The notes under the pieces: generated by a model | What the model saw: only the letters and a program-made list of their open reading frames with translations | What the model was told of the DNA's origin: nothing | Database searches by the model: none | Assembly (NCBI GenBank): GCA_046292385.1 | Contig: JBKBRF010000003.1 | Coordinates: forward strand, 178,231-242,230 | Length of the DNA: 64,000 nt | Direction: 5' to 3' | Source: Armatimonadota bacterium | Lineage (GTDB): Bacteria > Armatimonadota > SYMT01 | In this document: piece by piece, positions 1-64,000 of the stretch | How positions within the stretch are numbered: position 1 is the first letter of the stretch | How the letters are laid out: the number at the start of each line of letters is the position of its first letter | Translations under genes and position numbers: made by a program

Positions 1-56
1 GGGCCCCTCACCGGAGCCCGGCCGCGGTCCAATTACCCAACGCGGCGCCGCGCGGC

Positions 57-1058
57 TTACCGGATGCTCGCCGCTTCCTCGTCGCCGGTCTCCTCCGCGT
101 CCATCGGGCTCTCCAGGTCGGTCTGCGGGTAGGCCGACCACTGGTTCTCCCCCTTCGGAACCGACTTGGAGATCTCCTGGCTGCGCGTGGAGCTCATCTG
201 CCGGTTGAGCTGGTGGACCTCGTCCTGGCTTTTCGAGGTGCCGACGATCGGCTGATCGAGCAGGCCGCGGGTCTCCAGGCAGTGGGTGAGCGGATCGTCC
301 ACGTACTCCCACTGCTCGCCCTGGCTCCACGGGCCCTGTCCCTGGTTCCACGGGCCGCGCGCGTCGGTGCCGTTCGACATGTTGAAGTAGACGTGCGTGA
401 AGCGCGGGTCACCCTGCAGCACTCCCGGCGGGAAGTTCGGCTGGATCGTGTCGAGTGCCGCGTGGAACATCTGGAAGTGCGCGATCTCGCGCGTCATCAG
501 GAACCGCAGCGACTCCTGCACGTGCGGGTCGTCCGTGAACTGGAGCAGGTACTCGTAGACGATCTTCGCGCGCGACTCCGCCGCGATGTTGGAGCGGAGG
601 TCGACCGTCAGGTCGCCGTTCGCATTCACGTACGCGGCGGTCCACGGCACGCCCTGGCTGTCGGTCAGGGTGGGGCCGCCGCCGGAGAGCACCAGGAACT
701 GCGGGTTGGTGAGCGCCTCGTGGAGCATCTGCTCCTTCCGCTCCTTGCCCTGCATGAGCTGGACCACCGGATTCGCCTCCGCGGCGTTCTTCAGCTCGCC
801 GTTCACGCCGTCCAGCAGCATCGTGATCGTGGCGCCGACGATCTCCAGGTGACTCAGCTCCTCCGCCGCGATGTCCATCAGCAGGTCGTACTTCTCCGGG
901 TACGGCTGCCGCGCCGCGAACGCCTGCACGAAGTACTGCATCGCCGCCTTGAGCTCCCCATTTCCGCCGCCGAACTGCTCCAGCAGCAGGCGGGCGAAGC
1001 GGGGGTCCGGTGCGGAGACACGCGCGTTGAACTGCAACTCCTTGACGTGGTGGAACAT
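57..1058 (-). CDS. manganese catalase family protein
   Basis: MFHHVKELQF start, EQFGGGNGE, EELSHLE, NIAAESRAK and REIAH ferritin-like Mn ligands; GGAG SD. Confidence 0.93.
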   Translation of the reverse strand: MFHHVKELQFNARVSAPDPRFARLLLEQFGGGNGELKAAMQYFVQAFAARQPYPEKYDLLMDIAAEELSHLEIVGATITMLLDGVNGELKNAAEANPVVQLMQGKERKEQMLHEALTNPQFLVLSGGGPTLTDSQGVPWTAAYVNANGDLTVDLRSNIAAESRAKIVYEYLLQFTDDPHVQESLRFLMTREIAHFQMFHAALDTIQPNFPPGVLQGDPRFTHVYFNMSNGTDARGPWNQGQGPWSQGEQWEYVDDPLTHCLETRGLLDQPIVGTSKSQDEVHQLNRQMSSTRSQEISKSVPKGENQWSAYPQTDLESPMDAEETGDEEAASIR

Positions 1059-1155
1059 CGACTACTCCTCCGAAGGGACCGTCGGCACGGCGGCCGTGAC
1101 CCCTCGACTCTGCCCGTCAGCGGCAGCTCTGAAACGGAGCTTCGCAGTGCGGTCA

Positions 1156-1365
1156 TCACTCTCCCAGCAGGTCGAGGCAGGCCTGCTTCACCGACAGCAC
1201 GTCCGCGCCGTCGACTTCCACCTCCACGCGCCACGGGGCGGTGCCGTGGTCCGGTCCCAGCAGCCGCACGCTCGCCCCGGGATACTGATCGCGAATCGGC
1301 AAGAGCTGCTGCCGGACTCCCTCCGCGAGCTCTCGTGAGAGCGCCGGCTCGATGAAGCGCGCCAT
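1156..1365 (-). CDS. small hypothetical protein (69 aa)
   Basis: ATG at 1365 with GGAGG SD; protein-like composition; divergent from csoR. Confidence 0.55.
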   Translation of the reverse strand: MARFIEPALSRELAEGVRQQLLPIRDQYPGASVRLLGPDHGTAPWRVEVEVDGADVLSVKQACLDLLGE

Positions 1366-1440
1366 CTGGGTTCCCTCCATCCGGAGTCCATGCCGCTTAC
1401 ACCGCCTCTGCCCTCGCTGCACCGCGTCGAAACGACTCAC

Positions 1441-1457
1441 ATACCCGCCCCGGGTAT
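1441..1457 (+). promoter_or_regulatory. CsoR-type operator upstream of csoR
   Basis: ATACCCGCCCCGGGTAT, 17-nt C/G-tract pseudo-palindrome like the B. subtilis copZA operator. Confidence 0.8.
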
Positions 1458-1499
1458 CGTAAGATGGGGAGACAGGACCGATCGGACCAGGAGAGTGGA

Positions 1500-1763
1500 A
1501 TGCTGCCGGAAGTGAAGAAGGACGCCACGAACCGCATCAACCGCATCGCGGGACAGGTGGCGGGCGTCAAGAAGATGATCGACGAGGACCGCTACTGCGT
1601 CGACGTGCTGAACCAGATCTCCGCCATCCGCTCCGCGCTCGACCGCCTCGGCGTGGAACTGCTCACCGGCCACCTGGAGAGCTGCGTGATCGGCGCGGAC
1701 GACTGCAAGAAGCACGACTTGCTGGAAGAGGTGCGCGTCTCCCTCAGCCGTTTTCTGAAATAG
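1500..1763 (+). CDS. csoR: CsoR family copper-sensing repressor
   Basis: RINRIAGQV, RYCVDVLNQISA, HLESC (C-H-C ligand set); next to copZ/copA. Confidence 0.93.
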   Translation: MLPEVKKDATNRINRIAGQVAGVKKMIDEDRYCVDVLNQISAIRSALDRLGVELLTGHLESCVIGADDCKKHDLLEEVRVSLSRFLK

Positions 1764-1781
1764 CCCCATGACTAACCCCGC

Positions 1782-1836
1782 TTGTCGCTCATACCCCCAG
1801 GGGGTATAATACGCGAGGTATACCCCCCAGGGGTAT
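1782..1836 (+). promoter_or_regulatory. sigma70 promoter of cop operon with two CsoR operators
   Basis: TTGTCG(1782)-N17-TATAAT(1805); operators ATACCCCCAGGGGGTAT 1791-1807 and ATACCCCCCAGGGGTAT 1820-1836. Confidence 0.85.
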
Positions 1837-1862
1837 TCAGTCCGATGCGAGAGGGTAAGCAC

Positions 1863-2081
1863 ATGAAGGAAGCGCAGGAGATCACGTTCGGGGTAGACGG
1901 CATGGCCTGCGGCGGGTGCGCCGCGGGGCTGGAACGGAGCCTCCGCGAGCAGGAGGGGGTGCGCGAAGCGCGGGTCGACTTCGCCGGACGGCAGGCACGG
2001 ATTTGCTTCGATCCGGCCCGCGTGCAGCCGGAAGGCCTGGCGGCGGCGATCCGCGGCGCGGGCTACGACGTGCGGAGCTAG
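1863..2081 (+). CDS. copZ: CopZ-like copper chaperone (HMA domain)
   Basis: GMACGGC motif, 72 aa, ends AGYDV. Confidence 0.9.
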   Translation: MKEAQEITFGVDGMACGGCAAGLERSLREQEGVREARVDFAGRQARICFDPARVQPEGLAAAIRGAGYDVRS

Positions 2082-2090
2082 GAGGCGGCC

Positions 2091-2486
2091 ATGGATACGG
2101 CGGAAATCTTCGTCACCCTGGGGGGGCTGCTCGCGATCGCGTGGGTGGTCTGGTTCTTCTTCCTCGGGGAGCGGGAGCGGACCGTCGCCGCGGTGGGCGC
2201 CACCGGCGCGCAGGAAGTGAAGATCCTGGTGAAGGGCGGCTACGACCCGGACGTGGTGGTGGTGCGGCAGGGACGGCCGGTGCGGCTGGAGTTCTACCGG
2301 GATGAGACCGCCGGCTGCTCCGACACGGTGGTGCTGGGCGACTTCGGCATCGCCCGGCCCCTACCGCCCTACCAGTCGACGGTGGTGGAGCTCACCCCGG
2401 AGCGGGCGGGAGAGTTTACGTTCACGTGCGGCATGAACATGCTGCGCGGCAAGCTGATCGTCGAGCCGGCGGGGGAGGGAGAGTAG
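2091..2486 (+). CDS. membrane-anchored cupredoxin-domain protein (CupA-like)
   Basis: N-terminal TM helix, GGYDP, upstream Cys, [10 protein letters not shown]. Confidence 0.85.
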
Positions 2487-2488
2487 CG

Positions 2489-4993
2489 ATGCAGACGACG
2501 GAGCGACCCCGGGAGAGCGGGGGCACGGAGCGCGTGGGCGTGCCGGTGACCGGCATGACCTGCGCCGCGTGCGCCGCGCGCATCGAGAAGGTCCTGCGCC
2601 GCACCGAAGGCGTGCGCGAGGCGAACGTCAACTTCGCCGCGCACCGTGCCACGGTGGAGTACGACCCCGCCGCCACCGACACGCGGACCCTGGTGGAGCG
2701 GATCCGGAACGCCGGCTACGGCACCGCCGGCACGGCGGAGGCCCGCTTCCGCGTGAACGACAGCGAGTGCATGACCTGCACGCCGGACAAGCTGGAGAAA
2801 GCGGTCCTCCCCGTCGCCGGGGTGCTGGCAGCCACCTACAACGCCGCCACGCAGCAGGTGATCGTGGAGTACCTGCCGGAGGCCGCGGACCTCGACGTGG
2901 TCCGCCGCGCCCTCGAGTCGGCCGGCTACCGGGTGGAAGACACGCCGCCCGCGGGCGCGGTGGGAGCGCCGGAAGGCGAGGCGGACTGGGAGCAGCAGGC
3001 GCGGGAGCAGGAGTACCGGGAGATCTGGCGGCGGCTGCTGGTGGCGCTGGTGTTCGGCGTGCCGGTGACCGTGGTCGCGATGCTCCATCTCGACTTCCCG
3101 GGCAACCACTGGTTCCAGCTCCTCTTCACCACGCCGGTCGTCTTCTACTCCGGCCGGCCGTTCTTCACCGGCGCCTGGGGCGCGCTGCGGCACCGCTCCG
3201 CCGACATGAACACGCTGATCGCCCTGGGAACCGGGGCGGCGTATCTCTACAGCGTCGTCGCCACGCTCTTCCCGCAGAGCGTCACGGTCGCGGCCGGCCA
3301 CGCGGCGCACGCCGCGGCGCCGGTCTACTTCGAAGCGGCCGCGGTGATCATCGCGCTGATCCTGGTCGGGCGCCTGCTGGAGGCGCGTGCCAAGGCGCGG
3401 ACCGGCGACGCGATCCGGCGCCTGATGGGGCTGCAGGCCCGCACGGCGCGGGTGATCCGCGGCGAGCAGGAGCTGGAGGTCCCGGTCGAAGAGGTGGCGC
3501 CTGGCGACCTGGTGCTGGTGCGCCCGGGCGAGAAGATCCCGGTCGACGGCGTCATCCGGTCCGGCGAGAGCGCGGTCGACGAGTCGATGCTGACCGGCGA
3601 GAGCCTGCCGGTGGAGAAGCGCCCCGGCGACGAGGTGTTCGGCGCGACCGTGAACCGCACCGGCGCCTTCCGCTACGAGGCGACCCGAGTGGGCAAAGAC
3701 TCGGCGCTGCAGCAGATCATCAAGCTGGTGCAGGACGCGCAGGGCAGCAAGGCGCCGATCCAGCGGCTGGCGGACGTGATCAGCGGCATCTTCGTGCCGG
3801 TGGTACTCATCATCGCCATCGCCACCTTCGTGGCCTGGTTCAACTTCGCGCCGGTGGAGACGCGGCTGCAGCAGTCGCTGGTCGCCTTCGTCTCCGTCCT
3901 GATCATCGCCTGCCCCTGCGCCCTCGGCCTCGCGACCCCCACCGCCATCATGGTCGGCACCGGCAAGGGCGCGGAGAACGGCGTGCTGATCAAGGGCGGC
4001 GAGAGCCTGGAGACGGCGCACCGGCTGAGCGCCATCATCCTGGACAAGACCGGCACGATCACCCACGGACGGCCGGAGCTGACCGACGTGCTCGCCGCGG
4101 CGGGGGGAGAAGCGGCCGAGACCGAGCTGCTGCGCCTGGCGGCGGCGGCGGAGCGCTCCTCGGAGCACCCGCTCGGCGAGGCGATCGTCCGGGCCGCCGA
4201 GGCGCGGGGGCTCCCGCTGCCCGAGCCGAGCGCGTTCCAGTCGCTCACCGGCCGGGGCCTGGAGGCGACCGTCGACGGTCGTTCCCTGCTGGTCGGCAAC
4301 CGGCGGTTGATGGAGGAGCGGGGAATCGACATCTCGGCGCTCGACGACGCGATGACTCGGCTCGCCGGGGAGGGCAAGACCCCGATGCTGGCGGCAGTCG
4401 ACGGCGCCGCGGCCGGCATCCTCGCGGTGGCGGACACGGTGAAGGAGAGCTCACCCGCCGCGGTGGCGGCGCTGCGGCGGATGGGGCTGGAAGTGGCGAT
4501 GATCACCGGCGACAACCGCCGCACCGCGGAAGCGGTGGCGCGGCAGGTCGGGATCGACCGCGTCCTCGCCGAGGTCCTGCCGGAGCACAAGGCGGAGCAG
4601 GTGAAGCAGCTTCAGTCCGAAGGCAAGGTGGTGGCGATGGTCGGCGACGGCATCAACGACGCCCCCGCGCTGGCGCAGGCGGACGTCGGCATCGCGATCG
4701 GCACCGGCACCGACATCGCGATGGAGGCGTCCGACGTCACGCTGATCCGGGGCGACCTGAACGGCGTGGTGACCGCGGTCGAGCTCTCCCGCGCTACGAT
4801 GCGGACGATCAAGCAGAATCTCTTCTTCGCCTTCATCTACAACACGCTCGGGATCCCGGTCGCGGCGGGGGTCTTCTACCCGCTCTTCGGGTGGATGCTC
4901 TCCCCGATGTTCGCCAGCGCGGCGATGGCGCTCTCCAGCGTCTCCGTGGTCACCAACAGCCTCCGCCTCCGCGGCTTCCACCCGCGGAGGTAG
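2489..4993 (+). CDS. copA: Cu(I)-exporting P1B-1 ATPase
   Basis: GMTCAAC plus a second CMTC metal-binding domain, TGES, CPC, DKTGT, HP, GDGIND, YN and MALSS motifs. Confidence 0.95.
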
Positions 4994-5057
4994 GGTGGCG
5001 TCGGACGGTGTCTAAGCGCACGGCGCGCAGACGGTACCCTCCAGCGTGGGAGTCATT

Positions 5058-5195
5058 TGGAGTGCGGAAGCTTGCTTCCGCTTTGAGGAGCCTTTCGCCA
5101 CGGTAGCTTTCTGCGAGCGAAAGCAAGCTCTCGCAGCAGGCGGCGGACCGGCCTCGGAGGCTGCGGCGAAAGCGGGAGCGAGCTCCCGCACTCCA
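5058..5195. repeat. REP-like inverted repeat pair
   Basis: TGGAGTGCGGAAGCTTGCTTCCGCTTT ... AAAGCGGGAGCGAGCTCCCGCACTCCA. Confidence 0.75.
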
Positions 5196-5252
5196 GATTC
5201 CGTCCCGCTCAGCCTGGATCGCCCGACGCAGATGTGGATCCGGAGGAAAGCC

Positions 5253-5609
5253 ATGCGCATCGGCTCCATCGTCATCTACTGCCGCGACTTCCCGACGATG
5301 CGCCGCTTCTGGCGGGAGGCGCTCCGCTACGTGCCGCGGGAGGAGCCGGAGGACGGGTGGGTCGTGCTCTGCGACCCGCGCGGACCGAACGTCAACGTCT
5401 CGCTTAACCGGGCGAGCGAGCCCCGCGCCGAGCGGGGGCGGCTGCACCCCGACCTCTACACGCCGGACGCCGCGACGGAGGTGGAGCGGCTGCTCGCGCT
5501 GGGAGCCACCCTCCACCCGCGGCGGGCGGAGCCGGACGAGGACTTCACCGTGCTGGCCGACCCGGAAGGAAACCTCTTCTGCGTGGTGGAGAAGCGCGCC
5601 CGCGCCTGA
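5253..5609 (+). CDS. VOC/glyoxalase family protein
   Basis: RIGSIVI..RFWREAL..LHPDL..VLADPEGNLFCVV; GGAGG SD. Confidence 0.88.
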   Translation: MRIGSIVIYCRDFPTMRRFWREALRYVPREEPEDGWVVLCDPRGPNVNVSLNRASEPRAERGRLHPDLYTPDAATEVERLLALGATLHPRRAEPDEDFTVLADPEGNLFCVVEKRARA

Positions 5610-5707
5610 TCTTTCGTTTGCCGACCGGGAGCCGGAGGGCAGGAGTCTCTGGAGGCCCCGCCTCCCCCGCCCGATCGGCGGGCGGGGACCCACGAGTGAG
5701 GAAGAGG

Positions 5708-6070
5708 ATGCCCCACGTAAGCCCCGAGATGCGCGAGTGTATCGACGCCTGCACCTCCTGCCACCAGACCTGCGTCGAGACGGTGACCCACTGCCTGCAG
5801 ATGGGCGGCAAGCACGCGGAAGCGGACCATATCCGGCTGATGCTCGACTGCGCCGAGATCTGCGAGACGAGCGCCAACTTCATGCTGCGCGGCTCGGACC
5901 TGCACCAGGAGACCTGCCGCACCTGCGCCGTCGTTTGCGAGCGCTGCGCCGAAGACTGCGAGCGCTTCGACGAGGACTTCATGCAGCGGTGCGCCGAGGA
6001 GTGCCGCAACTGTGCGGAGCACTGCCGCCGCATGGCGGGCTCCCAGCGCACGATGGCACGCGCCGCCTAG
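5708..6070 (+). CDS. four-helix-bundle copper storage protein (Csp3/DUF326-like)
   Basis: 16 Cys in CxxC/CxxxC helical spacing, no signal peptide. Confidence 0.88.
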   Translation: MPHVSPEMRECIDACTSCHQTCVETVTHCLQMGGKHAEADHIRLMLDCAEICETSANFMLRGSDLHQETCRTCAVVCERCAEDCERFDEDFMQRCAEECRNCAEHCRRMAGSQRTMARAA

Positions 6071-6211
6071 CACACCCTCTGGGGAGCCGGCCGGGTGCCG
6101 GCTCCCCCCCGCGCCTCTCCCACCTGCAGCTTCTCCGTGAGTTTGCGTCCCCCAGGCGGCCGGGTACGCACCGTTGAGAGGGACCGAACGGCAACTGCGG
6201 GAGAGGGCGAG

Positions 6212-6784
6212 ATGATCGAGAAGATGCGGAGGGCACTGGCAGCCGCCGGGGTGCTGGCGGCGACTCTGGCCGTCCCGGCGCTGGGCTGGGGACCGGACGC
6301 GGAGGCGGCGGCTTCGACCCAGCAGGGGATTCAGGGTCCCGTCCCTGCTCCGGAGAGCACGGGAAGCGCCGCCGGGCAGGTAGACGCGCGGGACCCCGCG
6401 CAGCCCGTCCAGGCACCGGCGGATCCGGCCGGGGCCGCGGCAGAGCGCGCCGATCCCGGCGGCATTCCGGGAGGTGACATGGTGGGCGGGGTGCTGGTGC
6501 CGGAGACCGGCGGCGACGCGATTGGCTCGCAGAGCGTGAGGGAGCCGCTTCCCAGAGGGGCAGAAACGCTCTCGCGGGAGGGGGCGAGCACCTCGCCGCA
6601 GCAGGCGCAGGACGATGTCTACGGCCGGCACGATCCGGAGTATCTGGAGCCTGGTAAGCGCGGCGAGTGGGACACCAACTTCGCGTGGCTCGCCCTTCTC
6701 CTGATCCCGTTCCTGGTGGGCGGTGCGGCCGTCTGGTGGATGCGCCAGCGAGGCACCCCGCGGGAGCGGCATCCCGCGCCCTAG
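6212..6784 (+). CDS. exported low-complexity protein with C-terminal membrane anchor
   Basis: signal peptide, Pro/Ala/Gly/Gln-rich body, TM segment followed by MRQR basic tail. Confidence 0.7.
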   Translation: MIEKMRRALAAAGVLAATLAVPALGWGPDAEAAASTQQGIQGPVPAPESTGSAAGQVDARDPAQPVQAPADPAGAAAERADPGGIPGGDMVGGVLVPETGGDAIGSQSVREPLPRGAETLSREGASTSPQQAQDDVYGRHDPEYLEPGKRGEWDTNFAWLALLLIPFLVGGAAVWWMRQRGTPRERHPAP

Positions 6785-6799
6785 CCCGGCGCGATGCGC

Positions 6800-6833
6800 G
6801 CGGCCGGCGGCTGGGACGGAAGGCCGCCGGCCG
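6800..6833. terminator. GC-rich hairpin between convergent genes
   Basis: CGGCCGGCGGC / GCCGCCGGCCG 11-bp stem; no U tract. Confidence 0.45.
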
Positions 6834-6850
6834 GTCGCCTTTCGCGCCGC

Positions 6851-7445
6851 CTACCTGCCGCTCGGCGGCGCGGAGATACTGCTCGTACGGCACCGCGCCG
6901 GTGATCACCTCGTCGCGGATGAAGACGGTCGGGATGCCCTGCACCCCCTGCTCCAGCGCCTCGCGGTACTCGGACCAGACTTCCTCGAGCCCGTCGCCCG
7001 CCTCCAGCGCAGCGGTCAGCGCCGACGCGTCGATGCCGGCACGGGCGGCGAGCTCCGCCAGCACGGCCGCGTCGCTGACGTCGCGCGTCTCCTGGAAGAA
7101 GGCCTCGAAGAGGGAGAGGTCGAACGCGTCGAAGCGGTCCGGCGCGTGGCGCTTCACCCACGCCGCCGCCTGCAGCGCCGGCAGCGACGAGGACGGGTAG
7201 CGGCTCCCCACCTCCGGCAGGTCGAACGGCAGCCCGGTCAGCTCCCGCGCCGCCCGGCGGTGGCGGAGGTGGTATTCCGTGAACCGGTGCTCTCCCGGCT
7301 CGCCGCGCAGCACGAAGGCGCGGTGGACCAGGCGGACCGGCACCCCCAGCTCCTGCTGCAGCTTCCGCAGGCGCACGGCCGCGGGCCAGCACCAGGGTCA
7401 GAGGTAGTCCGAGACGACCGTAATCTCCAGCGGCTCTCCGGGCAT
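6851..7445 (-). CDS. DsbA/FrnE family thioredoxin-fold protein, putative selenoprotein (UPWC)
   Basis: ATG 7445 with AGGAG SD; MPGEPLEITVVSDYL-TGA-PWCW; GVQGIPTV cis-Pro loop and GAVPYE. Domain ends near 6855, but the first in-frame stop is at 5979; TAG at 6853-6851 is 1 nt out of frame, so the 3' end is uncertain. Confidence 0.82.
7365..7384 (-). promoter_or_regulatory. candidate bacterial SECIS element (DsbA gene)
   Basis: CCGC-GGC-CGUGC-GCC-U-GCGG hairpin; loop at +21..+25 after UGA with GU at +22/+23. Confidence 0.55.
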
Positions 7446-7515
7446 GGCTCTACTCCTGACAGCTTCTCTCGGGGCCAGTCTACCCCACGCGGGCGACCGG
7501 CCAACCACCCGGGAA

Positions 7516-8730
7516 TCAGTGCGCCAGCACGAAGGCGCCGTCCGGACGCGCATAGGCCGCGGGAACGCCCCAGACCGGCACCCCGTCGGGAAGCCTTCCG
7601 AGCTCGCCGATCGGCTTTCCGGAGCGGTCGAACCGCTGCCAGGCGAGGTGTCCGCCGCGGCGCCACGCGGTCCCTTCCGTCCAGGCGAGCAGCACCTCCC
7701 CGTCCGGGTTGACCGCCAGCGCGGGGTGCTTCCGGCTCCCGGCCTCTCCCGGCGCCGCGACCGCCGGACCGATCCGGCCGGTGCGGGGATCCACCCGGCC
7801 GAAGTAGACCTGCCCCGCCGTCTCCCACGCCGCCAGCACGCCGTTCGGGCCCTCGACCAGGGCCCAGCTGCTCATCGGTCAGGTGTCGATCTTCCACCGG
7901 TCTCCCTGGGCCCCCCGGAAGCTCTTGCCGGCGTCTCCGGACGACAGCAGGTACGTGTCTCGGTTCACCTTGCCGTCCGCGGTGCGGTAGAGCACGTAGA
8001 CGCCGCCGCTGCTGTCGGCAAACACCTTCGTCAGGCAGCAGGGGCAGGCGCCGGTCGGCTCCGTCTCCACCGCGCGCTCCGCGGCGAAAGTGCGGCCGTC
8101 GTCCGCCGATTGGGCCATCCAGACCCGCCGCTTCTCCTCTCCCGGACCCGGTTTACCCGGCGCGACGGCGCCCTCCGCGCCGTGCCAGGCGACATAGACG
8201 CCGCCCCGTCGGTCGGCCGCGATACCCGGGCCGCCGTCGAGCAGCGAGCTGGCGTGCATCAGGGGCCGCTGCGGCTCGAACGTGGTCCCGGCCTCGCTCA
8301 GCCGGGAGTAGAGCACCGGCGCGCCGCCGAGCGGGTTCGCCTCCGCGCGGCTGGAGCCGAACCAGACCACGTGCGGGCGCCCACCCTTCCCCAGCGCAAG
8401 CTGGCCGCCGCGGATGGTGCCGGCCGCGACCGCGCTGCCGGGGACGCTGTTCACTCGCAGTGGCGCTGCCCACTCACCGCCCGCGGCGGGACGGCGGGTG
8501 TAGAACAGGTCGCCGCTGGCGTCCTGCCCCTGGTAGTAGAGCAGGTGGACCTGGCCGGATGCGTCGACCGCCACCTGCGGCTGGATGCCGCCGTCCGGGG
8601 GGCGCACCAGCTCGACCGGGGCCGCCGCGGCCGCCCGCGCCGGCTCCACGCTCCGGCATCCACCGCCGACCAGCACGCCGCACGCGGCGGAGCCGATCCC
8701 GAGCACCACCGATCGACGCGTCCGTTTCAT
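7516..8730 (-). CDS. BNR/sialidase-like beta-propeller Tat lipoprotein, putative selenoprotein (404 aa, U284)
   Basis: RR signal and GGGC lipobox; Asp-boxes SADDGRTF and SGDAGKSF; CPCC; WKIDT-TGA-PMSS read-through joins track ORFs ending 7879 and starting 7875 in the same frame. Confidence 0.8.
7846..7866 (-). promoter_or_regulatory. candidate bacterial SECIS element (BNR gene)
   Basis: UGGGCCCU-GGUCG-AGGGCCCG 8-bp stem starting at +13 after UGA; loop +21..+25 with GU at +22/+23. Confidence 0.72.
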
Positions 8731-8841
8731 CCGCTGCTTCCTTTGCTGAACCTTCGCTGCTATGCGAGTCGCCCGGAAAGGGATTGCCGTCGGGCAGTAG
8801 AATTGGGCCAGGTAGCTGCCCCATGTCCGGAGGTCTAGCCC

Positions 8842-9618
8842 GTGCTCCCGATCGCCGCCCCCGGCCCGCTCTCCCCGCTCGAGCGCTTTCTCTTCGACGT
8901 GACCGGATTCCTCGTCATCCCCGGCGCGCTCACCTCCGAGGAGGTGACGGCGTGCCTGGGAGCGGCGGAGCGCGCGCACGCCGCCCACCCGCCGGAGGAG
9001 TGGAGCCAGCTCGGCGCGCTCTACGAGCGGGAGCCGGCGGTCGAGCCCCTGATCGACCATCCCTCCGTGCTCCCGAAGGTCCGCGCGCTGCTGGGCGACC
9101 ACTTCATCCTGCAGAGCAGCTGGTGCACCCGCTCGCCCGCGCACTTTCCCGGCCAGCGGTTCCATCAGGACGGCTCCAGCGTCTACGAGTTCCGCCGCCT
9201 CGGCACCCCCGTGCCGCTGCTGCAGCTCCGGATCGGCTTCTTCCTGACCGACCAGTCGCGGCCCGACATGGGGAACATGGTGCTCGTTCCCGGCAGCCAC
9301 AATGCCTCCGAGCCGCTGCCGCCGGGCACGCAGCCGGAGGAGCTCCCCATCGCCCAGGTGATCTGCGGCCGGCCCGGCACCGCGCTGCTGTTCCACCAGG
9401 GCGTCTGGCACTGCGGCACCCGCAACGCGATGGACTTCCCCCGCTACATCCAGCACATGGTCTACGCCCCGCCCTGGCTGGTCCCGTCCGACCGCCGCGG
9501 CAACGATTCGGAGTTCCTCGCACGCACCACGCCGCTCCGGCGCGCCCTCCTGGGGGAGTGGAATCGCCCGGAGGAGCCGTTCGGGATCGGCTACCCGCCT
9601 CCGCCTTTCGACGACTGA
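8842..9618 (+). CDS. phytanoyl-CoA dioxygenase (PhyH) family protein
   Basis: FDVTGFLVIPGAL, HQD, VPGSH and WH facial-triad pattern. Confidence 0.88.
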   Translation: MLPIAAPGPLSPLERFLFDVTGFLVIPGALTSEEVTACLGAAERAHAAHPPEEWSQLGALYEREPAVEPLIDHPSVLPKVRALLGDHFILQSSWCTRSPAHFPGQRFHQDGSSVYEFRRLGTPVPLLQLRIGFFLTDQSRPDMGNMVLVPGSHNASEPLPPGTQPEELPIAQVICGRPGTALLFHQGVWHCGTRNAMDFPRYIQHMVYAPPWLVPSDRRGNDSEFLARTTPLRRALLGEWNRPEEPFGIGYPPPPFDD

Positions 9619-9672
9619 AGGAGCGGGTGTGGTAAGACTGTCTCGACTTGAGCTCGACCAGGAGGAGGCAGC

Positions 9673-10656
9673 GTGGAGAAGCGGTCGTTCGGGAAGACAG
9701 GCGTACAGCTCGGCGAGGTGGGCCTCGGCTGTTGGCAGATCGGCGGGAGCTGGGGCGAGGTGCCGGAGGAGCAGGCGCTGGAGATCCTCCGCACCGCCGT
9801 GGAGAGCGGCGTCGACTTCTTCGACACCGCGGACGTCTACGGCGACGGCCGCAGCGAGCGGCTGATCGGCCGCTTCCTGAAGGAGACCCGCGCGGAGGTC
9901 TTCGTCGCCACCAAGCTCGGCCGCGGCTCCGACCCCGGCTGGCCGGCGAACTTCACGCTGGAGGCGATGCGCGCGCACACCGAGGCCTCGCTGCGCCGCC
10001 TCGACGTGGAGGCGCTCGACCTGACCCAGCTCCACTGCATCCCCACGGAAGAGCTGCGCCGCGGCGACGTGTTCGGCCACCTCCGCACCCTGCAGTCGGA
10101 AGGCAAGATCCGGCGCTGGGGCGCGAGCGTGGAGTCGATGGACGAGGCGCTCCTCTGCCTGGAGCAGGAGGGCCTTACCTCGCTGCAGATCATCTTCAAC
10201 ATCTTCCGGCAGAAGCCGATCCGCACGCTCTTCGACCGCGCCAGAGAGCAGGGCGTGGCGCTGATCGTCCGCCTCCCGCTCGCCAGCGGGCTCTTGAGCG
10301 GCAAGTTCACGGCGGAGACCCGCTTCCCGGAGGAAGACCACCGGAACTTCAACCGGGACGGGCAGGCGTTCAACGTCGGCGAGACGTTCGCCGGACTGCC
10401 GTTCGGAGAGGGCGTGCACCTGGCGAACCGGATCAAGCCGCTGGTGCCGGAAGGGATGACGATGGCCCAGATGGCGCTGCGCTGGTGCCTCGATTGGGGC
10501 GCGGTGAGCGTGGTCATCCCCGGCGCCAGGAGCCCGGAGCAGGCGCGCGCCAACTCTGCCGCCGCGGACTTCCCGCCGCTCTCGCCGGAGATCCACGCGG
10601 CGCTGAAGAAGCTCTACGAGGAAGAGGTGTCCCCTCGGATCCGGGGACCGTACTGA
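9673..10656 (+). CDS. aldo/keto reductase
   Basis: GLGCWQIGG, FDTADVYGDG, VATK, QLH, PLASGLLSGK. Confidence 0.93.
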   Translation: MEKRSFGKTGVQLGEVGLGCWQIGGSWGEVPEEQALEILRTAVESGVDFFDTADVYGDGRSERLIGRFLKETRAEVFVATKLGRGSDPGWPANFTLEAMRAHTEASLRRLDVEALDLTQLHCIPTEELRRGDVFGHLRTLQSEGKIRRWGASVESMDEALLCLEQEGLTSLQIIFNIFRQKPIRTLFDRAREQGVALIVRLPLASGLLSGKFTAETRFPEEDHRNFNRDGQAFNVGETFAGLPFGEGVHLANRIKPLVPEGMTMAQMALRWCLDWGAVSVVIPGARSPEQARANSAAADFPPLSPEIHAALKKLYEEEVSPRIRGPY

Positions 10657-10705
10657 GGCGATCGAATACTCCTATACTCAGTTAAGACCTGGGGAGGGCG
10701 CGCAG

Positions 10706-10966
10706 ATGGCGGAACCGATTGAATTGACCGAGCAAGAGCGGGAGCAATTCGAGAGAAAGATCGCGCGTCTGCGCGCCACTCCCGAGGAACGCGCGAAGAT
10801 CCTCGCGGGAGGCGAGCCGTTCGACCTCGATGCGTGGCTTCGAGAAGTCGGACCGGCCAGGCCTGACGAGTTGGAAGAGATGGAGGAGCTCTTGCGGGAG
10901 CGCGCTGAGGAGCGCCGCCGTGGTCTGACTGCGGAGGACGAGCAGCTCGCCGGCCGGACCCGATGA
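10706..10966 (+). CDS. putative antitoxin
   Basis: small acidic protein overlapping the downstream PIN gene (ATGA). Confidence 0.7.
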   Translation: MAEPIELTEQEREQFERKIARLRATPEERAKILAGGEPFDLDAWLREVGPARPDELEEMEELLRERAEERRRGLTAEDEQLAGRTR

Positions 10967-11412
10967 GCCCTCGTCCGGAGAGCCCTGCCGCGTCCACCTC
11001 TGTGGTGGTGGATACCGACGTAGCTTCCTTTCTCTTCAACCGTTACCCGGTGCGGACCCCGCGTTACGCTCCTCATCTTCAGGGACGCACGCTGATCTTT
11101 CCCTTTGCGGTGGTAGGCGAGATGCTGTTCGGCGCCGAGCACCGAAACTGGGGCGCCGCGCGGCGGCTGGAGCTGGAGCGCTTCATCCGGCGCGGTAAGA
11201 TCGAGTACCCGAACTATCCGCTCTGCGAGATCGGGGCAGAGATCCGGGTCATCGCTCGCAAACGCGGGTGGGCAATCGAGCGTCAGGACGCGTGGGTGGC
11301 GGCGACTGCCATCTACCTGGACCTGCCACTGGTGACCCACAATGCTCCGGACTACGCAGGGGTGCCGACTCTGCAAGTCATCACGGAACCGGATCGCCAG
11401 GCGGAAAGGTGA
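10963..11412 (+). CDS. PIN domain (VapC-like) toxin
   Basis: VVVDTDVAS, GEM, QDAWVAATA, LVTHN acidic PIN motifs. Confidence 0.9.
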   Translation: MSPRPESPAASTSVVVDTDVASFLFNRYPVRTPRYAPHLQGRTLIFPFAVVGEMLFGAEHRNWGAARRLELERFIRRGKIEYPNYPLCEIGAEIRVIARKRGWAIERQDAWVAATAIYLDLPLVTHNAPDYAGVPTLQVITEPDRQAER

Positions 11413-11458
11413 TCCGGCGCGTCGGCGAGAGCTCATTCAGCAGGGGTTAGCCAGGGTC

Positions 11459-11700
11459 TCAGGGCCGCGTCCGCAGGTGTTCGTCGATCATCCTCTCGGC
11501 TTCCTGTAAGAGTCGGTAGATCGAGAGAGCCGCCTCGTAGCGAGGCAGCGACCGACCGGCCCGGAAGATGCCGTCGGGATAGCCCGTCAGGATGCCGCGC
11601 TTTGTGAGCTGGCAAATCGCATCGACGAACCCGCGTGCCTGCGGCTCGTCTGCGTAAGGCCCGCCCTGCGCCGCTACCAGCGTTTCACCGGCTGGTGCGG
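11459..11700 (-). pseudogene. S-layer homology (SLH) domain fragment
   Basis: GILTGYPDGIF..LPRYEAA degenerate SLH motif; no credible start because the 5' side runs into the duplicated AKR tail. Confidence 0.65.
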
Positions 11701-11707
11701 GCGAGAT

Positions 11708-11829
11708 CGGAGCAGGGCGCGCGCCAACTCCGCCGCCGCGGACTTTCCGTCGCTCTCGCCGGAGATCCACGCGGCGCTGCGGAAGCTCTACGAGGAAGAG
11801 GTCTCCCCCGGATCCGCGGGCCGTACTGA
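11708..11829 (+). repeat. degenerate direct copy of AKR 3' end (10535-10656)
   Basis: 122-nt repeat ending CCGTACTGA; mostly synonymous differences plus a +1 and a -1 indel. Confidence 0.9.
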
Positions 11830-11859
11830 TCCTCGCCCGCAAGCACAGTCTGCATTCGG

Positions 11860-12100
11860 ACGCCGGGCCCTGAAGGACCCGGCTGTCTCATTCTGAAAGC
11901 ACCCTGAAGGTTCGCTAACCAGCGTGGTGGCTTGGCTGGTATCCGTGCGGCCGCGAGGCACTGAAGTACCTCGCTGGTCGGCCTTCGGCCAAGCGTCCTC
12001 CGGACGCCGGAACCAGGCCCTGCTGAGTCCCCGGATGGGGTCGCCCGTCCAGGGGGTAAAACCTCGTGCCGTGCTTGTCGCGGTTTCAACCGCCCGGTGG
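11860..12100. repeat. cluster of REP-like short palindromes
   Basis: GGGCCCTGAAGGACCC, GCACCCTGAAGGTTCGC, GCGGTTTCAACCGC. Confidence 0.45.
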
Positions 12101-12118
12101 CTGCGTGCGAGTCCCTCT

Positions 12119-13738
12119 TTATCCAATGAACCGGTTCAGCACGTTCCGGGTGAGGCGGCTGACGGCGGGGTCGACCAGCAGGCTGGCGACGTAGGTGATG
12201 GAGCCGACCGAGAAGACGGCGCCCTCGCCCGGCTCGTGGTAGACGATCTCTGCCCCGCCCTCCTCCGGGTTGAGGCCGCGGGCCAGCAGGCGGGTGCCGG
12301 GGGGCGAGTGGGGGCTGCGCTTGTCGGTCTCGTGGCCGGAGGCGCCGCCGTGACAGCGCTCGTGGAGCGACCGCTCCCCGAAGAGGTCCCCGTTCTGCAG
12401 CCCGGTGCCGTCGTAGCTCCAGTGCGAGGCGTCGGTGACGCGGTACGGCGCGGCGGTCATGATGCCGGCGTCGGTGCAGACCACGCCGAGCAGGGAGGCC
12501 TCCGATTCCAGAGTCCGGTGGAGCCGGCTCTCCCACACGCGGCTCGGGTCGTCCGGGTCGGCCATCGAGAGCGCGCCGCCCCCGCTCACGAGTTGGCTGC
12601 GGCAGCGCATGGTGTCGCCCTCCAGCTCCACCTCGCAGTTGAGGCCGTTCCCGCCGAGGTAGAGCAGCCGTCCGCCCCGCTCGAAGACCCACTCCTTCAC
12701 GCGGGTGTACATCCGGCGCGACCAGTACTCCGGATGGACCGAGAGGATCAGCACGCGGTAGGCGTCGAGGTCGAGCGTGCCGTCGTGGAGCTGGCTCTCC
12801 GAATAGTAGTCGTAGCCGAAGCCTTCCAGCTCCAGCCAGCCGAGCAACCGCCACTCGGCGGGGGCGAGGTGACAGCCGGAGCGGCCGCGGATCGGGTCGG
12901 TCACCTCGCAGTCGCGCGGGACGTGGTTGCACGGCTCGGGGCGGTCGAACGAGAGCGGCGCGTACGCTTCGTCCGGAAACTGCCACTCGTTGAAAGAGCC
13001 GCCGCCGTAGCGCACCAGGTCCTGCCGCGCGTTGACGGTCGGCTCCGGCGGCAGGCCGGTCGCGTTGACGTAGTTGCTGCGGCCGCCGAACGAGTTGTAG
13101 GCGTTCCAGGTGTTGGTGGAGGCGAGGACCGCCACCGGGGCGGACGGGGCGGCCGGCGCCACCACCCACGGAAAGCTGAAGAAGTCGCCGTTCTCCGTCT
13201 CCGCGTGGAAGTAGTAGAGACCCGACCGCTCCGGGGCGGTCGCCAACTGCGTGTGGTGGGGACTGGAGTAGCCGACCCGGTTCCAGCCGACCCCGTCGCG
13301 GGTGTAGTCGCCGTCCGGGGTGATCTGCATCGTCGCGCCCGGCCCGTGCTCGTCGAACCACCCCAGCAGCCGCACCTCTTCCTTGCGCAGGCCGTAGCGC
13401 CAGAGGCTGAGCCGGTACGGCTCCACGGCGTGCACCCGGAACTCCCCCCGCTCGCCGGCGCGCGCCCACTTCGGCCACACGTAGCCGAGCAGCCCGTCGC
13501 GGAGCAGCCGGAACTGGTGGGGCGGACCGTCGCCAAGCCGCACCGGCACGCGCTTGGAGCCGAAGCCTGGCTTCGCGAGGGTCACCCGGTACTCGCCGGG
13601 AGGGAGGTCGGCGTAGACCCCACCCCGCGCCGTCGAACGGACCACCACCGGCAGCTCCGCGTCCCGCTGCCACTCCAGCAGCACGTCCGGCACCGCCACG
13701 TACCGCTCGTCGCTGACGAATCCCACCAGCCGCTCCAT
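12119..13738 (-). CDS. N,N-dimethylformamidase beta-subunit family protein with N-terminal carboxypeptidase-regulatory-like domain
   Basis: STNTWNAYNSFGG, PLSFDRP, HPEYWS, LYLGGN, VFSVGSI. Confidence 0.8.
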   Translation of the reverse strand: MERLVGFVSDERYVAVPDVLLEWQRDAELPVVVRSTARGGVYADLPPGEYRVTLAKPGFGSKRVPVRLGDGPPHQFRLLRDGLLGYVWPKWARAGERGEFRVHAVEPYRLSLWRYGLRKEEVRLLGWFDEHGPGATMQITPDGDYTRDGVGWNRVGYSSPHHTQLATAPERSGLYYFHAETENGDFFSFPWVVAPAAPSAPVAVLASTNTWNAYNSFGGRSNYVNATGLPPEPTVNARQDLVRYGGGSFNEWQFPDEAYAPLSFDRPEPCNHVPRDCEVTDPIRGRSGCHLAPAEWRLLGWLELEGFGYDYYSESQLHDGTLDLDAYRVLILSVHPEYWSRRMYTRVKEWVFERGGRLLYLGGNGLNCEVELEGDTMRCRSQLVSGGGALSMADPDDPSRVWESRLHRTLESEASLLGVVCTDAGIMTAAPYRVTDASHWSYDGTGLQNGDLFGERSLHERCHGGASGHETDKRSPHSPPGTRLLARGLNPEEGGAEIVYHEPGEGAVFSVGSITYVASLLVDPAVSRLTRNVLNRFIG

Positions 13739-13758
13739 ACTCACCCCCGAATGGCTGC

Positions 13759-13990
13759 TCCGAACTGAACGCGAAGGCGCGAAGGTTACGCGAAGGACGC
13801 GAAGGGAAGGTCTGGTTGTCGCCAGCCCGCGCGCGAGTGAACTCGTCGCTACATAGGGCGAAGCCCGGCCCCCATACGGGGGCTATACCTCCGCGGGCTC
13901 CGGACACCGTAACCGGAGGAGCCCCGGCTATTCCCTTCAGGTTCCCTTCGCGTCCTTCGCGAGACTTCGCGTCTTCGCGTTCAGTTCGGA
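13759..13990. repeat. MITE-like element with ~50-bp inverted arms of CGCGAAGG units
   Basis: TCCGAACTGAACGCGAAGG... / ...CTTCGCGTTCAGTTCGGA. Confidence 0.8.
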
Positions 13991-14050
13991 ATCCCCGTCT
14001 GGTTCCCTTCACCGCGAGGCGTCGAGCCTTCAAGCGGAGAACTGTTCCGC

Positions 14051-14461
14051 GTGAGTAGTCGACGCACGGAGCGAGAGCCGCTGCCCCCCGGGGAGTTGGA
14101 GGCGGCGGTGGAGCGGTGGGCGGAGCTGTTCAACCGCGAAGAGTACTTCGAGGCGCACGAGGTGCTGGAAGGGTGCTGGATGCACGCGCGGGAGCCGGAG
14201 AAGACGGTGCTGAAGGGGCTGATCCAGGCCGCCGTCGCGCTCTGCCATTACCAGCGCGGCAACGGCCACGGCGCGCGGGTGAAGTCGGCCTCCGCGCTGC
14301 GCTATCTGGGCGGGAGCGACTCCGCGTTCGGGCTCGACCTGGCCGACCTCCGCAGCGCCCTGGAGCGCTTCTTCCAGCCGCTCTGGAATCTCCCGCCCGG
14401 CTCCAGGCCCCCTCCCGCGGGGGAGTGGCCCCGCGTTTCCCGCTCAATGCAGGGGCGGTGA
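14051..14461 (+). CDS. DUF309 domain protein
   Basis: FN.EEYFEAHEVLE..W, KGLIQAAVA..H. Confidence 0.88.
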   Translation: MSSRRTEREPLPPGELEAAVERWAELFNREEYFEAHEVLEGCWMHAREPEKTVLKGLIQAAVALCHYQRGNGHGARVKSASALRYLGGSDSAFGLDLADLRSALERFFQPLWNLPPGSRPPPAGEWPRVSRSMQGR

Positions 14462-14496
14462 CGGACAAACGCTTTCTCTCGTAGAGTCAGGTGGAG

Positions 14497-14537
14497 TTGC
14501 CATGTCCGGAGACACCGGATATACTCCCCCAGGGTAT
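14497..14537 (+). promoter_or_regulatory. sigma70 promoter with overlapping CsoR-type operator
   Basis: TTGCCA(14497)-N17-TATACT(14520); ATACTCCCCCAGGGTAT 14521-14537 matches the cop operators. Confidence 0.8.
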
Positions 14538-14568
14538 GCGCCCCAGGGTGCTCCCGGACGACACTATC

Positions 14569-15024
14569 GTGAACGCACTCCGACAGAACCGGCTCCGCAC
14601 CGCGGTGATGCTGCTGCTGGTCATGGTCTTCTCCATGGCCGGGATGCCGGCGTTCGCCGCGTGTGCCGGGATGCCGGCGACCGGCGCACCCGCCGCGGCT
14701 GCAGCGCAGCCGAAGGAGGCGGGGTGCCATGAGATGGGGGAGAAGCCGTGCTGCTGCGGCCCTTCCCAATCGACCGACGCGGAGTCACCCTCGCTGGGGA
14801 GCGGGTCGTGCGGCTGCGAGCTGCAGGCACCCCTAGCCCCGGCGCCGGCGGAGCCCAAGACCCTTTCGACGGTCTCCGTCGTCGCCGCAGTCACTCCCCC
14901 CGTCGTCTTCGCGCTGACCGCCCCCGCGGAGCGCGCCGCCCTCTTCCCGGATGACTCCGGGATCCCCCGCGACGCCTGTCGCGCCTCCTCTCCTTCTCGC
15001 GCGCCACCGGCAAGCGAGCGCTAG
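14569..15024 (+). CDS. exported Cys-rich leader protein with C-terminal RAPP motif (DUF2946/CruR/CutF-like)
   Basis: GTG start (uncertain), signal peptide, CHEM..PCCC..SCGC, Pro-rich linker, SRAPP four residues before the stop. Confidence 0.75.
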   Translation: MNALRQNRLRTAVMLLLVMVFSMAGMPAFAACAGMPATGAPAAAAAQPKEAGCHEMGEKPCCCGPSQSTDAESPSLGSGSCGCELQAPLAPAPAEPKTLSTVSVVAAVTPPVVFALTAPAERAALFPDDSGIPRDACRASSPSRAPPASER

Positions 15025-15053
15025 CCAGCCTGTCCGCGCGCCTCTGGCGCGTC

Positions 15054-15158
15054 GTTGGCAGGTTGCAGGTTAGCAGGTTTACAGGTTCCGCTTCGCCCGA
15101 TGCGGGCACCCAGCGCAGCCGTCCCAACCTGCAACTTGCAAACCTGCCAACCTGTAAC
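15054..15158. repeat. inverted repeat built of CAGGTT/AACCTG short tandem units
   Basis: GTTGGCAGGTTGCAGGTTAGCAGGTT... / ...AACCTGCAACTTGCAAACCTGCCAACC; second copy at 34851. Confidence 0.8.
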
Positions 15159-15251
15159 AGGCGCTGTGACCCACGCTCGCGTCCCGCCATCGCGGGGCAG
15201 CTATCGGTCCCCCTGGCAGTCCTCGGTGACTGCCGGCGAAGGAGATCTCTG

Positions 15252-15758
15252 ATGAACCGGTTTTCTCGCATGACCCGCCGCATGGTGCTGGCGGGAGCTC
15301 TCGCGGCCACGGCCGCGCTGGGAGGCGCCGCGCTCTCCCCGGCCCTCGCCCACGAGGCGAAGTGCCCCGTCTGCAAGCTCGACGTGGTCCAGGACACGGA
15401 CAAGCTCGATAACGAGGTCGCGCTGAAGAGCGGACGCAAGCGCATCGAGTACCGCTGCGTCTACTGTGCCCTGCAGGACGCCAAGAGCTACCCGGGAGAC
15501 ATCACCGTTCTCGCCCCCTCGGAGCTGAAGGGCAAGCCGGTCACGCTGACCCGCAAGGAAGGCAAGTGGACCGCTTCACCCGAGACCGCGGTGTTCGTCG
15601 GCCACAAGGTGAACCACCGGCAGTGCGAGCTCGGCTACCGGGCGCTGACGACGAAGGAGGCGTTCCCCAAGTGGGTGCAGGCGAACCAGGCGCTGCTGAA
15701 AGACGCCAAGCCGCTGACGCTGGCGGAGCTGCTGGAGCTGGCGAGCCCTGCGAAGTAG
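15252..15758 (+). CDS. Tat-exported Cys-rich metal-binding protein (NosL-like)
   Basis: TRRMVL signal, ALA|H cleavage, CPVC, RCVYC, HRQC. Confidence 0.72.
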   Translation: MNRFSRMTRRMVLAGALAATAALGGAALSPALAHEAKCPVCKLDVVQDTDKLDNEVALKSGRKRIEYRCVYCALQDAKSYPGDITVLAPSELKGKPVTLTRKEGKWTASPETAVFVGHKVNHRQCELGYRALTTKEAFPKWVQANQALLKDAKPLTLAELLELASPAK

Positions 15759-15820
15759 GCGGACGCGCTGCGGCTGCCCTTCCGGAGTGAAGGGCAGCCG
15801 TCGCTCCCGAGGGAGAGACG

Positions 15821-17416
15821 ATGTTACGAACGCTGTCCACCATCGGCACCCTGACGCTCGCCCTGGGCCTCGCGGCGACGGCGAGCTATGCCCAGGGGCC
15901 GGACGCTCACGGCGACCACCACCCGGCGCCTGCCGCCGGCGCGTCGCGAGAGCTGCCGCGGCTGCCGGAGAACCTGCCGCGCTGGCTCGACAACACGAAG
16001 AAGAACCACATCTTTTACAAGCGGGGCAAGTACAACTTCGACGTCTACAACATCCCGGCGCTGGCGCGGGACCTCAACGCCGTCTCCGTGGGTCACGCCC
16101 TTGCCTACGAGGACCTCGTCACCGGCAAGGCGGCGGGCCTGGAGAGCAAGACGTTCGCGCGGATCGACCGCGTGCTCAAGAAGCCGCCGAAGTTCATGCC
16201 GGACGAAGCGGCCCTCTCGCCCACGTTCGGCCGGCGCTACGGCGTGATCGAGCAGGTCTTCGACTGGACCCACATCCTGCACAACCAGACGGTCGACGTG
16301 CTCGCCAGCAAGAAGCTGTCGGAGGCGGAGAAGGACCGGGAGATCGAGCGGCTCTGGAAGTACTACTTCGAGTCGGTGCCGTACGCCATTACGCCGCTGC
16401 CGATGAACATGGACTTCCTGTACAGCCTGCCGTACAGCCGGAAGTTCCGGAACACCTATCCGAAGGTGAACGGCCTCTTCTGGGGCTATCACTGGCTGCA
16501 GAGCGTGATGTACGACATGCTCTACCGCGCTTCCCCGGAAGACCAGCGGGCGGCCTACGCGCTGATCGGCGAGCAGTATCACCGGACGGAGCTGTACCGC
16601 ACCGACCGGCCGTTCATGCCGATGTTCGGGGAGCTGAGCCCCAACTTCGCGACGCGGTTCCCGCACATCGCGAACGCTTTCGACAACCTGCACATGCTCC
16701 ACGACATGCTCAACGACATCCTCGCCACGGAGTGGATGACGGAGAAGCAGAAGGAGGAGCAGGTGAAGCTGGCGATCTGGATGGTCTCCGCCGAAGCGCA
16801 CCGGGGCGAGCAGCCGACGCCGAAGGGGCAGCCGGAGCCCTCTGACCGGCTCCACGACCACCGGCACTTCGACGGCATGCCCGGCATGGGGATGATGACC
16901 GGCATGACCCCGGAGCTGATGTGGATGCCGGCGATGGGCTGGATGAGCATGGCAGACTGCCACCACTGCTCCATGCCGCTCTGGGAGGGGGACGACGCGT
17001 GGCGGAACGCCACCGTGACGGCAGACGGGTGGTCGATGCGGGTCCGCTGTGCCCTCTGCGCGCGCGACATGTCCGCGGAGACCAAGGGCCGCGCGCTGCT
17101 GCGGATCCCGACCGAAGACCCGTACCGGGTGGTGGTGGTCCTCTCCGACGAGCAGGGGTACCTGAAGACCTCCACTCCGGGAGTCGTCTTCCTGGAGAGC
17201 GAAGGCAGCCACGCGGGATGCGACGAGTGGTCGCGCGCGTTCAGCTCCCGGGCCGCCTTCGAAGCCTACGTGCGGGCGAACCCCAGGCTCGCCGGGGCGA
17301 AGGCGCTGAGCTTCGACGAGTGGGCGAAGCTGCAAGGCCGGAAGCCGGATACCTACGTCAAGCCGAAGGGACCGGTGGAGAATCCCTACCAGTCCCCCGG
17401 CGCGCCGGACAACTAG
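15821..17416 (+). CDS. exported His/Met/Cys-rich multidomain protein with C-terminal NosL-like domain
   Basis: signal peptide, HGDHH, YHWLQ, DNLHMLHD, Met-rich linker, CHHC/RCALC/HAGC. Confidence 0.8.
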   Translation: MLRTLSTIGTLTLALGLAATASYAQGPDAHGDHHPAPAAGASRELPRLPENLPRWLDNTKKNHIFYKRGKYNFDVYNIPALARDLNAVSVGHALAYEDLVTGKAAGLESKTFARIDRVLKKPPKFMPDEAALSPTFGRRYGVIEQVFDWTHILHNQTVDVLASKKLSEAEKDREIERLWKYYFESVPYAITPLPMNMDFLYSLPYSRKFRNTYPKVNGLFWGYHWLQSVMYDMLYRASPEDQRAAYALIGEQYHRTELYRTDRPFMPMFGELSPNFATRFPHIANAFDNLHMLHDMLNDILATEWMTEKQKEEQVKLAIWMVSAEAHRGEQPTPKGQPEPSDRLHDHRHFDGMPGMGMMTGMTPELMWMPAMGWMSMADCHHCSMPLWEGDDAWRNATVTADGWSMRVRCALCARDMSAETKGRALLRIPTEDPYRVVVVLSDEQGYLKTSTPGVVFLESEGSHAGCDEWSRAFSSRAAFEAYVRANPRLAGAKALSFDEWAKLQGRKPDTYVKPKGPVENPYQSPGAPDN

Positions 17417-17441
17417 GCCGATGCAACTCAAGGAGATCCAG

Positions 17442-18218
17442 GTGAAAACGTTCCGCATCCTGGCGCCGCTGGCCTTACTGCTTCTGGCCGGCCCCGCCCA
17501 CGCCGTGGACCACAACAACATCGACGCGCACCGGCCGCTGTCGTTCGACGACGCCGACGCGCTCGCTTTCCGGGAGCAGGCGCTGGAATTCGGGCTCGGC
17601 CTCGGCTGGCCCCGGCGGCGCCCGCTCGGGCTGGGACTGGAGGCCGAGTATCTCTACGGCTTCCGCATGAACAGCCACCTGAGCGTCGGCTTCGAGCCCT
17701 CCGTCGGGGGCCGGGCCGGCAGCGAGAGCCCCGCCTTCGACTTCGGCGACGTGTCGCTGGGCCTGTTCCACAACTTCAACCGGGAACACGGGAACACCCC
17801 GGCGTTCTCCCTCCGGGGCGACGTCTTCTTCCCGACCGGCCGCGACTCCCGGGGAGTGGCGGGCCGCCTGCGCGGGATCATGAGCAAGCAGGCCGGCCAG
17901 TACGGGCGGCTGCACGTGAACGTCGATTTGAACGCCCACCCGGACGCCCCGCGCGGGGAGCGGCAGTTCACCCCGGGACTCGTGCTCGGCTACACCCGCC
18001 CGCTCGGCTACCCGACGAAGTTCGACACCACCGGGCTGGCGGAGCTCTCCGTCCGTGCCGGCGATGAGCGCGGCAGCGGCGCGCTGGTCGGCATCGGCCT
18101 CGGCATCCGCAAACAGGTCGGGGTGCGCTCCGTGATGGACCTGGGCGTCCAATCCGACCTGACCGGCGCCTCGCGGGACCGCTTCCGCGTGGTGGCCGGC
18201 TACTCTTACGGCTTCTGA
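17442..18218 (+). CDS. putative outer-membrane beta-barrel protein
   Basis: GTG with AGGAG SD, AHA signal cleavage, amphipathic strands, C-terminal YSYGF. Confidence 0.72.
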   Translation: MKTFRILAPLALLLLAGPAHAVDHNNIDAHRPLSFDDADALAFREQALEFGLGLGWPRRRPLGLGLEAEYLYGFRMNSHLSVGFEPSVGGRAGSESPAFDFGDVSLGLFHNFNREHGNTPAFSLRGDVFFPTGRDSRGVAGRLRGIMSKQAGQYGRLHVNVDLNAHPDAPRGERQFTPGLVLGYTRPLGYPTKFDTTGLAELSVRAGDERGSGALVGIGLGIRKQVGVRSVMDLGVQSDLTGASRDRFRVVAGYSYGF

Positions 18219-18237
18219 CACTCGAGAGGAGCTCACG

Positions 18238-19032
18238 ATGAAACAGATAATCGCCCTCGCCGGGATCAGCCTGTTCCTGGCCACCGGCTCCGCCGCGGCA
18301 CCGGGCGCAAAGCCGGCGCCCAAGAAGCCGGCAAAGCCCGCCGTGCCGACCGCGGCCGCCAAGATGGCCTTCACCGACGCGGCCTCCACCTGGGGAGACA
18401 TCCAGGTCCAGGTGAAGGACCTGGCACAACTGATCCAGGAGAAGCGCCTGGACGAGGTGCACCCCGTCGCGTTCGAGATCCGGGACCTGGTCCGCACCCT
18501 GCCGGACAAGAGCAAGTCGCTCCCGGCCGCCGGCATGAAGAAGCTGGAAGCGCAGGTCCGGGTGATGGACCGTCTCGCGGAGCAGCTCGACCGATACGCG
18601 GACGCGGGGAAGCAGCCGGAGACGGCGCGCCAGCAGCAGGCGGTGCTCCGCGCCCTCGGCACCATCAAAGCGCTCTACCCGGCGGGTGTGCTGACCAGCC
18701 AGCCCCCCGCGGCGCCCGCGGCTTCGAAGGACCGGCAGCTCTACCTGACCCCGGGCGGCGCCTATACCGAAGCGGACATTAAGGCGAACGGCAGCCAGCT
18801 GCCGTCCCAGAAGTTCCGCGGCGTGCGGGTGAACCACGATCTGAAGCCGGCGGTGGGAGACCGCATCTGCCCGATCACCCTCACCAAGGCGAACCCCGGC
18901 TATAGCTGGGTGATTGGCGGGAAGGAGTACCTCTTCTGCTGCCCGCCGTGCCTGGAAGAGTTCCTCACGCTCGCCAAGAAGGACCCCGCGGCGATCAAGC
19001 CGCCGGAGACCTACGTCAAGCAGGCGCCGTAG
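18238..19032 (+). CDS. exported protein with helical domain and C-terminal YHS/TRASH-like domain
   Basis: signal peptide; CPIT..YLFCCPPC..F..DP. Confidence 0.8.
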   Translation: MKQIIALAGISLFLATGSAAAPGAKPAPKKPAKPAVPTAAAKMAFTDAASTWGDIQVQVKDLAQLIQEKRLDEVHPVAFEIRDLVRTLPDKSKSLPAAGMKKLEAQVRVMDRLAEQLDRYADAGKQPETARQQQAVLRALGTIKALYPAGVLTSQPPAAPAASKDRQLYLTPGGAYTEADIKANGSQLPSQKFRGVRVNHDLKPAVGDRICPITLTKANPGYSWVIGGKEYLFCCPPCLEEFLTLAKKDPAAIKPPETYVKQAP

Positions 19033-19094
19033 CGCCCACTCATCCATTTCCTCCCGCCGGGCTCTCCGGCGGGAGCCTTCAAGGAGTAAGCGAA

Positions 19095-19484
19095 ATGTTG
19101 TGGAAGAAGAACCCCCTGCTGCTCGCCGCGGCAGCCCTGGCAGCGGCGCTGGTCGTCCCGGCCGCAGCGGAGAAGAGCAAGCCGGCCCCGAAAGCCGCAC
19201 TGAGCTGCCCGGTGATGAAGGCCCCGATCCCGGACAAGGCGGACGCCGGATTCGCCACCGTCAATAACGAGCCGGTCTACGTCTGCTGCCCCGGCTGCAT
19301 CGGAGCGATCAAGAAAGAGCCGGCCAAGTACCTGAAGAAGGTGAAGGATCCGGTCACCGGCAAGCCGTTCACCGTCACCGCGAAGACGCCGAAGGTGGAG
19401 CACGGCGACGGCCTCTTCCTCTTCGCGAGCACGAAGAGCCGGGACACCTTCCAGGCGAACCCCGCTCGCTACACCCGCCGCTAA
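19095..19484 (+). CDS. exported tandem YHS-domain protein
   Basis: CPVM..YVCCPGC..EPAKY and DPVTG..FAS..FQANPARY; AAGGAG SD. Confidence 0.82.
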   Translation: MLWKKNPLLLAAAALAAALVVPAAAEKSKPAPKAALSCPVMKAPIPDKADAGFATVNNEPVYVCCPGCIGAIKKEPAKYLKKVKDPVTGKPFTVTAKTPKVEHGDGLFLFASTKSRDTFQANPARYTRR

Positions 19485-19492
19485 CGGGATTC

Positions 19493-19676
19493 TTCGACAC
19501 AGAGGGACACAGAAGAACCGACAGAGGAACACAGATTGAACACCAGAGTGGTGCCGGGGGCGACTACTCCACCATGACGGTTCGCCCGGTCTGAGTCTAG
19601 AGTTCCGGAGATCTCTGTTCGCGGCGAAGCCGCTCTGTGCGTGTCTGTTGGTTCGTCTGTGTCCCTCTGTGTCGAA
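19493..19676. repeat. MITE-like element with ACACAGAG-type inverted arms
   Basis: TTCGACACAGAGGGACACAGA... / ...TCTGTGTCCCTCTGTGTCGAA. Confidence 0.8.
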
Positions 19677-19771
19677 AAACCGGAACCCGAAACCCACGCG
19701 GCGGCGCGTCGTCTGAATGGGCAAACCACTCTCGTCTACCCTCTCTGCCTTCGGGCCCCGGAGGAGTCGCC

Positions 19772-20803
19772 ATGTCTGAGATGAAGAAGCCCGCCGCGTG
19801 CCCGGACTGCGAGCTCTCGCGGCGCCAGTTCCTGAAGACGGCCGGCGTCGCCGCGGTCGCCGCGGCCGCCGCGCCCGTGTTCGCCACCGCGCGGGTGGGC
19901 GCCGCACCGGCCGCGGGCAGCCAGGACACGCTGGTGTCGCAGCTCTACGGCACGCTGAACAACGCGCAGAAGTCGGCGGTCTGCTTCGGCTGGGACCATC
20001 CCCGCCGCCAGATGATCGCCAACAACTGGATGATCGTGCCCCAGACGATCGGCAAGTTCTACACGCCGGACCAGCAGGAGCTGATCACCGCGATCTTCAA
20101 GAGCGCCCACTCGGAAGAATGGGTGAGCCAGCGGCTGAAGCAGATGACCGACGACTCCGGCCCGGAAGGCCTCAAGGCGTACAGCATCGCCATGTTCGGC
20201 ACCCCCGGCTCCGGCAAGTTCGAGTGGGTGCTCACCGGTCGCCACCTGACGCTGCGCGTCGACGGCGACAGCGAGCCGGGCGTCGCCTTCGGCGGGCCGA
20301 TCTTCTACGGCCACGCCGCCCAGGGCTTCGATGAGAAAGCGGATCATCCGGGCAACGTCTACTGGTACCAGGCCCTGCGCGCCAACGAGGTCTTCAAGGC
20401 GCTCGACGGCAAGCAGCGGGAGAAGGCGCTGCAGACCGGCGACATCCCGGGCGAGAGCCCGCAGGTGCTCGTCTCCCGCGCGGCGGAGCAGCGCGCCGGC
20501 CTGCCGGTGGCCCAGATGACCCGCGACCAGCGCGAGCTGGTGGAGAAGGTGCTCGCCGACCTCCTCGCCCCGATGAGCCCGAAGGACCAGTCGGAGGCCC
20601 GCCGCTACCTGCAGGCGAACGGCGGCGTGGAGAGCCTCCACATGGCGTTCTACAAGCAGGGCGACATCGGCAACGACGGCGTCTGGGACGTCTGGCGCCT
20701 GGAAGGTCCGGCGATGAGCTGGTACTTCCGCGGCGAGCCGCACGTCCACACCTGGGCGTGGCTCGGCGAGAAGCCGCTCGCCACCGCCCCTCCCGGACCG
20801 TAA
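19772..20803 (+). CDS. DUF3500 domain protein (Tat)
   Basis: SRRQFLK, FGTPGSGKFEWVLTGRHLT, WRLEGP..FRGEPHVH. Confidence 0.85.
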   Translation: MSEMKKPAACPDCELSRRQFLKTAGVAAVAAAAAPVFATARVGAAPAAGSQDTLVSQLYGTLNNAQKSAVCFGWDHPRRQMIANNWMIVPQTIGKFYTPDQQELITAIFKSAHSEEWVSQRLKQMTDDSGPEGLKAYSIAMFGTPGSGKFEWVLTGRHLTLRVDGDSEPGVAFGGPIFYGHAAQGFDEKADHPGNVYWYQALRANEVFKALDGKQREKALQTGDIPGESPQVLVSRAAEQRAGLPVAQMTRDQRELVEKVLADLLAPMSPKDQSEARRYLQANGGVESLHMAFYKQGDIGNDGVWDVWRLEGPAMSWYFRGEPHVHTWAWLGEKPLATAPPGP

Positions 20804-20807
20804 CCCA

Positions 20808-21248
20808 GTGAGCGGTCTCCCTGACACGGGGCCAAGCGGAAACTTACCCCCCGGCATCTGGCGGGCCACCGCCGACGAGCTACTAACCCGTTTCGGAGTT
20901 TCCAACGCTCGTCGGCGGCACCTCGCTTCCCGTTTCAGCGACCTGCTAAATGACACTCTGAAGACCGGTAAGCTCCGTCGAGTACTTGTGTGGGGTAGTT
21001 TCGTTTCCGACGAGCCGTTCCCCGGAGACATCGATGTCTTGTTGGTCATGGTGACCGGCTTCCAAACCGACACGTTGCCGCCGGACCAGCGTGCGCCGTT
21101 CGACTACGGAGAAGCTAAACTGACCTACGGATGTGACGTCTTCTGGGTGCGCGAAGACATCGGACACGATGCTCTGGGCCTAATGCTGGACGTGTATCAG
21201 ACGGACCGTAACCAGTGCCCGCGAGGGATAGTCGAGGTGACCCTTTGA
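20808..21248 (+). CDS. DUF6932-like nucleotidyltransferase-fold protein
   Basis: GNLPPGI, GSFVS..PGDIDV, RGIVEV; visibly lower GC than neighbours. Confidence 0.78.
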   Translation: MSGLPDTGPSGNLPPGIWRATADELLTRFGVSNARRRHLASRFSDLLNDTLKTGKLRRVLVWGSFVSDEPFPGDIDVLLVMVTGFQTDTLPPDQRAPFDYGEAKLTYGCDVFWVREDIGHDALGLMLDVYQTDRNQCPRGIVEVTL

Positions 21249-21445
21249 TCCGAAATGACGATGACCTTCGCGTAGCCCATGAAAACGTGCGGAAGCTGGA
21301 GCTGTTCCTGGCGGCCGCGCGCCGAACCCACGCACCGGGGGATTACACCCGAATGGCCGAACCGTTCCTGCTGGAGCTTCAGGAGCGCCAGCGCGAGATC
21401 GTGAGTTACTTGAGTGCCGCACATCCGCAAGATGCCGCCGCCTGA
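21245..21445 (+). CDS. small helical partner protein (antitoxin-like)
   Basis: TTG start overlapping upstream TGA, GAGGTG SD; MIRNDDDL.. Confidence 0.68.
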   Translation: MIRNDDDLRVAHENVRKLELFLAAARRTHAPGDYTRMAEPFLLELQERQREIVSYLSAAHPQDAAA

Positions 21446-21549
21446 GTTGAAGTAGGGACGGGTCGCTCACGAGAGGCGTCTCCTTCGGGGGCGCCTCTGG
21501 TTGATTCTACTGCCGCGTCCCGCACAGCCGACGCGCCGGGGAGAATTTG

Positions 21550-21810
21550 ATGCGAGACAGCGGGTGCCCGTTCAGAGAGGTGAGCCTCAAGCCGCTTTTT
21601 GGCGGGTTGCTCGCGCTGCTGCTGGTGCTGGTCTGCACCGGTCTCGGCGCCTTTGGAACGGGAGCCGCCGTTCTGACCCTCCTTTTGGTGAGCCCGCCGG
21701 GCGACCCAGCCTGGAATGGAGTGCTGCTCGACTGCGCGGTGTGGGGCGGCGCCGGGCTCGGTGTGGTGATCGGCTGCCTCTGGGCCCGCGCGATCCTTCG
21801 CTCCCGTTAA
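21550..21810 (+). CDS. small membrane protein
   Basis: hydrophobic segments; start uncertain. Confidence 0.45.
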   Translation: MRDSGCPFREVSLKPLFGGLLALLLVLVCTGLGAFGTGAAVLTLLLVSPPGDPAWNGVLLDCAVWGGAGLGVVIGCLWARAILRSR

Positions 21811-21828
21811 CCTGCCCTCCGGCCTGCG

Positions 21829-22032
21829 ATGCGCGATCCCGAGACATTCCAGATCGCCCGGCTGCTGGTGGGCAGCCTTTTCGCCATCGTCGGGCTGGCC
21901 TTGATGCGCGGCTACCAACTGCACGGGTGGCTCGGCGGGGGCGAGTGGAGGGAGGGCTTCGGGCTCGGGGCCGTTCTCGGCCTCGTCGGCCTTGGCCTGA
22001 TGGCGGACCTCCTCCTGAAGAAGACTCGATAA
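21829..22032 (+). CDS. small membrane protein
   Basis: two hydrophobic helices, basic C-terminus. Confidence 0.5.
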   Translation: MRDPETFQIARLLVGSLFAIVGLALMRGYQLHGWLGGGEWREGFGLGAVLGLVGLGLMADLLLKKTR

Positions 22033-22275
22033 CACCCGCCCGCGGGCTGCCTCCGGAAACGTTGGTATCTGGAACAATTCCAGCTAGAAAGGGGGTAAGA
22101 GCCTATACGAACCGGCTCGGTTGTTAGCGAAGCCGAGCGAGAGACGACGCATGGTCGGCTCCCGGCTGCAGCCAGGCAGGTCGGTTCGGATAGGCTCCAA
22201 GAACGGTGCAGGTGAACGCTCCACGGAAGAGTGTCGCCGTTCCCCAGGGCCCGAGTGTCATCCCGGCAGCCCCTC

Positions 22276-25200
22276 ATGAGTCAACCATTCCCGGATCCTC
22301 TCGAGCTGTTGACGGGCGCCGCGGAGAGCCTGCTTTCCAACCGAGAGCCCGCGCAGCTGGTGCCGGCGATCCTGGACACCTCGGAGCGCCTCTTCCAGGC
22401 CGACGCCTACGCCATCTGGCGCTACTTTCCGGAAGATCGGGAGTGGCGAGCGATTGCGGACCGGAACCTCTCCCCGGAGTATGTCCGCCGCGCGCCGGAG
22501 GGGGACTGGAAGCTGCTGCCGGACCACCCCGTCTTTACGCCGGACGTGCTCGGCGAGCCGCGCCTGGCGGTCCGCCGCGCCGCGTACGAGGCGGAAGGGG
22601 TCCGCTCGATGCTCTACCTGCCGCTGCGGATCTGCGGAGTGAAGGCGGGCACCATCGTCTTCTACTTCCGGCAGCCGCGGGAGCTGAGCGAGCCCGAGAT
22701 TCGGCTCGCCCGGCTGCTCTCCAACCTGTCGGCGGCGGCGCTCACCAACGCGGAGACGTTCCAGACGCAGCGGCGAGCCACCGAGGCGGCGAGCCGCGCA
22801 GAGCGGCGCCTGCAGTTCCTGGCGGAAGCGAGCGCGGTGCTGGCGGCCTCGCTCGACCTGGACGAGACGCTCCGGCACGTGGCGCGCCTGGCGGTGCCGC
22901 ACCTGGCCGACTGGTGCACCATCCACCTGCAAGAGGAAGGCGTAGAGATCCGGCTGGCGGCGGTGGCCCACGCCGATCCCGAAAAGGTCCGGATGGCGGA
23001 GCAGCTCACCGCGCGGTATCCCGTCGATACAAGCCAGCCGCGCGGCATCGGGCAAGTGCTGCGCACGGGAGAGCCGGAGCTCTTTCCGGAGGTGCCGGAC
23101 GAGCTGCTCGTTCAGCGCGCCCGGGACCCGGAGCACCTGGAGCTGCTGCGCGGCGTCGGCTTCCGCGCCTGCATCATGGCGCCGCTCCGGCTGCGGGACC
23201 GCACCCTCGGCGTGCTCACCTTCATCTCCGCCGAGTCCGGCCACGCGTACGACGAAGGCGATCTCCGTGTCGCGGAAGCGCTCGCCGCGCGCGCCGCCTC
23301 CGCGATCGAGAACGCCAGGCTCTTCCGCCAGAGCCAGCAGGCGCTCGCCGGCGCCCGCGCCGCGGAGGACGCGCTCCGGCGCACCGCCACGCACCTCCGC
23401 CTCGCTGTCAGCCATTCCCACCTGGGGGACTGGAGCTGGGACGCGGCGACCGACCTGGTCGACTTCTCTCCCCGCGCGGCCGAGATCTTCGGCATCCCGC
23501 CCGGCCCGCAGCTCACCTGGACCGCCATGCAGGCGCTGCTCCACCCGGAGGACCGCGAGCGGGCGCGCCGCGAGGTGGAGCGGGTGGTGGCGGAGCGGGG
23601 CGACTACGAGATCGAGTACCGCATCCTGCATCCCGACGCCGCCGAGCGGTGGGTCCGGGCCACCGGCCGCGCCACCTATTCGTCCTCCGGTCAGGTGGAA
23701 GGGATGACCGGCCTGGTGGAGGACGTCACCGACCGCCGGGAGGCGGAAGCGGCGCTGCGCGCCAGCGATGAGCGGTATCGCACCTTCGTGGCGCAAAGCA
23801 GCGAGGGGATCTGGCGCTTTGAGCTGGACCAGCCGATCGCGACCTCTCTTCCTCCGGAGGCGCAGGTGGAGGCGATCTTCGAGCGCGCCTACCTGGCCGA
23901 GTGCAACGACGCGATGGCGCGGATGTACGGTTTCACCGCCGCAGAGGAGCTAGTGGGCGCACGGCTCACCGACCTGATGGATCCCGGCGATCCGCAGAAC
24001 TCCGATTACCTCCGTGCCTTTGTCGAGAGCGGTTATCACCTTTCCGAAGCGGAGTCGCACGAGCTCGACCGTTACGGCGACCCGGTCATCCTGAGCAACA
24101 ACCTCATCGGGATCGTGGAAGACGGGACGATTGTGCGCGCCTGGGGTACGCAGCGGGACATCACCGCGCAGCGGCGGGCGGAGCAGGCGCTTCGGGACAG
24201 CGAGGAGCGCCTGCTCGTCGCCACCCGCGCCGCCGGCATCGGCACGTTTGACTGGCATGTCCCCACCGGCCGCGTGATCCGCTCCGAACAGGAGCTGCGG
24301 CTTTTCGGCCTCGATCCCGACAGCGAGGGTTACACCGGTACGTCCGAGGACTGGAAGCGGGCGCTGGTGCCGGAAGATCTGGAGTGGGTCAGCGCGACGA
24401 TCTCCCAGGCTCTGGAGGAGGGGCGGCAGGAGATCGACATCGCCTATCGGATTGTCTGCCCGAACGGGGAGATCCGGTGGATCGAGGGCTCGGCGCGGGT
24501 GCTCTACGACGCAGAGCGCAAGCCGCTCCGGATGGTGGGGGTGAACTATGACACGACGGAGCGCCACCGCCTGGAAGAGGAGCTGCGCCATCGCGTAGCG
24601 GAGCTGCGGCAGGAGACTCGACGCAAGGACGAGTTCCTGGCAATGCTGGCGCACGAGCTGCGCAACCCGCTGGCGCCGATCGTCACGGCCTCGGAGATCA
24701 TCCGCCTGCGCGCCCTGGAGGACGCGGTGCTCGCGCGCCAGCGCGAGACCATCGAACGCAACGCGCAGCACCTGGCCCGGCTCGTCGACGACCTGCTCGA
24801 GGTCTCCCGGATCAACGAGGGGAAGATCGAGCTGCGCCGTGAGCGAATGCACCTGCAGGACGTGGTAGAGCAGGCGGTCTCCGCCGTGCAGGGCCAGGTC
24901 GAGAGCCGCGATCAGGAGCTGACGGTGTCGCTGCCGCCGGAGCCGATCGAGCTGAACGCGGACCCCACGCGCCTGGTCCAGGTGTTCGTGAACCTGCTCC
25001 AGAACGCCAGCAAGTACACCGATCGGTGCGGCAGCCTGTCACTCGCGGCGCAGCTCGAGGGGAAGGAAGCGGTGATCCGGGTGCGGGATACCGGCCGCGG
25101 CATCCCGCCGGAGCTCCTCCCATGCATCTTCGACCTCTTCGTGCAGGGAGAGCGCTCACTCGCGCGCACGGAGGGCGGCCTGGGCATCGGGCTCACGCTG

Positions 25201-25731
25201 GTGAAGCGGCTGGTCGAGCTTCACGACGGCACCGTCTCGGCGCGCAGCGAGGGCCCCGGCCGCGGCGCGGAGCTCGAGGTGCGCCTCCCGTCCGCGGCCC
25301 CGTCCACTCCCGTTGAAAGTGAGGTGGAGCAGCAGAGCCCGCCCACGGTTGGCGGCCGGCGCGTGCTGGTGGTGGAAGACAACCACGACGCGGCGGAGAC
25401 GCTCTCGGATCTCCTTCGCCTCTGGGGACACGAGGTAGAGGTCGCCTCCCACGGACGGGCGGCGCTGGAGCTGGCCCTGGCGTTCGAGCCCGCCATCGTG
25501 CTGCTCGACATCGGCCTGCCGGACCTCGACGGATACGAGGTCGCCCGGCTCCTGCAGGAAGAGCTGGCGGTGCGGGCGCTGCTGGTCGCCCTGACCGGCT
25601 ATGGCCGGGAAGAGGACCGGAGGCGGGCGCTGGAGGCGGGCTTCCACGCCCACCTGGTCAAGCCGGTCGACGCGGAGGAGCTTCGACAGCTTCTCACGCG
25701 GCCGGAGCAGCGCCGCTCCGCCGCTCAGTAA
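22276..25731 (+). CDS. hybrid sensor histidine kinase (GAF-GAF-PAS x3-HisKA-HATPase-REC)
   Basis: [46 protein letters not shown]. Confidence 0.95.
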
Positions 25732-28640
25732 GCCGGCGAGTCGCTGGCCGGGAACGACTCGATCGAGTTCTGATCCACCAGTGCGTCGGTCGGGTGGCTT
25801 CCCGGAGTGCTCTGCGGCGTCGCATCGATCGCACCCGGCACCTCGTGAACGCCCCCGCGGCCCTCGGCAAGCTGCCGCAGCACGTACTGCAGGATGCCGC
25901 CGTGCCGGTAGTAAAGCGCTTCCTGCGGCGTGTCGATCCGCGCCGCGACCGTAAACTCCCGCGTGGAGCCGTCCTCACCTCGGGCGCGAACCCGCACCTC
26001 GCGCGGGGCAGCGGCCTCGGGGTGAGTGGCGTCCGAGAGGCCGGCGAGCTCGAAGGTCTCCCGGCCGGTCAGCCCGAGCGTCTCGACCGAGTCCCCCGCG
26101 CGGAACTGCAGCGGCAGGATGCCCATGCCGATCAGGTTGGAGCGGTGGATCCGCTCGTAGCTTTCCGCCAGCACCGCGCGGATCCCCTGGAGCGCCGGGC
26201 CCTTGGCGGCCCAGTCGCGGCTGGAGCCGGACCCGTACTCCCGGCCCGCCAGCACCAGGAGCGGCGTACCGGCCTCCCGGTAGCGCTCCGCGGCCTCGTA
26301 GATCGTCAGCACCTCTCCGGTGGGGAAGTGGGTGGTGAAGCCGCCCTCCATCTCCGGCGCCAGCCGGTTCCGAATGCGGACGTTGGCGAACGTACCGCGG
26401 ACCATCACCTCGTGGTTGCCGCGCCGGGCGCCGTACGAGTTGAAGTCTTTCGTCTCGACCCCATGCTCCAGCAGGTACCGGCCGGCCGGCGAGTCGCGGC
26501 GGATGCTGCCGGCCGGGGAGATATGGTCGGTGGTGACGCTGTCTCCGAGCAGCGCGATGACGCGGGCGCCGGACACGTCGGGCACGCGGTCCGGCGCCCG
26601 GCGCGGTAGGCTCTCCAGGAAGGGCGGGCGCTTGATATAGGTGGAGGCCGGGTCCCACTGGAACCGCTCGCCGCCCGGAGCCGGCAGGGAGCGCCAGACT
26701 TCGTCGCCGGCGTAGACCTCCGCGTAGCTCCGCCGGAACATCTCCGACTCGATTGCCCGCTCCATCGTCGCCCGGATCTCCTCCCGGCCGGGCCAGATAT
26801 CCCGCAGGAAGACCGGCTGCCCGTCGGCACCGGTGCCGAGCGGCTCGTTTGCCGGGTCCCAGTCCATCCGCCCCGCCAGCGCGTAGGCAATCACCAGCGG
26901 CGGCGACATCAGGTAGTTGGCGCGCACCTCCGAGTGGATGCGGCCCTCGAAGTTGCGGTTGCCGGAGAGGACGGAGCAGACCACCAGGTGCCGCGCCGCG
27001 ATCGCCTCGGAAACCGGGGCGGGGAGCGGGCCGGAGTTGCCGATGCAGGTGGCGCAGCCGTAGCCGACCAGGTGAAAGCCGAGCTCCTCCAGGTACGGAG
27101 TCAGGCCCCCGCGCTCCAGGTAGTCGGTCACCACCATGGAGCCGGGGGCGAGCGAGGTCTTCACCCACGGCTTCGGCCGAAGCCCCCGCTCCGCCGCCTT
27201 GCGCGCCAGCAGCCCCGCGCCCAGCATCACGCTCGGGTTGGAGGTGTTCGTGCAGCTCGTAATGGAGGCGATCACCACCGCGCCGTGGTCGAGCTGCCCC
27301 GCGCCGTAGTCGTTGGCCGATTCGGCCTCCGCCCGCGATTCCTCGCCCCACACGCCTTCTGCCGCCGGCGTGCCGGGGACGCCCACCGCCGCGTTCTTCT
27401 GGGTCAACACGGGGAACGGCGACGGCCGCAGGCTCTCCAGCGCTCCGCGGAACGCCTGGCTGGCCCCGGAGAGCGGGACCCGGTCCTGCGGACGGCGGGG
27501 ACCGGCGATACTCGGCTCTACGGAGGCGAGGTCGAGCGCCAGGGTATCGGTGAAGACCGGCTCCGGAGCGCCGGCAGAGTGGAACAGGCCCTGCTCCTTC
27601 ATGTAGGTCTCCACCAGGGCGACCCGCTCCTCGGGCCGGCCGGTGAAGCGCAGGTAGCGCAGCGTCTCCTCGTCTACCGGGAAGATCGCGCAGGTGGCGC
27701 CGTACTCCGGCGACATGTTGCCGATGGTGGCGCGGTCCGCCAGCGCGACGCTCCCAACCCCAGGGCCGTAGAACTCGACGAACTTGCCGACCACCCCCTT
27801 CTTCCGGAGCATCTCGGTGACGGTGAGCACCAGGTCGGTCGCCGTTGCTCCTTCCCGGAGCGAGCCCTCCAGCCGGAAGCCGATCACCTGGGGCGTGAGC
27901 ATGGAGATCTGCTGCCCCAGCATCGCGGCCTCCGCCTCCAGGCCGCCGACGCCCCAGCCGAGCACGCCCAGGCCGTTCACCATCGGCGTGTGGGAGTCGG
28001 TGCCGACCAGCGTGTCCGGGTACGCGAGCGGGTAGTCGCCGGCTGGTGAGGCGGGGTTCTCGTCCGAGGTAAAGACGACTCGCGCCAGGTACTCCAGGTT
28101 CACCTGGTGGCAGATCCCGGTGTAGGGGGGGACCACTTTGAAGTTGCCGAACGACTGCTGCGCCCACCGGAGCAGCGTGTACCGCTCCGTATTGCGCCCG
28201 TAGTCGAGCTCCCGGTTGATCCGGAGCGCGTCCGGCGAGCCGTAGACGTCGACCTGCATCGAGTGGTCGATCACCAGCTCCACCGGCAGCAGCGGGTTGA
28301 TGAGCCCCGGATCGCCGCCCAGCTCCGCCATCGCGTCCCGCATCGCGGCCAGGTCGACCACGGCCGGCACGCCGGTGAAGTCCTGCATCAACACCCGCGC
28401 CGGCATGAACGCGATCTCCCGCCCGTCCGGCACCGCCGGGTCCCACCGGGCCAGCGCCTCGACGTCCGCCGCCGTCACGGAGACCCCGTCTTCCTGGCGA
28501 AGCAGGTTCTCCAGCAGGATGCGGAGCGAGTAAGGAAGGCGCCCGATCGAGAGGCCCGCCTCTTCCAGCGCGGCGAGGCGGAAGATCTCGAAGGTGCGGC
28601 CGGCGGCGGTGACCGTGGAGCGGGCGCCGAAGCTGTTCAC
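25725..28640 (-). CDS. acnA: aconitate hydratase A
   Basis: [46 protein letters not shown] with AGGAGG SD. Confidence 0.96.
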
Positions 28641-28869
28641 ACGTCCTCCTCCGGGAGCGCTCCGGAGTCGCTCCCGGAGAGTGCCTGCCCGCGCCCCGCG
28701 CCGTGACAAACACGATCTTCTCCGGCGAACGCACGGCGCCGCACGTGCCGCGAGCCGGCGGCGCTCCCGCGGGCCGCCCGGCGTTTCAGCACCTCCCGCG
28801 CGCGGGATAGACCTTGCGGAGGCACTCCCTGCAGCCGGCCGCGGCGCCGCTGCCGGAGGGACCGACGAG

Positions 28870-29256
28870 ATGAAGCTCATCCCCACCTGGGTTCACGGGA
28901 TCATGGACTATTCGATGGCGGTGCTGTTCTTCGCCCTGCCATTTCTCTTCCACTGGGGAGGGCGGGCTACTGTCATCCTCACGCTGCTGGCGATCGGCAC
29001 CGTGGTCTACAGCCTGTTGACCCGCTACGAGCTCGGCGCGATCAAGATGCTGCCGATGCGGGCGCACCTGGGGCTCGACTTCCTCGCGGGAGTCGTCCTC
29101 GTGGTGCTGGCGCTGTTCCTCACGCCGGAGCCTGCCGGCGTTCGGCTCGCCCTCGGCGTCATCGGGCTGATCGAGATCGGCGCCGCGCTGCTGACCGAGC
29201 CCGAGTCGAGCGTGGAGCGCCGCCCGGACACCGGGCCGCGAGCGCGGGGAACATAG
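28870..29256 (+). CDS. SPW-repeat-like four-TM membrane protein
   Basis: [25 protein letters not shown]. Confidence 0.78.
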
Positions 29257-29269
29257 GGTTGGAGGGATG

Positions 29270-29700
29270 AACGATGAGGGATGAGGGCTGCTAAAGGCAA
29301 AAGGCTGAAGGCTAAAGGCTAAAGCCGAACCATTCGTTAGCGGGAGGTCCTGCTCCTACTCTTGCTCCTGCTCGCTGGCGACCCCCGGGGCTTCCGGCGC
29401 GGCCTCGCCAAGCCGGCCCTGCCCGGGTATGGCCTCCGGAGTCTCCCGCCCCTCCAGGGCGGGACGTGGCAGCGGCTCCGAATCCGGGGGCTGCGCTGCG
29501 CTGACCCCCGGCTATCCTCTCGCGCCCCTCCGGGGCGCCACCGCACCCCAACGTCGAGTCCGGGGGCGGCGCTCCGCTTCGCCCCCGGCTATCGTCTCGC
29601 GCCCCTCCGGGGCGCCATCCTCGCCGCGCTCCGTCTCTCCGTCCCTCTGTCCCTCTGTCTCCGAAGGTCTCTCCGTCTCCGAAGGTCTCTCCGTCTTCCC
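29270..29700. repeat. compound repeat region: tandem REP-like units (29483-29540, 29559-29617) and short tandem repeats
   Basis: TCCGGGGG..CCCCCGGCTATC.TCTCGCGCCCCTCCGGGGCGCCA x2; AAGGCT, TGCTC and CCGTCTCT/GTCCCTCT runs. Confidence 0.75.
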
Positions 29701-29704
29701 AGGA

Positions 29705-30265
29705 TTAGCAGCGCCTTCGGAAGGTGGAGCGAAGGGTGTCTACGAAGGAGAGCGCCAGGTTCGCGGCGTCGAGCCAGCGGTTGATCTGGGTCTCCGCCCG
29801 CTGGTTCTGGGTGCGGCAGAGGCGCCACTCCGTGAACTCCGGCGTGCGGTGCCTGCGGTGGAAGGCGTCCAGCCGCTCGATGATGATGTGCGGGTACTTG
29901 GTGGAGAAATGCTGCGTCTCCAGCAGGTGGTCTCCCGCCTCACGCTGGAAAACGGGCCCGCCCGGCGAGATGTCGCGGACGAACGCGATGGTCGAGACGA
30001 GGATCCGCTCCACCATGGGGCGACGCAGCCCGCGCCGGTCGACTCCTGCCGGCGCGGGAAGCACCTCCACCTGCTCCGCCCGGCCCGACGCGGCGTGGTG
30101 GCGGCGGAGCAGCACGATGCGATGGCGCCGGCCCTGCAGCAGCTCCTCCAACGCCGCCTGGACGCTGGCGCTGTAGAGTCGCTCCGCCTCCGTGTACGGG
30201 GTGTCGGTGCGGACGCCCAGGAGGTCCTGGTGCTCCAGCGGAAGGTGGTCCCAATCTACCGGCAT
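29705..30265 (-). CDS. hypothetical protein
   Basis: 186-aa ORF from MPVDWDH, SD-like AAGGGG, protein-like composition. Confidence 0.6.
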   Translation of the reverse strand: MPVDWDHLPLEHQDLLGVRTDTPYTEAERLYSASVQAALEELLQGRRHRIVLLRRHHAASGRAEQVEVLPAPAGVDRRGLRRPMVERILVSTIAFVRDISPGGPVFQREAGDHLLETQHFSTKYPHIIIERLDAFHRRHRTPEFTEWRLCRTQNQRAETQINRWLDAANLALSFVDTLRSTFRRRC

Positions 30266-30460
30266 CGGCTCTGCCCCTTTCTGCGGGAGGCCAGGACGGT
30301 CCCTACCGCTAGTATTTCCCGCGCCGCCGCCGGAGAACCCGGCAGTTCGCTCGCCTTCCAAAAGGGGCGGCCGCTCCCGGCGAGACTTTAGGGTTCGCCG
30401 GGCCGGCCGCCGGGAACCCTGGTCTCAGTCGCTCTGCATGCACCGGAGCTCCCTCCGTCG

Positions 30461-30973
30461 ATGGACCCCACACCCGCTCTAGAAGTTGCTCACGTCATCC
30501 CCGGCCGTCTGCGCCTGCGCTGGAAAGGCCCCGGGGAGCCGCCGCCCGACTTGCTGACCGGCTTGCAGGAGGTCGCGGGGGTCGACGGCACGGAATACCG
30601 GGCCTCGAGCCGCAGCCTGCTGGTACGGCACCAGAACGGCCTCGACCTGGACCAGTTGTCCCGGATTGCCGAGCAGCACCAGGTAGCCCTGCATCATCCC
30701 GAGCCGCGTCCCCTGATCCCGCCGGCCACGAGAAAGCGCTCTGCCCATCCCGATGAGCGAGTCGCCGTGGTAATCGAGGGACTGGAGGTCCTGGTGCTCG
30801 TCGGCCTGATGGTCTCGTGGGTGCGAGACATGGTCGTCGCGCGCCGGATTAAAGCCAGCACCCTGCTCCTCCTCGTGCTGGGCATCGTCAACCTCTACCA
30901 GCTCTGGCAGCGTCGGCAGCTCGAACGCCGGGAAGCCGACGCGCCCGCGGAGCTGGAGCCGATCCCGCTGTAG
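30461..30973 (+). CDS. HMA2-domain membrane protein
   Basis: EVAHVIPGRLRL..SRSLLVRH plus two C-terminal TM helices. Confidence 0.78.
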   Translation: MDPTPALEVAHVIPGRLRLRWKGPGEPPPDLLTGLQEVAGVDGTEYRASSRSLLVRHQNGLDLDQLSRIAEQHQVALHHPEPRPLIPPATRKRSAHPDERVAVVIEGLEVLVLVGLMVSWVRDMVVARRIKASTLLLLVLGIVNLYQLWQRRQLERREADAPAELEPIPL

Positions 30974-30976
30974 GCG

Positions 30977-33900
30977 ATGCCGGCGTCACCGCTGCTGGAG
31001 GTCGCGCACGCCGTGCCCGGACGCGCGCGCCTGCGCTGGCGGGGGGACGGCCCTCCGCCGCCCGCCCTGCTGGACCGCCTCGCCGGGCACGAGGGGGTGA
31101 GCGGCGTCGAAGCGCGTTCGTCCGGCAGCATCGTGCTCCAGACCCGGCCGGGGCTGGTCCGCGGCGACCTGGAGCGGCTCGCCCGGGAGTGGAGCGTGGG
31201 GCCGGAGGATGAGACCCGGGAGGAGCAGCCGGTCGAGGTCGCGCACTGCGCCATTCCGGGCCGCGTGCGGCTGCAGGTGCCGGCGCTGCGGGGAAAGCCG
31301 CGGTGCGCGGAGCGGCTGCACGCCGCCCTGCTCGCGGTAGAGGGGATGCGCTCCGCCGAAGCGAGTCCACTCACCGGCAGCGTGCTGGTCCAGTTCGAGC
31401 CGGACTCCTGCTCCGTGCCGGTAGTGCGGGAGCGAATCGCGGCCTTCCTCCAGGCGGAGCCGGAGCGCGGCCCGGCGCGGCTTCCCCGCCGGGCGGCAGA
31501 CGCCCGGGCGCTGGTCGGATGGGCCGCCGCAACTCCGGCCCCGGAGGTGCTCCGGCGGCTCGGGGTGGAGAGCGCGGACGGTCTCTCCGAGGCGGAAGCG
31601 CGGAAGCGCCTGGCCCGGCGATCCGGACGGCCGGTCCGCCTCGACAACCGCCGCAGCGCCGCGCAGATCCTCAAGGAGCAGCTCGTCACCGTGCCGACCG
31701 GCCTGCTCATGCTGGCGATGGGCTTCTCCACGCTCACCGGGGCGCGGGTGGACGCGGTCGCCATCGGCACGGTGCTCGGGCTGAACGGCGCCATCGGCTA
31801 CCTGACGGAGCGGTACGCGGAGCGCTGCATCGAGGCGCTCCGCCGCCTGGGCTACCCGCAGGCGCACGTGATCCGGGCCGGGCAGCGCGGGACGGTGCCG
31901 GCCGCGGCGGTGGTGCCCGGCGACGTGGTGCGCCTCCGGGCCGGGGACATCGTGCCGGCAGAGGCCCGCATGCTGCAGGGGAGCCTGCTGGTGAACGAGG
32001 CGATGCTGACCGGCGAGGCCGAGGCGGTCGCCAAGACCCCCGAGCCCGGCAGCCGGTCGATGTCGCTCCACCGGCAGCGGAGCCTGCTCTTCCACGGGAC
32101 CGCGGTCATGGATGGGCGTGCCCGCGCGGTGGTGCTCGCCACCGGCTCCGATACGGAGCTGGGGCGCATCCAGGAGCTGGTCGGCCAGGCGGAGACGCCC
32201 CGGACGGGGCTCCAGGAGGAGCTGGACCGGCTAGGAAAGAGCCTCGGCGTCGGCGCCGGCTCCGCCTGCGCCGGCCTCTTCGGCGTGGGGCTGCTCCGCC
32301 GGCAGCCGTGGCTGGAGATGCTCCAGACGACCGCCTCGCTGGCGGTCTCGGCGGTGCCGGAAGGCCTTCCCGCCGTCGCCACCACCGGGCTCGCGGTTGG
32401 GATGCAGCGAATGCTGGGCCACAACGTGATCATCCGGCGTCTCTCGGCGGTGGAGGCGCTCGGCAGCGTCACGATCCTCTGCGTCGACAAGACCGGGACG
32501 CTCACCCTGAACCGGATGACCGCCTCTCGCTACTGGTGGGAAGGCCGGTCGTTCGAGTACGTGAACGGGGGCGAGCCCGGCAGCGGCGCCTTCTACCTGG
32601 GGCAGGAGCCGATTCCGGAGGGGCGCTACCCCGCCCTGCGCGCCATGCTCCGGGTCGGCGCGCTCTGCAACGAGGCGAAGCTGCGGCGGACCGGAGGCGG
32701 CGTGCAGATCAGCGGCAGCCCCACGGAAGGCGCGCTGCTCCTGGCGGCCCGCGCCGGAGGTCAGGAGTATGAGGAGCTGCGCCGGCGCCATCCGCTCCTG
32801 CGGCTCCACCGCCGGGCCGAGCACCACCTCCGGATGGCGAGCGTCCATCGACACCCGGACGGCGGCCTGGAGATCGCCGCCAAGGGCGCGCCGGAGGCGG
32901 TGCTGGAGCTCTGCACCCGGCGGCTGGACGAGCGCGGGGAAGCGGTCCCCCTGACGGAGGCGGACCGCCGGCGCTACCGGGCCGAGAACGAGCGGATGGC
33001 GGCGGAGGGATACCGCGTGCTCGCCTTCGCCGAAGGCCGCAAGCCGGACGAGTCGCTGGAGAACGGCCACCTGAGCGGGCTCACCTGGCTGGGACTGGTG
33101 GGGCTGGAGGACCCGACCCGCCCTGGGGTGGCCGCGGCGATCCGGAGGTGCCGGGAAGCCGGGGTGCGCACGGTCATTCTCACCGGAGACCAGCCCGGCA
33201 CGGCGCTGGCGGTCGCCCGCCGCCTGGGTCTCGCCGAGGAAGACGACGGGTGCGTCCTGGAAGCTTCCGACCTGGAAGGCATGCCGCCGGAGCGGATTGC
33301 CGCCGCGGTCGAGGGCGTCTCCGTTTTCGCGCGCGTCTCTCCGGAGCACAAGCTGCGCATCGTGCAGGCACTGCAGGGGGCCGGCCACGTCGTCGCGATG
33401 ACCGGGGACGGGGTGAACGACGGGCCGGCGCTGAAGGCGGCCGACATCGGCGTGGCGATGGGGGAGGGCAGCACCGACGTGGCCCGGGAGTTAGCGGACG
33501 TGGTGCTGACCCGCAACGACTTCGAGGCGCTCGTCGCGGCGGTGGAGCAGGGCCGCACGCTCTACCTGAACCTTCAGCGGGTCCTGCGCTTCCTGCTCGG
33601 CTCCAACCTCTCCGAGCTGGGGGTGGCGGCCGCCGCGCTGATCGCCGGGCTGCCGTTCCCGTTCCGCCCGCTGCAGCTCCTCTGGTTGAACCTGGTCACC
33701 GACGTCTTTCCCGCGCTCGCGCTGGTGCTGGAGCCGTCCGACGGCGAGGCGATGCGGCGTCCGCCGCGAAAGCCGGGCACCCCGCTCCTGGGGCGGCGGG
33801 AGTGGGTCCGCCTGGGAGTCGACGGCGGCCTGATGCTGCTCTCCACCTTCGGAGCCTACCTCTGGGCGCTGCGCCGCCACGGCCCGGGCGCCACCGCCGC

Positions 33901-34234
33901 GGCGGTAGCGCTCACCACGCTCGTCGTCGCGCAGGCGCTCTACGCGCTCGCCTGCGGCGGTACGCCGGAGAGGGCGCGGGCCGGACGGCACCTGACGCTC
34001 CTGGGGACCACCGCCGGGACGGTGGCGCTGCAGGTCGCGGTCCACCAACTCGGGCCGCTGCGCCGCCTGCTCGGCGTGGCGCCGCTCGCGCTGTCGGATT
34101 ACGCCGTGGTCCTGGCCGCCGCGGCGCCGGTCTCGCTGGCAGCGCTGGCACGGCCGGAGCGGCTCAGTCCGCGCCCTCGGCCGGCCCGGCGGACTCCGGG
34201 AGCGCCTCCTGGTCCCCGTCCGGATAGCGCGTGA
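30977..34234 (+). CDS. P2-type cation ATPase with two N-terminal HMA2 domains
   Basis: HAVPGRARL and CAIPGRVRL; TGEA, AVPEGL, DKTGTLT, KGAPE, GDGVND, LWLNLVTD. Confidence 0.9.
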   Translation: MPASPLLEVAHAVPGRARLRWRGDGPPPPALLDRLAGHEGVSGVEARSSGSIVLQTRPGLVRGDLERLAREWSVGPEDETREEQPVEVAHCAIPGRVRLQVPALRGKPRCAERLHAALLAVEGMRSAEASPLTGSVLVQFEPDSCSVPVVRERIAAFLQAEPERGPARLPRRAADARALVGWAAATPAPEVLRRLGVESADGLSEAEARKRLARRSGRPVRLDNRRSAAQILKEQLVTVPTGLLMLAMGFSTLTGARVDAVAIGTVLGLNGAIGYLTERYAERCIEALRRLGYPQAHVIRAGQRGTVPAAAVVPGDVVRLRAGDIVPAEARMLQGSLLVNEAMLTGEAEAVAKTPEPGSRSMSLHRQRSLLFHGTAVMDGRARAVVLATGSDTELGRIQELVGQAETPRTGLQEELDRLGKSLGVGAGSACAGLFGVGLLRRQPWLEMLQTTASLAVSAVPEGLPAVATTGLAVGMQRMLGHNVIIRRLSAVEALGSVTILCVDKTGTLTLNRMTASRYWWEGRSFEYVNGGEPGSGAFYLGQEPIPEGRYPALRAMLRVGALCNEAKLRRTGGGVQISGSPTEGALLLAARAGGQEYEELRRRHPLLRLHRRAEHHLRMASVHRHPDGGLEIAAKGAPEAVLELCTRRLDERGEAVPLTEADRRRYRAENERMAAEGYRVLAFAEGRKPDESLENGHLSGLTWLGLVGLEDPTRPGVAAAIRRCREAGVRTVILTGDQPGTALAVARRLGLAEEDDGCVLEASDLEGMPPERIAAAVEGVSVFARVSPEHKLRIVQALQGAGHVVAMTGDGVNDGPALKAADIGVAMGEGSTDVARELADVVLTRNDFEALVAAVEQGRTLYLNLQRVLRFLLGSNLSELGVAAAALIAGLPFPFRPLQLLWLNLVTDVFPALALVLEPSDGEAMRRPPRKPGTPLLGRREWVRLGVDGGLMLLSTFGAYLWALRRHGPGATAAAVALTTLVVAQALYALACGGTPERARAGRHLTLLGTTAGTVALQVAVHQLGPLRRLLGVAPLALSDYAVVLAAAAPVSLAALARPERLSPRPRPARRTPGAPPGPRPDSA

Positions 34235-34736
34235 TCGCCTGCAGCGAGTAGTAGAGCGCGGTGTACCAGGGGAGCGCCGGCAGGTACTGGGAAGTGGCGA
34301 TCTGGCGGATCGCGAGGAAGAGCAGTACCCAGGGCACCGTGGTCCGGAGGTCCAGCGCGCCTCCGGTCGCCCGGTAAACGGCCCGGTCCGCCTGGCGCCA
34401 CTGCCGCTTGACCCCGCGGATCATCAAGCCCCCGACCGGCACCGGAGCCCCCGCGTCGGGGGGAGCCATCGCGGTGGGCTCGTCCGTCCGGTCCACCAGC
34501 AGGCACCGCTGCGCCAGGGCGTTCCGGAACGCCTCCGGAGTCGTCTCCTCCAGCGCGTAATGGAAGACGACCGACTCCGTCGACGGCCGGACCTCGATCC
34601 GCTCCAGGCCCGGCAGGCCGGCGGCGAGCCGCTCCAGCTCCGCCGGCCGCCGCTCGTCAGCGCGGAGGCCGGGGCAGCGAGCCCGCAGGCGTCCCGGCAC
34701 CGCGTGTACCACTTCGAGGCGCAGGACGTCCGGCAT
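34164..34736 (-). CDS. HMA2-domain protein
   Basis: VVHAVPGRLR..TESVVFHY; LDLRTTVP..LPWY membrane segment. Confidence 0.8.
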   Translation of the reverse strand: MPDVLRLEVVHAVPGRLRARCPGLRADERRPAELERLAAGLPGLERIEVRPSTESVVFHYALEETTPEAFRNALAQRCLLVDRTDEPTAMAPPDAGAPVPVGGLMIRGVKRQWRQADRAVYRATGGALDLRTTVPWVLLFLAIRQIATSQYLPALPWYTALYYSLQAITRYPDGDQEALPESAGPAEGAD

Positions 34737-34850
34737 CGCCGCGAATCCCTTCTTCCACGTTCCCCACGGCTAGTGGTGTGTCCAGCTACTGCTGACGTGT
34801 GCGAGTGGGAGCAAGGGAGAGTGGGCGAGCCGCTCCCAAGCAGCTGTTCT

Positions 34851-34935
34851 CAGGTTGCAGGTTAACAGGTTGCAGGTTCCGAACCCCGCCTCCCGTGTTC
34901 CCTACCTGCAACCTGCCAACTTGCTAACCTGCAAC
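34851..34935. repeat. CAGGTT/AACCTG inverted repeat, second copy
   Basis: same unit structure as 15054-15158. Confidence 0.78.
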
Positions 34936-35021
34936 TAACGTCTCCCACTCTCCCTTGCCATACTCGCCCATCAATCTCAGCTTGACGGAGTACTTGCCGG
35001 TGGGGCCCGGCTGCGAGCGGG

Positions 35022-35474
35022 TCACGCAGCCCGCTGATGGCGCGCCTTCGAGCCGTGCTTCTCCCCCTCCGCGCCCTCGGCTGCCTCCCCCTCCGGGGTG
35101 CCGGCGGCCGGCTCCTCCGCGGGACGAGCCGCCGCTGCTTTCGCGCCCTCGGCTTCCCCTTCGGCGCGAGCGGCTTCCCCTTCGGCGCCGGCGATGTTCT
35201 CCCCCGCCGGGGCGACGGTCATCATCTCCCCTTCCGGATGGGCGTACTCCGACTTCGCCTCGGCCACCAGGTCCTGGAACTGCTCTCCGGTCTCGGCGGC
35301 CCAGACCCGGGCGCGCTCCTGGAGCGCCAGGTAGCCCTTGATCGCTCCCTTCGCCGCCGGGCGGAGGCCCCGCGCCAGGGCCGGGAAGACCACCGGTGCG
35401 AGCACCACGGTGCCGATCGCCACCCCGATCCAGCCTTTGCCTTCCAGGCGTTCGCCGATATCTTCCAGCGCCAT
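35022..35474 (-). CDS. DUF5132 domain protein
   Basis: GVAIG..LAPVVFPALARGLRPAAKGAIKG..E.GEQFQDLVAEAKSE. Confidence 0.82.
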   Translation of the reverse strand: MALEDIGERLEGKGWIGVAIGTVVLAPVVFPALARGLRPAAKGAIKGYLALQERARVWAAETGEQFQDLVAEAKSEYAHPEGEMMTVAPAGENIAGAEGEAARAEGEAEGAKAAAARPAEEPAAGTPEGEAAEGAEGEKHGSKARHQRAA

Positions 35475-35671
35475 GATCTCTCTCCTCTGCGTCGCGGCCG
35501 CCGCTCCACACGCCTGCCCCGGGTGCTTCCGGGCCATTTCCGAGCGCCGGGGGAGCCTCACTCGGGGTCGGCCCATAGGGAGCAGTGTTCCCGCAGGGGC
35601 GGCGGCGAAACGAAAAAAGGCCCGCCGGCGCGGAGAGCACCAGCAGGCCTTGAGCGAGGATGGTAAGCCAG

Positions 35672-37030
35672 CTACACCAGTTCGGAGATCACCCGGCCTT
35701 CCGGAATGATCGGCATCGGACGGCCCTGGAGGTCCGGGAACTCGGTGTGCGGGTTCACCTCCAGCACCCGCAGCATGGTGGCGAGCACGTCCGTGGCGTG
35801 GTACGGCTGCGACTGCGGGTACTCGCCCTTGCTGTCGGAGGAGCCGACCGCCTGCCCCATCCGCAGGCCGCCGCCCGCCATCGCGACCGACATCACGTCG
35901 CCCCAGTGGTCGCGGCCCGGCTTTCCGGTCTGGCCGGGGACGCCCATCGTGTTCAACCGCGGGGTGCGGCCGAACTCGCCCATCACCACCACCAGCACGT
36001 GGTCCAGCATGCCGCGCTCGTCCAGGTCCCGCACCAGGCTGCCGACGGCGCGGTCCATCGCCTGGGCGGGGCCCTTCACCACCTCGGCGATGTTGTCGTG
36101 CATGTCCCAGCCGTCCATGTTGACGGTTACGAACGCCACGCCGCGCTCCACCAGCCGCCGCGCGAGCAGGCAGTAGCGGGACCAGCGGTGGTCGCCGTAC
36201 CGCTCCGCCACCTTCTCCGGCTCGGAGTCGAGGTCGAACGCGTCGCGGACCTCCGGGCTGAGCAGCGTGTGGAGCGCGAGCTGCGTGAAGTGGTCGGTCG
36301 CATTCACGCTCGGCACGTGCTCGAACGTGCGGCGGAGGGAGTCGACCTTCTCCAGCAGGCTCTGACGCCGGGTCAGGCGGTCGCGGTCGGCCGACTGCCG
36401 GAACAGGTTCGGCGTGCCGATCCGCTTGCCGCCGGTGGTGTCATCCGCCAGGAACGGGTTGTACTGGGCGCCCAGCCAGTTGGCGCCGTGGTAGCCCGGC
36501 GCCAGGCCGACGGAGTGCAGGTTGCTGAGCCCCACGTACGGCGGCATCCCCGGGCGGTTGGCGCCCCGGGCGCGGGCGACGGCGCTGGCGATGCCGGGCG
36601 CGCGGGGAGTGGTGTCTGCCCCGGTGGCGCCCCAGCGGCCGGTGAGCATCATGTGCGCGCCGGCGAAGTGGTCGCCATTGTTGTGATAGACGGAGCGGAC
36701 GAACGCCATCCGGTGGGCCATCTTCGCCTGCTCCGGCATCAGCTCGCAGAGGCGCAAGCCGGAGACGCTCGTCTCGATCGGCTTGTAAGCGCCGCGGTAC
36801 TCCTCCGGCGCGTCCGGCTTCGGGTCGTAGGTCTCGTGCTGCGGCGGGCCGCCGTCGAGCCAGACGAGGATGCAGGCGGTCTGCTTCTTCGGCGCGGCCT
36901 GCGCGCTCCGCAGTCGCAGCAGGTCCGCCAGCGTGAGCCCGGCGAAGCCGAGGAAGCCGGCCTGCAGGAAGCTGCGGCGCGGCATTCCCGCACAGTTCAC
37001 CCCATGGTCCCGAGCGCTCAAGCGCAGCAT
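35672..37030 (-). CDS. DUF1501 domain protein
   Basis: RRSFL, WLDGGPPQHETYDPKP, LLARRLVERGV, GWDMH, MGEFGRTP, GRDHW. Confidence 0.93.
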   Translation of the reverse strand: MLRLSARDHGVNCAGMPRRSFLQAGFLGFAGLTLADLLRLRSAQAAPKKQTACILVWLDGGPPQHETYDPKPDAPEEYRGAYKPIETSVSGLRLCELMPEQAKMAHRMAFVRSVYHNNGDHFAGAHMMLTGRWGATGADTTPRAPGIASAVARARGANRPGMPPYVGLSNLHSVGLAPGYHGANWLGAQYNPFLADDTTGGKRIGTPNLFRQSADRDRLTRRQSLLEKVDSLRRTFEHVPSVNATDHFTQLALHTLLSPEVRDAFDLDSEPEKVAERYGDHRWSRYCLLARRLVERGVAFVTVNMDGWDMHDNIAEVVKGPAQAMDRAVGSLVRDLDERGMLDHVLVVVMGEFGRTPRLNTMGVPGQTGKPGRDHWGDVMSVAMAGGGLRMGQAVGSSDSKGEYPQSQPYHATDVLATMLRVLEVNPHTEFPDLQGRPMPIIPEGRVISELV

Positions 37031-37287
37031 GTCTGTTCGTTTCCTGGATGCGTTCCGGAGCGATTTCCTTAATGTGTCTCTCTGAGTGATGCGAACGCGC
37101 TAAGTTGCGCCTTTGCTCGATACTCGGTCGATCCACTGCGTGGTTTCTCTCCCATCGTCGTCCCCGCGGGTGGAGGAAGGGAAACGGGCGGGCTCCAACA
37201 ACTCCTGCGCGCCGGCCGGCGGGATCGCGGCGGCCCCGTGCCTGGCTTCCGAGCCGAGGCCGTTTCTTCCAGAGTAAAGAAAGTCCG

Positions 37288-38517
37288 ATGGCCGCTGAAG
37301 CAGTCGAGAGCCCACCCGTCCCCCAGCGTCCGCAGACGCGCCCCGGCTATTCGCTCCGGGAGCTCGTGCTCTATTTCCTCTACCTGGGAGCCGCCGGCTT
37401 CGGCGGCCCCGTGGCACTCGTCGGATACATGCACCGCGACCTCGTGGCCGCGCGCGGATGGATCACCGAAGAGGAGTACGACGAGGGCCTGGCGCTGGCG
37501 CAGCTCGCCCCGGGCCCCCTGGCGGCGCAGCTCGGAGTCTACCTCGGCTTCGTCCATTACGGCAGCCTCGGCGCCACGCTGGCCGGCATCGCGTTCGTGC
37601 TGCCGTCGTTCGCGATGGTGCTGGCGATCAGCGCCGCCTACGTCGCCTTCGGCGGCATCCCGTGGATGCAGGCGGTCTTCTACGGCGTCGGGGCGGCGGT
37701 CATCGGGATCATCGGGATCAGCGCCTATAAGCTAACGGGCCGCACGCTTAAGTCGGACTACCTTCTCTGGGCGATCTATCTCACGGCCCTGGTCACCACC
37801 GTCGTCACGGAGACGGAGAACGTGCTCCTCTTCCTCGGCGCGGGACTGCTGGCATGGCTGGTCAAGGCGCCGCCGCGCCGCAAAGTGCCTCCATCCCTCT
37901 GCTTGGGAGCGCCGCTGGCGGCACTGCTGCCCTCCGCGCCGGCGGTCGATGCCGGCCTGATGGTGCAGATGGCGCTCTTCTTCGGCAAGGCCGGGGCGTT
38001 CGTCTTCGGCAGCGGGCTGGCGATTGTCCCGTTCCTCTACGGCGGCTGTGTGCACGAGCTGAAGTGGCTCGACAACCGTCAGTTCCTGGACGCGGTGGCG
38101 GTGGCGATGATCACCCCGGGGCCGGTGGTGATTACCACCGGCTTTATCGGATACCTGGTGGCGGCGGGCCGGGCCGGCGGCTCGGCATTCGCCGGCCTCG
38201 CCGGAGCCTCGGTGGCCGCCCTGGCCACCTTCCTGCCGTGCTATCTCTTCACCATCATCCCCGCTCCGCACTTCAAGCGGTGGGGCAAGCATCCCAGCGT
38301 ACTGGCTTTCGTCAACGGCGTCACCGCGGCCGCTACCGGCGCGATCGCCGGCGCGGTCATCGTGCTGGCGAGACGCTCCCTGGTCGATCTACCTACGGTC
38401 GGGATCGCGGTGGCTACCGCCGTGGTCCTGGTGCGGTGGAAGAAGGCGCAGGAGCCGGTTATCATCCTCGCGGCGGCACTGCTCGGAATGGCGCTGCGGC
38501 TGTTCATCTCGGGTTGA
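37288..38517 (+). CDS. chrA: chromate transporter, CHR family (long chain)
   Basis: GFGGP, QLAPGP, FGSG and TPGP repeated halves. Confidence 0.9.
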   Translation: MAAEAVESPPVPQRPQTRPGYSLRELVLYFLYLGAAGFGGPVALVGYMHRDLVAARGWITEEEYDEGLALAQLAPGPLAAQLGVYLGFVHYGSLGATLAGIAFVLPSFAMVLAISAAYVAFGGIPWMQAVFYGVGAAVIGIIGISAYKLTGRTLKSDYLLWAIYLTALVTTVVTETENVLLFLGAGLLAWLVKAPPRRKVPPSLCLGAPLAALLPSAPAVDAGLMVQMALFFGKAGAFVFGSGLAIVPFLYGGCVHELKWLDNRQFLDAVAVAMITPGPVVITTGFIGYLVAAGRAGGSAFAGLAGASVAALATFLPCYLFTIIPAPHFKRWGKHPSVLAFVNGVTAAATGAIAGAVIVLARRSLVDLPTVGIAVATAVVLVRWKKAQEPVIILAAALLGMALRLFISG

Positions 38518-38552
38518 GCCCCGGCGCTTCGCCCTCGCGTACCCTATCTCCC

Positions 38553-39989
38553 ATGGCTCAATCCCTCCTACCCCTGCTTACCGTCGGCACGGCCCTGCTC
38601 CTCGGAGCCCTCGCGCCACAGGCCGAGGCCGGCCGGCCCGCGCCTCCGGCGGAGCGGCAGCGGGTGCTGGTGCTCACCGATATCTCCAACGAGCCCGACG
38701 ACGAGGAGTCGCTGGTCCGCTTCCTCGTCTATTCGAACGAGTACGACGTGGAGGGACTGGTCGCCACCACCTCCACCTGGCTGCGGGAGCGCACGCGGGA
38801 GGACCTGATCCGCCGGCAGATCGACGCCTACGCACAGGTCCGGAGCCGTCTCCTCAAGCACGCGCCCGGCTTTCCGGAGGCGGACCGGCTCCGCGCCGTC
38901 ACCGCGACCGGCCAGGGCGGTTTCGGGATGGCGGCGGTGGGCGACGGGAAGTCGACCCCGGGCTCCCGCCGGATCCTGGAGGCGGCGGACCGAGCCGACC
39001 GCCGCCCGCTCTGGATCAGCGTCTGGGGCGGCGCGAACACGCTGGCGCAGGCGCTGTGGGACGCGCGGAAGTCGCGCTCCGCGGACGAGTTGAAGCGGCT
39101 CGTCGGCAAGCTCCGGGTCTACGCGATCTCGGACCAGGACGACGCCGGCCCCTGGCTGCGCCGGGAGTTCCCGGAGCTCTTCTACATCGCCAGCCCAAGC
39201 GACACCGGGCATCAGCACTACGCCCGCGCCACCTGGACCGGCATCAGCGGCGACCTCCACTACAAGAACGGCCCCGGCCACAAGATCGCGCTGGTGCAGC
39301 CCCCGTGGCTGGAGCAGCACGTGATCCGCGGCCACGGCCCCCTGGGAGCGCTCTACCCGAAGCCGACCGTCATCATGGAGGGCGACACCCCCTCGTTCCT
39401 CGGCCTGGTGAACAACGGCCTCGGCTGGCACGTGAGCCCCTCCTATGGCGGGTGGGGCGGCCGCTACGTCTTCGACACGTTCCCGGGCGAGACCCGGCCG
39501 CACTGGACCAACACCAACGGCGCAAGCCGCGACCGGGTGACGGCCGACGACGGCAAGAGCTACCTCTCCGACCAGGCGACGATCTGGCGCTGGCGCGAGC
39601 AGTACCAGCACGACTTCGCCGCGCGGATGGACTGGTGCGTCGCGGAGGAGTACGCGGAGGCCAACCACAACCCGGTCGCGGTGCTGAACGGCGACCGGAC
39701 CAAGCGGGTGCTGGAGCTGCGCGCCCGCTCCGGAGAGACGGTGCGGCTCTCCTCCCGCGGCTCCCGCGATCCGGATGGAAACCAGCTCCGCGCCGCCTGG
39801 CTCGTCTACCCGGAGGCGGGCAGCTACCGGGGAGAGGTCCCGCTCACGCAGACGGAAGGGGAGCGGACCGCCTTCACCGCGCCGAAGGTCGAGCGTCCGG
39901 AGACGATCCACGTGATCCTGCAGCTCCAGGACGACGGCGCTCCCCGCCTCTACAGCTACCGGCGCGCGGTGGTGACGGTGCGTCCGTAA
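38553..39989 (+). CDS. DUF1593 nucleoside-hydrolase-like exported protein
   Basis: LTDISNEPDD, WGGANTLAQAL, DQDD, EGDTPSF, FAARMDW. Confidence 0.9.
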   Translation: MAQSLLPLLTVGTALLLGALAPQAEAGRPAPPAERQRVLVLTDISNEPDDEESLVRFLVYSNEYDVEGLVATTSTWLRERTREDLIRRQIDAYAQVRSRLLKHAPGFPEADRLRAVTATGQGGFGMAAVGDGKSTPGSRRILEAADRADRRPLWISVWGGANTLAQALWDARKSRSADELKRLVGKLRVYAISDQDDAGPWLRREFPELFYIASPSDTGHQHYARATWTGISGDLHYKNGPGHKIALVQPPWLEQHVIRGHGPLGALYPKPTVIMEGDTPSFLGLVNNGLGWHVSPSYGGWGGRYVFDTFPGETRPHWTNTNGASRDRVTADDGKSYLSDQATIWRWREQYQHDFAARMDWCVAEEYAEANHNPVAVLNGDRTKRVLELRARSGETVRLSSRGSRDPDGNQLRAAWLVYPEAGSYRGEVPLTQTEGERTAFTAPKVERPETIHVILQLQDDGAPRLYSYRRAVVTVRP

Positions 39990-40072
39990 CGGCGATCCGG
40001 CTTCCGGAGAAGGGATGACCCTGCCGGAGGGCAAAATTCTGGTGAGAACGATTGGAAGTAAGGAGGCCTCCC

Positions 40073-40657
40073 ATGCCGGTCAGATACTGGAAGCTCGCGG
40101 TGGCGTCGGCGCTGCTGCTCGGCGCGGCGCCGGGGCTGGGTGCGTGGGCGCAGGCGGTGCCCGCGGCGGCCCAGCAGGATGAGAAGCAGGACGACAAGCA
40201 GAGCGAGGCGGAGAAGAACCTGCTCCCGCTGGGGCAGGTGGCGCCGGACTTCACCCTGCCGCTGGTCGGCGGGGGAGAGGTGACCCTGGCCGACCTCCTC
40301 AAGTTCGGCAAGGCGACCCTCGTCGGCTTCTGGGGCATCGACGCGGAGGCGGGCGGCGAGGCGATCCTCAAGGCGCAAAAGGTCCACGAGGAGCTCTCCC
40401 AGAAGGGCCTGTCCACCATCACCGTCAACCCCCGCGACCGCGCCCGCGACATCGAGAAGTTCATCAAGTCGTCGAACCTGCACATCCAGGTGGCGATCGA
40501 CGGCAAAGAGACGAACAGCGCGGTCACCAGCGTCTTTAAGGCGCGCACGCTGCCCACGTTCTACCTGCTCGACCCCAGCGGCAAGGTGCTCTGGCGGAGC
40601 ATCGGCTTCAAAGAGCCGGGCCTCCGCGCCGCCCTGGAGAAGGCCGGCGTCAAGTAG
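40073..40657 (+). CDS. TlpA/redoxin-fold exported protein lacking CxxC
   Basis: APDFTL, LVGFW, LPTFYLLD.SGKV; AEAG at the CxxC position. Confidence 0.82.
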   Translation: MPVRYWKLAVASALLLGAAPGLGAWAQAVPAAAQQDEKQDDKQSEAEKNLLPLGQVAPDFTLPLVGGGEVTLADLLKFGKATLVGFWGIDAEAGGEAILKAQKVHEELSQKGLSTITVNPRDRARDIEKFIKSSNLHIQVAIDGKETNSAVTSVFKARTLPTFYLLDPSGKVLWRSIGFKEPGLRAALEKAGVK

Positions 40658-40725
40658 AGGTGAAGCGGGCCGGGAAGGGTGTATCCTTCCCGGCTCTTCC
40701 GAGCGCGCAGTGGGGAGGGGCATCG

Positions 40726-41901
40726 ATGCGGATCTCACGCCGGTTCCTTCTGGCGGCGACGGCCGGCGCGTCACTCCCCGGGAGGGCGGAAGAGCGGCCG
40801 GACCGGTGGCGGGAGACGCTCGCCTTCCTGCAGGCGGAACGCGCGGCGGGAACGCTTCCGGGGGCCGCGCTGGTGGTGCGTCAGGACGGCCGGCCGGCGC
40901 TCGAGCGGTACGAGGGGACCTACTGCGGCCTCCGCCGCCGCGACGAGCCGCTGGACGGCAAGGTCCGCCACCCGCTCTATTCCTACTCCAAGCTGATCTC
41001 CGCCACGGTGGTGATGCTGGCGGTGCAGGACGGCCTGGTCGCCCTGGATACCCCGGTGAGCGCCTACCTCCCGCAGTTCACCGGCGGCGGGAAGGAGCGG
41101 ATCACGCTCCGCCACCTGTTGACCCATGCGGCCGGCATTCCCAACGTCACGATCGGCTCAGTCTCGACCGAAGCGGGCTGGGAAGCGGCGGTCGCGGCGC
41201 TTTGCGCGGCGAAGACCGAGTGGGAGCCGGGGTCGCGGACCGCCTACCATGGCCTGACGGGGCTGCTGGTGGCGGCAGAAGCGGTGCGGCGCAGGACGGG
41301 AGGGAAGCGCTGGGAAGCGCTCTGCCGGGAGCGTCTCTTCCGGCCGCTGGGGGCGAATTCGCTCACCTTCGAGATCCCGGAGAACGAGCCGGTCGCGCTC
41401 ACGCCCCAGCCCGCGGAGCTCCCGAAGACGCCGGCGGAGGCGTTTCCGCACGCGGGACAACCGGCGGGCGGCTGCTTCGGCACCGCTGCGGACGCCCTGA
41501 AGGTGCTCCAGCTTCACCTGGACGCAGGTCGCTGGCACGGCACGCGGCTGCTCTCCGAGCCGCTGGCGCGGGAGATGCGCCGGGTGCAGTATGCGCGGGA
41601 GATCGCCGCGGCGCGGGAGGCGGGGAAGGCTCCCGACCACGAGCCGTGGGGGCTCGGGCTCCTGCTGCGGGGGACCGGACCCGCCGCGGGTGGGCACGGC
41701 TGGTTCGGCCTCCGGGACCAGGGCTCCCCCAGCGTCTTCGGACACGCCGGCATCGATACGGTGATCGGGGTGGCGGACCCGGACCGGCGCAGCGCGCTCC
41801 TCTTTATCTCCACCGCCTCGCCCCCGTCGGCGGAGAAGACGGTCGCGCTCCGGAACGGCGTGGTAAACCGCGTCTTCTCCGCCGTCGATCAGCGCCGCTG
41901 A
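40726..41901 (+). CDS. serine hydrolase (beta-lactamase family), Tat
   Basis: SRRFLL, SYSK, LLTHAAG, WEPG..AYH, FGHAG. Confidence 0.9.
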   Translation: MRISRRFLLAATAGASLPGRAEERPDRWRETLAFLQAERAAGTLPGAALVVRQDGRPALERYEGTYCGLRRRDEPLDGKVRHPLYSYSKLISATVVMLAVQDGLVALDTPVSAYLPQFTGGGKERITLRHLLTHAAGIPNVTIGSVSTEAGWEAAVAALCAAKTEWEPGSRTAYHGLTGLLVAAEAVRRRTGGKRWEALCRERLFRPLGANSLTFEIPENEPVALTPQPAELPKTPAEAFPHAGQPAGGCFGTAADALKVLQLHLDAGRWHGTRLLSEPLAREMRRVQYAREIAAAREAGKAPDHEPWGLGLLLRGTGPAAGGHGWFGLRDQGSPSVFGHAGIDTVIGVADPDRRSALLFISTASPPSAEKTVALRNGVVNRVFSAVDQRR

Positions 41902-42164
41902 TCCCGCCAGCGCGATCTGAATCCCCGCTCCCGGGCAGGGGCTCGTGCCCTCGCGCCGTCCCCGATGCGCAGGAAGCGAGTCGTCCCGGGCGTGACTGGA
42001 CTTCACCTATTAATATTAGAAAGACTTGATGCGTTCCGGGTCCAGCCGTCGGTGCCGCGACTACACTGGTCCATTGGACCGTCTCCCGCGGCACCGACCC
42101 GCGGCGGGAGTCGTCTCGGGCGAGCTGGATGGGCGCTGTTTTGTAGGAACGAGGAGCCACGGCC

Positions 42165-44141
42165 TTGGGCACCACAGTCCAGGAGAGCGGGCGAGAGCAG
42201 GAAGAGTGGCCGGCGCTGGGCGGGGTCCGGGACCAGGCGGCGCAGATCCTGGAGAGCATTACCGATGCCTTCTTCGCGGTTGACCGCGACTGGCGGTTCA
42301 CGTACGTAAACCGCCAGGCTGAAACACTGCTGGCCCGCTCGCGCGGATACTTGCTCGGGAAGTGCATCTGGGAGGAGTACTCGCCTCTCAAGCAGACCGA
42401 AGTCCACGACTTGTACCAGCAGGCGATGCACGCCCGGACCACCGCCTCGTTCGAGACCTATTACGAGCCCCACCGGCGGTGGTACGAGGTCCGTGTGTTT
42501 CCCGCGGAAGCAGGGATCTCCGTCTACTTCCGCGACGTCACTCCGCGGAAGCGCTCCGAGGCGCTCCTGCGGGGACAGAAGCGCGTGCTGGAAGGGTTAG
42601 TCAAAGGGGTTCCGCTGCCGGACCTCCTGGCGGAGATCTGCCGGGTGATGGAAGCGCAGGGCGAGGGGCTTCACACCTCGGTGCTGCTGCTCGACGCCGA
42701 CGGCAAGCACCTCCGGCACGGGGCGGGCCCGAGTCTTCCGGCTGCCTACAACGGGGCGATCGACGGCATCGCGACCGGTCCCGAGGTCGGCTCCTGCGGT
42801 ACCGCGGCCTTCACCGGGAAGACGGTAGTTGTCTCCGACATCGCCACCGATCCGCTCTGGGCGAGCTTCCGGGAGCTGGCGCTCGGCTTCGGCCTGCGGG
42901 CGTGCTGGTCTACGCCGATCCTCTCCGAGAAGCAAGAGGTGCTCGGCACCTTTGCGATCTACCACCAGGAGCCCCACGAGCCGGGCCAAGATGAGCGAGC
43001 CGTGGCCGAGGTGCTGGCCCGCACCACCGCGGTCGCCATCGAGTGGCACCGGGCGGGCAGCCGCCTCGCGCGGGCCACGGAAGCGGCCGCCCGCCACGAG
43101 CGGCTACTCAACGCCATCGTCTCCTCCACGCCGGACCTGGTGTATGTCTTCGGCCGGGACCACCGGTTCCAGTACGCCAACCAGGCGCTGCTCGACATGT
43201 GGGGCCGTACGTGGGACGAGGCGATTGGAAAGAACTGCCTGGAGCTCGGCTACGAGCCGTGGCACGCCGAGATGCACGACTGGGAGATCGAGGAAGTGAT
43301 CGCGACGCGGCAGCCGGTCCGCGGCGAGGTACCGTTCCACGGCACGCAGGGGCGGCGCATCTACGACTACATCCTGGTTCCGGTTTTGGACCAGCACGGC
43401 GACGTGGAGATGGTGGCGGGGACCACCCGCGACGTCACCGAGCGCAAGGAGTACGAGGAAGCCGAGCGCAGCGCGCGGGAAGCCGCGGAGCGGGAGCGCA
43501 CCGCGGCGCTCGGGCTGGCGGATGAGCTGCGGCTGGAGCGGGAAAAGCTGGAGCGCGCGAATCAGGACCTCTACGCCCGTACCCAGGAGCTCCGGGTCCA
43601 ACAGGAGCGGCTGCAGAGCCTCACCCGCTACCTGCGCTCCGCCACCCGGTGTGCCGCGCAGATCGCGAGCCTGGATGCTCCGGAGGCGATCTGCCAGACC
43701 GTGGTAGATACCCTGGTCGGCCAGTTCGCGGCGGTGGCCGCAGGGATCTGGCTCTGCTCCCCCCGGCCCGGCTGGCTCCATCTGTCGGCGGCGGCGGGAT
43801 TCCCGGATGCACCGGTGTATGGTCTGGAGCCGCAGGTCGAGGTCGTCCTGAGCGCCTCCAAGCTCGGCTGGGTCGCCCGCGCGCGGCGTCCCTTCATCAC
43901 CAACGAGCTCAGCGGCGAGCTTCAGCTCGATCAGGAGTGGCTTCGCCGGGAGCGGCTGACTGCCGGCGCCTTCGTCCCGATCCTCGGTCCGGACCGCCTG
44001 CACGGGGTGCTGACGGTTTTCGCCTCGGAGCCGCTGCCCCTGGAAGTAGGCGAGGTGCTCACTACCATCGCGGCCTCGATCTCCACGCGCCTCGACTACC
44101 TGGCGCTGGCAAACGAGGTGAAGCCGAATGGCGGTGAGTAA
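42165..44141 (+). CDS. PAS/GAF sensor protein without output domain
   Basis: PAS-GAF(GSCGTAA)-PAS-coiled coil-GAF; start uncertain. Confidence 0.82.
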   Translation: MGTTVQESGREQEEWPALGGVRDQAAQILESITDAFFAVDRDWRFTYVNRQAETLLARSRGYLLGKCIWEEYSPLKQTEVHDLYQQAMHARTTASFETYYEPHRRWYEVRVFPAEAGISVYFRDVTPRKRSEALLRGQKRVLEGLVKGVPLPDLLAEICRVMEAQGEGLHTSVLLLDADGKHLRHGAGPSLPAAYNGAIDGIATGPEVGSCGTAAFTGKTVVVSDIATDPLWASFRELALGFGLRACWSTPILSEKQEVLGTFAIYHQEPHEPGQDERAVAEVLARTTAVAIEWHRAGSRLARATEAAARHERLLNAIVSSTPDLVYVFGRDHRFQYANQALLDMWGRTWDEAIGKNCLELGYEPWHAEMHDWEIEEVIATRQPVRGEVPFHGTQGRRIYDYILVPVLDQHGDVEMVAGTTRDVTERKEYEEAERSAREAAERERTAALGLADELRLEREKLERANQDLYARTQELRVQQERLQSLTRYLRSATRCAAQIASLDAPEAICQTVVDTLVGQFAAVAAGIWLCSPRPGWLHLSAAAGFPDAPVYGLEPQVEVVLSASKLGWVARARRPFITNELSGELQLDQEWLRRERLTAGAFVPILGPDRLHGVLTVFASEPLPLEVGEVLTTIAASISTRLDYLALANEVKPNGGE

Positions 44142-44313
44142 TTCCCGCCGAGGTGAGCGCTCCCGTCACCGTTTCTTACTGGATCGTCTCCGGGCCGCGT
44201 GCCGCGCGCTCGAAACATTAAAAGGGGCTGCCTGATTGCTCGTCGCAGCAGACCCGCTGTTTTAGAATGTTCGCATCCTGTCATCCGTGAATCGAGCCGT
44301 TCCGCATCAGGGA

Positions 44314-46914
44314 ATGTCTAAGAACTTGCCCCCCAATCCACTCCCGGCGCCCGAATTGCTGGCAGCGATCATCGAGTCCTCCGATGACGGCATCATCAGC
44401 AAAGATCTGGACGGCATCATCACCTCCTGGAATCACGGAGCGGAGCGCATCTACGGTTACACTCCGGAGGAGATGATCGGCCAGCCGATTCTCAAGCTGA
44501 TCCCGCCGGAGCGGTACGACGAGGAGCCGGAGATCCTGCGGCGCATCGGCCAGGGCCAGCGGGTAGATCACTTCGAGACGGTGCGGGTGCGCAAAGACGG
44601 TACCCGCATCGACGTCTCGGTCACCATCTCTCCCGTGCGCGACGCCACCGGAACGATCGTCGGCGCCTCCAAGATCGCGCGCGACATCACGGAGCAGCGC
44701 CGGCTGCAGTCGCAGCTCCAGGAGCACCAGGAAGAGCTGGAGGCGCTCAACGAGGAGCTGATCACCACCAATGAAGAGCTGATCGCCGCCAACCGGGAGC
44801 TGGCGCACCAGGGAGACCAGCTTCGGGAGGCAAATGTCGCGCTTCAGGAAGAGACGCAAACCGTCGAGACGATCAACCGGGTGGGGCAGTCGCTCTCGGC
44901 GGAGCTGGACCTCCAGAAGCTGGTGCAGCTCGCCACCGACGCGGGGACGCAGCTCACCGGGGCGCAGTTCGGAGCGTTCTTCTACAACGTGGTGAATGAG
45001 AGCGGCGAGTCGTATACGCTCTACACCATCTCAGGCGTCCCGCGGGAAGCGTTCTCGCGCTTCCCGATGCCGCGCAATACGAAGATCTTCTCGCCGACCT
45101 TCAGCGGCGAGGGGGTGGTCCGGCTGGATGACGTGACCCAGGATCCTCGCTACGGGCAGAACCCGCCGTACCACGGAATGCCGGAGGGTCATCTGCCGGT
45201 GCGCAGCTACCTGGCGGTGCCGGTCGTCTCGCGCTCCGGCGAGGTCCTCGGCGGCCTGTTCTTCGGTCACGAGAAGCCGGGGGTGTTTACGGCGCGGGCG
45301 GAGCAGGTGGTCGTCGGGATCGCCGCGCAGGCGGCGGTGGCGATCGACAACGCCCGGCTCTACCAGGAAGCCCAGCGGGAGCTCCAGCAGCGGCAGGAAG
45401 CGGAGGAGGCGCTGCGCCGGAGCGAGGAGCGCCTCCGCGCCATCGTGCAGAACTCTCCGTCGGTCATTTTCCTGAAAGACCTTCAGGGTCGTTACCTCCT
45501 GATGAACCACCACGGCCACACGCTCCTGGCAGACCAGCCGCTGGAGAGTGTCCTCGGGCGAACGGATGAGGAGCTGTTCCCGGGAGAGATCGCCGAGCGG
45601 GTGCGGGAGCACGATGCCCGGGTGCTGGAGGCGGGGGAGGCGCTCCGGTTCGAGGAGACGAGTGAGGACGGGCGTCACTACATCACCCAAAAGTTCGTGC
45701 TGCGGGATCCGGAAGGGCGGCCCTCCGCGCTGGGCGGAATCTCTACCGACATCACCACGCTGCAGCAGCTTCAGGCGGAGCTGCAGCAGCGGGCCGCGGA
45801 GCTGGCCCACGCGGACCGTCAGAAGGACGAGTTCCTGGCGATGCTGGCGCACGAGCTGCGAAACCCGCTGGCGCCGATCCTGAACGCGGTGCAGGTGCTG
45901 CGGGCCCGGGGCGGCCCGGATCCGCTGGTGCAGCGGCAGGGTGCGGTGATCGACCGCCAGGCGCGGCACATGTCACGGCTCCTGGACGACCTGCTCGACG
46001 TCTCTCGCATCACCCAGGGCAAGATCGAGCTGCGCAAGCAGCCGGCCAGCCTATCGGCGGCGGTCGAGCACGCGCTGGAGATCGCGCAGCCCTCCATCCA
46101 GGCGCGGCGGCACGAGTTGAACGTCTCGCTTCCGGAAGACCCGCTCTTCGTGAGCGCGGACCCGACCCGCCTCCACCAGGTGATCGGCAACCTGCTCCAC
46201 AACGCCGCCAAGTACACCCCTGCCGGCGGCCGGATCGAGGTGACGGTGACGCCGCGGGACGGCGAGGCGGAGCTGACGGTCCGCGACAATGGCGTGGGGA
46301 TCTCGCCAGAGTTTCTCCCACGTCTCTTCGACTTGTTCAGCCAGGCAGACCGCTCCCTCGCCCGCACGGAAAGTGGGCTGGGGATCGGGCTGACGATGGT
46401 GAAGCGCCTGATAGAGCTGCACGGCGGGACGGTCGCCGCCCGCAGTGACGGCCCCGGCCACGGCAGTGAGTTCCGGATCCGCCTGCCGCTCCTGACGCGC
46501 AGCGCCGAGCCGGACTCGCACAATACGGCTCCCCACCCCGCGGAAGCCGGGGCCCCCGGGCGCCGGATCCTGATCGTGGACGACAACGAGGATGCCGCGG
46601 AGACGCTGGCCGACCTGGCGACGCTCTGGGGCTACGGGGTGCGCACCGCCCACTCCGGCGCGGCAGCGATCCGCCTGGCCGGCGAGTACCACCCGGAGGT
46701 GGTGCTGCTGGATATCAGCATGCCGGGCATGAGCGGCTACGAGGTGGCGGAGCGGCTGCGGCAGGAGCCCGAGCTGCAGACCAGCCTGCTGATCGCGCTG
46801 ACCGGCTACGGACAGCCGGAGGACCGCCGCCGCACCCGCGAGGCAGGCTTCCACCACCACCTGACAAAACCGGTCGACCCCGACCTCCTCCGGCGCATCC
46901 TGGAAACAACCTGA
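44314..46914 (+). CDS. hybrid sensor histidine kinase (PAS-GAF-PAS-HisKA-HATPase-REC)
   Basis: [40 protein letters not shown]. Confidence 0.95.
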   Translation: MSKNLPPNPLPAPELLAAIIESSDDGIISKDLDGIITSWNHGAERIYGYTPEEMIGQPILKLIPPERYDEEPEILRRIGQGQRVDHFETVRVRKDGTRIDVSVTISPVRDATGTIVGASKIARDITEQRRLQSQLQEHQEELEALNEELITTNEELIAANRELAHQGDQLREANVALQEETQTVETINRVGQSLSAELDLQKLVQLATDAGTQLTGAQFGAFFYNVVNESGESYTLYTISGVPREAFSRFPMPRNTKIFSPTFSGEGVVRLDDVTQDPRYGQNPPYHGMPEGHLPVRSYLAVPVVSRSGEVLGGLFFGHEKPGVFTARAEQVVVGIAAQAAVAIDNARLYQEAQRELQQRQEAEEALRRSEERLRAIVQNSPSVIFLKDLQGRYLLMNHHGHTLLADQPLESVLGRTDEELFPGEIAERVREHDARVLEAGEALRFEETSEDGRHYITQKFVLRDPEGRPSALGGISTDITTLQQLQAELQQRAAELAHADRQKDEFLAMLAHELRNPLAPILNAVQVLRARGGPDPLVQRQGAVIDRQARHMSRLLDDLLDVSRITQGKIELRKQPASLSAAVEHALEIAQPSIQARRHELNVSLPEDPLFVSADPTRLHQVIGNLLHNAAKYTPAGGRIEVTVTPRDGEAELTVRDNGVGISPEFLPRLFDLFSQADRSLARTESGLGIGLTMVKRLIELHGGTVAARSDGPGHGSEFRIRLPLLTRSAEPDSHNTAPHPAEAGAPGRRILIVDDNEDAAETLADLATLWGYGVRTAHSGAAAIRLAGEYHPEVVLLDISMPGMSGYEVAERLRQEPELQTSLLIALTGYGQPEDRRRTREAGFHHHLTKPVDPDLLRRILETT

Positions 46915-46925
46915 AGGTTGGAGTC

Positions 46926-47094
46926 GTGTAAGAAAAGGAGATGAGGGGATGAATTGGAGATAAGGGGATGAAAACTTCTTGCTCTCGCCTGACGAGAGGC
47001 CCCTGCGACCACGCGCCCCTGACGGCCTCGTGGTCAATCACAGCGCTGTAGATCCGGCCTGATCAGAATCATCCCCTCATCTCCCTTCTTACAC
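46926..47094. repeat. inverted repeat element (GAGATGAGGGGATGA arms)
   Basis: GTGTAAGAAAAGGAGATGAGGGGATGA / TCATCCCCTCATCTCCCTTCTTACAC. Confidence 0.8.
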
Positions 47095-47174
47095 AGCGCG
47101 GCTGATGCCGCAACCAAACTCAAGGCGGCGGGAGATTGCTTGGTTGGACGAGAGCGACAGCGCGCCGAGGATCC

Positions 47175-47744
47175 ACCCCGCGCCCTCCCCACCCGGAGCG
47201 GCCCTCCCGCGTGGGTGGCCCTCCCGCAGTCCTTTCACGCCCTCCGGGCTAGCGGACTGCTCCGGGCGTGTCCATCGGTTGGCTGTGCTCCGCGTTCGCG
47301 GCCTGCGGTAGTTGCGATGCGGCGACTCACGGACCGCTCCAGGCGGCTCAAGCGATCCCGAAGGCTTTCGGGATCACAAGGGAACCCCTCCAGCCCTGCC
47401 TCCGGCAGCGCTTCCGGGCTTCGCAGATCCCCACGCCCCGGGGGCGCGAAGCCGGTCGTGCTACACCGGCTTGAGGCAATCCGTCGGCTGCCGACCGTGG
47501 CCAGACCGCAGGCGCCCGCCGGGTGCCAGTTGTGGCCACCCCTGGGCGGCAGGGGTGGTAGCTCGAAGGGGCGGGAGGCAGCCCGTGAGCTCCCCTGTCG
47601 GTGCGGGTTACGCTTCCTGGCGCGGGAAGAGCTTTTCGACGGAAGCTCCCGCAGCGGCCTGCTAACGGAGCGCAGCGGAGTGTAAAAAGGCCGCGGAGGG
47701 CCTTCGTCGCGGGAGGGCTGCCTCCCGGCACAAGGGCGCGGGGT
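47175..47744. mobile_element. possible non-autonomous MITE-like element with nested inverted repeats
   Basis: ACCCCGCGCCCT/AGGGCGCGGGGT, CGGCCCTCCCGCG/CGCGGGAGGGCTG and a weaker inner pair; no credible ORF. Confidence 0.45.
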
Positions 47745-47893
47745 CGGGTCGCGGGATCGATGCTGCATCTCGAAGCGAAGCTAAAGCTCCACACAACTGG
47801 CGCCCTCCGGCTCCGCGAGGCCCGGGCGCGCGATGATCGCCAGCAGAATCCGCGCATCCCGGCAAGATTCTCGCGGCGAGTAGTACAGATGCT

Positions 47894-49912
47894 TCAGAAG
47901 AGAGCTTCCCGTGAGCGAGCCAGTTCGAGCAGGCGGTCGAAGTCTTCTTCCAGGACGTAGCGGTCCTGGATCAGGGTGCGGGCGGCGGCGGTGTACTGCT
48001 CCAGGTAGTCCGCGAAGGTAGGGTAGCGCTCCCGCAGGGACGGGCGCGGGTCGCCGGCGCGGAGGCGGTCTTCTCTCGTCTTGAGGAACGGGATCGCGGC
48101 GCCGGTAAGGCTAAGTAGCTCCCCGTCGGCGCCGGCGGCGGGGTTCCGCAGGTTCCAGCCGGTGTAGGTGGCGGTGGGGACGGCGACGTTCGGGAGCAGC
48201 AGCATGCCGCGCTCGTTGTTGTCGTCGCCGACCGCCGGCACCAGCACGGTGTAGCTCCCCTTCACCTGCGGCGGGTGCTCCGTGATGATCCGCTTTGCCG
48301 CCCACTCCGGCCCGAAGTCGAGCCACGCCGGCTCCTGGATCACCTCCGGGTAGCGGACTCCGGGCAGCGGCCGCCAGCCGGAGCGGTCCCCCTGCCACGG
48401 CACCAGCGTGCCGTCCGCGATGCGGGGGTAGGCGCTGGGGGGTGGGGTCTTGCCCTCGCGGATCCAGCCGTCGAGCGCGAGCAGCAGCGCGCGGAGGACC
48501 GGGCGGTAGTCGGTGTGGTTCGCCGGCAGCTGGCCGAGCGGATGCGGCTCCGCGGAGGGCAGGCCGCTGCCCGGACCGTGCTGCGCGCCGCCGAGGGAGT
48601 AGATGCGGACTTCCGGAGGGATCACGCTGTCGCGCTTCCCGGCCGGGTCGGTGTGGACCAGCGACCCGCTGCGGTGCCAGTACTCTGCGGAGGTCTGCAC
48701 GTGGAACACCTTCGGCACCACCTTCGCCGCCCGCGCCTTGCGCAGGATGCTGTCGGTCCGGCCGCTGAACGGGTCCTTTTCGTCGCCGTAGGCGAACGGG
48801 AAGAGATCGACCGGGTAGAGGTGATGGTCGTGCTGACCGCTGTGGCGCGTGGGCGAGGCGAAGCGGTGATTGAAGAAGCCCAGCCCGGCGCCCGCGACGT
48901 GCGGCATGAGCCCGTCGAAGACGATCCGGCCCTGCTCGTCCGCGTTGAAGCCGTCGTAGGTGAACTGCCGGAGGGCGCGCCCGCTCTGCGAGATGCCGAA
49001 TCCGATCGCGCGCTTCGCGGCGGGGGTGCCGTCGGACCGCCGCAGCGGATTCTTCGTGCCGCGCTCGTGCTTCAGGAACGAGATCAGGTCCCGCATCCCC
49101 GCGAAGCCGGTCCCCTGCACCAGCGGCCCCTCCGCCTGGTAGATCAGCTCGTAGATGTAGCCGGGCCGGAAGCCGCCGGAGAGGACCAACTCCACCAGGG
49201 GGAGCTTGCCCTTCACGCCGTCGGCCTCCACCGGCTTCTGCTCCAGGTGCCACTGGTCGATCGGGATCGCGACCCGCGGGTCGGACTCTCGCTGCCGCCA
49301 GGTGAGGCGGGCGGCGCGGAGTGTAGGGGGAAAGAACGGGTAGCTGCCGTGTCCCGCCCAGTGGGCGATGCTCAGCCGCTCCGCCGGCCGGTCCGGCACC
49401 AGCTCCGCGCGGACCCACCCGCGGAGCGGCCGTCCGTTGGCGGTCGCCACCGGCGCGTCGAGGCGCAGGCGCCCGCCGCCCGGCAGCAGCTCGCCGATCC
49501 AGCCGCTGGAGACGACGATGTAGCCGTACCGCATCAGGAAGTCGGGCGCGCCCCCGTTGAACGCGCCACCCGCCGTGACTCCGCCGCGGTTGTTCACGTC
49601 GTAGAGCAGCGTGCCGTTCGCCCGGTCCGGGTCGGCCGGCGTCAGGATCTCGACATCGGCGCTGAGCTCCACCTTCCCCGCCGCGTTCCGCGATGCCAGC
49701 TCCAGGTCGACGACGCTCTTGTTCGCCGCGTGCTCCGGATCGAGCTCGAAGTGGGCGCGCCCGGTGAGCCGCTGGTAGGCGCCCACGCGCGGGAGCTCTT
49801 TTCCGCCCGCGTAGGGCTCCCGCCCCGTGATCTCCAGGCGAGTGAGGGAGGCCTCCGCGGCGGAGGGCACCGCCAGGAGGGCGGCGAGGGCGACGAGGTG
49901 ACGGAGCTTCAT
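47894..49912 (-). CDS. exported alpha/beta hydrolase domain protein
   Basis: signal peptide, DVNNRG, GISQSGR nucleophile elbow, SAEYW. Confidence 0.87.
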   Translation of the reverse strand: MKLRHLVALAALLAVPSAAEASLTRLEITGREPYAGGKELPRVGAYQRLTGRAHFELDPEHAANKSVVDLELASRNAAGKVELSADVEILTPADPDRANGTLLYDVNNRGGVTAGGAFNGGAPDFLMRYGYIVVSSGWIGELLPGGGRLRLDAPVATANGRPLRGWVRAELVPDRPAERLSIAHWAGHGSYPFFPPTLRAARLTWRQRESDPRVAIPIDQWHLEQKPVEADGVKGKLPLVELVLSGGFRPGYIYELIYQAEGPLVQGTGFAGMRDLISFLKHERGTKNPLRRSDGTPAAKRAIGFGISQSGRALRQFTYDGFNADEQGRIVFDGLMPHVAGAGLGFFNHRFASPTRHSGQHDHHLYPVDLFPFAYGDEKDPFSGRTDSILRKARAAKVVPKVFHVQTSAEYWHRSGSLVHTDPAGKRDSVIPPEVRIYSLGGAQHGPGSGLPSAEPHPLGQLPANHTDYRPVLRALLLALDGWIREGKTPPPSAYPRIADGTLVPWQGDRSGWRPLPGVRYPEVIQEPAWLDFGPEWAAKRIITEHPPQVKGSYTVLVPAVGDDNNERGMLLLPNVAVPTATYTGWNLRNPAAGADGELLSLTGAAIPFLKTREDRLRAGDPRPSLRERYPTFADYLEQYTAAARTLIQDRYVLEEDFDRLLELARSREALF

Positions 49913-50040
49913 CGGCGTTCTCGATCTCGAAAGGTGAGGTAGGGGGCAGGGCAATTATGCCGCGAATCGGGGGAGCGGAGGGCGCGCGGCGCGCGGCGGT
50001 GAATGGCGAGTCAGAGCCCCTCCCTCCCGCCTCTACTGCC

Positions 50041-51726
50041 ATGTCGATTCCTCTCCGAGCCCTCGCGATCGTCTCCGGCGTGACCGCCCTCTTCGCCGCC
50101 TCCTGGCTGCCGGCTTCGGAAGAGACGGCGACCTCCGTCCGTGTCCGCGTGGCGGATCCCTCGGGCAAGCCGCTGCCCGCCCGCCTCACCGTCACCGGAG
50201 CCGACGGAAGCCTGGCGGAGTTGGAGCCGGAAAAGCAGCCGTGGATCGCCTCCCGCCGCGGGGTGATCTACACCGGCACCGGCGAGGCCCGCTTCCGCGT
50301 GCCGCCGGGGCGCTACACCCTCTACGCCAACCGGGGGCTGGAGTACGGGCTGGTCCAGCGGCCGCTCGACGCCACCGGCGGCAGCCTGGATCTGAGCCTG
50401 ACGCTGACGCGGGAGGTCGACACCCGCGGCTACGTCGCCTGCGACCCGCACATCCACACGCTCACGCACAGCGGGCACGGCGACGCCACCGTAGAAGAGC
50501 GGATGGCGACGATCGCGGGCGAGGGGATCGAGCTGGCGATCTCGACCGAGCACAACCACCACGTCGACTACGCCCCGGCCGCGGAGGCGACCCGCACCCG
50601 GCCGCACTTTACGCCGGTGATCGGGAACGAGGTGACCACGCCCCAGGGCCACTTCAACGCGTTTCCGGTCCGCCCCGGCAGTCCGGTGCCGGACGCGAAG
50701 GTGACCGACTGGTCGATCCTGCTTCCCGCCATCCGCGCCACGCCCGGCGTCCGGGTGGTGGTGCTGAACCACCCGCGGAACAACCACTCCGGATTCGTCC
50801 CCACCGACCCTTCCCGCTTCCACGCCGGGAGCGGCGAGAGCCTCGACGAGCGGCCGTGGAGCTTCGACGGCGTCGAGGTGGTGACCTCCGCCGCGCTGCA
50901 GAGCGACGTCATGAAGCCGTACCGGGACTGGTTCGCGCTGCTCAACCGCGGCGTGAGCGTCGCCGGGCTCGGCTCCAGCGACAGCCACGAAGTGAGCCGC
51001 TTCATCCTGGGCCAGGGCCGCACGTACGTGGCCAGCACGGCGGAGGACGCCTCCCAGATCGACGTGCAGGAGGCGTGCGACAGCGTGCTGGCCGGACGGG
51101 TGCTGGCGAGCCTGGGGCTGCTCACGGAAATATGGGTCGACGGAGCGGCGAGCGGCGGCCTTTCCCGGGTGGAAGACACCCGGATGCGCGTGCGGGTGCG
51201 CGTGCAGGGCCCCCGCTGGATCAACGCCGACCGGCTGGAGCTGTATGCCAACGGTAAAGTGATCGCCTCGCGTCCGATCGTCCACCGGAACGATGCCGTG
51301 GTGAAGGCCCACCTCACGCTGGAGCTGCCGCGCCCGAAGCACGATGTCTGGCTGGTGGCGGTGGCGACCGGGCCCGGCGTCACCGCTCCCTACTGGCCCA
51401 CGCCGCGGCCGTACCAGCCCGACCGCCCGGACTGGGAGCCGCGTGTCCTCGGCTCCAGCGGCGTGGTGCGCGTGGACGGCGACCGGAACGGCCGGTACAC
51501 CAGCCCGTACGAGCGGGCGCGGCTGCTGGTGCAGGAGTCCGCCGCCGAGCCGGACCGGGTCCTCTCCGCCCTCTCCCTGTACGACGAGGCGACGGCCGTG
51601 CAGGCCGCCTCCCTCCTTCGCGCCCGGGGGGTGGACCTTCGCTCCAATACCTGGCGAAGGGCCATCGAGACCGCGCCCGAGCACGTGCGGCACGGATTCG
51701 TCGCCTACCAGAACATGCTCCCGTAG
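50041..51726 (+). CDS. CehA/McbA family (PHP-fold) metallohydrolase
   Basis: DPHIHT, STEHN, GNEVT, GHFN, NHP, SDSH. Confidence 0.87.
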   Translation: MSIPLRALAIVSGVTALFAASWLPASEETATSVRVRVADPSGKPLPARLTVTGADGSLAELEPEKQPWIASRRGVIYTGTGEARFRVPPGRYTLYANRGLEYGLVQRPLDATGGSLDLSLTLTREVDTRGYVACDPHIHTLTHSGHGDATVEERMATIAGEGIELAISTEHNHHVDYAPAAEATRTRPHFTPVIGNEVTTPQGHFNAFPVRPGSPVPDAKVTDWSILLPAIRATPGVRVVVLNHPRNNHSGFVPTDPSRFHAGSGESLDERPWSFDGVEVVTSAALQSDVMKPYRDWFALLNRGVSVAGLGSSDSHEVSRFILGQGRTYVASTAEDASQIDVQEACDSVLAGRVLASLGLLTEIWVDGAASGGLSRVEDTRMRVRVRVQGPRWINADRLELYANGKVIASRPIVHRNDAVVKAHLTLELPRPKHDVWLVAVATGPGVTAPYWPTPRPYQPDRPDWEPRVLGSSGVVRVDGDRNGRYTSPYERARLLVQESAAEPDRVLSALSLYDEATAVQAASLLRARGVDLRSNTWRRAIETAPEHVRHGFVAYQNMLP

Positions 51727-52008
51727 TAGCGGCGCCGCGCAACTCCACGCGTCCGCGCCGACCGCCGGGAATGAGTAGGCGAGGCCGTGCCTCAAAGCCC
51801 CCGGTCGCCAACGAGCAAGAGCAAGAGCAAGAGCAGGAGCACCGTTACCGGAAGGCGCGGCCTGCCCTCGCCAGCTCGACACCCTATCCCCTGAACCCTG
51901 GACCCTTGTCGCCGCAGGCCTCCAGCCTGCGGCGACACTGCCGATAATGCTTTCGCTGGAGCCGGACCGAGGCGGAGCTCCTGCGGTGGAGGGAGTGCTG
52001 GAGGGGGA

Positions 52009-53082
52009 ATGCTGGATATCAACGGGCTGTTGAGCCGGATGGCAGAGCTGAACGCGGCGGATCTGTTCCTCAAGCCGCCGTGCCCGCCCACGTATAAGGT
52101 ATCGGGACAGACCGTGCCGCTGGAAGGGCATCCGGCCGTCTCCGCGGAGGAGATGGAGGCGCTGCTGCCGCACGTGCTGCGCCCGCGCGACCAGAAGATC
52201 TTCCAGGAGCGCAACCAGGCGGACCTGAGCTACGTGCTGCCGGACGGCAGCCGCTTTCGCTGCAACGCCTACCGGCAGCGCGGCACCGCGGCGATGGTCT
52301 TCCGCCGCATCAACCCCACCGTCCCGACCGCGGACGAGCTGAACCTGCCGGAGATCCTGAAAGAGATCTCCATGCACCAGAACGGCCTGATCCTGGTGAC
52401 CGGCGCCACCGGTTCCGGGAAATCGACCACCCTGGCGGCGATGATCGACTGGCGGAACCGCAACAGCCGCGGTCACATCGTCACGCTGGAAGACCCGATC
52501 GAGTTCATCCACCCGGATCTCGGCTGCGTGGTAAGCCAGCGAGAAGTAGGCGTCGACGTCGACAGCTTCGAAGACGGCCTTAAGGCGGCGCTCCGCCAGG
52601 CGCCCAACGTGATCTTGATGGGAGAGATCCGGGACGCGGAGGGCTGCGAAGCCGCGCTCCACCTCTGCGAGACCGGTCACCTGGTCTTCGGCACCCTGCA
52701 CAGCACCAACGCGATGCAGAGCATCGAGCGCGTGCTGCAGATGTTCCCGCCAGAGCGCTCGCAGGAGATGTTCGCCCTCCTCTCCGGGAACCTGCGCGGC
52801 ATCGTCTCCCAGCGCCTCATCCGGAACCTGCAGGGCCGCTACAGCATGGTCTGCGAGATCCTGACCGCCACCCCCCGCGTGCGCGAGCTGATCAAGCGCG
52901 GCGAGTACCAGTCGCTGAAGCCGGTGATGGAGGCGGGCGGTAAGGACGGGATGCAGACGTTCGACCAGTCGATCTACAACACGTACCAGGCCGGCGCCTT
53001 CGACGAGGAGATCGCCCTGCGCTATGCCGACAGCCCGAACGACCTGAAGCTCCGCATGCGCGGCTTCGTCAGCGCCAGCTAG
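52009..53082 (+). CDS. pilU: type IV pilus retraction ATPase, PilU-like
   Basis: GATGSGKST, EDPIEF, GEIRD, TGHLVFGTLH; lacks AIRNLIRE. Confidence 0.8.
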   Translation: MLDINGLLSRMAELNAADLFLKPPCPPTYKVSGQTVPLEGHPAVSAEEMEALLPHVLRPRDQKIFQERNQADLSYVLPDGSRFRCNAYRQRGTAAMVFRRINPTVPTADELNLPEILKEISMHQNGLILVTGATGSGKSTTLAAMIDWRNRNSRGHIVTLEDPIEFIHPDLGCVVSQREVGVDVDSFEDGLKAALRQAPNVILMGEIRDAEGCEAALHLCETGHLVFGTLHSTNAMQSIERVLQMFPPERSQEMFALLSGNLRGIVSQRLIRNLQGRYSMVCEILTATPRVRELIKRGEYQSLKPVMEAGGKDGMQTFDQSIYNTYQAGAFDEEIALRYADSPNDLKLRMRGFVSAS

Positions 53083-53292
53083 CTGCCGGGGACGGAGAGA
53101 CAGAGCGACGGAGAGACAGAGGGACGGAGTGAGCATGCCGCCCCTCAGCGCGCTTCAGCGTGCTTTCGAGAGAGACAGCCGGGTCCTTCAGGGCCCGGCG
53201 TCCGGACCGACATCGCAGTGATGGGGAGACGAAACGCTGGCTACGTGCCCGCAGGTCTCTCCTCTTTCCTCTTCCATCTCAAGGACTTGCAA

Positions 53293-54453
53293 ATGGATAT
53301 CGCCGATCTGCTCATCTACACGCTCGAGGCCGGGGCCTCCGACCTGCACCTGACCGTCGGGCTGCCCCCGTGCGTGCGCGTGCGCGGGGAGGTGGAGCCG
53401 GTGGAGGCGATGCCGGCTCTCGGTAAGGACGACACGCGGGACCTGGTCTACTCGATCATGAACGACCGGCAGCGGGCGCGGTTCGAGGAGTTCAACGACC
53501 TCGACTTCTCGCTCGACTTCGGCGCGCGGGGCCGCTTCCGCGTGAACACCTTCATGGGCCGGGAAGGGATCGGCGCCGTGCTGCGCACCATTCCGTCGCA
53601 GATCAAGTCGGTGGAGGAGCTCGGCATCCCGCCGGTGGTCAGCCGGCTGGCGGAGTACGAGCGCGGCCTGGTGCTGGTAACCGGGCCGACCGGCTCCGGT
53701 AAGTCGACCACGCTGGCCGCCCTGATCGACCAGATCAACAACACTCGCCGGGGCCATATCCTCACGGTCGAGGACCCGATCGAATTCGTGCACCCGCACA
53801 AGAAGTGCGTGGTCAACCAGCGCGAGGTGGGGCCGCACACCAACTCGTTCGCCAGCGCGCTGCGGGCGGCGCTCCGCGAGGACCCGGACGTGATCCTGGT
53901 GGGGGAAATGCGAGACCTGGAGACGATCTCGCTCGCCGTCTCCGCGGCGGAGACCGGCCACCTGGTCTTCGGGACCCTGCACACCAGCAGCGCCGCGCAG
54001 ACGATCGACCGCATCATCGACGTCTTCCCCGCGCACCAGCAAGCGCAGATCCGCGCGCAGCTCTCCGAATCGATCCGCGGCGTGGTGGCGCAGACGCTGC
54101 TGAAGACCGCCAACGGCAAGGGCCGCGCGGCCGCGCTGGAGATCCTGATCGCCACGCCGGCGGTCCGGAACCTGATCCGCGAGGGGAAGACGTTCCAGCT
54201 TCCCTCCGTCATCCAGACCGGCGTCAAGGAAGGCATGCAGACGATCGAGCAGTCGCTGAGCGAGCTGGTCCTCGCCGGGCGGGTCACCCAGGACGAGGCG
54301 CTGCACAAGGCGCCGGACAAGGAAGCGTTCCTCAAGTACCTGCGCGAGGGCGGGGCCGGCCACGCCAACCCGATCGGGCATCAGCCGATGGAGGTCACGA
54401 TGACCCCGCCCCCATCGATGAACATCATGGGCCTGGGGAACATTCGCCGTTAG
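53293..54453 (+). CDS. pilT: type IV pilus retraction ATPase PilT
   Basis: ASDLHL, GPTGSGKST, LREDPD, AVRNLIRE, GMQT. Confidence 0.93.
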   Translation: MDIADLLIYTLEAGASDLHLTVGLPPCVRVRGEVEPVEAMPALGKDDTRDLVYSIMNDRQRARFEEFNDLDFSLDFGARGRFRVNTFMGREGIGAVLRTIPSQIKSVEELGIPPVVSRLAEYERGLVLVTGPTGSGKSTTLAALIDQINNTRRGHILTVEDPIEFVHPHKKCVVNQREVGPHTNSFASALRAALREDPDVILVGEMRDLETISLAVSAAETGHLVFGTLHTSSAAQTIDRIIDVFPAHQQAQIRAQLSESIRGVVAQTLLKTANGKGRAAALEILIATPAVRNLIREGKTFQLPSVIQTGVKEGMQTIEQSLSELVLAGRVTQDEALHKAPDKEAFLKYLREGGAGHANPIGHQPMEVTMTPPPSMNIMGLGNIRR

Positions 54454-54481
54454 GGGCACCGTCTAACCCACTACGATGCGG

Positions 54482-54533
54482 GGGAAAGGCAAGACCGCGG
54501 TGAGCAACTACTCACCGCGGTCTTGCCTTTCCC
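54482..54533. terminator. 23-bp perfect hairpin after pilT
   Basis: GGGAAAGGCAAGACCGCGGTGAG-CAACTA-CTCACCGCGGTCTTGCCTTTCCC. Confidence 0.6.
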
Positions 54534-54567
54534 GTTGCGCCCGCGCTCCGATTCCCGGGGGCCGACG

Positions 54568-54843
54568 ATGCCGAAGAAGATCCTGGTCGTCATCCCCGAG
54601 TCTCACGTCGCCCGGCTGGTGGAGGTGAACCTGCGGCGGCTGGGACATCAGGTGCTCGTCGCTCGGACTTCCGCTGCCGCGCAGGCCCTGGCTCGGACGG
54701 AGGCTCCCGACCTGGTGCTCGTCGACGTGTTGACGGCCTTTGGAGCCACCTTCGACCTGCTGCGGGAGCTCAAGTCCGATCCGCACACCGCCGGAATCGA
54801 GGTGCGGGTGATTCAACCGGGCGGATTGCTGGCGCCACCCTGA
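54568..54843 (+). CDS. truncated/atypical receiver-domain protein
   Basis: paralogue of 55168 (MPKKIL..RLVEVNL..PDLV..D); lacks acidic pair and conserved Lys. Confidence 0.6.
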   Translation: MPKKILVVIPESHVARLVEVNLRRLGHQVLVARTSAAAQALARTEAPDLVLVDVLTAFGATFDLLRELKSDPHTAGIEVRVIQPGGLLAPP

Positions 54844-55167
54844 TCCGACTGCCAGGAGAGTAACCAAGCATCGCCCCGGTGCGAGCAGCGGTTTCGTTCA
54901 CCTTTCACGCGTGGTGCGGTTAGAATAGAACGGTCCTCTGCTCTGCACGGCCGCCGGGAGCCCCCGAGAAGCTCCCCGCGCGTGGGACACGGGCCGGTAG
55001 GAGCGCAGCAAATCCTGTCCGGTGGGCAGAGTAGGAGAATTCCTGCCTCGTAGTGAACGGTTCCCCTAGTTCCGAGCGGTTCCCGGCGCCGGTAGACCAA
55101 GCGCCCGCTTCATTGACGGGGTCTGGGGCGCGTGGTAAGCTGACCGTACGGATGGAGACAAGCTGAA

Positions 55168-55581
55168 ATGCCGAAGAAAATTCTGGCGGTGGACGACGAA
55201 CGCCACATCGTCCGGCTGGTAGAAGTCAACCTGCAGCGCGCGGGATATCAGGTCGTCACGGCGTACGACGGCCGCGAAGCGCTGGAAAAGGTGAAGTCCG
55301 AGAACCCGGACCTGGTGGTGCTCGACGTGATGATGCCGTACATGGACGGCTTCGAGGTGCTGAAGAACCTCAAGGCCGATCCGGCCACGGCGGAGATCCC
55401 CGTCATCATGCTCACCGCCAAGGCGCAGGATGCGGACGTCTTCCGCGGCTGGCAGAGCGGGGTGGACTGCTACCTGACCAAGCCGTTCAACCCGATGGAG
55501 CTGCTCACGTTCGTGAAGCGCATCTTCGACAGCCTCAGCGGCAGTGGCGGAGATGGCGGCAACCGCATCACGATTGGCTAG
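55168..55581 (+). CDS. single-domain response regulator
   Basis: VDDE, LDVMMP, LTA, TKPF. Confidence 0.93.
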   Translation: MPKKILAVDDERHIVRLVEVNLQRAGYQVVTAYDGREALEKVKSENPDLVVLDVMMPYMDGFEVLKNLKADPATAEIPVIMLTAKAQDADVFRGWQSGVDCYLTKPFNPMELLTFVKRIFDSLSGSGGDGGNRITIG

Positions 55582-55604
55582 CGCTCGACTCGGAGCCACG
55601 GCGG

Positions 55605-55808
55605 ATGAAGAACTCCACGATCCTGGTGCTGGCGGCGGCCGGTTTGAGCGCCGCCGCGGTAATCGCGATCATCGCGGCGCGGCGGACGCGCGACGCCGCG
55701 GGTGAGCTGGAGCAGATTCCCGAGCTGATCGAAGGCTGCTTCGAGCGCCTCCACGAGCTGGAGCGGGAGATCCACCGGCTGAAACCGGACACCGCGGCCT
55801 CTTCCTGA
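55605..55808 (+). CDS. small protein with N-terminal TM and coiled coil
   Basis: GGAG SD, hydrophobic N-terminus. Confidence 0.6.
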   Translation: MKNSTILVLAAAGLSAAAVIAIIAARRTRDAAGELEQIPELIEGCFERLHELEREIHRLKPDTAASS

Positions 55809-55903
55809 AGCCGGTCCGAGAGATTAAAAGAGCCGTTCGCACCACCCGGCGCGGACGGCTCTTCTCGTGCCGCGCGCCCTCCATTTCATGCCGTCGGGGG
55901 CTG

Positions 55904-55932
55904 TTGACACCCCCTGGGGGCTGATGTATACT
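55904..55932 (+). promoter_or_regulatory. sigma70 promoter of str operon
   Basis: TTGACA-N17-TATACT. Confidence 0.85.
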
Positions 55933-56159
55933 CACACGGCCTGAAGGCGCCGTGTGCCTGCTTGTAAGCGGTCATACGGTTTTCTCGGGTCGCAGCGCGG
56001 TCGAGCCGTCGCCCGGAGCTCTCGCCGAGCGGGAGGGCGGGCGGGGACTCTGCGTCAGTCGGCGAGAGACGATGCTCCCGCCTGCGGCCGGAACGACCAC
56101 CGGATTGATCCAGAATGCGCCGCCCGCCTGCGGGTGGGAGTAGAGAAGCAAGTACCAGG

Positions 56160-56531
56160 ATGCCTACCATCAACCAGCTCGTCCGCAAGGGGCGGCAGGC
56201 CGTCAAGAAGAAGACGAAGGCCCCTGCCCTGAAGGGTGCGCCGCAGAAGCGCGGCGTATGCCTCGTGGTCCGCACCGTGTCTCCCAAGAAGCCGAACTCG
56301 GCGCTGCGCAAGATCTGCCGCGTGCGCCTGACCAATGGCATGGAGGTGACCGCCTACATTCCGGGCATCGGTCACAACCTGCAGGAGCACTCGGTGGTGC
56401 TGATCCGCGGCGGGCGAGTCAAGGACCTGCCGGGCGTCCGGTACCACGTGGTGCGCGGCGCTCTGGACGCGGCCGGAACCCGGGACCGCAAGCAGAGCCG
56501 CAGCAAGTACGGAACGAAGAAGCCGAAGTAG
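56160..56531 (+). CDS. rpsL: 30S ribosomal protein S12
   Basis: [30 protein letters not shown]. Confidence 0.98.
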
Positions 56532-56631
56532 TTTTGCGCGGGCTGCGCGGAGCCGGAAGACAGGCTGCTCATGCGGGCAGCCCCTCCGGAGCGCCGGCCC
56601 GGCCCTCATAGATACCTGGGAGATCACCCGT

Positions 56632-57105
56632 ATGCCGAGGAAAGGCCCGGCGCCCAAGCGCCGCCCAATTCCCGATCCGGTCTACCGCAACGAGCTGGTG
56701 ACCCGCTTTATCAACCGCATGCTGCTCGGCGGCAAGCGCAGCACGGCCGAGCGCATCTTCTACACCGCCATGCAGGCGGTGGAGGAGCGCGCGCAGGCGC
56801 CGGCGCTGGAAGTGTTCGAGCGCGCGATGCGCAACGTGATGCCCGTGGTGGAGGTGCGTCCTCGCCGCGTGGGCGGCGCCACCTACCAGGTGCCGGTGGA
56901 AGTGCGGGCCGACCGGCGCGTCTCCCTCGGAATCCGGTGGATGGTGAGCGCGGCGCGCCGCCGCGGCGGCCGGACCATGACGGAGCGGCTCGCGGCGGAG
57001 ATCCTGGACGCCGCGAATAATACCGGCGCCTCCGTGAAGAAGCGCGAAGACAGCCACCGGATGGCGGAAGCCAACAAGGCTTTCGGCCACTACCGCTGGT
57101 CATAA
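56632..57105 (+). CDS. rpsG: 30S ribosomal protein S7
   Basis: [21 protein letters not shown]. Confidence 0.98.
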
Positions 57106-57306
57106 CGGACCTCCGAAACGGCGCAGGGGCGCGGGCTGCGGCACATCGCGGTGCGGGCACACGGGGGACCGGGAGCGACGATCCGTCCCAGGGGCGGGTC
57201 GGGGCTCCGGCTTAGACTTTGGTCTCCAGGTGGGTCTGCCGCGGCGTCGCGGCCGGCGCCCCTGTGCGTTTCGGGGAGTAATGAGCCCCGGGAAGGTTAT
57301 CGAGTA

Positions 57307-59400
57307 ATGGCACGTGAGTATCCATTAGAGAAGACCCGTAATATCGGTATCGCCGCGCACATCGACGCCGGCAAAACGACCACCACCGAGCGCATCCTGT
57401 TCTATACCGGCCGCGTGCGCAACATCGGTGAAGTGCATGACGGCGCGGCCACCATGGACTGGATGGTTCAGGAGCAGGAGCGCGGCATTACCATTACCTC
57501 CGCCGCGACCACCTGTTTCTGGAAAGAGCACCGCATCAACATCATCGACACGCCCGGCCACGTCGACTTCACCGTCGAGGTGGAGCGCTCGCTGCGCGTG
57601 CTGGACGGCGTGGTGGCGGTGTTCTGCGCCGTCGGCGGCGTGCAGCCGCAGTCCGAGACGGTGTGGCGCCAGGCGAACAAGTACCGCGTGCCGCGCATCG
57701 CCTACATCAACAAGATGGACCGCATCGGTGCCGACTTCTATACCGTGGTCGGCAAGATGAAGGAGCGGCTCGGCGCCAACGCCGTCCCGCTGCAGATCCC
57801 GATCGGCGCGGAGTCCGACTTCAAGGGCGTGATCGACCTGATCAAGATGCAGGCGATCATCTATACCGACGACCTCGGCACCACCAGCCAGGAAACCGAA
57901 ATCCCCGCGGACCTGAAGGAGCAGGCGGTCCAGTACCGCGAGCAGCTGATCGAGGCGGCGGCGGACGCGGACGAAGGCCTGATGGAGAAGTACCTGGAAG
58001 GCGAGCCGGTGGGCGAGGAAGAGCTGCGCCGCGCCATCCGCGCGGGCACGATCAACGGCACCATGGTTCCGGTGGTCTGCGGCTCCTCTTTCAAAAACAA
58101 GGGGGTTCAGCCGATGCTCGACTCGGTGGTGGAGTTCCTCCCGAGCCCCCTCGACGTCGGCTCCGTGCAGGGCACCTCGCCGCGCGACGGCTCTGCCATG
58201 GAGCGCCAGCCGAGCGACGACGAGCCGTTCAGCGCGCTTGCGTTCAAGATCATGTCCGACCCGTACGTCGGCCGCCTGACCTACTTCCGGGTCTACAGCG
58301 GGCGCCTGACGAAGGGCTCGTACGTCTTCAACGCCAGCAAGGGCAAGAAGGAGCGCATCGGCCGGATCCTGCGGATGCACGCCAACCACCGCGAAGACGT
58401 GGATGAGGTGCTCGCCGGAGACATCGCCGCGGCGGTGGGCATGAGCGAGCAGACCACCACGGGTGACACGCTCTGCGACGACAGCAACCAGATCCTGCTG
58501 GAGGCCATCACCTTCCCCGAGCCGGTCATCTCGATCGCGATCGAGCCGAAGACGAAGGCGGACCAGGACAAGCTGGCGCAGGCGCTGGGACGGCTCTCCG
58601 CCGAGGACCCGACGTTCCGCGTCCACACCGATCAGGAGACGGCGCAGACGATCATCTCCGGCATGGGCGAGCTCCACCTGGAGATCATCCAGGACCGCCT
58701 CTTCCGCGAGTTCAAGGTCGAGGCGAACGTCGGCCGGCCGCAGGTGGCCTACCGGGAAACGATCTCCCGGGCGGCGCACGCGGAAGGACGCTTCGTGCGG
58801 CAGACGGGTGGTAAGGGCCAGTTCGGGCACGTCGTCTTCGACGTGGCGCCGCTGGATCCCGGAACCGGGTTCCAGTTCCACAACAAGACGGTCGGCGGCT
58901 CCGTCCCGCGCGAGTACGTCAACGCGGTGGAAGCCGGCGTGCGGGAAGCGATGGCCGGCGGCGTGCTCGCGGGCTATCCGGTGATCGACGTCTCCGTGAC
59001 GCTGGTCGACGGCAGCTACCACGAAGTCGACTCGAGCGAAATGGCGTTCAAGATCGCCGGCTCGATGGGCTTCAAAGAGGCGGCCCGTAAGGGCGGCCCG
59101 GTGCTGAAGGAGCCGGTGATGGCGGTCGAGATCGTCACGCCGGAGGACTTCCTGGGCGATATCATCGGCGACCTGAATAGCCGGCGCGGCCGCATCGAAG
59201 GCATGGAGCCGGCAGCGGGCGGCACGCAGGTGATCAAGGCGCAGGTGCCGCTGGCGGAGATGTTCGGCTACGCCACCACGGTGCGCAGCGTCTCGCAGGG
59301 CCGAGCCAGCTACAGCATGGAGCCGAGCCACTACGAGGAAGTGCCGCGCAACGTGGCGGATGAGATCATCGCCAAGGCGACCGGCAAGGTCAACGCCTAA
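57307..59400 (+). CDS. fusA: elongation factor G
   Basis: [26 protein letters not shown]. Confidence 0.98.
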
Positions 59401-59432
59401 CGAGCTCTGCGCTCAACGGGCAGAACACGAGG

Positions 59433-59463
59433 AAGGGACGGGAGTTTCGGCTCCCGTCCCTTT
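59433..59463 (+). terminator. intrinsic terminator after fusA
   Basis: AAGGGACGGGAGT-TTCG-GCTCCCGTCCCTTT. Confidence 0.75.
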
Positions 59464-59540
59464 CGCACGTACGGCATTCCCGCGGACCGGAGAACCGTTT
59501 CGGAGGAGAATACGGCGACAGGTTAGCACTTCTCACCCGG

Positions 59541-59577
59541 CCTCACCCCCGGCCCCTCTCCTGCGAGGAGAGGGGAG
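59541..59577. repeat. REP-like palindrome
   Basis: CCTCACCCCCGGCCCCTCTCC-TGCGA-GGAGAGGGGAG. Confidence 0.7.
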
Positions 59578-59788
59578 CTATAGGTGTTGTGCTTGCCTGC
59601 TCCCCCTTCCACTTCACAGACAGCTTGTCGCTCGAACGGGGGAGGGCTGGCGGGTGGCGGCGAAAGAAGACGATTCGCCTCCGCTCACCAGAGCACCACT
59701 TGCCATTCCACGCGGCAGTCAGCATCCACCGCAAACCTGACAAGCAACCCCTTCGGAACCGCGGCAGGAAAAATCCCCTTACGCGTGC

Positions 59789-59817
59789 TTGACACGGGGG
59801 GTGCGCACTGATACCAT
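59789..59817 (+). promoter_or_regulatory. sigma70 promoter upstream of tuf
   Basis: TTGACA-N17-TACCAT with extended -10 TG. Confidence 0.82.
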
Positions 59818-59823
59818 ACGCAG

Positions 59824-60300
59824 GTTGCCGGTTACGGGCGCTTTCGAAGCCCCCGAGATGGCCGGCGACAGGCGTAATTAAACGCTGCACGTCGCAGGTG
59901 GTTGAACTCCATTAGCCTAGACGTTGGCTTGTCCGACGTTCACTGTGTCTGCCGGGCGACGACGGTGGACCGCCAGTGGGAAAAGACGGGAAGCGGCCGC
60001 TCTCTCCGGAGAAATGCGGTCAGATGCCCGTCTGCCAGATGCGGAACCGCTCCGCTCGGAGCCGCGCCACGCGCGCGGTGCCGAAGAGCCCTCGTTCCGT
60101 GCCTCCCACCGCGCGCCGTCGCCTTCGGGTGACGCAAGGCTAGGGAAACGCCGCCTGTGTCAGCACCGCCCTCGGGTGGGGTCGGTTGCCTGCGTACCGC
60201 AGCGTGACGGCGAGAGTTTTTGCGGCAGCGGGCAGGCAGGACGCGTGCGTTCCGGACTGGCCTGCCGTACGCCCTTCGGGCGACGATCGGATCGAGACGA
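59824..60300 (+). ncRNA. candidate structured RNA / tuf 5' leader
   Basis: no credible ORF; many nested helices and a cUUCGg tetraloop. Confidence 0.5.
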
Positions 60301-60312
60301 ACGGGAGCTACC

Positions 60313-61497
<1,185 letters not shown>

Positions 61498-61510
61498 TAG
61501 CCCGCTGTAG

Positions 61511-61550
61511 AGGGAGGGTGGTTCCCCCGTTGGAGCCACCCTCCCTTTCT
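61511..61550 (+). terminator. hairpin between tuf and rpsJ
   Basis: AGGGAGGGTGGTTCC-CCCGTT-GGAGCCACCCTCCCT-TTCT. Confidence 0.65.
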
Positions 61551-61564
61551 GCGAGAGGAAATCC

Positions 61565-61873
61565 ATGCGACGACAGAAGGTTCGCATCCGGCTCAAGGCG
61601 TTCGATCACCAGATCATCGACCAGTCGGCTGGAAAGATCGTTGAAACGGCCCGCCGGACGGGTGCGCGTATCGCCGGTCCGGTGCCGCTTCCCACGGAGA
61701 AGAACATCTTCTGCGTGAACCGTGGGCCGACCATCGACAAGGAGTCGATGGAGCACTTCGAAATGCGCACGCACAAGCGGCTCATCGATATTCTCGATCC
61801 CGGGCCCAAGACGATCGACGCGCTGATGCGGCTGGACCTGCCCAGCGGCGTGGACATTGAAATCAAGCTGTAG
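61565..61873 (+). CDS. rpsJ: 30S ribosomal protein S10
   Basis: [25 protein letters not shown]. Confidence 0.98.
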
Positions 61874-61939
61874 GCCTGGGCAAGTGCTGCTCGCGTGACG
61901 CAGCCCCGAAGGCTTTCGGGACTGAGGACGGATTAGATA

Positions 61940-62593
61940 ATGGTCAAGTCAATCCTGGGTCGCAAGGTGGGAATGACGCAGATCTTCGACGAACAGGGAC
62001 GCGCTGTCCCCGTAACCGTCGTAGAGGCCGGCCCCTGCGTCGTGACTCAGAAGAAGACCGTGGAGTCGGATGGCTACGAAGCCATCCAGGTGGGATACGG
62101 CACGGCGAAGCCGGTGCGCCAGAAGGGCGCCAAGGGGCACGGCCGCGGCCATCTGAACCGCCCCGAAGGCGGTCATCTCACCAAGAACAACTTGCCGCCG
62201 CTGCGGCACCTGCGGGAGATCCGGATGGCGGGCGTGGCCGATATGAACATCGGCGACGAGATCCGCGTGGACGTGTTCAACCAGGGCGACCTGGTCGACG
62301 TGACGGGCACCTCCAAGGGGAAGGGCTTCGCCGGCGTGGTGAAGCGCTACCACTGGCACGGCGCCGACATGACGCACGGCTCCATGATCCACCGCAAGCC
62401 CCAGTCGGCGGGTGCCACGGACGCGGCGCGTATCTTCAAGAACGTCGGGCGTCCGGGCCACATGGGCCACGAGCGAGTCACTGTGAAGCGGCTGCGCGTG
62501 GTGCGTGTCGATACGGACCGGAACGTGCTGCTGATCCGCGGCGCGGTTCCCGGCCCCAACGGCACGCTGCTGACCATCCGGGAGGCCAAGTAA
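61940..62593 (+). CDS. rplC: 50S ribosomal protein L3
   Basis: GRKVGMTQIF, SKGKGFAG, GAVPG. Confidence 0.98.
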   Translation: MVKSILGRKVGMTQIFDEQGRAVPVTVVEAGPCVVTQKKTVESDGYEAIQVGYGTAKPVRQKGAKGHGRGHLNRPEGGHLTKNNLPPLRHLREIRMAGVADMNIGDEIRVDVFNQGDLVDVTGTSKGKGFAGVVKRYHWHGADMTHGSMIHRKPQSAGATDAARIFKNVGRPGHMGHERVTVKRLRVVRVDTDRNVLLIRGAVPGPNGTLLTIREAK

Positions 62594-62594
62594 G

Positions 62595-63221
62595 ATGCCA
62601 TCCGCACCGCTTTTCAACGCCGCCGGCGACAAGGTCGGCGACTTTAGCCTGGCAGAGGGCATCTTCGGTCAGGCCGTGCGCGTAGACCTGGTTCACCAGG
62701 CGGTTACCCGCGAGCTGTGGAACCGGGTGCAGGGGACGCGCAGCACCAAGGGGCGCTCGGAGGTCCGGGGCGGCGGCCGCAAGCCGTACCGCCAGAAGGG
62801 CACCGGCCGCGCCCGGCAGGGAAGCATCCGCGCTCCGCACTACCGCCACGGCGGCATCGTGCACGGCCCGGTGCCGCACGCGCCGGAGAAGGACATGCCG
62901 CAGAAGATGCGGCGCGCTGCCTTCCGCAGCGCCCTCTCCGCCAAGGCGGCGGACGGCGACGTGCGGGTGCTCGAGGGACTGGAAGTCGCCGAGATCAGCA
63001 CCAAGCAGTTCGCGCAGTGGCTGACCCGGCTGGAGCCGGGGCGGAAGGCGGTGGTGGTGCTGGCGGAGCGAGACCAGAACGTGGCGCTCTCCGCTCGCAA
63101 CCTGCCCAACGTCCGCGTCGTGGTGCTGCCCGGCCTCTCCACCTACGAGGTGGTGAAGGCGGACACGCTGATCTTCACCCGGGACGCAGTGGCCCGGCTG
63201 GAGGAGCTATACACGGCATGA
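62595..63221 (+). CDS. rplD: 50S ribosomal protein L4
   Basis: [23 protein letters not shown]. Confidence 0.98.
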
Positions 63222-63535
63222 GAGACGCAACACAAATCATCATCCGCCCGCTGCTCACCGAGAAGAGCGTCGCCATCCAGCGGCTGAACCAGTTCACCTT
63301 CGAGGTGGCGATTGACGCCACCAAGATCGAGATCCGAAACGCGATCGAGACCCTCGGCCAGTGCAAGGTCGCCAAGGTGAACACGCTGGTGGTGAAGGGC
63401 AAGGTGCGCCGCACGAAGCGCGGCACCGGTCGCACGCCGGACTGGAAGAAGGCCGTCGTGACCCTCGGCAAAGACGAGAACGGCAACGACGAAAAGCTCG
63501 GCGGACTCCTGGGCGAGGCGTTCCAGATCGGCTAA
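63218..63535 (+). CDS. rplW: 50S ribosomal protein L23
   Basis: [28 protein letters not shown] overlap with rplD. Confidence 0.96.
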
Positions 63536-63620
63536 GCCAGAGCGGCTTGAAGTAGAGTGGCGCGGTCGCCAGGGCGCTTTCGAGAGCCCGGCGCGCCGGC
63601 CGCCTCCCCGGAGGGGAACT

Positions 63621-64000
63621 ATGGCAATTCGACAATACAAACCGACTTCGGCCGGTCGCCGCTTCGGCAGCGTCACGATCCGGACGGAGATCTCCAAGAA
63701 GGAGCCGGAAAAGTCGCTGACGCGGCCGCTGAAGAGCAGCGGCGGGCGGAACCACAGCGGCCGGACGACGGCCCGGTTCCGGGGCGGCGGCAACAAGCGG
63801 CAGTACCGCGTGATCGACTTCAAGCGGGACAAGGACGGCATCCCCGGCCGCGTCGTGGCGCTGGAGTACGATCCGAACCGCTCCGCGAACATCGCGCTCA
63901 TCGTCTACAAGGACGGCGAGAAGCGCTACATCCTGGCGCCGGAGAAGCTGACGGTCGGCACGGAGATCCTCTCCGGCGAGACCGCGGACATCAAGGTCGG
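63621..64000 (+). CDS. rplB: 50S ribosomal protein L2 (5' part, runs off window)
   Basis: [35 protein letters not shown]. Confidence 0.97.

Follow-up and report, generated by a model that had tools for sequence, protein, structure and literature searches.

In-frame TGA codons of two neighbouring Armatimonadota genes are best read as selenocysteine, in an exported beta-propeller and a DsbA-like protein

The window, a 64,000-nucleotide stretch of Armatimonadota DNA, carries next to a copper operon two genes that each contain one in-frame TGA, raising the question of whether these codons are decoded as selenocysteine (Sec) or mark broken genes and, if they are decoded, which proteins result and what ties them to each other and to copper. 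The first-pass annotation had described two co-oriented neighbours 70 nt apart, each with a single in-frame TGA and coding sequence continuing beyond it. Both descriptions were borne out, the distance from the gene A stop to the gene B ATG being 70 nt with both genes on the minus strand, and the translations confirming the open frames. The features of the two genes are as follows.

8730..7516, minus strand: gene A, predicted exported beta-propeller, ATG at 8730, stop TGA at 7518..7516, translation of 404 residues
8656..8730, minus strand: signal peptide region of gene A, read by eye, with a basic stretch containing RR, a hydrophobic core and Cys at residues 17 and 25
8035..8046, minus strand: CxCC motif of gene A (C229, C231, C232), invariant across the family
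7881..7879, minus strand: in-frame TGA of gene A (putative Sec codon), residue U284 in WKIDT-U-PMSS, frame open on to the stop
7848..7864, minus strand: candidate bacterial SECIS element of gene A, a stem of 7 pairs (the source copy has 6 pairs with a loop of 5 nt), 14 nt after the UGA
6843..7445, minus strand: gene B, domain part, DsbA/FrnE-like thioredoxin fold (PF01323), ATG at 7445..7443, open frame continuing to 5979
7400..7398, minus strand: in-frame TGA of gene B (putative Sec codon), residue U16 of the U-P-W-C redox motif, DYL-U-PWC
7370..7393, minus strand: hairpin directly after the gene B UGA, 10 pairs with one bulge and a 3-nt loop, a possible but not discriminating SECIS element
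5979..6842, minus strand: stop-less run-on frame of gene B, a tail rich in Arg and Pro that lies antisense to two genes of the plus strand

Translation with table 11 divides gene A into ORFs of 283 and 119 aa and cuts the N-terminus of gene B, as the ORF track had suggested, and these pieces are found as separate proteins in a public collection (P0004, P0166). The lower boundary previously drawn at 6851 had to be abandoned, as it rests on an out-of-frame TAG and the gene B frame meets no stop until 5981..5979.

A search for selA, selB, selD and tRNA-Sec, proposed earlier as a check, found all four in the source genome. tRNA-Sec scored 66.6 bits and was called by ARAGORN as tRNA-SeC with anticodon tca, and profile searches gave 577.9 bits for SelA, 367.5 bits for SelB and 362.3 bits for SelD, the gene of the latter itself containing one TGA; every component lies above its curated cut-off. 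In the remaining genomes that carry TGA forms (G004, G005 and G328) tRNA-Sec likewise exceeded the cut-off. A tie between the Sec or Cys state of a gene and the presence of the machinery was rejected because the relatives with selA above the cut-off (32 of 41) include genomes with Cys forms. The letters themselves recur in independent sequence, contigs from other metagenome runs and studies keeping both TGAs: 7879-7881 is covered without difference by contigs of other studies (run X2 record 8, run X3 record 15), and the TGA at 7398-7400 is kept in contigs of other runs (X4 record 20, and X2 record 6 with a synonymous change at 7401).

The homologues carry Cys at both columns, which is what the first-pass annotation had expected. 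Column 284 of gene A is U in three and C in eight of 11 aligned propeller genes of relatives, and U in one and C in 79 of 80 genome loci. Searches with C-terminal patterns only, which avoid this column, gave 80 metagenome loci; the codon there is TGA in 13, TGC in 49 and TGT in 18, with no other codon present. For gene B, column 16 is U in two and C in nine further genes of relatives; G000, G004 and G328 have TGA at this codon; G005, G255 and relatives further away have Cys. With the machinery present and Cys at both columns in homologues, sequence comparison indicates that both TGAs are almost certainly selenocysteine codons rather than nonsense mutations, as had been proposed, and the SelA/SelB/SelD/tRNA-Sec system of the genome would decode both UGAs.

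Downstream of the gene A TGA the sequence is conserved through to the common C-terminus, and the codons immediately after it, CCG-ATG-AGC, are invariant in 16/16 Sec forms and variable in Cys forms. The hairpin that follows shows the same specificity: all 16 propeller Sec forms make six or seven of its seven pairs, against six of 67 Cys forms that make at least six. In the aligned stem 96.4% of cells pair, a value that falls to 61-70% once the partner column is shifted by one. In the stem G-C gives way once to U-A, a compensatory change, and three times to G-U; the covariation signal is thin, with four of the seven pairs never varying, a single double change, and 28 of 500 shuffles reaching the score. 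G+C content is slightly higher in Sec forms (0.70) than in Cys forms (0.66), and the Sec forms are related to each other. A stem-loop shortly after the UGA is characteristic of bacterial selenoprotein genes, and by its spacing this one is a candidate SECIS element. The residues that it encodes, A-L-V-E-G, are fixed in propeller Sec forms only. We propose that this GC-rich hairpin, 14 nt past the UGA, is a SECIS element bound by SelB, and that it would have frozen the A-L-V-E-G codons in all propeller Sec forms; gene A would then be a clear case in nature of a protein sequence restricted by its SECIS element.

A single origin of the propeller Sec forms was not supported by a quick tree of 75 rows, in which parsimony required five changes and well-supported branches force at least three. 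Separately, two propeller loci (L092 and L180) have TGA in place of TGG where Trp279 is otherwise invariant, and retain Cys284.

The products had been described as an exported beta-propeller and a thioredoxin-fold oxidoreductase, and both assignments held, through the signal region and propeller model of gene A and the PF01323 match of gene B. The AlphaFold2 model of gene A has a mean pLDDT of 92.4 and its fold matches are seven-bladed beta-propellers; the fold searches returned generic propellers only (lectins, CylK, WD40 proteins, sialidases), with no functional relative among them. At the sequence level gene A scored 30 bits against Pfam BNR_4 (cut-off 27.3) and 15.8 bits against BNR_2, below its cut-off of 31.4, and no family of NCBIfam release 20.0 matched at E <= 0.01. 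Homologues are named "sialidase family protein" or "hypothetical protein" in their sources, and the protein-atlas clusters matched by a natural Cys homologue bear only "BNR/sialidase family" names. With BNR/Asp-box "sialidase family" propellers gene A shares the weak BNR_4 match and two Asp-box-like motifs; however, sialidases reach a TM-score of only about 0.5 at 14-17% identity, seven-bladed lectins and CylK score higher, and the CxCC...C/U quartet is not a sialidase feature. CxCC is present in 80/80 genome loci and, together with C/U284, makes up the four invariant Cys columns of the family (112 aligned sequences). These residues fall where two adjacent blades begin, and blade topology suggests that they may be close in space. 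Four His residues (His62, His120, His183 and His335) are near-invariant. Homologues also begin with hydrophobic leaders, as read by eye from 45 of 58 N-termini; a Tat or lipoprotein signal as a trait of the family was rejected, simple patterns finding RR-type motifs in 6/58 and lipobox-like motifs in 9/58. The product of gene A is thus predicted to be an exported seven-bladed beta-propeller whose fourth invariant residue would be Sec in the source lineage.

The family spans several phyla and was found in 12 of 41 genomes; a Cys form is carried by the culturable Singulisphaera sp. GP187 (locus L109). Gene A is not yet listed among selenoproteins: it does not appear in a 2026 inventory of 119 selenoprotein families, and a literature search, judged by titles and abstract openings, brought up no bacterial selenoprotein with a beta-propeller fold. 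Literature searches likewise found no paper connecting the propeller family with copper; among the papers listed, none connected selenocysteine with sialidase and nothing relevant concerned the selenoproteomes of Planctomycetota and Armatimonadota.

The copper operon of the window is convergent on genes A and B, its genes having been assigned with Pfam.

1464..6070, plus strand: copper operon
1464-1763, plus strand: csoR
1782-2081, plus strand: copZ
2426-4993, plus strand: copA, also matched by NCBIfam TIGR01511 (643.6 bits, cut-off 397)
5618-6070, plus strand: DUF326/Csp-like gene, scoring only 30 bits against TIGR04401 (Csp1; cut-off 100)

In the window copA runs towards gene A from the opposite strand and is not co-transcribed with it. 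The earlier description of a selenoprotein pair beside copper genes survived in part, since the link recurs for the propeller family but belongs to the propeller alone and not to the DsbA-like gene. Five loci have copA directly upstream of the propeller on the same strand (L096, L122, L052, L107, L126), cusB-cusA directly follows it in L099, and a copA 83-85% identical to that of the window adjoins two other Sec forms (L126 and L165). Across 80 genome loci the propeller stands beside copA or cusAB in 23, three of these RND matches being only 23-29% identical to CusA; the link was found in 14 of 55 loci of at least 9 kb, in 3/80 metagenome loci and in 0/18 metagenome loci of at least 5 kb. The adjoining copA, cusA or cusB genes are distributed over Acidobacteriota, Verrucomicrobiota, Planctomycetota and two families of the window's phylum, in differing arrangements.

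A Sec/Cys pair usually marks a chemically active residue, and the Sec form therefore indicates the active residue of this uncharacterised multi-phylum propeller family. Outside the cytoplasm the quartet may form a centre that is redox-active or binds metal through thiolate/selenolate, and this centre might work with copper exported by CopA or CusAB. Alternatively, the four Cys could be structural disulfides or an enzyme site unrelated to metals, the nearness of copper genes being incidental. This reading, which we hold to be less likely than not, is in keeping with the many propeller loci, the majority, that have no copper gene in the fetched flanks and with fold searches that give generic propellers only; against it stand the adjacency of copA, cusA or cusB in several phyla with differing arrangements, and the fact that Sec rarely replaces a purely structural Cys. 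Repeated adjacency to copper exporters makes the propeller family a testable candidate for a new periplasmic copper-handling step. A broader proposal is tentative: the propeller might found an unrecognised, widespread extracytoplasmic copper-handling family of soil bacteria, in which CxCC and the Cys/Sec residue would bind or redox-cycle exported copper, and its Sec forms would then be without precedent both as beta-propeller selenoproteins and as selenoproteins of copper homeostasis in the periplasm, with repeated Cys/Sec exchange and a SECIS element carved from five codons. Selenoproteins tied to metals are on record, Table 1 and the text of PMC13188914 giving FdhA and [NiFeSe] hydrogenase (in both of which Sec is a metal ligand), a cation-transporting ATPase and the SO_0444 Cu/Zn efflux transporter, and describing several selenoproteins of such heavy-metal context as implicated in metal resistance. 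Gene A resembles these in having Sec in a Cys-rich site and a heavy-metal-handling context; it differs in that none of those listed there is a beta-propeller and in that its own metal site is putative.

Gene B, in contrast to the new propeller, is a member of an already described selenoprotein family, judged by its PF01323 match and UxxC motif. It scored 101 bits against PF01323 DSBA (cut-off 25.6) over residues 8-192, and Table 1 of PMC13188914 has an entry "DsbA-like protein form 1, PF01323, UxxC". Gene B shares with this form PF01323, Sec at the first CxxC position and the existence of Cys orthologues, and differs in having no usual C-terminal stop and in belonging to a subfamily that is rare in its phylum (5/401 genomes at E <= 1e-20). 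The Rcas_1661 family thioredoxin-like (seleno)lipoprotein model (NF041057) was rejected, gene B reaching 46.6 bits against a cut-off of 190 and in its C-terminal half only. Its best sequence matches among solved structures are FrnE and cytoplasmic DsbA-like proteins (PDB 5cnw/5cp1, 2in3 and DsbM 5hfi; E 2e-9 to 6e-5), which have in common with it a CPWC-type motif and no signal peptide, the product of gene B beginning directly at the thioredoxin fold; similarity is low, and they have Cys where gene B has Sec. The product is accordingly placed, as a prediction, among cytoplasmic DsbA/FrnE-like thiol-disulfide oxidoreductases, Sec probably taking the place of the attacking, N-terminal Cys in CxxC (U-P-W-C). 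The hairpin after its UGA is kept in the three Sec forms, but L036, a Cys form, has a similar one, and shuffled sequences fold just as stably (z-score 0.2). The gene may be impaired in this copy because its usual stop is missing in the source genome; codon 200 of gene B is TGA in a near-identical strain from run X2 (places 6846 and 6848).

The two genes had also been taken for one conserved Sec-dependent module, a claim that found no support. It remains improbable that they form a functional pair in which the DsbA-like protein reduces or oxidises the Cys/Sec centre of the propeller. They point the same way across a gap of 70 nt in which no terminator-like site was seen (a promoter and terminator scan of 6500-9000 found neither kind of site), their adjacency is kept in a strain variant, and another thioredoxin-fold gene (TlpA/ResA-like) accompanies the propeller in seven loci, in Blastocatellia-type operons. 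Nevertheless, a DsbA-like homologue was found in 0/160 other propeller loci, many with short flanks; the strain variant that keeps the adjacency is the only one to do so and is near-identical (X2 record 6); the two genes lie on different contigs in G005; the propeller has a putative signal peptide and the DsbA-like protein has none; and the DsbA-like subfamily is found in 5/401 genomes against 12/41 for the propeller. Genes A and B are neighbours in the source species, and a conserved functional pair is not supported by these comparisons. We consider it highly probable that both UGAs encode Sec, that gene A is a propeller with a predicted Cys/Sec centre and a SECIS element, that gene B is a DsbA-like protein of known type, and that the two are no conserved pair.

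In at least 100 database clusters the propeller stands as two "hypothetical proteins", cut apart by gene callers. At least 103 of the best 120 short database proteins begin at M286 and are 118-119 aa long, and these are split-off C-terminal pieces of the propeller starting just past the TGA. Owing to this splitting, the selenoprotein family as a whole has been overlooked and the selenoproteomes of soil Armatimonadota and of bins labelled Planctomycetota are under-counted. The same pattern could be taken literally, gene A being truly split, with a stop at the UGA, a restart at the AUG three bases on (UGA-CCG-AUG) and two chains forming one propeller. The ATG one codon after the TGA in all 16 TGA forms and the 119-aa product of the gene callers fit such an arrangement, which we regard as very unlikely: the Met is not special to TGA forms because it is equally invariant in 67/67 Cys forms, a break there would in every case cost the protein one of its four invariant Cys, all breaks are TGA, at one column and in genomes with Sec machinery, and the hairpin is left unexplained. 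Least probable of all, to the point of being negligible, is that the TGAs are nonsense mutations or sequencing or assembly errors and both genes dead, since, although true cases exist in the propeller family (the two copies with TGA at the Trp279 column) and gene B has no normal stop, the same letters stand in run contigs of other studies, TGA recurs at the exact Cys column (gene A in three genomes and 13 metagenome loci, gene B in three genomes), the sequence past the TGA is still conserved, and the hairpin of gene A is specific to TGA forms. Elsewhere in the window TGA is used as an ordinary stop, ending the PhyH and aldo-keto reductase genes and gene A itself.

Two adjacent minus-strand genes, one for a β-propeller protein (gene A) and one for a DsbA-like protein (gene B), each contain one in-frame TGA. 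The features considered are:

ATG 8730 to stop TGA 7518..7516, minus strand: gene A, 404 residues
7881..7879, minus strand: in-frame TGA of gene A, residue 284 of 404 (WKIDT-U-PMSS)
ATG 7445, minus strand: start of gene B, 70 nt downstream of gene A
7400..7398, minus strand: in-frame TGA of gene B, residue 16 (DYL-U-PWC)
5979–6842, minus strand: run-on of gene B, about 290 codons, Arg/Pro-rich, antisense to two plus-strand genes
6095–6784, plus strand: hypothetical protein gene, set between the copper operon and genes A and B
1464–6070, plus strand: csoR-copZ-copA-DUF326 operon, converging on genes A and B
contig C11 of the same genome, 87438–90122: selA, selD (with in-frame TGA) and tRNA-Sec cluster

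Translation with table 11 breaks gene A into ORFs of 283 and 119 aa and removes the N-terminus of gene B. The first-pass annotation had placed both TGAs correctly, in coordinates and motifs, except for its lower end at 6851, which rests on an out-of-frame TAG. Contigs from three other metagenome runs of three other studies (X2, X3 and X4) were compared with positions 6800–8800. The gene A codon (7879–7881) was spanned without difference by X2 record 8 and X3 record 15, and the gene B codon (7398–7400) by X4 record 20, while X2 record 6, from a slightly diverged strain, kept the gene B TGA with a synonymous change in the preceding codon. A fourth run, X1, was identical throughout, but the assembly may derive from it.

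The genome (7.04 Mb, 91 contigs, 98.45% complete) is able to decode Sec. A search for selA, selB, selD and tRNA-Sec, as the first-pass annotation had proposed, recovered the full system, with scores of 577.9 bits for selA, 367.5 for selB and 362.3 for selD, the last with one internal TGA. The tRNA-Sec scored 66.6 bits (gathering score 47) and was called by ARAGORN as tRNA-SeC with anticodon tca; a tRNA-Ala adjoins it on contig C11. TGA is otherwise an ordinary stop, terminating three of nine genes checked in the window. A tRNA-Sec above cut-off also occurs in each of the three other genomes where gene A or gene B has a TGA (G004, G005 and G328). Of 41 relatives, 32 have selA, carriers of Cys forms among them, so the Cys/Sec state does not simply track presence of the machinery.

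The Sec reading of both genes is supported by this machinery together with the position of the TGAs at columns occupied by Cys in homologues. Column 284 of gene A was TGA in the window's genome and in two relatives (G004 and G005), and eight other genes from relatives' genomes had Cys there. Among 80 genome loci it was Cys in 79 and TGA in one, a count biased toward Cys because one of the two search patterns required it there. The metagenome scan, unbiased at this column as its patterns were drawn from the C-terminal part only, gave TGA in 13, TGC in 49 and TGT in 18 of the best 80 loci, and no other codon. Short database proteins matching residues 285–404 numbered 297; among the best 120, at least 103 begin at Met286 and are 118–119 aa long, and these are split calls downstream of a TGA (labels include one Gemmataceae and one Armatimonadota). 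As a control, loci L092 (about 1106–1108) and L180 have TGA in place of TGG at the invariant Trp279 column, with Cys284 kept; these are likely real defects, a caution that not every in-frame TGA encodes Sec. A quick 75-row tree placed the Sec forms in two groups within one of its parts, the first from Armatimonadota and intermixed with Cys forms, the second ("MSTM") with a Cys form as sister. Parsimony gave five Cys/Sec changes, at least three of them forced by well-supported branches, and a smaller tree agreed.

Downstream of the gene A TGA lies a candidate SECIS hairpin specific to the Sec forms. A stem of seven pairs, at columns 18–24 and 28–34 from the U of UGA, was common to all 16 Sec forms with DNA (15 distinct over the hairpin stretch), with seven pairs in twelve and six pairs in four, whereas only 6 of 67 Cys forms had at least six pairs (mode 3–4). 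Pairing cells on the alignment reached 96.4%, against 61–70% after sliding the partner by one column. The only double-sided change was G-C to U-A in L165, G-U occurred in three cells, four of the seven pairs never vary and the covariation score was reached by 28 of 500 shuffles; with covariation this thin, the argument for the hairpin rests on the contrast with Cys forms. The stem is encoded in A-L-V-E-G codons that do not change across the two Sec subgroups but vary among Cys forms, and CCG-ATG-AGC follows the TGA invariantly in 16 of 16 Sec forms. Folding of 60 nt gave means of −24.7 kcal/mol for Sec forms and −20.3 kcal/mol for Cys forms (Mann-Whitney p = 1.6e-4), with G+C slightly higher in the Sec forms.

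Gene A had only a short Pfam match to BNR_4 (30 bits), with BNR_2 under cut-off, and no match in NCBIfam. Its 1599 database relatives at E ≤ 0.001, where named, are "hypothetical" or "sialidase family protein", and by record titles come from Planctomycetota, Acidobacteriota, Verrucomicrobiota, Armatimonadota and Abditibacteriaceae bins. Titles such as Heliomicrobium, Saccharimonadales, Bifidobacteriaceae, Actinomycetes and Limnocylindria are odd against propeller placement among Acidobacteriota, Verrucomicrobiota or Armatimonadota, and the labels of bins L053, L054, L096, L115, L082, L085, L088 and L108 may be unreliable. Hydrophobic leaders at the N-termini of homologues, read by eye, indicate an exported family. 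The AlphaFold2 model (112 sequences) was confident (mean pLDDT 92.4, pTM 0.89) and matched generic seven-bladed propellers, namely CylK (Z 27.2), the BP39L and PLL lectins (Z 25.6) and WD40 proteins (about Z 21) in one search, and PHL lectins (TM 0.57) and sialidases (about TM 0.5) in another; these fold searches returned no functional relative. C229, C231, C232 and C284 were invariant in the 112 aligned sequences.

The copper operon at 1464–6070 is complete, with genes for a repressor of the CsoR family, an HMA protein resembling CopZ, a P1B-type copper ATPase and a DUF326/Csp-like protein rich in Cys; positions 57–1058 on the minus strand are occupied by a Mn-catalase gene. When ORFs of 89 propeller loci were clustered, the commonest neighbour was a P1B copper ATPase (18 loci), followed by histidine kinases (12), RND pumps (10), a SAM methyltransferase (9), a TlpA/ResA-like redoxin (7) and a CusB-like adaptor (7). 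The copper-ATPase model TIGR01511 was passed by all four ATPases tested (the window's copA, L096, L122 and L071), and the CusA/CzcA model by three of five RND pumps. copA lies directly upstream of the propeller on the same strand in L096, L122, L052 and L107, and in L099 the propeller is followed directly by cusB-cusA. By tblastn thresholds, a CopA-, CusA- or CusB-like gene flanked 23 of 80 genome loci in the fetched sequence (14 of 55 at ≥ 9 kb), three of the RND matches being only 23–29% identical to CusA. Metagenome loci (median length 2.6 kb) had such flanks in 3 of 80, and in 0 of 18 of those ≥ 5 kb; two of the three are Sec forms with CopA 83–85% identical to the window's, upstream on the same strand in L126 and convergent, 20 nt away, in L165. 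In Blastocatellia-like bins (L096, L098, L107, L054, L074, L053) a conserved operon comprises copA, the propeller, a SAM methyltransferase, a TlpA/ResA-like redoxin and a histidine kinase, sometimes with a second propeller paralogue. A protein carrying two copper-related domains, YHS and cupredoxin-like, is encoded at L076:8528–9862 (minus strand), about 2.4 kb from the G005 Sec-form propeller. The single module that the first-pass annotation had made of genes A and B was not supported, as a DsbA-like homologue was found in none of the 160 other propeller loci searched, many of them with short flanks.

In the predicted secondary structure, every conserved motif of gene A (residues 50–52, 104–108, 164–167, 227–232, 284–288 and 333–336) comes before a blade's first strand. 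On this model the motifs should encircle the opening of the central channel, where CxCC and U284 would be brought together. In selenoproteins generally, a position that alternates between Sec and Cys is usually redox-active or binds a metal. This chemistry and the copper neighbours lead to our best guess, a tentative one, of a periplasmic thiolate/selenolate centre that would act on exported copper by binding, hand-over or redox chemistry. The protein may instead be a redox enzyme without relation to copper; by these locus counts, the copper link recurs across phyla and arrangements and is far from universal. We did not find the family as a selenoprotein in literature searches, in NCBIfam or in a 2026 inventory of 119 families (PMC13188914).

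Gene B is ordinary as selenoproteins go. It matches Pfam DSBA (PF01323; 101 bits, residues 8–192) and has no signal peptide, its sequence opening directly with the fold's first strand. Among solved structures, its closest sequence relatives are DsbA-like proteins of the cytoplasm, FrnE for example (E 2e-9). "DsbA-like protein form 1, PF01323, UxxC" appears in Table 1 of the same 2026 review (PMC13188914), which makes gene B a new member of a known selenoprotein family. Among relatives, G004 has TGA at the U16 column and nine other genes have Cys. At E ≤ 1e-20 the subfamily occurred in only 5 of 401 genomes of the phylum, with TGA in three (the window's genome, G004 and G328) and Cys in two. 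Among 15 of 42 database relatives that were aligned, four have CPWC and eleven begin past the motif, as gene calls do where a TGA stands, although some may be contig-end cuts. A hairpin follows the UGA in the three Sec forms, but its folding energy did not beat that of shuffles and the Cys form L036 has a similar one, so it is not evidence either way.

The gene B frame has no stop at the point where all homologues end and spans 488 codons in all, to 5981..5979. A near-identical strain in X2 has six differences, all within 6833–6853, two of which make codon 200 TGA; this suggests that the copy here is either a stop-loss allele or an error in the consensus. The hypothetical protein at 6095–6784 (plus strand) matched nothing in Pfam or NCBIfam; as read by eye, its start resembles a signal peptide and its C-terminus carries a hydrophobic anchor with basic residues after it.

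Follow-up and report, generated by a model that had tools for sequence, protein, structure and literature searches.

Can a TGA codon in the middle of a sialidase-like gene of an Armatimonadota bacterium encode selenocysteine (Sec), and if so, what would this residue do in the protein? These questions are raised by a locus in the 64,000-nucleotide stretch of DNA that we analyzed (hereafter, the window). A preliminary description had placed the gene at 7516..8730; these coordinates proved correct, and the gene lies on the minus strand, where reading 8730→7516 gives a 404-residue protein followed by a final TGA. The plus-strand reading of 7516..8730 was rejected, as its translation is nonsense. 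The CPCC cluster, the two Asp-boxes, the TGA motif and the 120 codons after the TGA that had been described were all present on the translation. The TGA stands in the context W279-K-I-D-T-(TGA)-P-M-S-S, 52 residues past C229-P-C-C232 and with 120 residues beyond it. The parts of the gene are as follows.

7516..8730, minus strand: whole gene, 404 codons plus the final TGA, for a predicted exported beta-propeller protein, with Sec almost certainly at codon 284
8656..8730, minus strand: putative N-terminal export signal, codons 1-25, M-K-R-T-R-R and a hydrophobic stretch, with Cys17 and Cys25 as possible lipidation sites
8086..8109, minus strand: Asp-box 1, S208-A-D-D-G-R-T-F215, with S208, G212 and F215 invariant in 28 of 28 aligned sequences
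8035..8046, minus strand: CxCC motif, C229-P-C231-C232, the three Cys invariant in 28 of 28; the family consensus is C-G-C-C
7918..7941, minus strand: Asp-box 2, S264-G-D-A-G-K-S-F271, with S264, G268 and F271 invariant
7879..7881, minus strand: in-frame TGA, codon 284, aligned with an invariant Cys and almost certainly read as Sec
7873..7878, minus strand: P285-M286, with the Met invariant and a candidate thioether ligand
7846..7866, minus strand: SECIS-like hairpin, 8-bp stem and apical loop GGUCG, 20 nt past the UGA
7516..7518, minus strand: genuine stop codon, TGA; the homologues stop at the same point of the alignment, in ...[IFL]-x-[HY]

The open frame extends 900 codons upstream in the same frame, and because the GC content is 73%, an open frame alone is weak evidence for a gene. 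GC3 is 0.84-0.96 along the whole frame and is kept across the TGA (0.84-0.94 after it). Full-length homologues with cysteine at the TGA position span 90-100% of the window gene.

Column 284 is Cys in 27 of 27 aligned full-length homologues, which were drawn from the best 120 of 1599 matches. We also scored the TGA/Cys pairing across homologues, as had been proposed: among 146 distinct gene sequences, codon 284 was TGC in 96 and TGT in 38, giving 134 Cys forms against 12 TGA forms, with no TAA or TAG; the Sec forms counted here are only the 12 that were seen as DNA. Among the 134 Cys forms, the Cys is followed by Pro in 121, by Val in 10, by Met in two and by Thr in one. The W-x-[IL]-x-x-C-P motif that had been suggested for similar proteins is confirmed. 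The 11 other TGA forms have the TGA at the identical codon. Two occur in genomes of the same family as the window genome (G004 and G005), one in a Planctomycetota-labelled MAG (L029) and eight in metagenome loci, so that both Armatimonadota-type and Planctomycetota-type sequences are represented. In a quick tree, from which L029 was left out, the three Armatimonadota-type Sec forms were unresolved among two Cys forms. The machinery for Sec insertion is encoded in the window genome, with a tRNA-Sec of 66.6 bits (the ARAGORN call agrees), selA (578 bits), selD (362 bits, carrying a TGA of its own) and a SelB wing domain (64.3 bits). The tRNA-Sec, selA and selD genes are clustered on contig C11, and selB is on contig C16. 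The genomes of G004, G005 and L029 also have tRNA-Sec above the cut-off, at 67-72 bits. We consider it nearly certain that the TGA at codon 284 is decoded as Sec.

The bSECIS model describes an apical loop of 3-9 nt, an upper stem of 4-16 bp, a G in the first two loop positions, a distance of 16-37 nt from the UGA and an MFE no higher than -7.5 kcal/mol (PMC13188914). A hairpin that fits this model was found in 12 of 12 TGA forms, with a stem of 6-8 bp, a loop of 3-5 nt (GGUCG, GUC, GUU, GUG or CGUGC), a spacing of 20-21 nt from the UGA and an energy of -10.6 to -16.2 kcal/mol, and 97.6% of the cells in the hairpin alignment are paired. The core hairpin of the window gene, at -16.2 kcal/mol, is embedded in a longer fold that spans 7830-7878. 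All 12 Sec forms, versus 40 of the 134 Cys forms, have a hairpin of 6 bp or more at that place. The energy contrast between Sec and Cys forms is confounded by GC content (0.73 versus 0.64), and a hairpin is likewise present in 12 of the 27 Cys forms with high GC. The hairpin region codes for x-A-L-V in 12 of 12 Sec forms and mostly for x-x-F-A in Cys forms, and the stem also codes for conserved residues. Covariation in the hairpin was not significant, with one compensatory pair, two G-U changes and the observed score reached by 167 of 500 shuffles. In the proposed mechanism, SelB and tRNA-Sec would decode codon 284, guided by the hairpin 20 nt downstream within the coding sequence.

Alternatively, the TGA could be a real stop, either in a decaying gene or between two genes, one of 283 aa and one of 119 aa starting from M286. 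Databases do list both pieces of such genes separately (P0003, 283 aa; P0124, 119 aa), and TGA also serves as the normal stop codon of the window gene. The ATG of M286 is the start that gene callers chose for the spurious 119-aa C-terminal 'gene', and 41 of 85 database matches to the C-terminal piece begin there; because the downstream sequence is shared by a Cys subfamily that has C-V-M, fragments starting at M286 alone are no proof of Sec. Several results speak against a real stop: the split is identical, and the codon always TGA, in 12 distinct sequences from two phylum-level groups; 134 relatives are unsplit; the hairpin and the Sec machinery are present; and the protein sequence is conserved on both sides of the TGA, with 119 residues past it matching relatives at E values down to 8e-44. 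A propeller without its last two to three blades would also, judging from the structural model, fail to close. The separate C-terminal gene that the preliminary description had considered was thus not borne out, as homologues run through the TGA site as one gene. We regard a real stop as very improbable; in public annotation, these genes are systematically broken up, each into a pair of 'hypothetical proteins'.

The protein had also been called a Tat lipoprotein. Its N-terminus (M-K-R-T-R-R-S-V-V-L...C17...C25) does contain the RR pair, but the Tat signal HMM (TAT_signal, TIGR01409) gave no match in the window protein at E values up to 1, and RR is not kept in other Sec forms, being absent from G005 and P0307; the N-terminus of G004 has a twin-arginine R-R-H-F-L-L-G. 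The 'Tat' label is doubtful. As for the lipobox, the context of the candidate Cys, V-G-G-G-C25 or S-A-A-C17, is non-canonical. The N-termini of homologues are variable and hydrophobic, and several end in L-x-[AGS]-C, such as L-V-A-C, L-L-V-G-C and L-L-A-S-C. The pLDDT of the N-terminal region is below 55 in the AlphaFold2 model. Judging from sequence, the window protein is probably exported and lipid-anchored.

The AlphaFold2 model as a whole has a mean pLDDT of 88.6 and a pTM of 0.87, and the known structures that it matches best are those of propellers (CylK, Z 27.3; PLL lectin, Z 25.5). Foldseek and a second structure search returned generic propellers only, and a search by sequence for a solved relative gave only insignificant matches to designed 'Pizza' propellers. 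The product of the window gene would be one seven-blade-type beta-propeller of 404 residues. This propeller model, together with the Cys-paired TGA, the 11 further TGA forms, the hairpins and the Sec machinery, agrees with the earlier suggestion of an exported selenoprotein with a non-thioredoxin fold.

The invariant set of the family comprises Q50/Q52, R107, D165, C229-x-C231-C232, C/U284-x-M286 and H335. In the model, the CxCC motif occupies the loop that immediately precedes inner strand 235-238, and the invariant residues are predicted to lie in the loops leading into the innermost strand of successive blades. Because they occupy these loops, they should ring one mouth of the central tunnel in the model and form a single centre. 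We infer the nearness of C229/C231/C232 to U284/M286 from the predicted blade topology. Many positions of the family are also invariant as Arg, Glu, Asp or His, for which a simple metal-binding site would have no need.

What might this centre do? The family comprises 486 clusters at E ≤ 1e-30, and some of its members are labelled 'sialidase family protein' by NCBI. We analyzed the flanks of 81 loci, which are kin and not independent. A P-type ATPase, OEP, RND pump, multicopper oxidase (MCO) or MerR regulator was found in the flank examined at 30 of these loci; the other 51 have no metal gene within it, and many of the contigs are short. Within 400 nt and on the same strand, the ATPase is upstream in 10 loci and downstream in three, the MCO is upstream in five, MerR is downstream in four and RND occurs in three, and several of these neighbour pairs show 4-nt stop/start overlaps. 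Neighbouring ATPases pass the cut-off of the copper subfamily TIGR01511 (485, 620 and 644 bits versus 397), and the neighbouring RND pump is of the CusA/CzcA type. The two other Sec-form loci whose surroundings were examined have no copper genes, with a histidine kinase and a sigma-54 regulator instead at L022, and an ECF sigma factor and a PIN-domain gene instead at L029. A methyltransferase recurs in 12 of the 81 loci and a TlpA/ResA-like redoxin in 10, so that another chalcophile or redox role is possible. In the window, the neighbours are as follows.

1356-1760, plus strand: csoR-like repressor (Pfam; stop-to-stop frame)
1776-2078, plus strand: HMA/CopZ-like chaperone (Pfam; stop-to-stop frame)
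2306-4990, plus strand: copper P-type ATPase CopA (Pfam; TIGR01511 643.6 bits versus cut-off 397; stop-to-stop frame)
5618..6070, plus strand: small Cys-rich DUF326 protein (Pfam DUF326, 28.6 bits)
6870..7445, minus strand: DsbA-like oxidoreductase, which follows the window gene on the same strand after 70 nt; the 3' end is provisional

The csoR-copZ-copA cluster (1356..4990) lies 2.5 kb from the window gene. The DUF326 protein weakly resembles the Csp1 copper-storage family (TIGR04401, 30 bits, below the cut-off of 100). The DsbA-like gene has an in-frame TGA of its own at codon 16 (7400..7398), in S-D-Y-L-U-P-W-C, and reading through it improves the Pfam DSBA match, which scores 80 bits over profile 11-188 without the read-through and 100 bits over profile 2-188 with it; the list of selenoprotein families includes 'DsbA-like protein form 1, UxxC' (PMC13188914). 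A second TGA-containing gene of a known selenoprotein family next door adds to the case for Sec decoding in the window gene. This neighbour has no signal peptide, and it is not a conserved partner, as tblastn among 12 loci with 1.5-kb flanks found it at the window locus only. Domain fusions were uninformative: 12 longer homologues gave only BNR_2, M20_dimer, DUF2911 or nothing, and are probably merged gene calls.

Because the family sits in copper-efflux operons, the candidate Cu(I)-type soft-metal centre gains independent support. We favor, on balance, a periplasmic copper-handling centre built from the CxCC, Cys/Sec and Met residues, by analogy with CopG. A copper-related function of the family seems somewhat probable, and we place similar, guarded trust in Sec decoding and a copper-related role taken together. 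We infer copper as the ligand and a role in resistance. With thiolate/selenolate groups and Met as its ligands, the centre would bind Cu(I) in the periplasm, perhaps in a small multinuclear cluster resembling that of CopG, and would then buffer the copper exported by CopA, oxidise it or hand it to a multicopper oxidase or a Cus-type pump. That the cluster is multinuclear and CopG-like is a tentative idea by analogy, and rather unlikely.

The main competitor to copper binding is that the protein is a genuine selenoprotein whose centre is a redox-active thiol/selenol site instead of a metal ligand set, for example with a selenenylsulfide between U284 and the CxCC cysteines, acting in periplasmic Cu(II)/Cu(I), Hg, Se, Te or As redox, or in thiol-disulfide or peroxide turnover. 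Sec is the redox nucleophile in most known selenoproteins (PMC13188914, section 7), a DsbA-like UxxC selenoprotein adjoins the window gene, and the recurring redoxins and methyltransferases (10 and 12 of 81 loci) and the many invariant charged residues, which are typical of an enzyme, would fit such a role. The two explanations also overlap, since CopG itself has been proposed to oxidise Cu(I). However, no CxxC/UxxC-type motif spans the Sec, whose partners are ~52 residues off; the DsbA-like neighbour occurs at one of 12 loci and lacks a signal peptide; and the neighbours that recur most strongly are exporters of copper instead of redox enzymes. We consider the redox site rather unlikely. Far less probable is an iron-sulfur cluster, ligated by the four Cys/Sec residues and put in place in the cytoplasm before Tat exports the folded protein. 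The four invariant Cys in a CxCC...C arrangement and the twin-arginine N-termini of the window protein (T-R-R-S-V-V-L) and G004 would agree with this, but the Tat HMM found no match, and most homologues, the Sec forms G005 and P0307 among them, start with a simple hydrophobic signal that lacks RR; such signals imply unfolded export, which a pre-inserted Fe-S cluster would not allow. The invariant Met beside the fourth Cys and the copper-operon context also point to copper.

Finally, the protein could be a sialidase or another BNR/GH33-type glycoside hydrolase, as it is publicly annotated, with cysteines that are structural only. The name 'sialidase-like' in the preliminary description stands only insofar as the Asp-boxes and the predicted propeller fold are concerned. 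There are two Asp-boxes, weak Pfam matches to BNR_2 and BNR_4, sialidases among the Foldseek matches, and members so named by NCBI. Nevertheless, BNR_2 (PF13088) scores 15.8 bits against a cut-off of 31.4, and BNR_4 (PF15892), at 30 bits versus 27.3, covers only residues 50-88, aligned to profile positions 227-265 of 272. The sialidase structures match with TM ~0.5 and rmsd 5-11 Å, ranking alongside lectins and WD40 propellers, and the neighbours are metal exporters, not sugar-utilisation genes. We also know of no case in which a structural cysteine is replaced by Sec, which counts further against a hydrolase, and we rate this explanation as the least credible of all. A copper-handling centre remains our preferred explanation.

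We also compared the family with catalogued selenoproteins, as had been proposed. It is absent from Table 1 of the 2026 list of 119 prokaryotic selenoprotein families (PMC13188914); the terms sialidase, BNR and propeller are absent from that whole paper, with zero occurrences each. NCBIfam selenoprotein models gave no match, the only score being NF053835 at 11.4 bits versus a cut-off of 90. The literature search found no prior description of a BNR, 'sialidase family protein', beta-propeller or Armatimonadota selenoprotein of this kind, and no 'BNR repeat' paper among the 10 listed matches on copper resistance and copA. This looks like an unlisted selenoprotein family. It would extend current catalogues by a family whose fold (beta-propeller) and setting (export, copper-efflux operons) they lack, and a large family now named 'sialidase' probably supplies a missing piece of copper homeostasis in soil phyla that are abundant and little studied. 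Residue 284 is singled out as the functional hot spot by the natural Sec/Cys pair, and the hypothesis can therefore be tested directly with the Cys forms. A bolder joint reading, which we offer as speculation that is more apt to fail than to hold, is that the hub carries a Cys/Sec-bridged multinuclear Cu cluster, that the family is an unrecognised, widespread class of periplasmic copper-detoxifying proteins, and that its Sec forms are the first natural copper-selenolate proteins. If this were true, the class would span soil Acidobacteriota, Planctomycetota, Verrucomicrobiota and Armatimonadota, and Sec would have arisen in evolution as a means of adjusting how tightly the site binds or how it behaves in redox.

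With known bacterial selenoprotein families, the window family has in common the Sec/Cys pair, the presence of TGA orthologues in a number of organisms, a downstream hairpin at 16-37 nt whose loop contains G, and selABCD in the genome. Several families in the list are related to metals, among them CopZ-family 2Fe-2S proteins, the SO_0444 Cu/Zn efflux transporter, a YHS-domain protein and an E1-E2 ATPase, and no other family in Table 1 is described as a beta-propeller (PMC13188914). Formate dehydrogenase (Mo/W-Se) and [NiFeSe] hydrogenase show that Sec can take the place of Cys as a direct ligand of a redox metal, and that selenoproteins can be exported (PMC13188914, section 7). Their folds, metals and cofactors are unrelated to those of the window protein. 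To our knowledge, a Cu-selenolate site in a natural protein has not been described. The BNR/Asp-box propellers (GH33, BNR_2/BNR_4) share the Asp-boxes and the propeller fold with the window protein, whereas the family has an invariant Cys/Met centre in place of the sialidase-type site. Nitrous oxide reductase NosZ, a seven-blade propeller that holds a multinuclear copper centre (CuZ) at its hub, was also among the structural matches (2iwf, Z 20.1). However, this match is no better than those to WD40 proteins and therefore indicates only the generic fold, and the ligands of CuZ are His, not Cys/Met.

The closest functional analogue is CopG (DUF411). The CxCC and Met residues of CopG bind a tetranuclear Cu cluster bridged by Cys, its gene has genetic links to copA, cusCBA and cueO, and the protein has been proposed either to oxidise Cu(I) or to pass it on (PMC7558416). 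Export and the invariant CxCC and Met are common to CopG and the window family, and so is the linkage to copA, cusCBA and multicopper-oxidase genes. CopG has no Sec form in Table 1 of PMC13188914. It is a small thioredoxin-like domain, whereas the window protein is predicted to be a propeller of ~370 residues, and the two are unrelated in sequence, with no DUF411 match in the window protein. Unlike in CopG, Cys/Sec284, the putative fourth ligand, and Met286 would come from a different blade. Thus, the window protein works like CopG at most, and is not a member of the CopG family.

The propeller gene occupies window positions 7516..8730, as the preliminary description had it, but it lies on the minus strand, and the plus-strand frame is nonsense. 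Translation of the reverse complement gave a protein of 404 residues with TGA as the final codon, in which the previously described Asp-boxes, CPCC cluster and W-K-I-D-T-(TGA)-P-M-S-S stretch are all present.

Features of the propeller gene (minus strand, from the translation)
N-terminus: M-K-R-T-R-R-S-V-V-L-G-I-G-S-A-A-C-G-V-L-V-G-G-G-C
Two Asp-boxes: S208-A-D-D-G-R-T-F and S264-G-D-A-G-K-S-F
Cys cluster: C229-P-C-C232
In-frame TGA: codon 284, window 7881..7879, within W-K-I-D-T-(TGA)-P-M-S-S

Because the GC content of the window is 66-74%, open frames come cheaply; this frame is also open for 900 codons upstream, so openness by itself is no proof of coding. GC3 in the propeller frame is 0.84-0.96 on either side of the TGA, and the sequences before and after it are homologous to one unbroken protein elsewhere. 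A protein search with the propeller protein gave 1599 matches, the best full-length homologues being 380-405 aa long with 51-59% identity and 90-100% query coverage. We aligned 27 of the 120 listed matches, and all 27 carry Cys at column 284, within C-P-M-S-S, which bears out the Cys-Pro that the preliminary description gave for similar proteins; C229, C231, C232, C284, P285 and M286 are invariant in this alignment. It had also been considered that homologues might end at the TGA, with the C-terminal 119 aa as a separate gene, but the full-length homologues are continuous across this position. Databases split the Sec forms: the N-terminal pieces P0003 (the window protein itself, ending at residue 283), P0307 and P0342 end exactly before the TGA, and of 85 matches to the C-terminal piece, 41 begin at M286, including an NCBI 'hypothetical protein' that comes from a MAG of Armatimonadota.

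Seven of the eight genomes in the window's class carry the propeller gene, three with one internal TGA (the window's own, G004 and G005), the other four having Cys. Both G004 and G005 have their TGA at the same aligned codon (...V-D-S-U-P-M-S-S-E-A-L-V-E-G-P-N-G), and one more TGA form was found among 80 named genome contigs, on L029, labelled Fimbriiglobus sp., Planctomycetota. Of 80 metagenome contigs retrieved by means of the C-terminal piece, 57 fitted the motif pattern (33 TGC, 16 TGT and 8 TGA). Twelve of the other 23 are Cys forms of a subfamily with C-[V/M/T/I]-M in place of C-P-M (contigs L104, L106, L107, L117, L123, L124, L127, L129, L142, L146, L157 and L160), and a second pattern found nothing in the remaining 11. 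Given this subfamily, the Pro is not essential, while Cys and Met are retained. When all sources were pooled under a looser pattern, 146 distinct sequences showed 96 TGC, 38 TGT, 12 TGA and no TAA or TAG. We conclude that the TGA at codon 284 is very probably decoded as selenocysteine.

We also compared the RNA downstream of the TGA with the bSECIS model. As set out in PMC13188914, this model has an apical loop of 3-9 nt on a stem of 4-16 bp, a G at loop position 1 or 2 with G or U usually coming next, a UGA-to-loop distance of 16-37 nt and an MFE no higher than -7.5 kcal/mol. All 12 TGA forms agree with it. The window hairpin has an 8-bp stem (UGGGCCCU/AGGGCCCG) and the loop GGUCG, 20 nt past the UGA (-16.2 kcal/mol); the other 11 have stems of 6-8 bp and loops GUC, GUU, GUG or CGUGC, 20-21 nt past the UGA (-10.6 to -13.6 kcal/mol). 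A hairpin of at least 6 bp occurs at that position in 12/12 Sec forms, whereas it occurs in 40/134 Cys forms, and the folding energy of the 48 nt past codon 284 is -17.0 to -25.9 kcal/mol in Sec forms and averages -13.9 (sd 4.3) across Cys forms. The stem is coded by A-L-V-[E/Q]-G; x-A-L-V is found in all 12 Sec forms and mostly x-x-F-A in Cys forms, and from these sequences the protein appears to have been bent to suit the RNA hairpin in the Sec forms. GC is higher in Sec than in Cys forms (0.73 vs 0.64, among sequences that are kin), and a hairpin is likewise present in 12 of the 27 Cys forms with high GC. Base changes comprise one compensatory C-G to G-C (L029) and two G-U, and the covariation is not significant, since 167 of 500 shuffles reached the observed score. 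We take the hairpin to be consistent with the bSECIS model and suitably positioned. A TGT Cys form on the Gemmatales-labelled contig L035 (about 2590-2640) has a hairpin of Sec-like position and shape (E-F-L-I-E-G-P), which may be left over from an earlier Sec form or be an intermediate on the way to one.

In the window's genome, tRNA-Sec (66.6 bits, gathering score 47; called as tRNA-SeC by ARAGORN too), selD (362 bits, with its own in-frame TGA) and selA (578 bits) lie side by side at G000:C11:87438-90122, and contig C16 carries a SelB winged-helix domain within a 710-aa frame. A tRNA-Ala adjoins the tRNA-Sec on C11. The tRNA-Sec is also found in G004, G005 and the genome of L029 (67-72 bits), and in four relatives that have the Cys form or lack the propeller gene; among lineages equipped for Sec, its use in the propeller protein is therefore optional. 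A second TGA-containing gene lies next door.

6870-7445, minus strand: DsbA-like (PF01323) gene with TGA at 7398-7400, starting 70 bases downstream of the propeller gene on the same strand

Its start reads M-P-G-E-P-L-E-I-T-V-V-S-D-Y-L-(TGA)-P-W-C, the TGA being the first position of a U-P-W-C active site, and reading through the TGA lifts the Pfam DSBA score, 80 bits over profile 11-188, to 100 bits over profile 2-188. The gene belongs to a known selenoprotein family, listed in PMC13188914 as 'DsbA-like protein form 1, UxxC', and this neighbour supports active Sec decoding at the window locus. The DsbA-like protein has no signal peptide, and among 12 loci with 1.5-kb flanks the pairing occurs only at the window's own locus. 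The DsbA-like frame (5982-7397, minus) has no stop until 5982; GC3 departs from it near 6800, where a plus-strand ORF without a family match (6095-6784) takes over, so that a frameshift, an assembly error or overlapping convergent genes are possible at its 3' end.

The preliminary description placed the protein outside the classical selenoprotein families, and no BNR, sialidase or propeller protein is among the 119 prokaryotic families in Table 1 of PMC13188914 (May 2026). These three words are absent from that paper and from the main texts of BSepDB and SelCysML, and full-text literature searches returned no earlier description. Judged by these papers and searches, this is likely an uncatalogued selenoprotein family. 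Its Sec insertion follows an ordinary mechanism; the novelty lies in the family with its fold and setting. With clustering at 50% identity, an exhaustive search found 486 clusters for the family at E <= 1e-30, and E <= 1e-10 gave 1741. In a quick tree, members on contigs labelled Heliomicrobium, Akkermansia muciniphila, Bifidobacteriaceae or Alcaligenaceae (L032, L060, L061, L072, L078, L079, L083, L086, L090, L093 and L094) fell inside Acidobacteriota, Verrucomicrobiota or Planctomycetota clades, and the MAG labels of these contigs look unreliable.

An AlphaFold2 model built with a 28-sequence alignment was confidently all-beta (mean pLDDT 88.6, pTM 0.87). Foldseek and VIA-align matched it to generic propellers only: CylK (Z 27.3), the BP39L and PLL lectins (Z about 25.5), NosZ (Z 20.1), many WD40 proteins and sialidases (TM about 0.5). 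The predicted fold thus agrees with the earlier proposal of a non-thioredoxin fold. The sequence search found no solved relative, and NCBIfam gave no match. The label 'BNR/sialidase-like' holds for the Asp-boxes and the propeller fold; in Pfam, BNR_4 scores 30 bits across 39 residues and BNR_2 stays under the cut-off. Only the Asp-boxes stand behind the name 'sialidase family protein' on some NCBI records. The N-terminus resembles an export signal. Of the earlier 'Tat lipoprotein', the Tat part is doubtful: no Tat profile matched the propeller protein, and the twin arginine is not conserved, being absent from G005 and P0307. In the subgroup the hydrophobic stretch is commonly followed by a Cys (L-V-A-C, L-L-V-G-C, L-L-A-S-C), which makes a lipoprotein more likely than a Tat substrate. 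In the model, each conserved motif is found in the loop before a blade's innermost strand.

Conserved motifs and model strands (alignment and model)
G-G-I-Q-P-Q, at strand 49-55
G-T-I-R-G-G, before strand 110-113
L-D-G-G, before strand 169-172
T-G-A-C-x-C-C, before strand 235-238
C/U-P-M, before strand 290-294
R-K-H-P, at strand 333-340

Such loops ring one mouth of a propeller's central tunnel. Given that CxCC and U-P-M lie in adjacent blades, this topology predicts that they should face each other.

To describe the gene neighbourhood, ORFs of at least 90 aa were clustered from up to 8 kb on each side of 81 loci (80 genome contigs and the window), and recurrent clusters were named by Pfam and NCBIfam.

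Recurrent neighbours (loci out of 81)
P-type ATPase with YHS and HMBD domains, 21
Histidine kinase, 15
Outer-membrane efflux protein, 12
Sigma-54 response regulator, 12
SAM methyltransferase, 12
TlpA/ResA-like redoxin, 10
CusA/CzcA-type RND pump, 9
Multicopper oxidase with HMBD, 8
MerR-type regulator, 7

At least one of five metal-efflux genes (the ATPase, efflux protein, RND pump, oxidase and MerR regulator) occurs in 30 of the 81 loci; the available stretch of the other 51 has no metal gene, many contigs being short and the loci kin. Against TIGR01511, the model of the copper subfamily (cut-off 397), the ATPases reach 485, 620 and 644 bits. Among same-strand neighbours at most 400 nt away, 10 loci have the ATPase directly upstream and 3 have it downstream; the oxidase lies upstream in 5, MerR downstream in 4 and the RND pump adjacent in 3, with 4-base stop/start overlaps with neighbours at several loci. 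In the window, the propeller gene is convergent with the gene run from the csoR-like repressor to the DUF326 protein, whose CopA ends 2.5 kb off.

Metal and oxidative-stress cluster at window 60-6070
60-1061, minus strand: Mn catalase
1356-1760: csoR/RicR-like repressor
1776-2078: HMA chaperone
2306-4990: CopA
5016-5606: Glyoxalase_6 protein
5618-6070: DUF326 Cys-rich protein, weakly similar to Csp1

Farther along lie a protein with weak YHS/TRASH metal-binding matches (18163-19029) and a DUF3500 protein with a Tat signal (19601-20800). PIN-domain genes near the propeller gene, in the window (10909-11409, plus) and on L029 (7892-8524), are probably a coincidence. An ECF sigma factor gene (L029 5946-6551) lies directly upstream of the Planctomycetota-type Sec form, and the 696-aa database protein P0054, annotated as a fusion of sigma-70 and propeller, is probably an artefact of merged gene calls.

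A copper-related function of the family is fairly probable, judged solely from its gene context and by motif analogy. The neighbourhoods of the Sec-form loci L022 and L029 hold regulators and no copper genes. Given that the methyltransferase and the redoxin recur among the neighbours, a redox or metalloid role may also be considered. For a copper-related function, CopG is the nearest analogue known. According to PMC7558416, this periplasmic protein, with links to copA, cusCBA and cueO, binds a tetranuclear copper cluster via CxCC and two Met and is proposed to oxidise Cu(I) or hand copper on. By this analogy, a CopG-like multinuclear copper cluster in the propeller protein would be a tentative and rather doubtful proposal. 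The propeller protein may work like CopG but is not a member of its family, since CopG has a thioredoxin-like fold whereas the window protein is modelled as a propeller.

Follow-up and report, generated by a model that had tools for sequence, protein, structure and literature searches.

A candidate copper-responsive operon with a CsoR-type operator and an exported RAPP leader in an Armatimonadota bacterium

To our knowledge, the envelope copper defences known in diderm bacteria are few, namely Cus, Pco/Cop and multicopper oxidases, and we know of almost no experimental metal biology in Armatimonadota. PcoB/CopB-type outer-membrane proteins and CusCFBA move or hold periplasmic copper under copper stress. 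At the level of transcription, type-2 CsoR operators follow the rule 5'-TAC-X9-GTA-3', as reported for Streptomyces lividans (PMC3902906). A shared copper-leader logic has been published for CruR and CutF (PMC9426467, PMC9973294, PMC12992588). The operon headed by CruR encodes TonB uptake and is repressed by copper, which relieves the CruR arrest (PMC9426467; arrest: PMC12992588); the cutFOG operon serves copper detoxification, with CutF controlling an oxidase (PMC9973294). Among sulfur-rich copper proteins, NosL is an assembly chaperone that binds Zn(II) and Cu(I) and has five sulfur ligands (7OG7; PMC8457098).

Here, a six-gene locus was analysed in the window, the whole 64,000-nucleotide stretch of DNA under study (Table 1). 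We consider it reasonably probable that the locus is a copper-responsive operon under two layers of control, CsoR and a leader, which encodes an undescribed envelope module for the capture or export of Cu(I). Such a module would probably be a new way of handling excess envelope copper. The initial annotation had proposed a copper-induced, CsoR-controlled envelope system, and the comparative evidence (operator, csoR and core conservation) points the same way. Six co-oriented open reading frames lie 3' of the promoter, each with the export signal claimed for it, read from the sequence as a hydrophobic, signal-like N-terminus. None had been recognised as a Cus, Cop or Pco component, and Pfam and NCBIfam scans of genes 1–6 likewise matched no component family of these systems. 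The inverted repeat after gene 6 is the likely end of the operon.

Table 1. Coordinates of the features discussed, with the evidence for each
Feature	Position	Strand	Evidence or detail
csoR, the genome's sole CsoR-family gene	1464..1763	+	PF02583, 93.9 bits
Other operator sites in the window	1441-1457, 1791-1807, 1820-1836		Around csoR (1464-1763) and copZ
Sigma-70-type promoter, TTGCCA (-35), 17-nt spacer, TATACT (-10)	14497..14525	+	Consensus scan, 10/12 matches
Predicted CsoR-type operator ATACTCCCCCAGGGTAT, TAC-N9-GTA dyad with C/G tracts	14521..14537		Degenerate-pattern scan
Gene 1, 151-aa exported Cys-rich putative leader	14569..15024	+	CCC 61-63, CxC 81-83, RAPP 144-147
Anti-SD UCUCCUUC within the gene-1 coding sequence, 8-15 nt 5' of the expected P-site codon	14989..14996	+	RNA folding
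RAPP codons CGC GCG CCA CCG	14998..15009	+	Sequence
Long hairpin in the gene 1-gene 2 spacer, REP-like dispersed repeat	15054..15158		26-nt arms, 85% complementary
Gene-2 Shine-Dalgarno (SD) region GAAGGAGA	15238..15245	+	
Gene 2, 168 aa, twin-arginine signal, CxxC...CxxC...HxxC	15252..15758	+	Paralogue of the gene-3 C-terminal domain
Gene 3, 531 aa, signal peptide and three parts	15821..17416	+	Sequence, structure comparison
Gene 3, His-rich helical domain	~residues 45-332		~280 residues
Gene 3, linker	~residues 345-376		HDHRH and Met-rich
Gene 3, MerB/NosL-fold Cys domain	~residues 377-505		
Gene 4, 258-aa outer-membrane beta-barrel	17442..18218	+	PF13557, mature N-terminus VDHNN, C-terminal YGF
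Gene 5, 264 aa exported, helical N-domain and C-terminal TRASH/YHS-like Cys motif	18238..19032	+	Matches below cut-off
Gene 6, 129 aa exported, one Cys-bearing and one Cys-free YHS-like repeat	19095..19484	+	Below cut-off
Inverted repeat after gene 6, dispersed repeat	19490..19679		46-nt arms, 45 short matches

Promoter, operator and repressor

The promoter that had been read ahead of gene 1 was recovered by the consensus scan, which yielded two promoter-like sites in 13900-19900 against 0.2 expected, and relatives carry TTGACG, TTGATC or TTGTCG, a 17-nt spacer and TATACT or TATAAT at the equivalent position. Its -10 box (14520-14525) and the expected transcription start are overlapped by the predicted operator, in agreement with the earlier claim of a site resembling those at csoR and copZ. 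The letters of this operator, ATAC TCCCCCAGG GTAT, form an inverted repeat flanking C/G tracts and obey the type-2 rule, which was defined experimentally for CsoR (PMC3902906). The pattern occurs six times in the window against 0.24 expected, a number reached by none of 100 shuffles. The genome-wide motif scan that had been suggested gave 11 matches, against none for the reversed control; apart from the sites at csoR/copZ and gene 1, contig C31 carries a pair, and two singletons with one mismatch lie on C4 and C29.

The csoR gene has copZ, a cupredoxin-like gene and copA as neighbours. Its product carries a C45-H70-C74 pattern, with spacings of 25 and 4 residues read from the sequence, which we take to be the Cu(I) signature of CsoR, and RicR, a copper sensor, is its best NCBIfam match, although below cut-off. 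In 15 of the 80 public loci, which belong to other lineages, the cluster contains or adjoins a csoR gene, and cupredoxin-like, DUF305/CopM-like and Cys-rich Csp3-like ORFs, named by eye, stand directly upstream in one relative (L025).

Synteny in relatives had also been proposed as a check, with loss of the operator and of gene order named beforehand as evidence against the reading. That refutation failed: the core of genes 2–4 is present at all 10 loci of relatives and, among 80 public loci, at 77 and 79, mostly in Armatimonadota. A promoter-overlapping CsoR-type operator precedes gene 1 in 5 of the 10 relatives' loci, where it fills the spacer between -35 and -10; with up to two mismatches allowed, it was absent from 3 of the first 10 loci and from 1 more, and it was degenerate in 1. 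The operator lies in the promoter ahead of the leader in 11 of 34 leader-bearing public loci and was not found near the leader, at up to two mismatches, in the other 23. Gene-3 relatives occur in 276 stretches in a scan with one genome per species, and a protein search returned 488 relatives, all annotated as hypothetical and mostly from Armatimonadota.

Gene 1 and the gene-2 ribosome-binding site

Gene 1 is a small exported ORF, placed first in its cluster and followed by a long spacer, an arrangement that it shares with CruR and CutF. Its RAPP motif, which ends four residues before the stop codon, is invariant in nine of nine leader members. By analogy, we infer that gene 1 is a putative CruR/CutF-like ribosome-arrest leader and hence a second, post-transcriptional control element. 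The RAPP leader of the initial annotation is confirmed; it had been entered merely as an exported protein, and its putative role as a second control layer was missed. With the arrest position modelled on the CruR toeprint (PMC12992588), CCA (15004-15006) is expected to occupy the P site at the predicted arrest. An alternative in-frame ATG lies at 14536.

Such leaders were found in 34 of the 80 public loci (31 with RAPP and 3 with RGPP, 1–7 residues before the stop), against about two leader-type ORFs expected by this genome's rate. A recognisable RAPP leader was absent within 1.7 kb upstream of gene 2 in the other 46; in 36 of these, sequence reaching that far upstream was available. The spacing from CxC to the R of RAPP is 60–67 residues in 32 of 33 relatives; outside the motifs, the leaders are only 24–35% identical. 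The spacers between genes 1 and 2 are long (149–393 nt), and the hairpin repeat within that of the window has 41 short matches across many contigs. Gene 1 matched no Pfam family, none of the nine leader members matched the PF11162 (DUF2946) profile at E up to 10, and CxxC or CxxxC is not present about 45 residues before the arrest motif, the leader having CxC at 60–67 instead.

In the window, the codons just 5' of RAPP pair with the gene-2 SD in both the minimum-free-energy and centroid folds (z -5.27), with an ensemble probability of 0.96. Across nine loci, the pairing probability is at least 0.72 in three and near 0 in three. The pairing beats all control windows in only 4 of 24 loci, and the mean best helix is 6.1 bp against 5.5 bp in control windows. 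Anti-SD pairing is not general across loci.

The direction of the response has to be considered as well. Under the polarity of CruR, copper would relieve the arrest and shut the operon, so that the genes would be expressed within a copper window or would serve acquisition or the supply of cuproenzymes. Such is the behaviour of CruR, the only RAPP copper leader with in-vitro arrest (PMC9426467, PMC12992588). Like the rut region in cruR, the 3' third of gene 1 is rich in C and poor in G (C/G 1.6-2.15 over 14830-15040), and NosL is itself an assembly chaperone (PMC8457098). We nevertheless hold this polarity to be quite improbable, because high copper activates the promoter through CsoR derepression and a copper-off leader would cancel this effect. 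Moreover, the neighbour genes in relatives are detoxification genes, and no NosZ above cut-off was found in the genome with the one model used (TIGR04246).

Exported proteins and the predicted gene 3–gene 4 partnership

Genes 2 and 3 had been described as NosL-like, which holds at the level of the fold but not of the sequence family. Structure comparison matched MerB (5c17_A, Z 8.6, rmsd 4.3, 125 aligned; a second MerB match at Z 8.4) and NosL (7og7_A, Z 8.1, rmsd 3.6, 115 aligned), with the next unrelated match at Z 5.0, whereas the NosL Pfam model (PF05573) matched neither gene, whether in a Pfam scan or across the whole genome with E values of up to 1 allowed. Gene 2 scored 19.3 bits with the MerB model (PF03243), below the cut-off of 27. 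The CxxC...CxxC...HxxC motif is invariant. Gene 2 carries an RR signal and no lipobox, and its signal is twin-arginine in nine of nine orthologues; gene 3 of the window has a Sec-type signal, and some of its homologues carry Tat signals.

Given that MerB proteins are the best structural matches and that the CsoR family includes persulfide and Ni/Co sensors, the target could be another thiophilic species (Ag, Hg, organomercury) or reactive sulfur. This appears very improbable to us. The MerB Pfam match falls below cut-off, csoR adjoins copZ and copA, and the repressor combines a C-H-C pattern that we take as a Cu(I) signature with RicR as its best, if sub-threshold, NCBIfam match. In addition, the leader class is linked to copper in the literature.

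The helical domain of gene 3 was confidently modelled, and searched alone it gave no Pfam or PDB match (best Z 4.9, best Foldseek E 0.94). On its helices it bears at least six invariant His (H92, H151, H154, H224, H291 and H294) and several Asp/Glu. Among 30 distant homologues scanned, two have it fused to PF13557 barrels, and distant homologues also show fusions to cytochrome c, a PQQ propeller and DUF2231. These residues and redox fusions would suit a periplasmic metalloenzyme, such as a Cu(I) oxidase, with the NosL-like domains as its copper chaperones; detoxification would therefore proceed by oxidation, as with CutO/CueO, and not by export. Tat signals on gene 2 and on some gene-3 homologues, as in cofactor-loaded enzymes, and the control of an oxidase by CutF, the closest leader analogue (PMC9973294), would fit as well. 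However, the searches of the domain returned no known oxidase fold, gene 3 of the window has a Sec-type signal, and the barrel partnership would be left unexplained, which makes an oxidase improbable.

Gene 4 had been called a beta-barrel, and its score with PF13557 (Phenol_MetA_deg; 27.3 bits against a cut-off of 22) bears this out. When the gene-3 N-domain and gene 4 were modelled as a complex, with custom alignments as input, the prediction reached an ipSAE of 0.87 against 0.65 for the best control, a margin of 0.22 against a threshold of 0.20; of 157 solved complexes 116 attain the ipSAE mark, as do 2 of 215 mismatched pairs. Contacts agree between runs to at least 88%, with a partner pLDDT of 82 or more, and the modelled contacts cover turns at one mouth of the barrel. 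The helical domain is thus predicted to cap the gene-4 barrel.

Under the same regulation, the products might only buffer or sequester periplasmic Cu(I), with the barrel merely anchoring gene 3 to the outer membrane and no metal crossing it; the initial annotation had kept sequestration as an option beside transport. With their numerous thiolate, Met and His sites, genes 2, 3, 5 and 6 would suit storage, and the conducting role of the barrel is itself a prediction. We regard sequestration as unlikely, given that the barrel matches genes 2 and 3 in conservation (79 of 80 loci), that its family is fused to the gene-3 N-domain elsewhere, and that the modelled contacts at one mouth would more typically belong to a gated channel than to an anchor.

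Genes 5 and 6 were found in 22 of the 80 loci. Both had been labelled YHS proteins; their Cys spacing does resemble that of the YHS/TRASH family, but their Pfam YHS scores (21.2 bits for gene 5, 27.3 bits for gene 6) lie below the cut-off of 30.3, and the TRASH_HVO_1752_C score is 21.3 against 27.

Proposed mechanism and comparison with known systems

In the first layer of the favoured copper-responsive reading, as sequence and conservation suggest, the single CsoR would occupy the operator overlapping the -10 box and be released by cytoplasmic Cu(I). In the second, by analogy with CutF and CruR, the ribosome translating the exported, Cys-rich gene 1 would stall at RAPP, at which point the CxC, 60–67 residues upstream, would have just left the Sec channel and could meet periplasmic copper. 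In the window, a ribosome stalled there would mask the anti-SD UCUCCUUC and leave the gene-2 ribosome-binding site accessible, and copper-prolonged stalling would therefore switch translation on. Alternatively, the read-out may be that the C-rich 3' third of gene 1 is shielded from Rho termination. The Tat-exported gene 2 and the gene-3 C-terminal domain would be thiolate proteins of MerB/NosL fold that bind Cu(I), and gene 3, with its Met-rich segment, may dock its His-rich helical domain at the periplasmic mouth of the barrel. Periplasmic copper would be captured, passed to the outer membrane and probably moved out through it, with genes 5 and 6 as lineage-variable accessory binders.

A more specific version, in which genes 3 and 4 form a new copper extrusion device without RND or TonB components and synthesis is gated by two-compartment AND logic, is doubtful. 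The His-rich bundle would cap the small barrel and be fed Cu(I) by the NosL-like domain and the Met-rich arm. Cytoplasmic copper would be sensed via CsoR and periplasmic copper via the co-translationally exported CxC-RAPP leader, the longer spacer of 60–67 residues placing the sensor fully outside the Sec channel.

The module contains a domain of about 280 residues without a Pfam or PDB counterpart, and its partnership with the barrel, supported by fusions and by the model, makes it directly testable. If confirmed, the joining of a classical metalloregulator and a nascent-peptide copper sensor on one operon, of which no example was found in the literature compared, would amount to copper sensing in two compartments.

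At the promoter, the locus resembles the csoR, copZA1 and copZA2 regulons of S. lividans (PMC3902906) in its TAC-N9-GTA dyad, C/G tracts and promoter overlap, in an apparently autoregulated repressor gene that adjoins copZ-copA, and in having several operators per genome. The target here, however, is no CopZ/CopA efflux pair but a cluster of six exported genes that lies 13 kb away from csoR, with a putative nascent-peptide leader added downstream of the operator.

As in Rhodobacter capsulatus cutFOG (PMC9973294; bioRxiv 10.1101/2025.02.05.636593), the first gene is small and apparently Sec-exported, and its product combines a Cys motif with a Pro-rich stalling motif at the C-terminus; a Tat-exported copper protein would follow, and RNA pairing may hide the SD until a stalled ribosome opens it. 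It differs from CutF in its CxC (plus CCC) instead of CxxxC, its spacing of 60–67 instead of 45, its spacer of 149–393 nt and its lack of a DUF2946 match; no oxidase is encoded downstream, and only 4 of 24 loci show clear shielding of the SD by the arrest site. With CruR (Bp2923) of Bordetella pertussis, a DUF2946 protein (PMC9426467), it shares RAPP at 2–7 residues from the stop, a fixed Cys-to-RAPP spacing, an export signal, a long, structured, GC-rich spacer, a C-rich 3' region and the first position in a copper-related operon, but CruR has CxxC at a 45-residue spacing and a PF11162 match.

With NosL and MerB (7OG7; PMC8457098), the Cys domains share a fold and a sulfur-rich metal site near the N-terminal part of the domain. 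They stand apart in falling below sequence-level membership, in the Tat signal that replaces the lipobox on gene 2, in their CxxC...CxxC...HxxC ligands, in the absence of a nos cluster and in the fusion of one copy to a new helical domain. At the outer membrane, an RND pump and a multicopper oxidase are absent here and no homology with PcoB/CopB or CusCFBA is apparent, gene 4 being a small PF13557-type barrel whose periplasmic partner is a new domain; what the locus would share with these systems is its proposed role alone, the handling of copper at the outer membrane.

Promoter, operator and gene content

When read again, the sequence agreed with the initial description of 14497-19484, where a second CsoR-controlled operon encoding an exported metal-handling system had been proposed. 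A consensus scan recovered the promoter named there, TTGCCA-17-TATACT, with 10 of 12 consensus matches; promoter-like sites numbered two in 6 kb versus 0.2 expected. Its -10 box is, as annotated, overlapped by ATACTCCCCCAGGGTAT. In the 64-kb window, the degenerate form of this word matches six times where 0.24 would be expected, and at least six were reached in 0 of 100 shuffles. At genome scale, the 7.04-Mb assembly has 11 matches (both strands counted) against none in the reversed control. Beyond the csoR/copZ and gene-1 sites, these comprise a pair on contig C31 and one-mismatch singletons on contigs C4 and C29. The assembly, 98.45% complete, contains one CsoR-family gene, and its product, read from sequence, has Cys45, His70 and Cys74, which we take to be a copper signature. 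The gene-1 site conforms to the pattern that experiments established for type-2 CsoR operators, in which 5'-TAC-N9-GTA-3' flanks G-tracts (PMC3902906). The gene-1 operator is a predicted new member of the CsoR regulon and an element of a known kind.

A third CsoR-operator locus was observed at C31:44891-44936 (about 1501-1546 of the fetched locus L004). Its two sites are spaced 29 bp apart, as are those at copZ. Of the divergent genes on either side, one encodes a DJ-1/PfpI protein whose N-terminus is signal-like and the other a protein of the ODP/metallo-beta-lactamase fold; these genes may be further copper regulon members.

Window positions of the cluster and of neighboring features
Feature	Position	Strand	Length	Remarks
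Operator match	1441-1457			Degenerate-word scan; flanks csoR and copZ-like gene
csoR	1464-1763			Ringed by operator matches
Operator match	1791-1807			Degenerate-word scan; flanks csoR and copZ-like gene
Operator match	1820-1836			Degenerate-word scan; flanks csoR and copZ-like gene
Cupredoxin-like gene	2091-2486			Membrane-anchored; PF13473; between copZ and copA
DUF326 gene	5708-6070			Cys-rich, four-helix, Csp3-like; 0.7 kb past copA
Predicted promoter	14497-14525			
Predicted gene-1 operator	14521-14537			
Gene 1	14569-15024	+	151 aa	No Pfam or NCBIfam family
Inverted repeat	15054-15158			GTTGCAGGTT-type
Gene 2	15252-15758	+	168 aa	Weak MerB match, 19.3 bits (cut-off 27)
Gene 3	15821-17416	+	531 aa	No family
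Gene 4	17442-18218	+	258 aa	PF13557 outer-membrane barrel, 27.3 bits (cut-off 22)
Gene 5	18238-19032	+	264 aa	YHS/TRASH-like, 21.2 bits (cut-off 30.3)
Gene 6	19095-19484	+	129 aa	YHS-like, 27.3 bits (cut-off 30.3)
Inverted repeat	19490-19679			ACAGAGGGACACAGA-type
DUF3500 gene	19772-20803			Tat signal

No Cus, Pco or Cop family was found among genes 1-6 in Pfam and NCBIfam, as the initial annotation had stated, and the export signals it described were present as signal-like N-termini, judged by eye, in all six. In 9/9 orthologues, the gene-2 signal is of the twin-arginine type, with a conserved ALA-HEA junction after it. The beta-barrel assignment of gene 4, which has a conserved mature N-terminus (VDHNN), was upheld by a score above the PF13557 cut-off. 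The YHS assignment of genes 5 and 6 is tentative, their matches to YHS/TRASH models scoring below the cut-off. PDB sequence searches with gene 3 (as a profile) and with genes 4, 5 and 6 returned nothing meaningful.

After gene 6 and in the same orientation lies the DUF3500 gene, which was considered as an operon member and rejected because it stands beside the cluster in none of 10 relatives' loci. The hairpin between genes 1 and 2 was likewise rejected as a regulatory structure because it is a dispersed genomic repeat. Both inverted repeats belong to dispersed families, with 41 and 45 short matches, respectively, over many contigs, and look like REP or MITE elements marking intergenic spacers.

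Conservation and structure of the gene 2-3-4 core

Gene-3 relatives occur in 11 of the 41 genomes searched around the window's genome (itself counted), including all six of its family and four in two other families of the phylum. The gene order was conserved, with genes 2, 3 and 4 adjacent in 10/10 fetched loci, where tblastn detected gene 5 in six, gene 6 in two and csoR in two. A one-genome-per-species scan yielded 276 stretches encoding a gene-3 relative, the best 80 of which form the public locus set; the contigs of the ten fetched loci recur in this set, which is therefore not independent of them. Most of the best 80 of 276 are labeled as Armatimonadota, broadly defined (Fimbriimonadaceae, Chthonomonas, Abditibacteriaceae and Armatimonadaceae), with some Elusimicrobiota, Zixibacteria, Holophagae/Acidobacteria and Ignavibacteriales. 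Among them, gene 2 lies upstream of gene 3 in 77, the three misses being contig starts, and gene 4 lies downstream in 79, the one miss being a contig end.

Conservation of the operator was partial: allowing at most two mismatches, it was found upstream of gene 1 in five of the 10 fetched loci but was degenerate or absent in the rest. In locus L027 it abuts TATAAT; in the other operator-bearing relatives it occupies the 17-nt spacer between a TTGACG, TTGATC or TTGTCG element and a TATACT or TATAAT box. The copy in locus L029 is degenerate and lengthened; three loci have no operator upstream of the leader within two mismatches, and the contig of one further locus without an operator ends about 180 bases upstream of the leader. 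csoR is present in 15 of the best 80 loci of 276, immediately 3' of gene 4 in the Fimbriimonadaceae type. There, the patterns used found no operator-like palindromes, so an operator at these loci, if any, differs. Directly upstream of gene 2, locus L025 carries cupredoxin-like, DUF305/CopM-like and Cys-rich Csp3-like ORFs, named by eye.

The reverse strand of L029 carries two copies of a 24-nt direct repeat, CCGACCACAGGCG[CT]GTGGACAA, some 160-240 nt 5' of the leader, and another regulator that has taken the place of CsoR may bind there. Additionally, a heme-c-like CxxCH motif and DUF2231-like sequence were noted by eye in the upstream ORFs of loci L024 and L025.

The gene-3 model, built on a 28-sequence alignment, reached a pLDDT of 83.8 and a pTM of 0.84. 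The NosL-like character attributed to genes 2 and 3 was borne out for the fold, as residues ~358-510 of gene 3 match NosL 7og7_A (Z 8.1, rmsd 3.6, 115 aligned) and MerB (5c17_A, Z 8.6, rmsd 4.3, 125 aligned; 3f2g_A, Z 8.4). The next unrelated row is at Z 5.0, and Foldseek is concordant (MerB probability 1.00, E 0.035). Gene 2 is a paralogue of this C-terminal Cys domain, and CxxC...CxxC...HxxC is invariant in both, recalling the sulfur-rich Zn/Cu site of NosL (PMC8457098). The gene-3 linker reads HDHRH...GMPGMGMM...MWMP..MGWMSM.

The N-domain of gene 3 (~45-332) is the best-conserved part of the protein, with H92, E97, E144, D148, H151, H154, H224, D288, H291, H294, D295 and D299 invariant. 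Modeled alone, it was confident (pLDDT 88.9), and it gave a best Foldseek E of 0.94 and Z of at least 5 in 0 of 48,161 chains; its top structure rows, seven-helix membrane proteins, were dismissed as unrelated. The N-domain is therefore without a recognizable solved relative, which is not proof of a new fold. The ESM Atlas returned only gene 3's own, unnamed cluster. An N-domain profile retrieved 379 cluster representatives at E ≤0.001. Among the 30 of these scanned, a PF13557 barrel lies N-terminal to the domain in two, DUF2231 occurs in two, cytochrome c, a PQQ propeller and SnoaL in one each, and Met-rich tails in five (low-complexity matches below the cut-off), with nothing else in 18. The fusions to DUF2231 membrane domains, cytochrome c, PQQ beta-propeller and SnoaL are found in proteins P0137, P0171, P0156, P0161 and P0135, and hint at a possible redox or electron-transfer link.

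When the N-domain was modeled in complex with mature gene 4, the ipSAE was 0.87, versus 0.65 for the best of three controls. Among solved complexes, 116 of 157 attain the ipSAE mark, as do two of 215 mismatched pairs; these counts are rough here owing to the custom alignments. At least 88% of contacts are common to the runs, and the partner pLDDT is at least 82. Gene-4 contacts recur every 35-40 residues (23-26, 39-45, 73-77, 111-121, 150-156, 187-195, 225-229 and 258), which in the model can be read as turns at one barrel mouth. On the gene-3 side, residues ~59-65 and ~117-141 are predicted to contact these turns. The PF13557/Phenol_MetA_deg literature had no title related to copper among the matches listed.

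The RAPP leader and its possible read-out

Gene-1 orthologues share only 24-35% identity. All nine have an N-terminal signal, a later Cys, CxC, and RAPP 2-7 residues ahead of the stop, with a CxC-to-R distance of 60-64 residues throughout. Among the best 80 of 276 loci, 34 contain a leader ORF (RAPP in 31, RGPP in three); at the frequency of RAPP-ending ORFs in the window's genome (211 in 14 Mb of strand), chance would account for about 2/80. The leader lies directly 5' of gene 2 in 24 of the 34 and one gene away in 10; of the 33 leaders with CxC, 32 have a CxC-to-R spacing of 60-67 residues and one has 94. Spacers between genes 1 and 2 measure 149-393 nt. Over all stop-to-stop ORFs genome-wide, RAPP within the last 12 residues occurred 211 times versus 196-285 for permutations. 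Given this lack of excess in a GC-rich genome, the motif alone is meaningless, and the argument rests on conserved position and spacing. In ten loci (L074, L082, L085, L098, L101, L102, L104, L107, L113 and L115), the gene between leader and gene 2 is ~1.2-1.4 kb long; that of L115 is YtkA-like (PF13115).

How arrest would be read out was considered in two forms. In the RNA fold of 14985-15262 (-138.8 kcal/mol, z -5.27, 200 shuffles), the gene-2 SD GAAGGAGA (15238-15245) is paired with UCUCCUUC (14989-14996), with an ensemble probability of 0.96 in the window. UCUCCUUC, in Ser-Pro-Ser codons, sits 8-15 nt upstream of the first RAPP Pro codon, CCA, which would occupy the P site, and thus lies within the footprint of a ribosome arrested there. 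Across nine loci, SD pairing at most 15 nt from the P site appeared in five MFE folds; in the ensemble, pairing near the P site was at least 0.72 in only three and near 0 in three. A direct complementarity test placed only four of 24 loci above every control window (mean 6.1 vs 5.5 bp). Because of these four loci and the ensemble spread, SD release is not the general read-out of the leader family; the anti-SD mechanism was rejected as a family-wide feature and kept for the window and a few loci. SD release is a plausible read-out in the window's operon, judging from the predicted fold. In the 3' third of gene 1, C is abundant and G scarce (C/G 1.6-2.15 across 14830-15040), which by analogy with CruR would leave room for Rho-dependent attenuation.

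Two other ORFs of the genome end similarly. At C70:7222-7584 (223-585 of fetched locus L034), a 120-aa signal-bearing His/Cys-rich ORF with C-terminus SRGPPHS is followed, after ~140 nt, by genes for an uncharacterized exported protein of 451 aa, ZnuA and an ABC ATPase; it may be a zinc-type arrest leader. At C7:69148-69597 (349-798 of fetched locus L031), a 149-aa exported ORF with nine Cys and C-terminus SRGPPRLG precedes a gene for an exported, Cys-rich protein of 178 aa and an OsmC-like gene; it too is a possible arrest leader.

Proposed mechanism and relation to known systems

From the elements demonstrated here by sequence and comparison (operator, promoter, single csoR, leader anatomy, gene 2-3-4 core, Cys-domain fold and fusions), a mechanism can be proposed. 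CsoR would repress the promoter and be released by copper, and ribosomes would arrest at RAPP in a manner modulated by copper. The products of genes 2, 3, 5 and 6 would bind Cu(I), and that of gene 3 would dock on that of gene 4. As to polarity and the likely direction of metal movement through the module, a copper-on leader and capture or export are favored, because the promoter would be derepressed by copper and the relatives' neighbors are detoxification genes. We rate the whole cluster as a putative copper-induced envelope defence. Its regulatory parts are of known kinds, and its structural module, which includes a domain without a family or solved relative, is undescribed in the literature and libraries searched.

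The closest parallels to gene 1 are CruR and CutF. CruR belongs to DUF2946; it carries CxxC and, three residues from its end, RAPP, with a spacing of 45 residues, and its spacer is 162 bp long. Its arrest is relieved by copper, and Rho then terminates (PMC9426467). The arrest of CruR was demonstrated in vitro in PMC12992588, which also reports RAPP/RGPP ORFs ahead of metal genes in many phyla. In CutF, stalling lasts longer when copper is bound in the periplasm, and the stem-loop covering the cutO SD is opened (PMC9973294). Armatimonadota, NosL and YHS are absent from the three small text supplements of PMC9973294; its full CutF-like list, Table S1 of PMC9426467 and the PMC12992588 supplements may already include the leader family. 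Gene 1 and its eight orthologues matched neither PF11162 nor any other Pfam family, and a gene-1 profile search returned only eight database proteins, none named. Given the CruR/CutF anatomy and this lack of a family match, gene 1 is predicted to be a RAPP arrest leader of a divergent, unannotated branch of that kind. It resembles both in its signal, Cys motif and C-terminal stalling motif, and CruR also in RAPP and a long spacer, and differs in having CxC with a 60-67-residue spacing, whereas CruR has CxxC and the spacing is 45 residues in CruR (PMC9426467) and likewise in CutF (PMC9973294).
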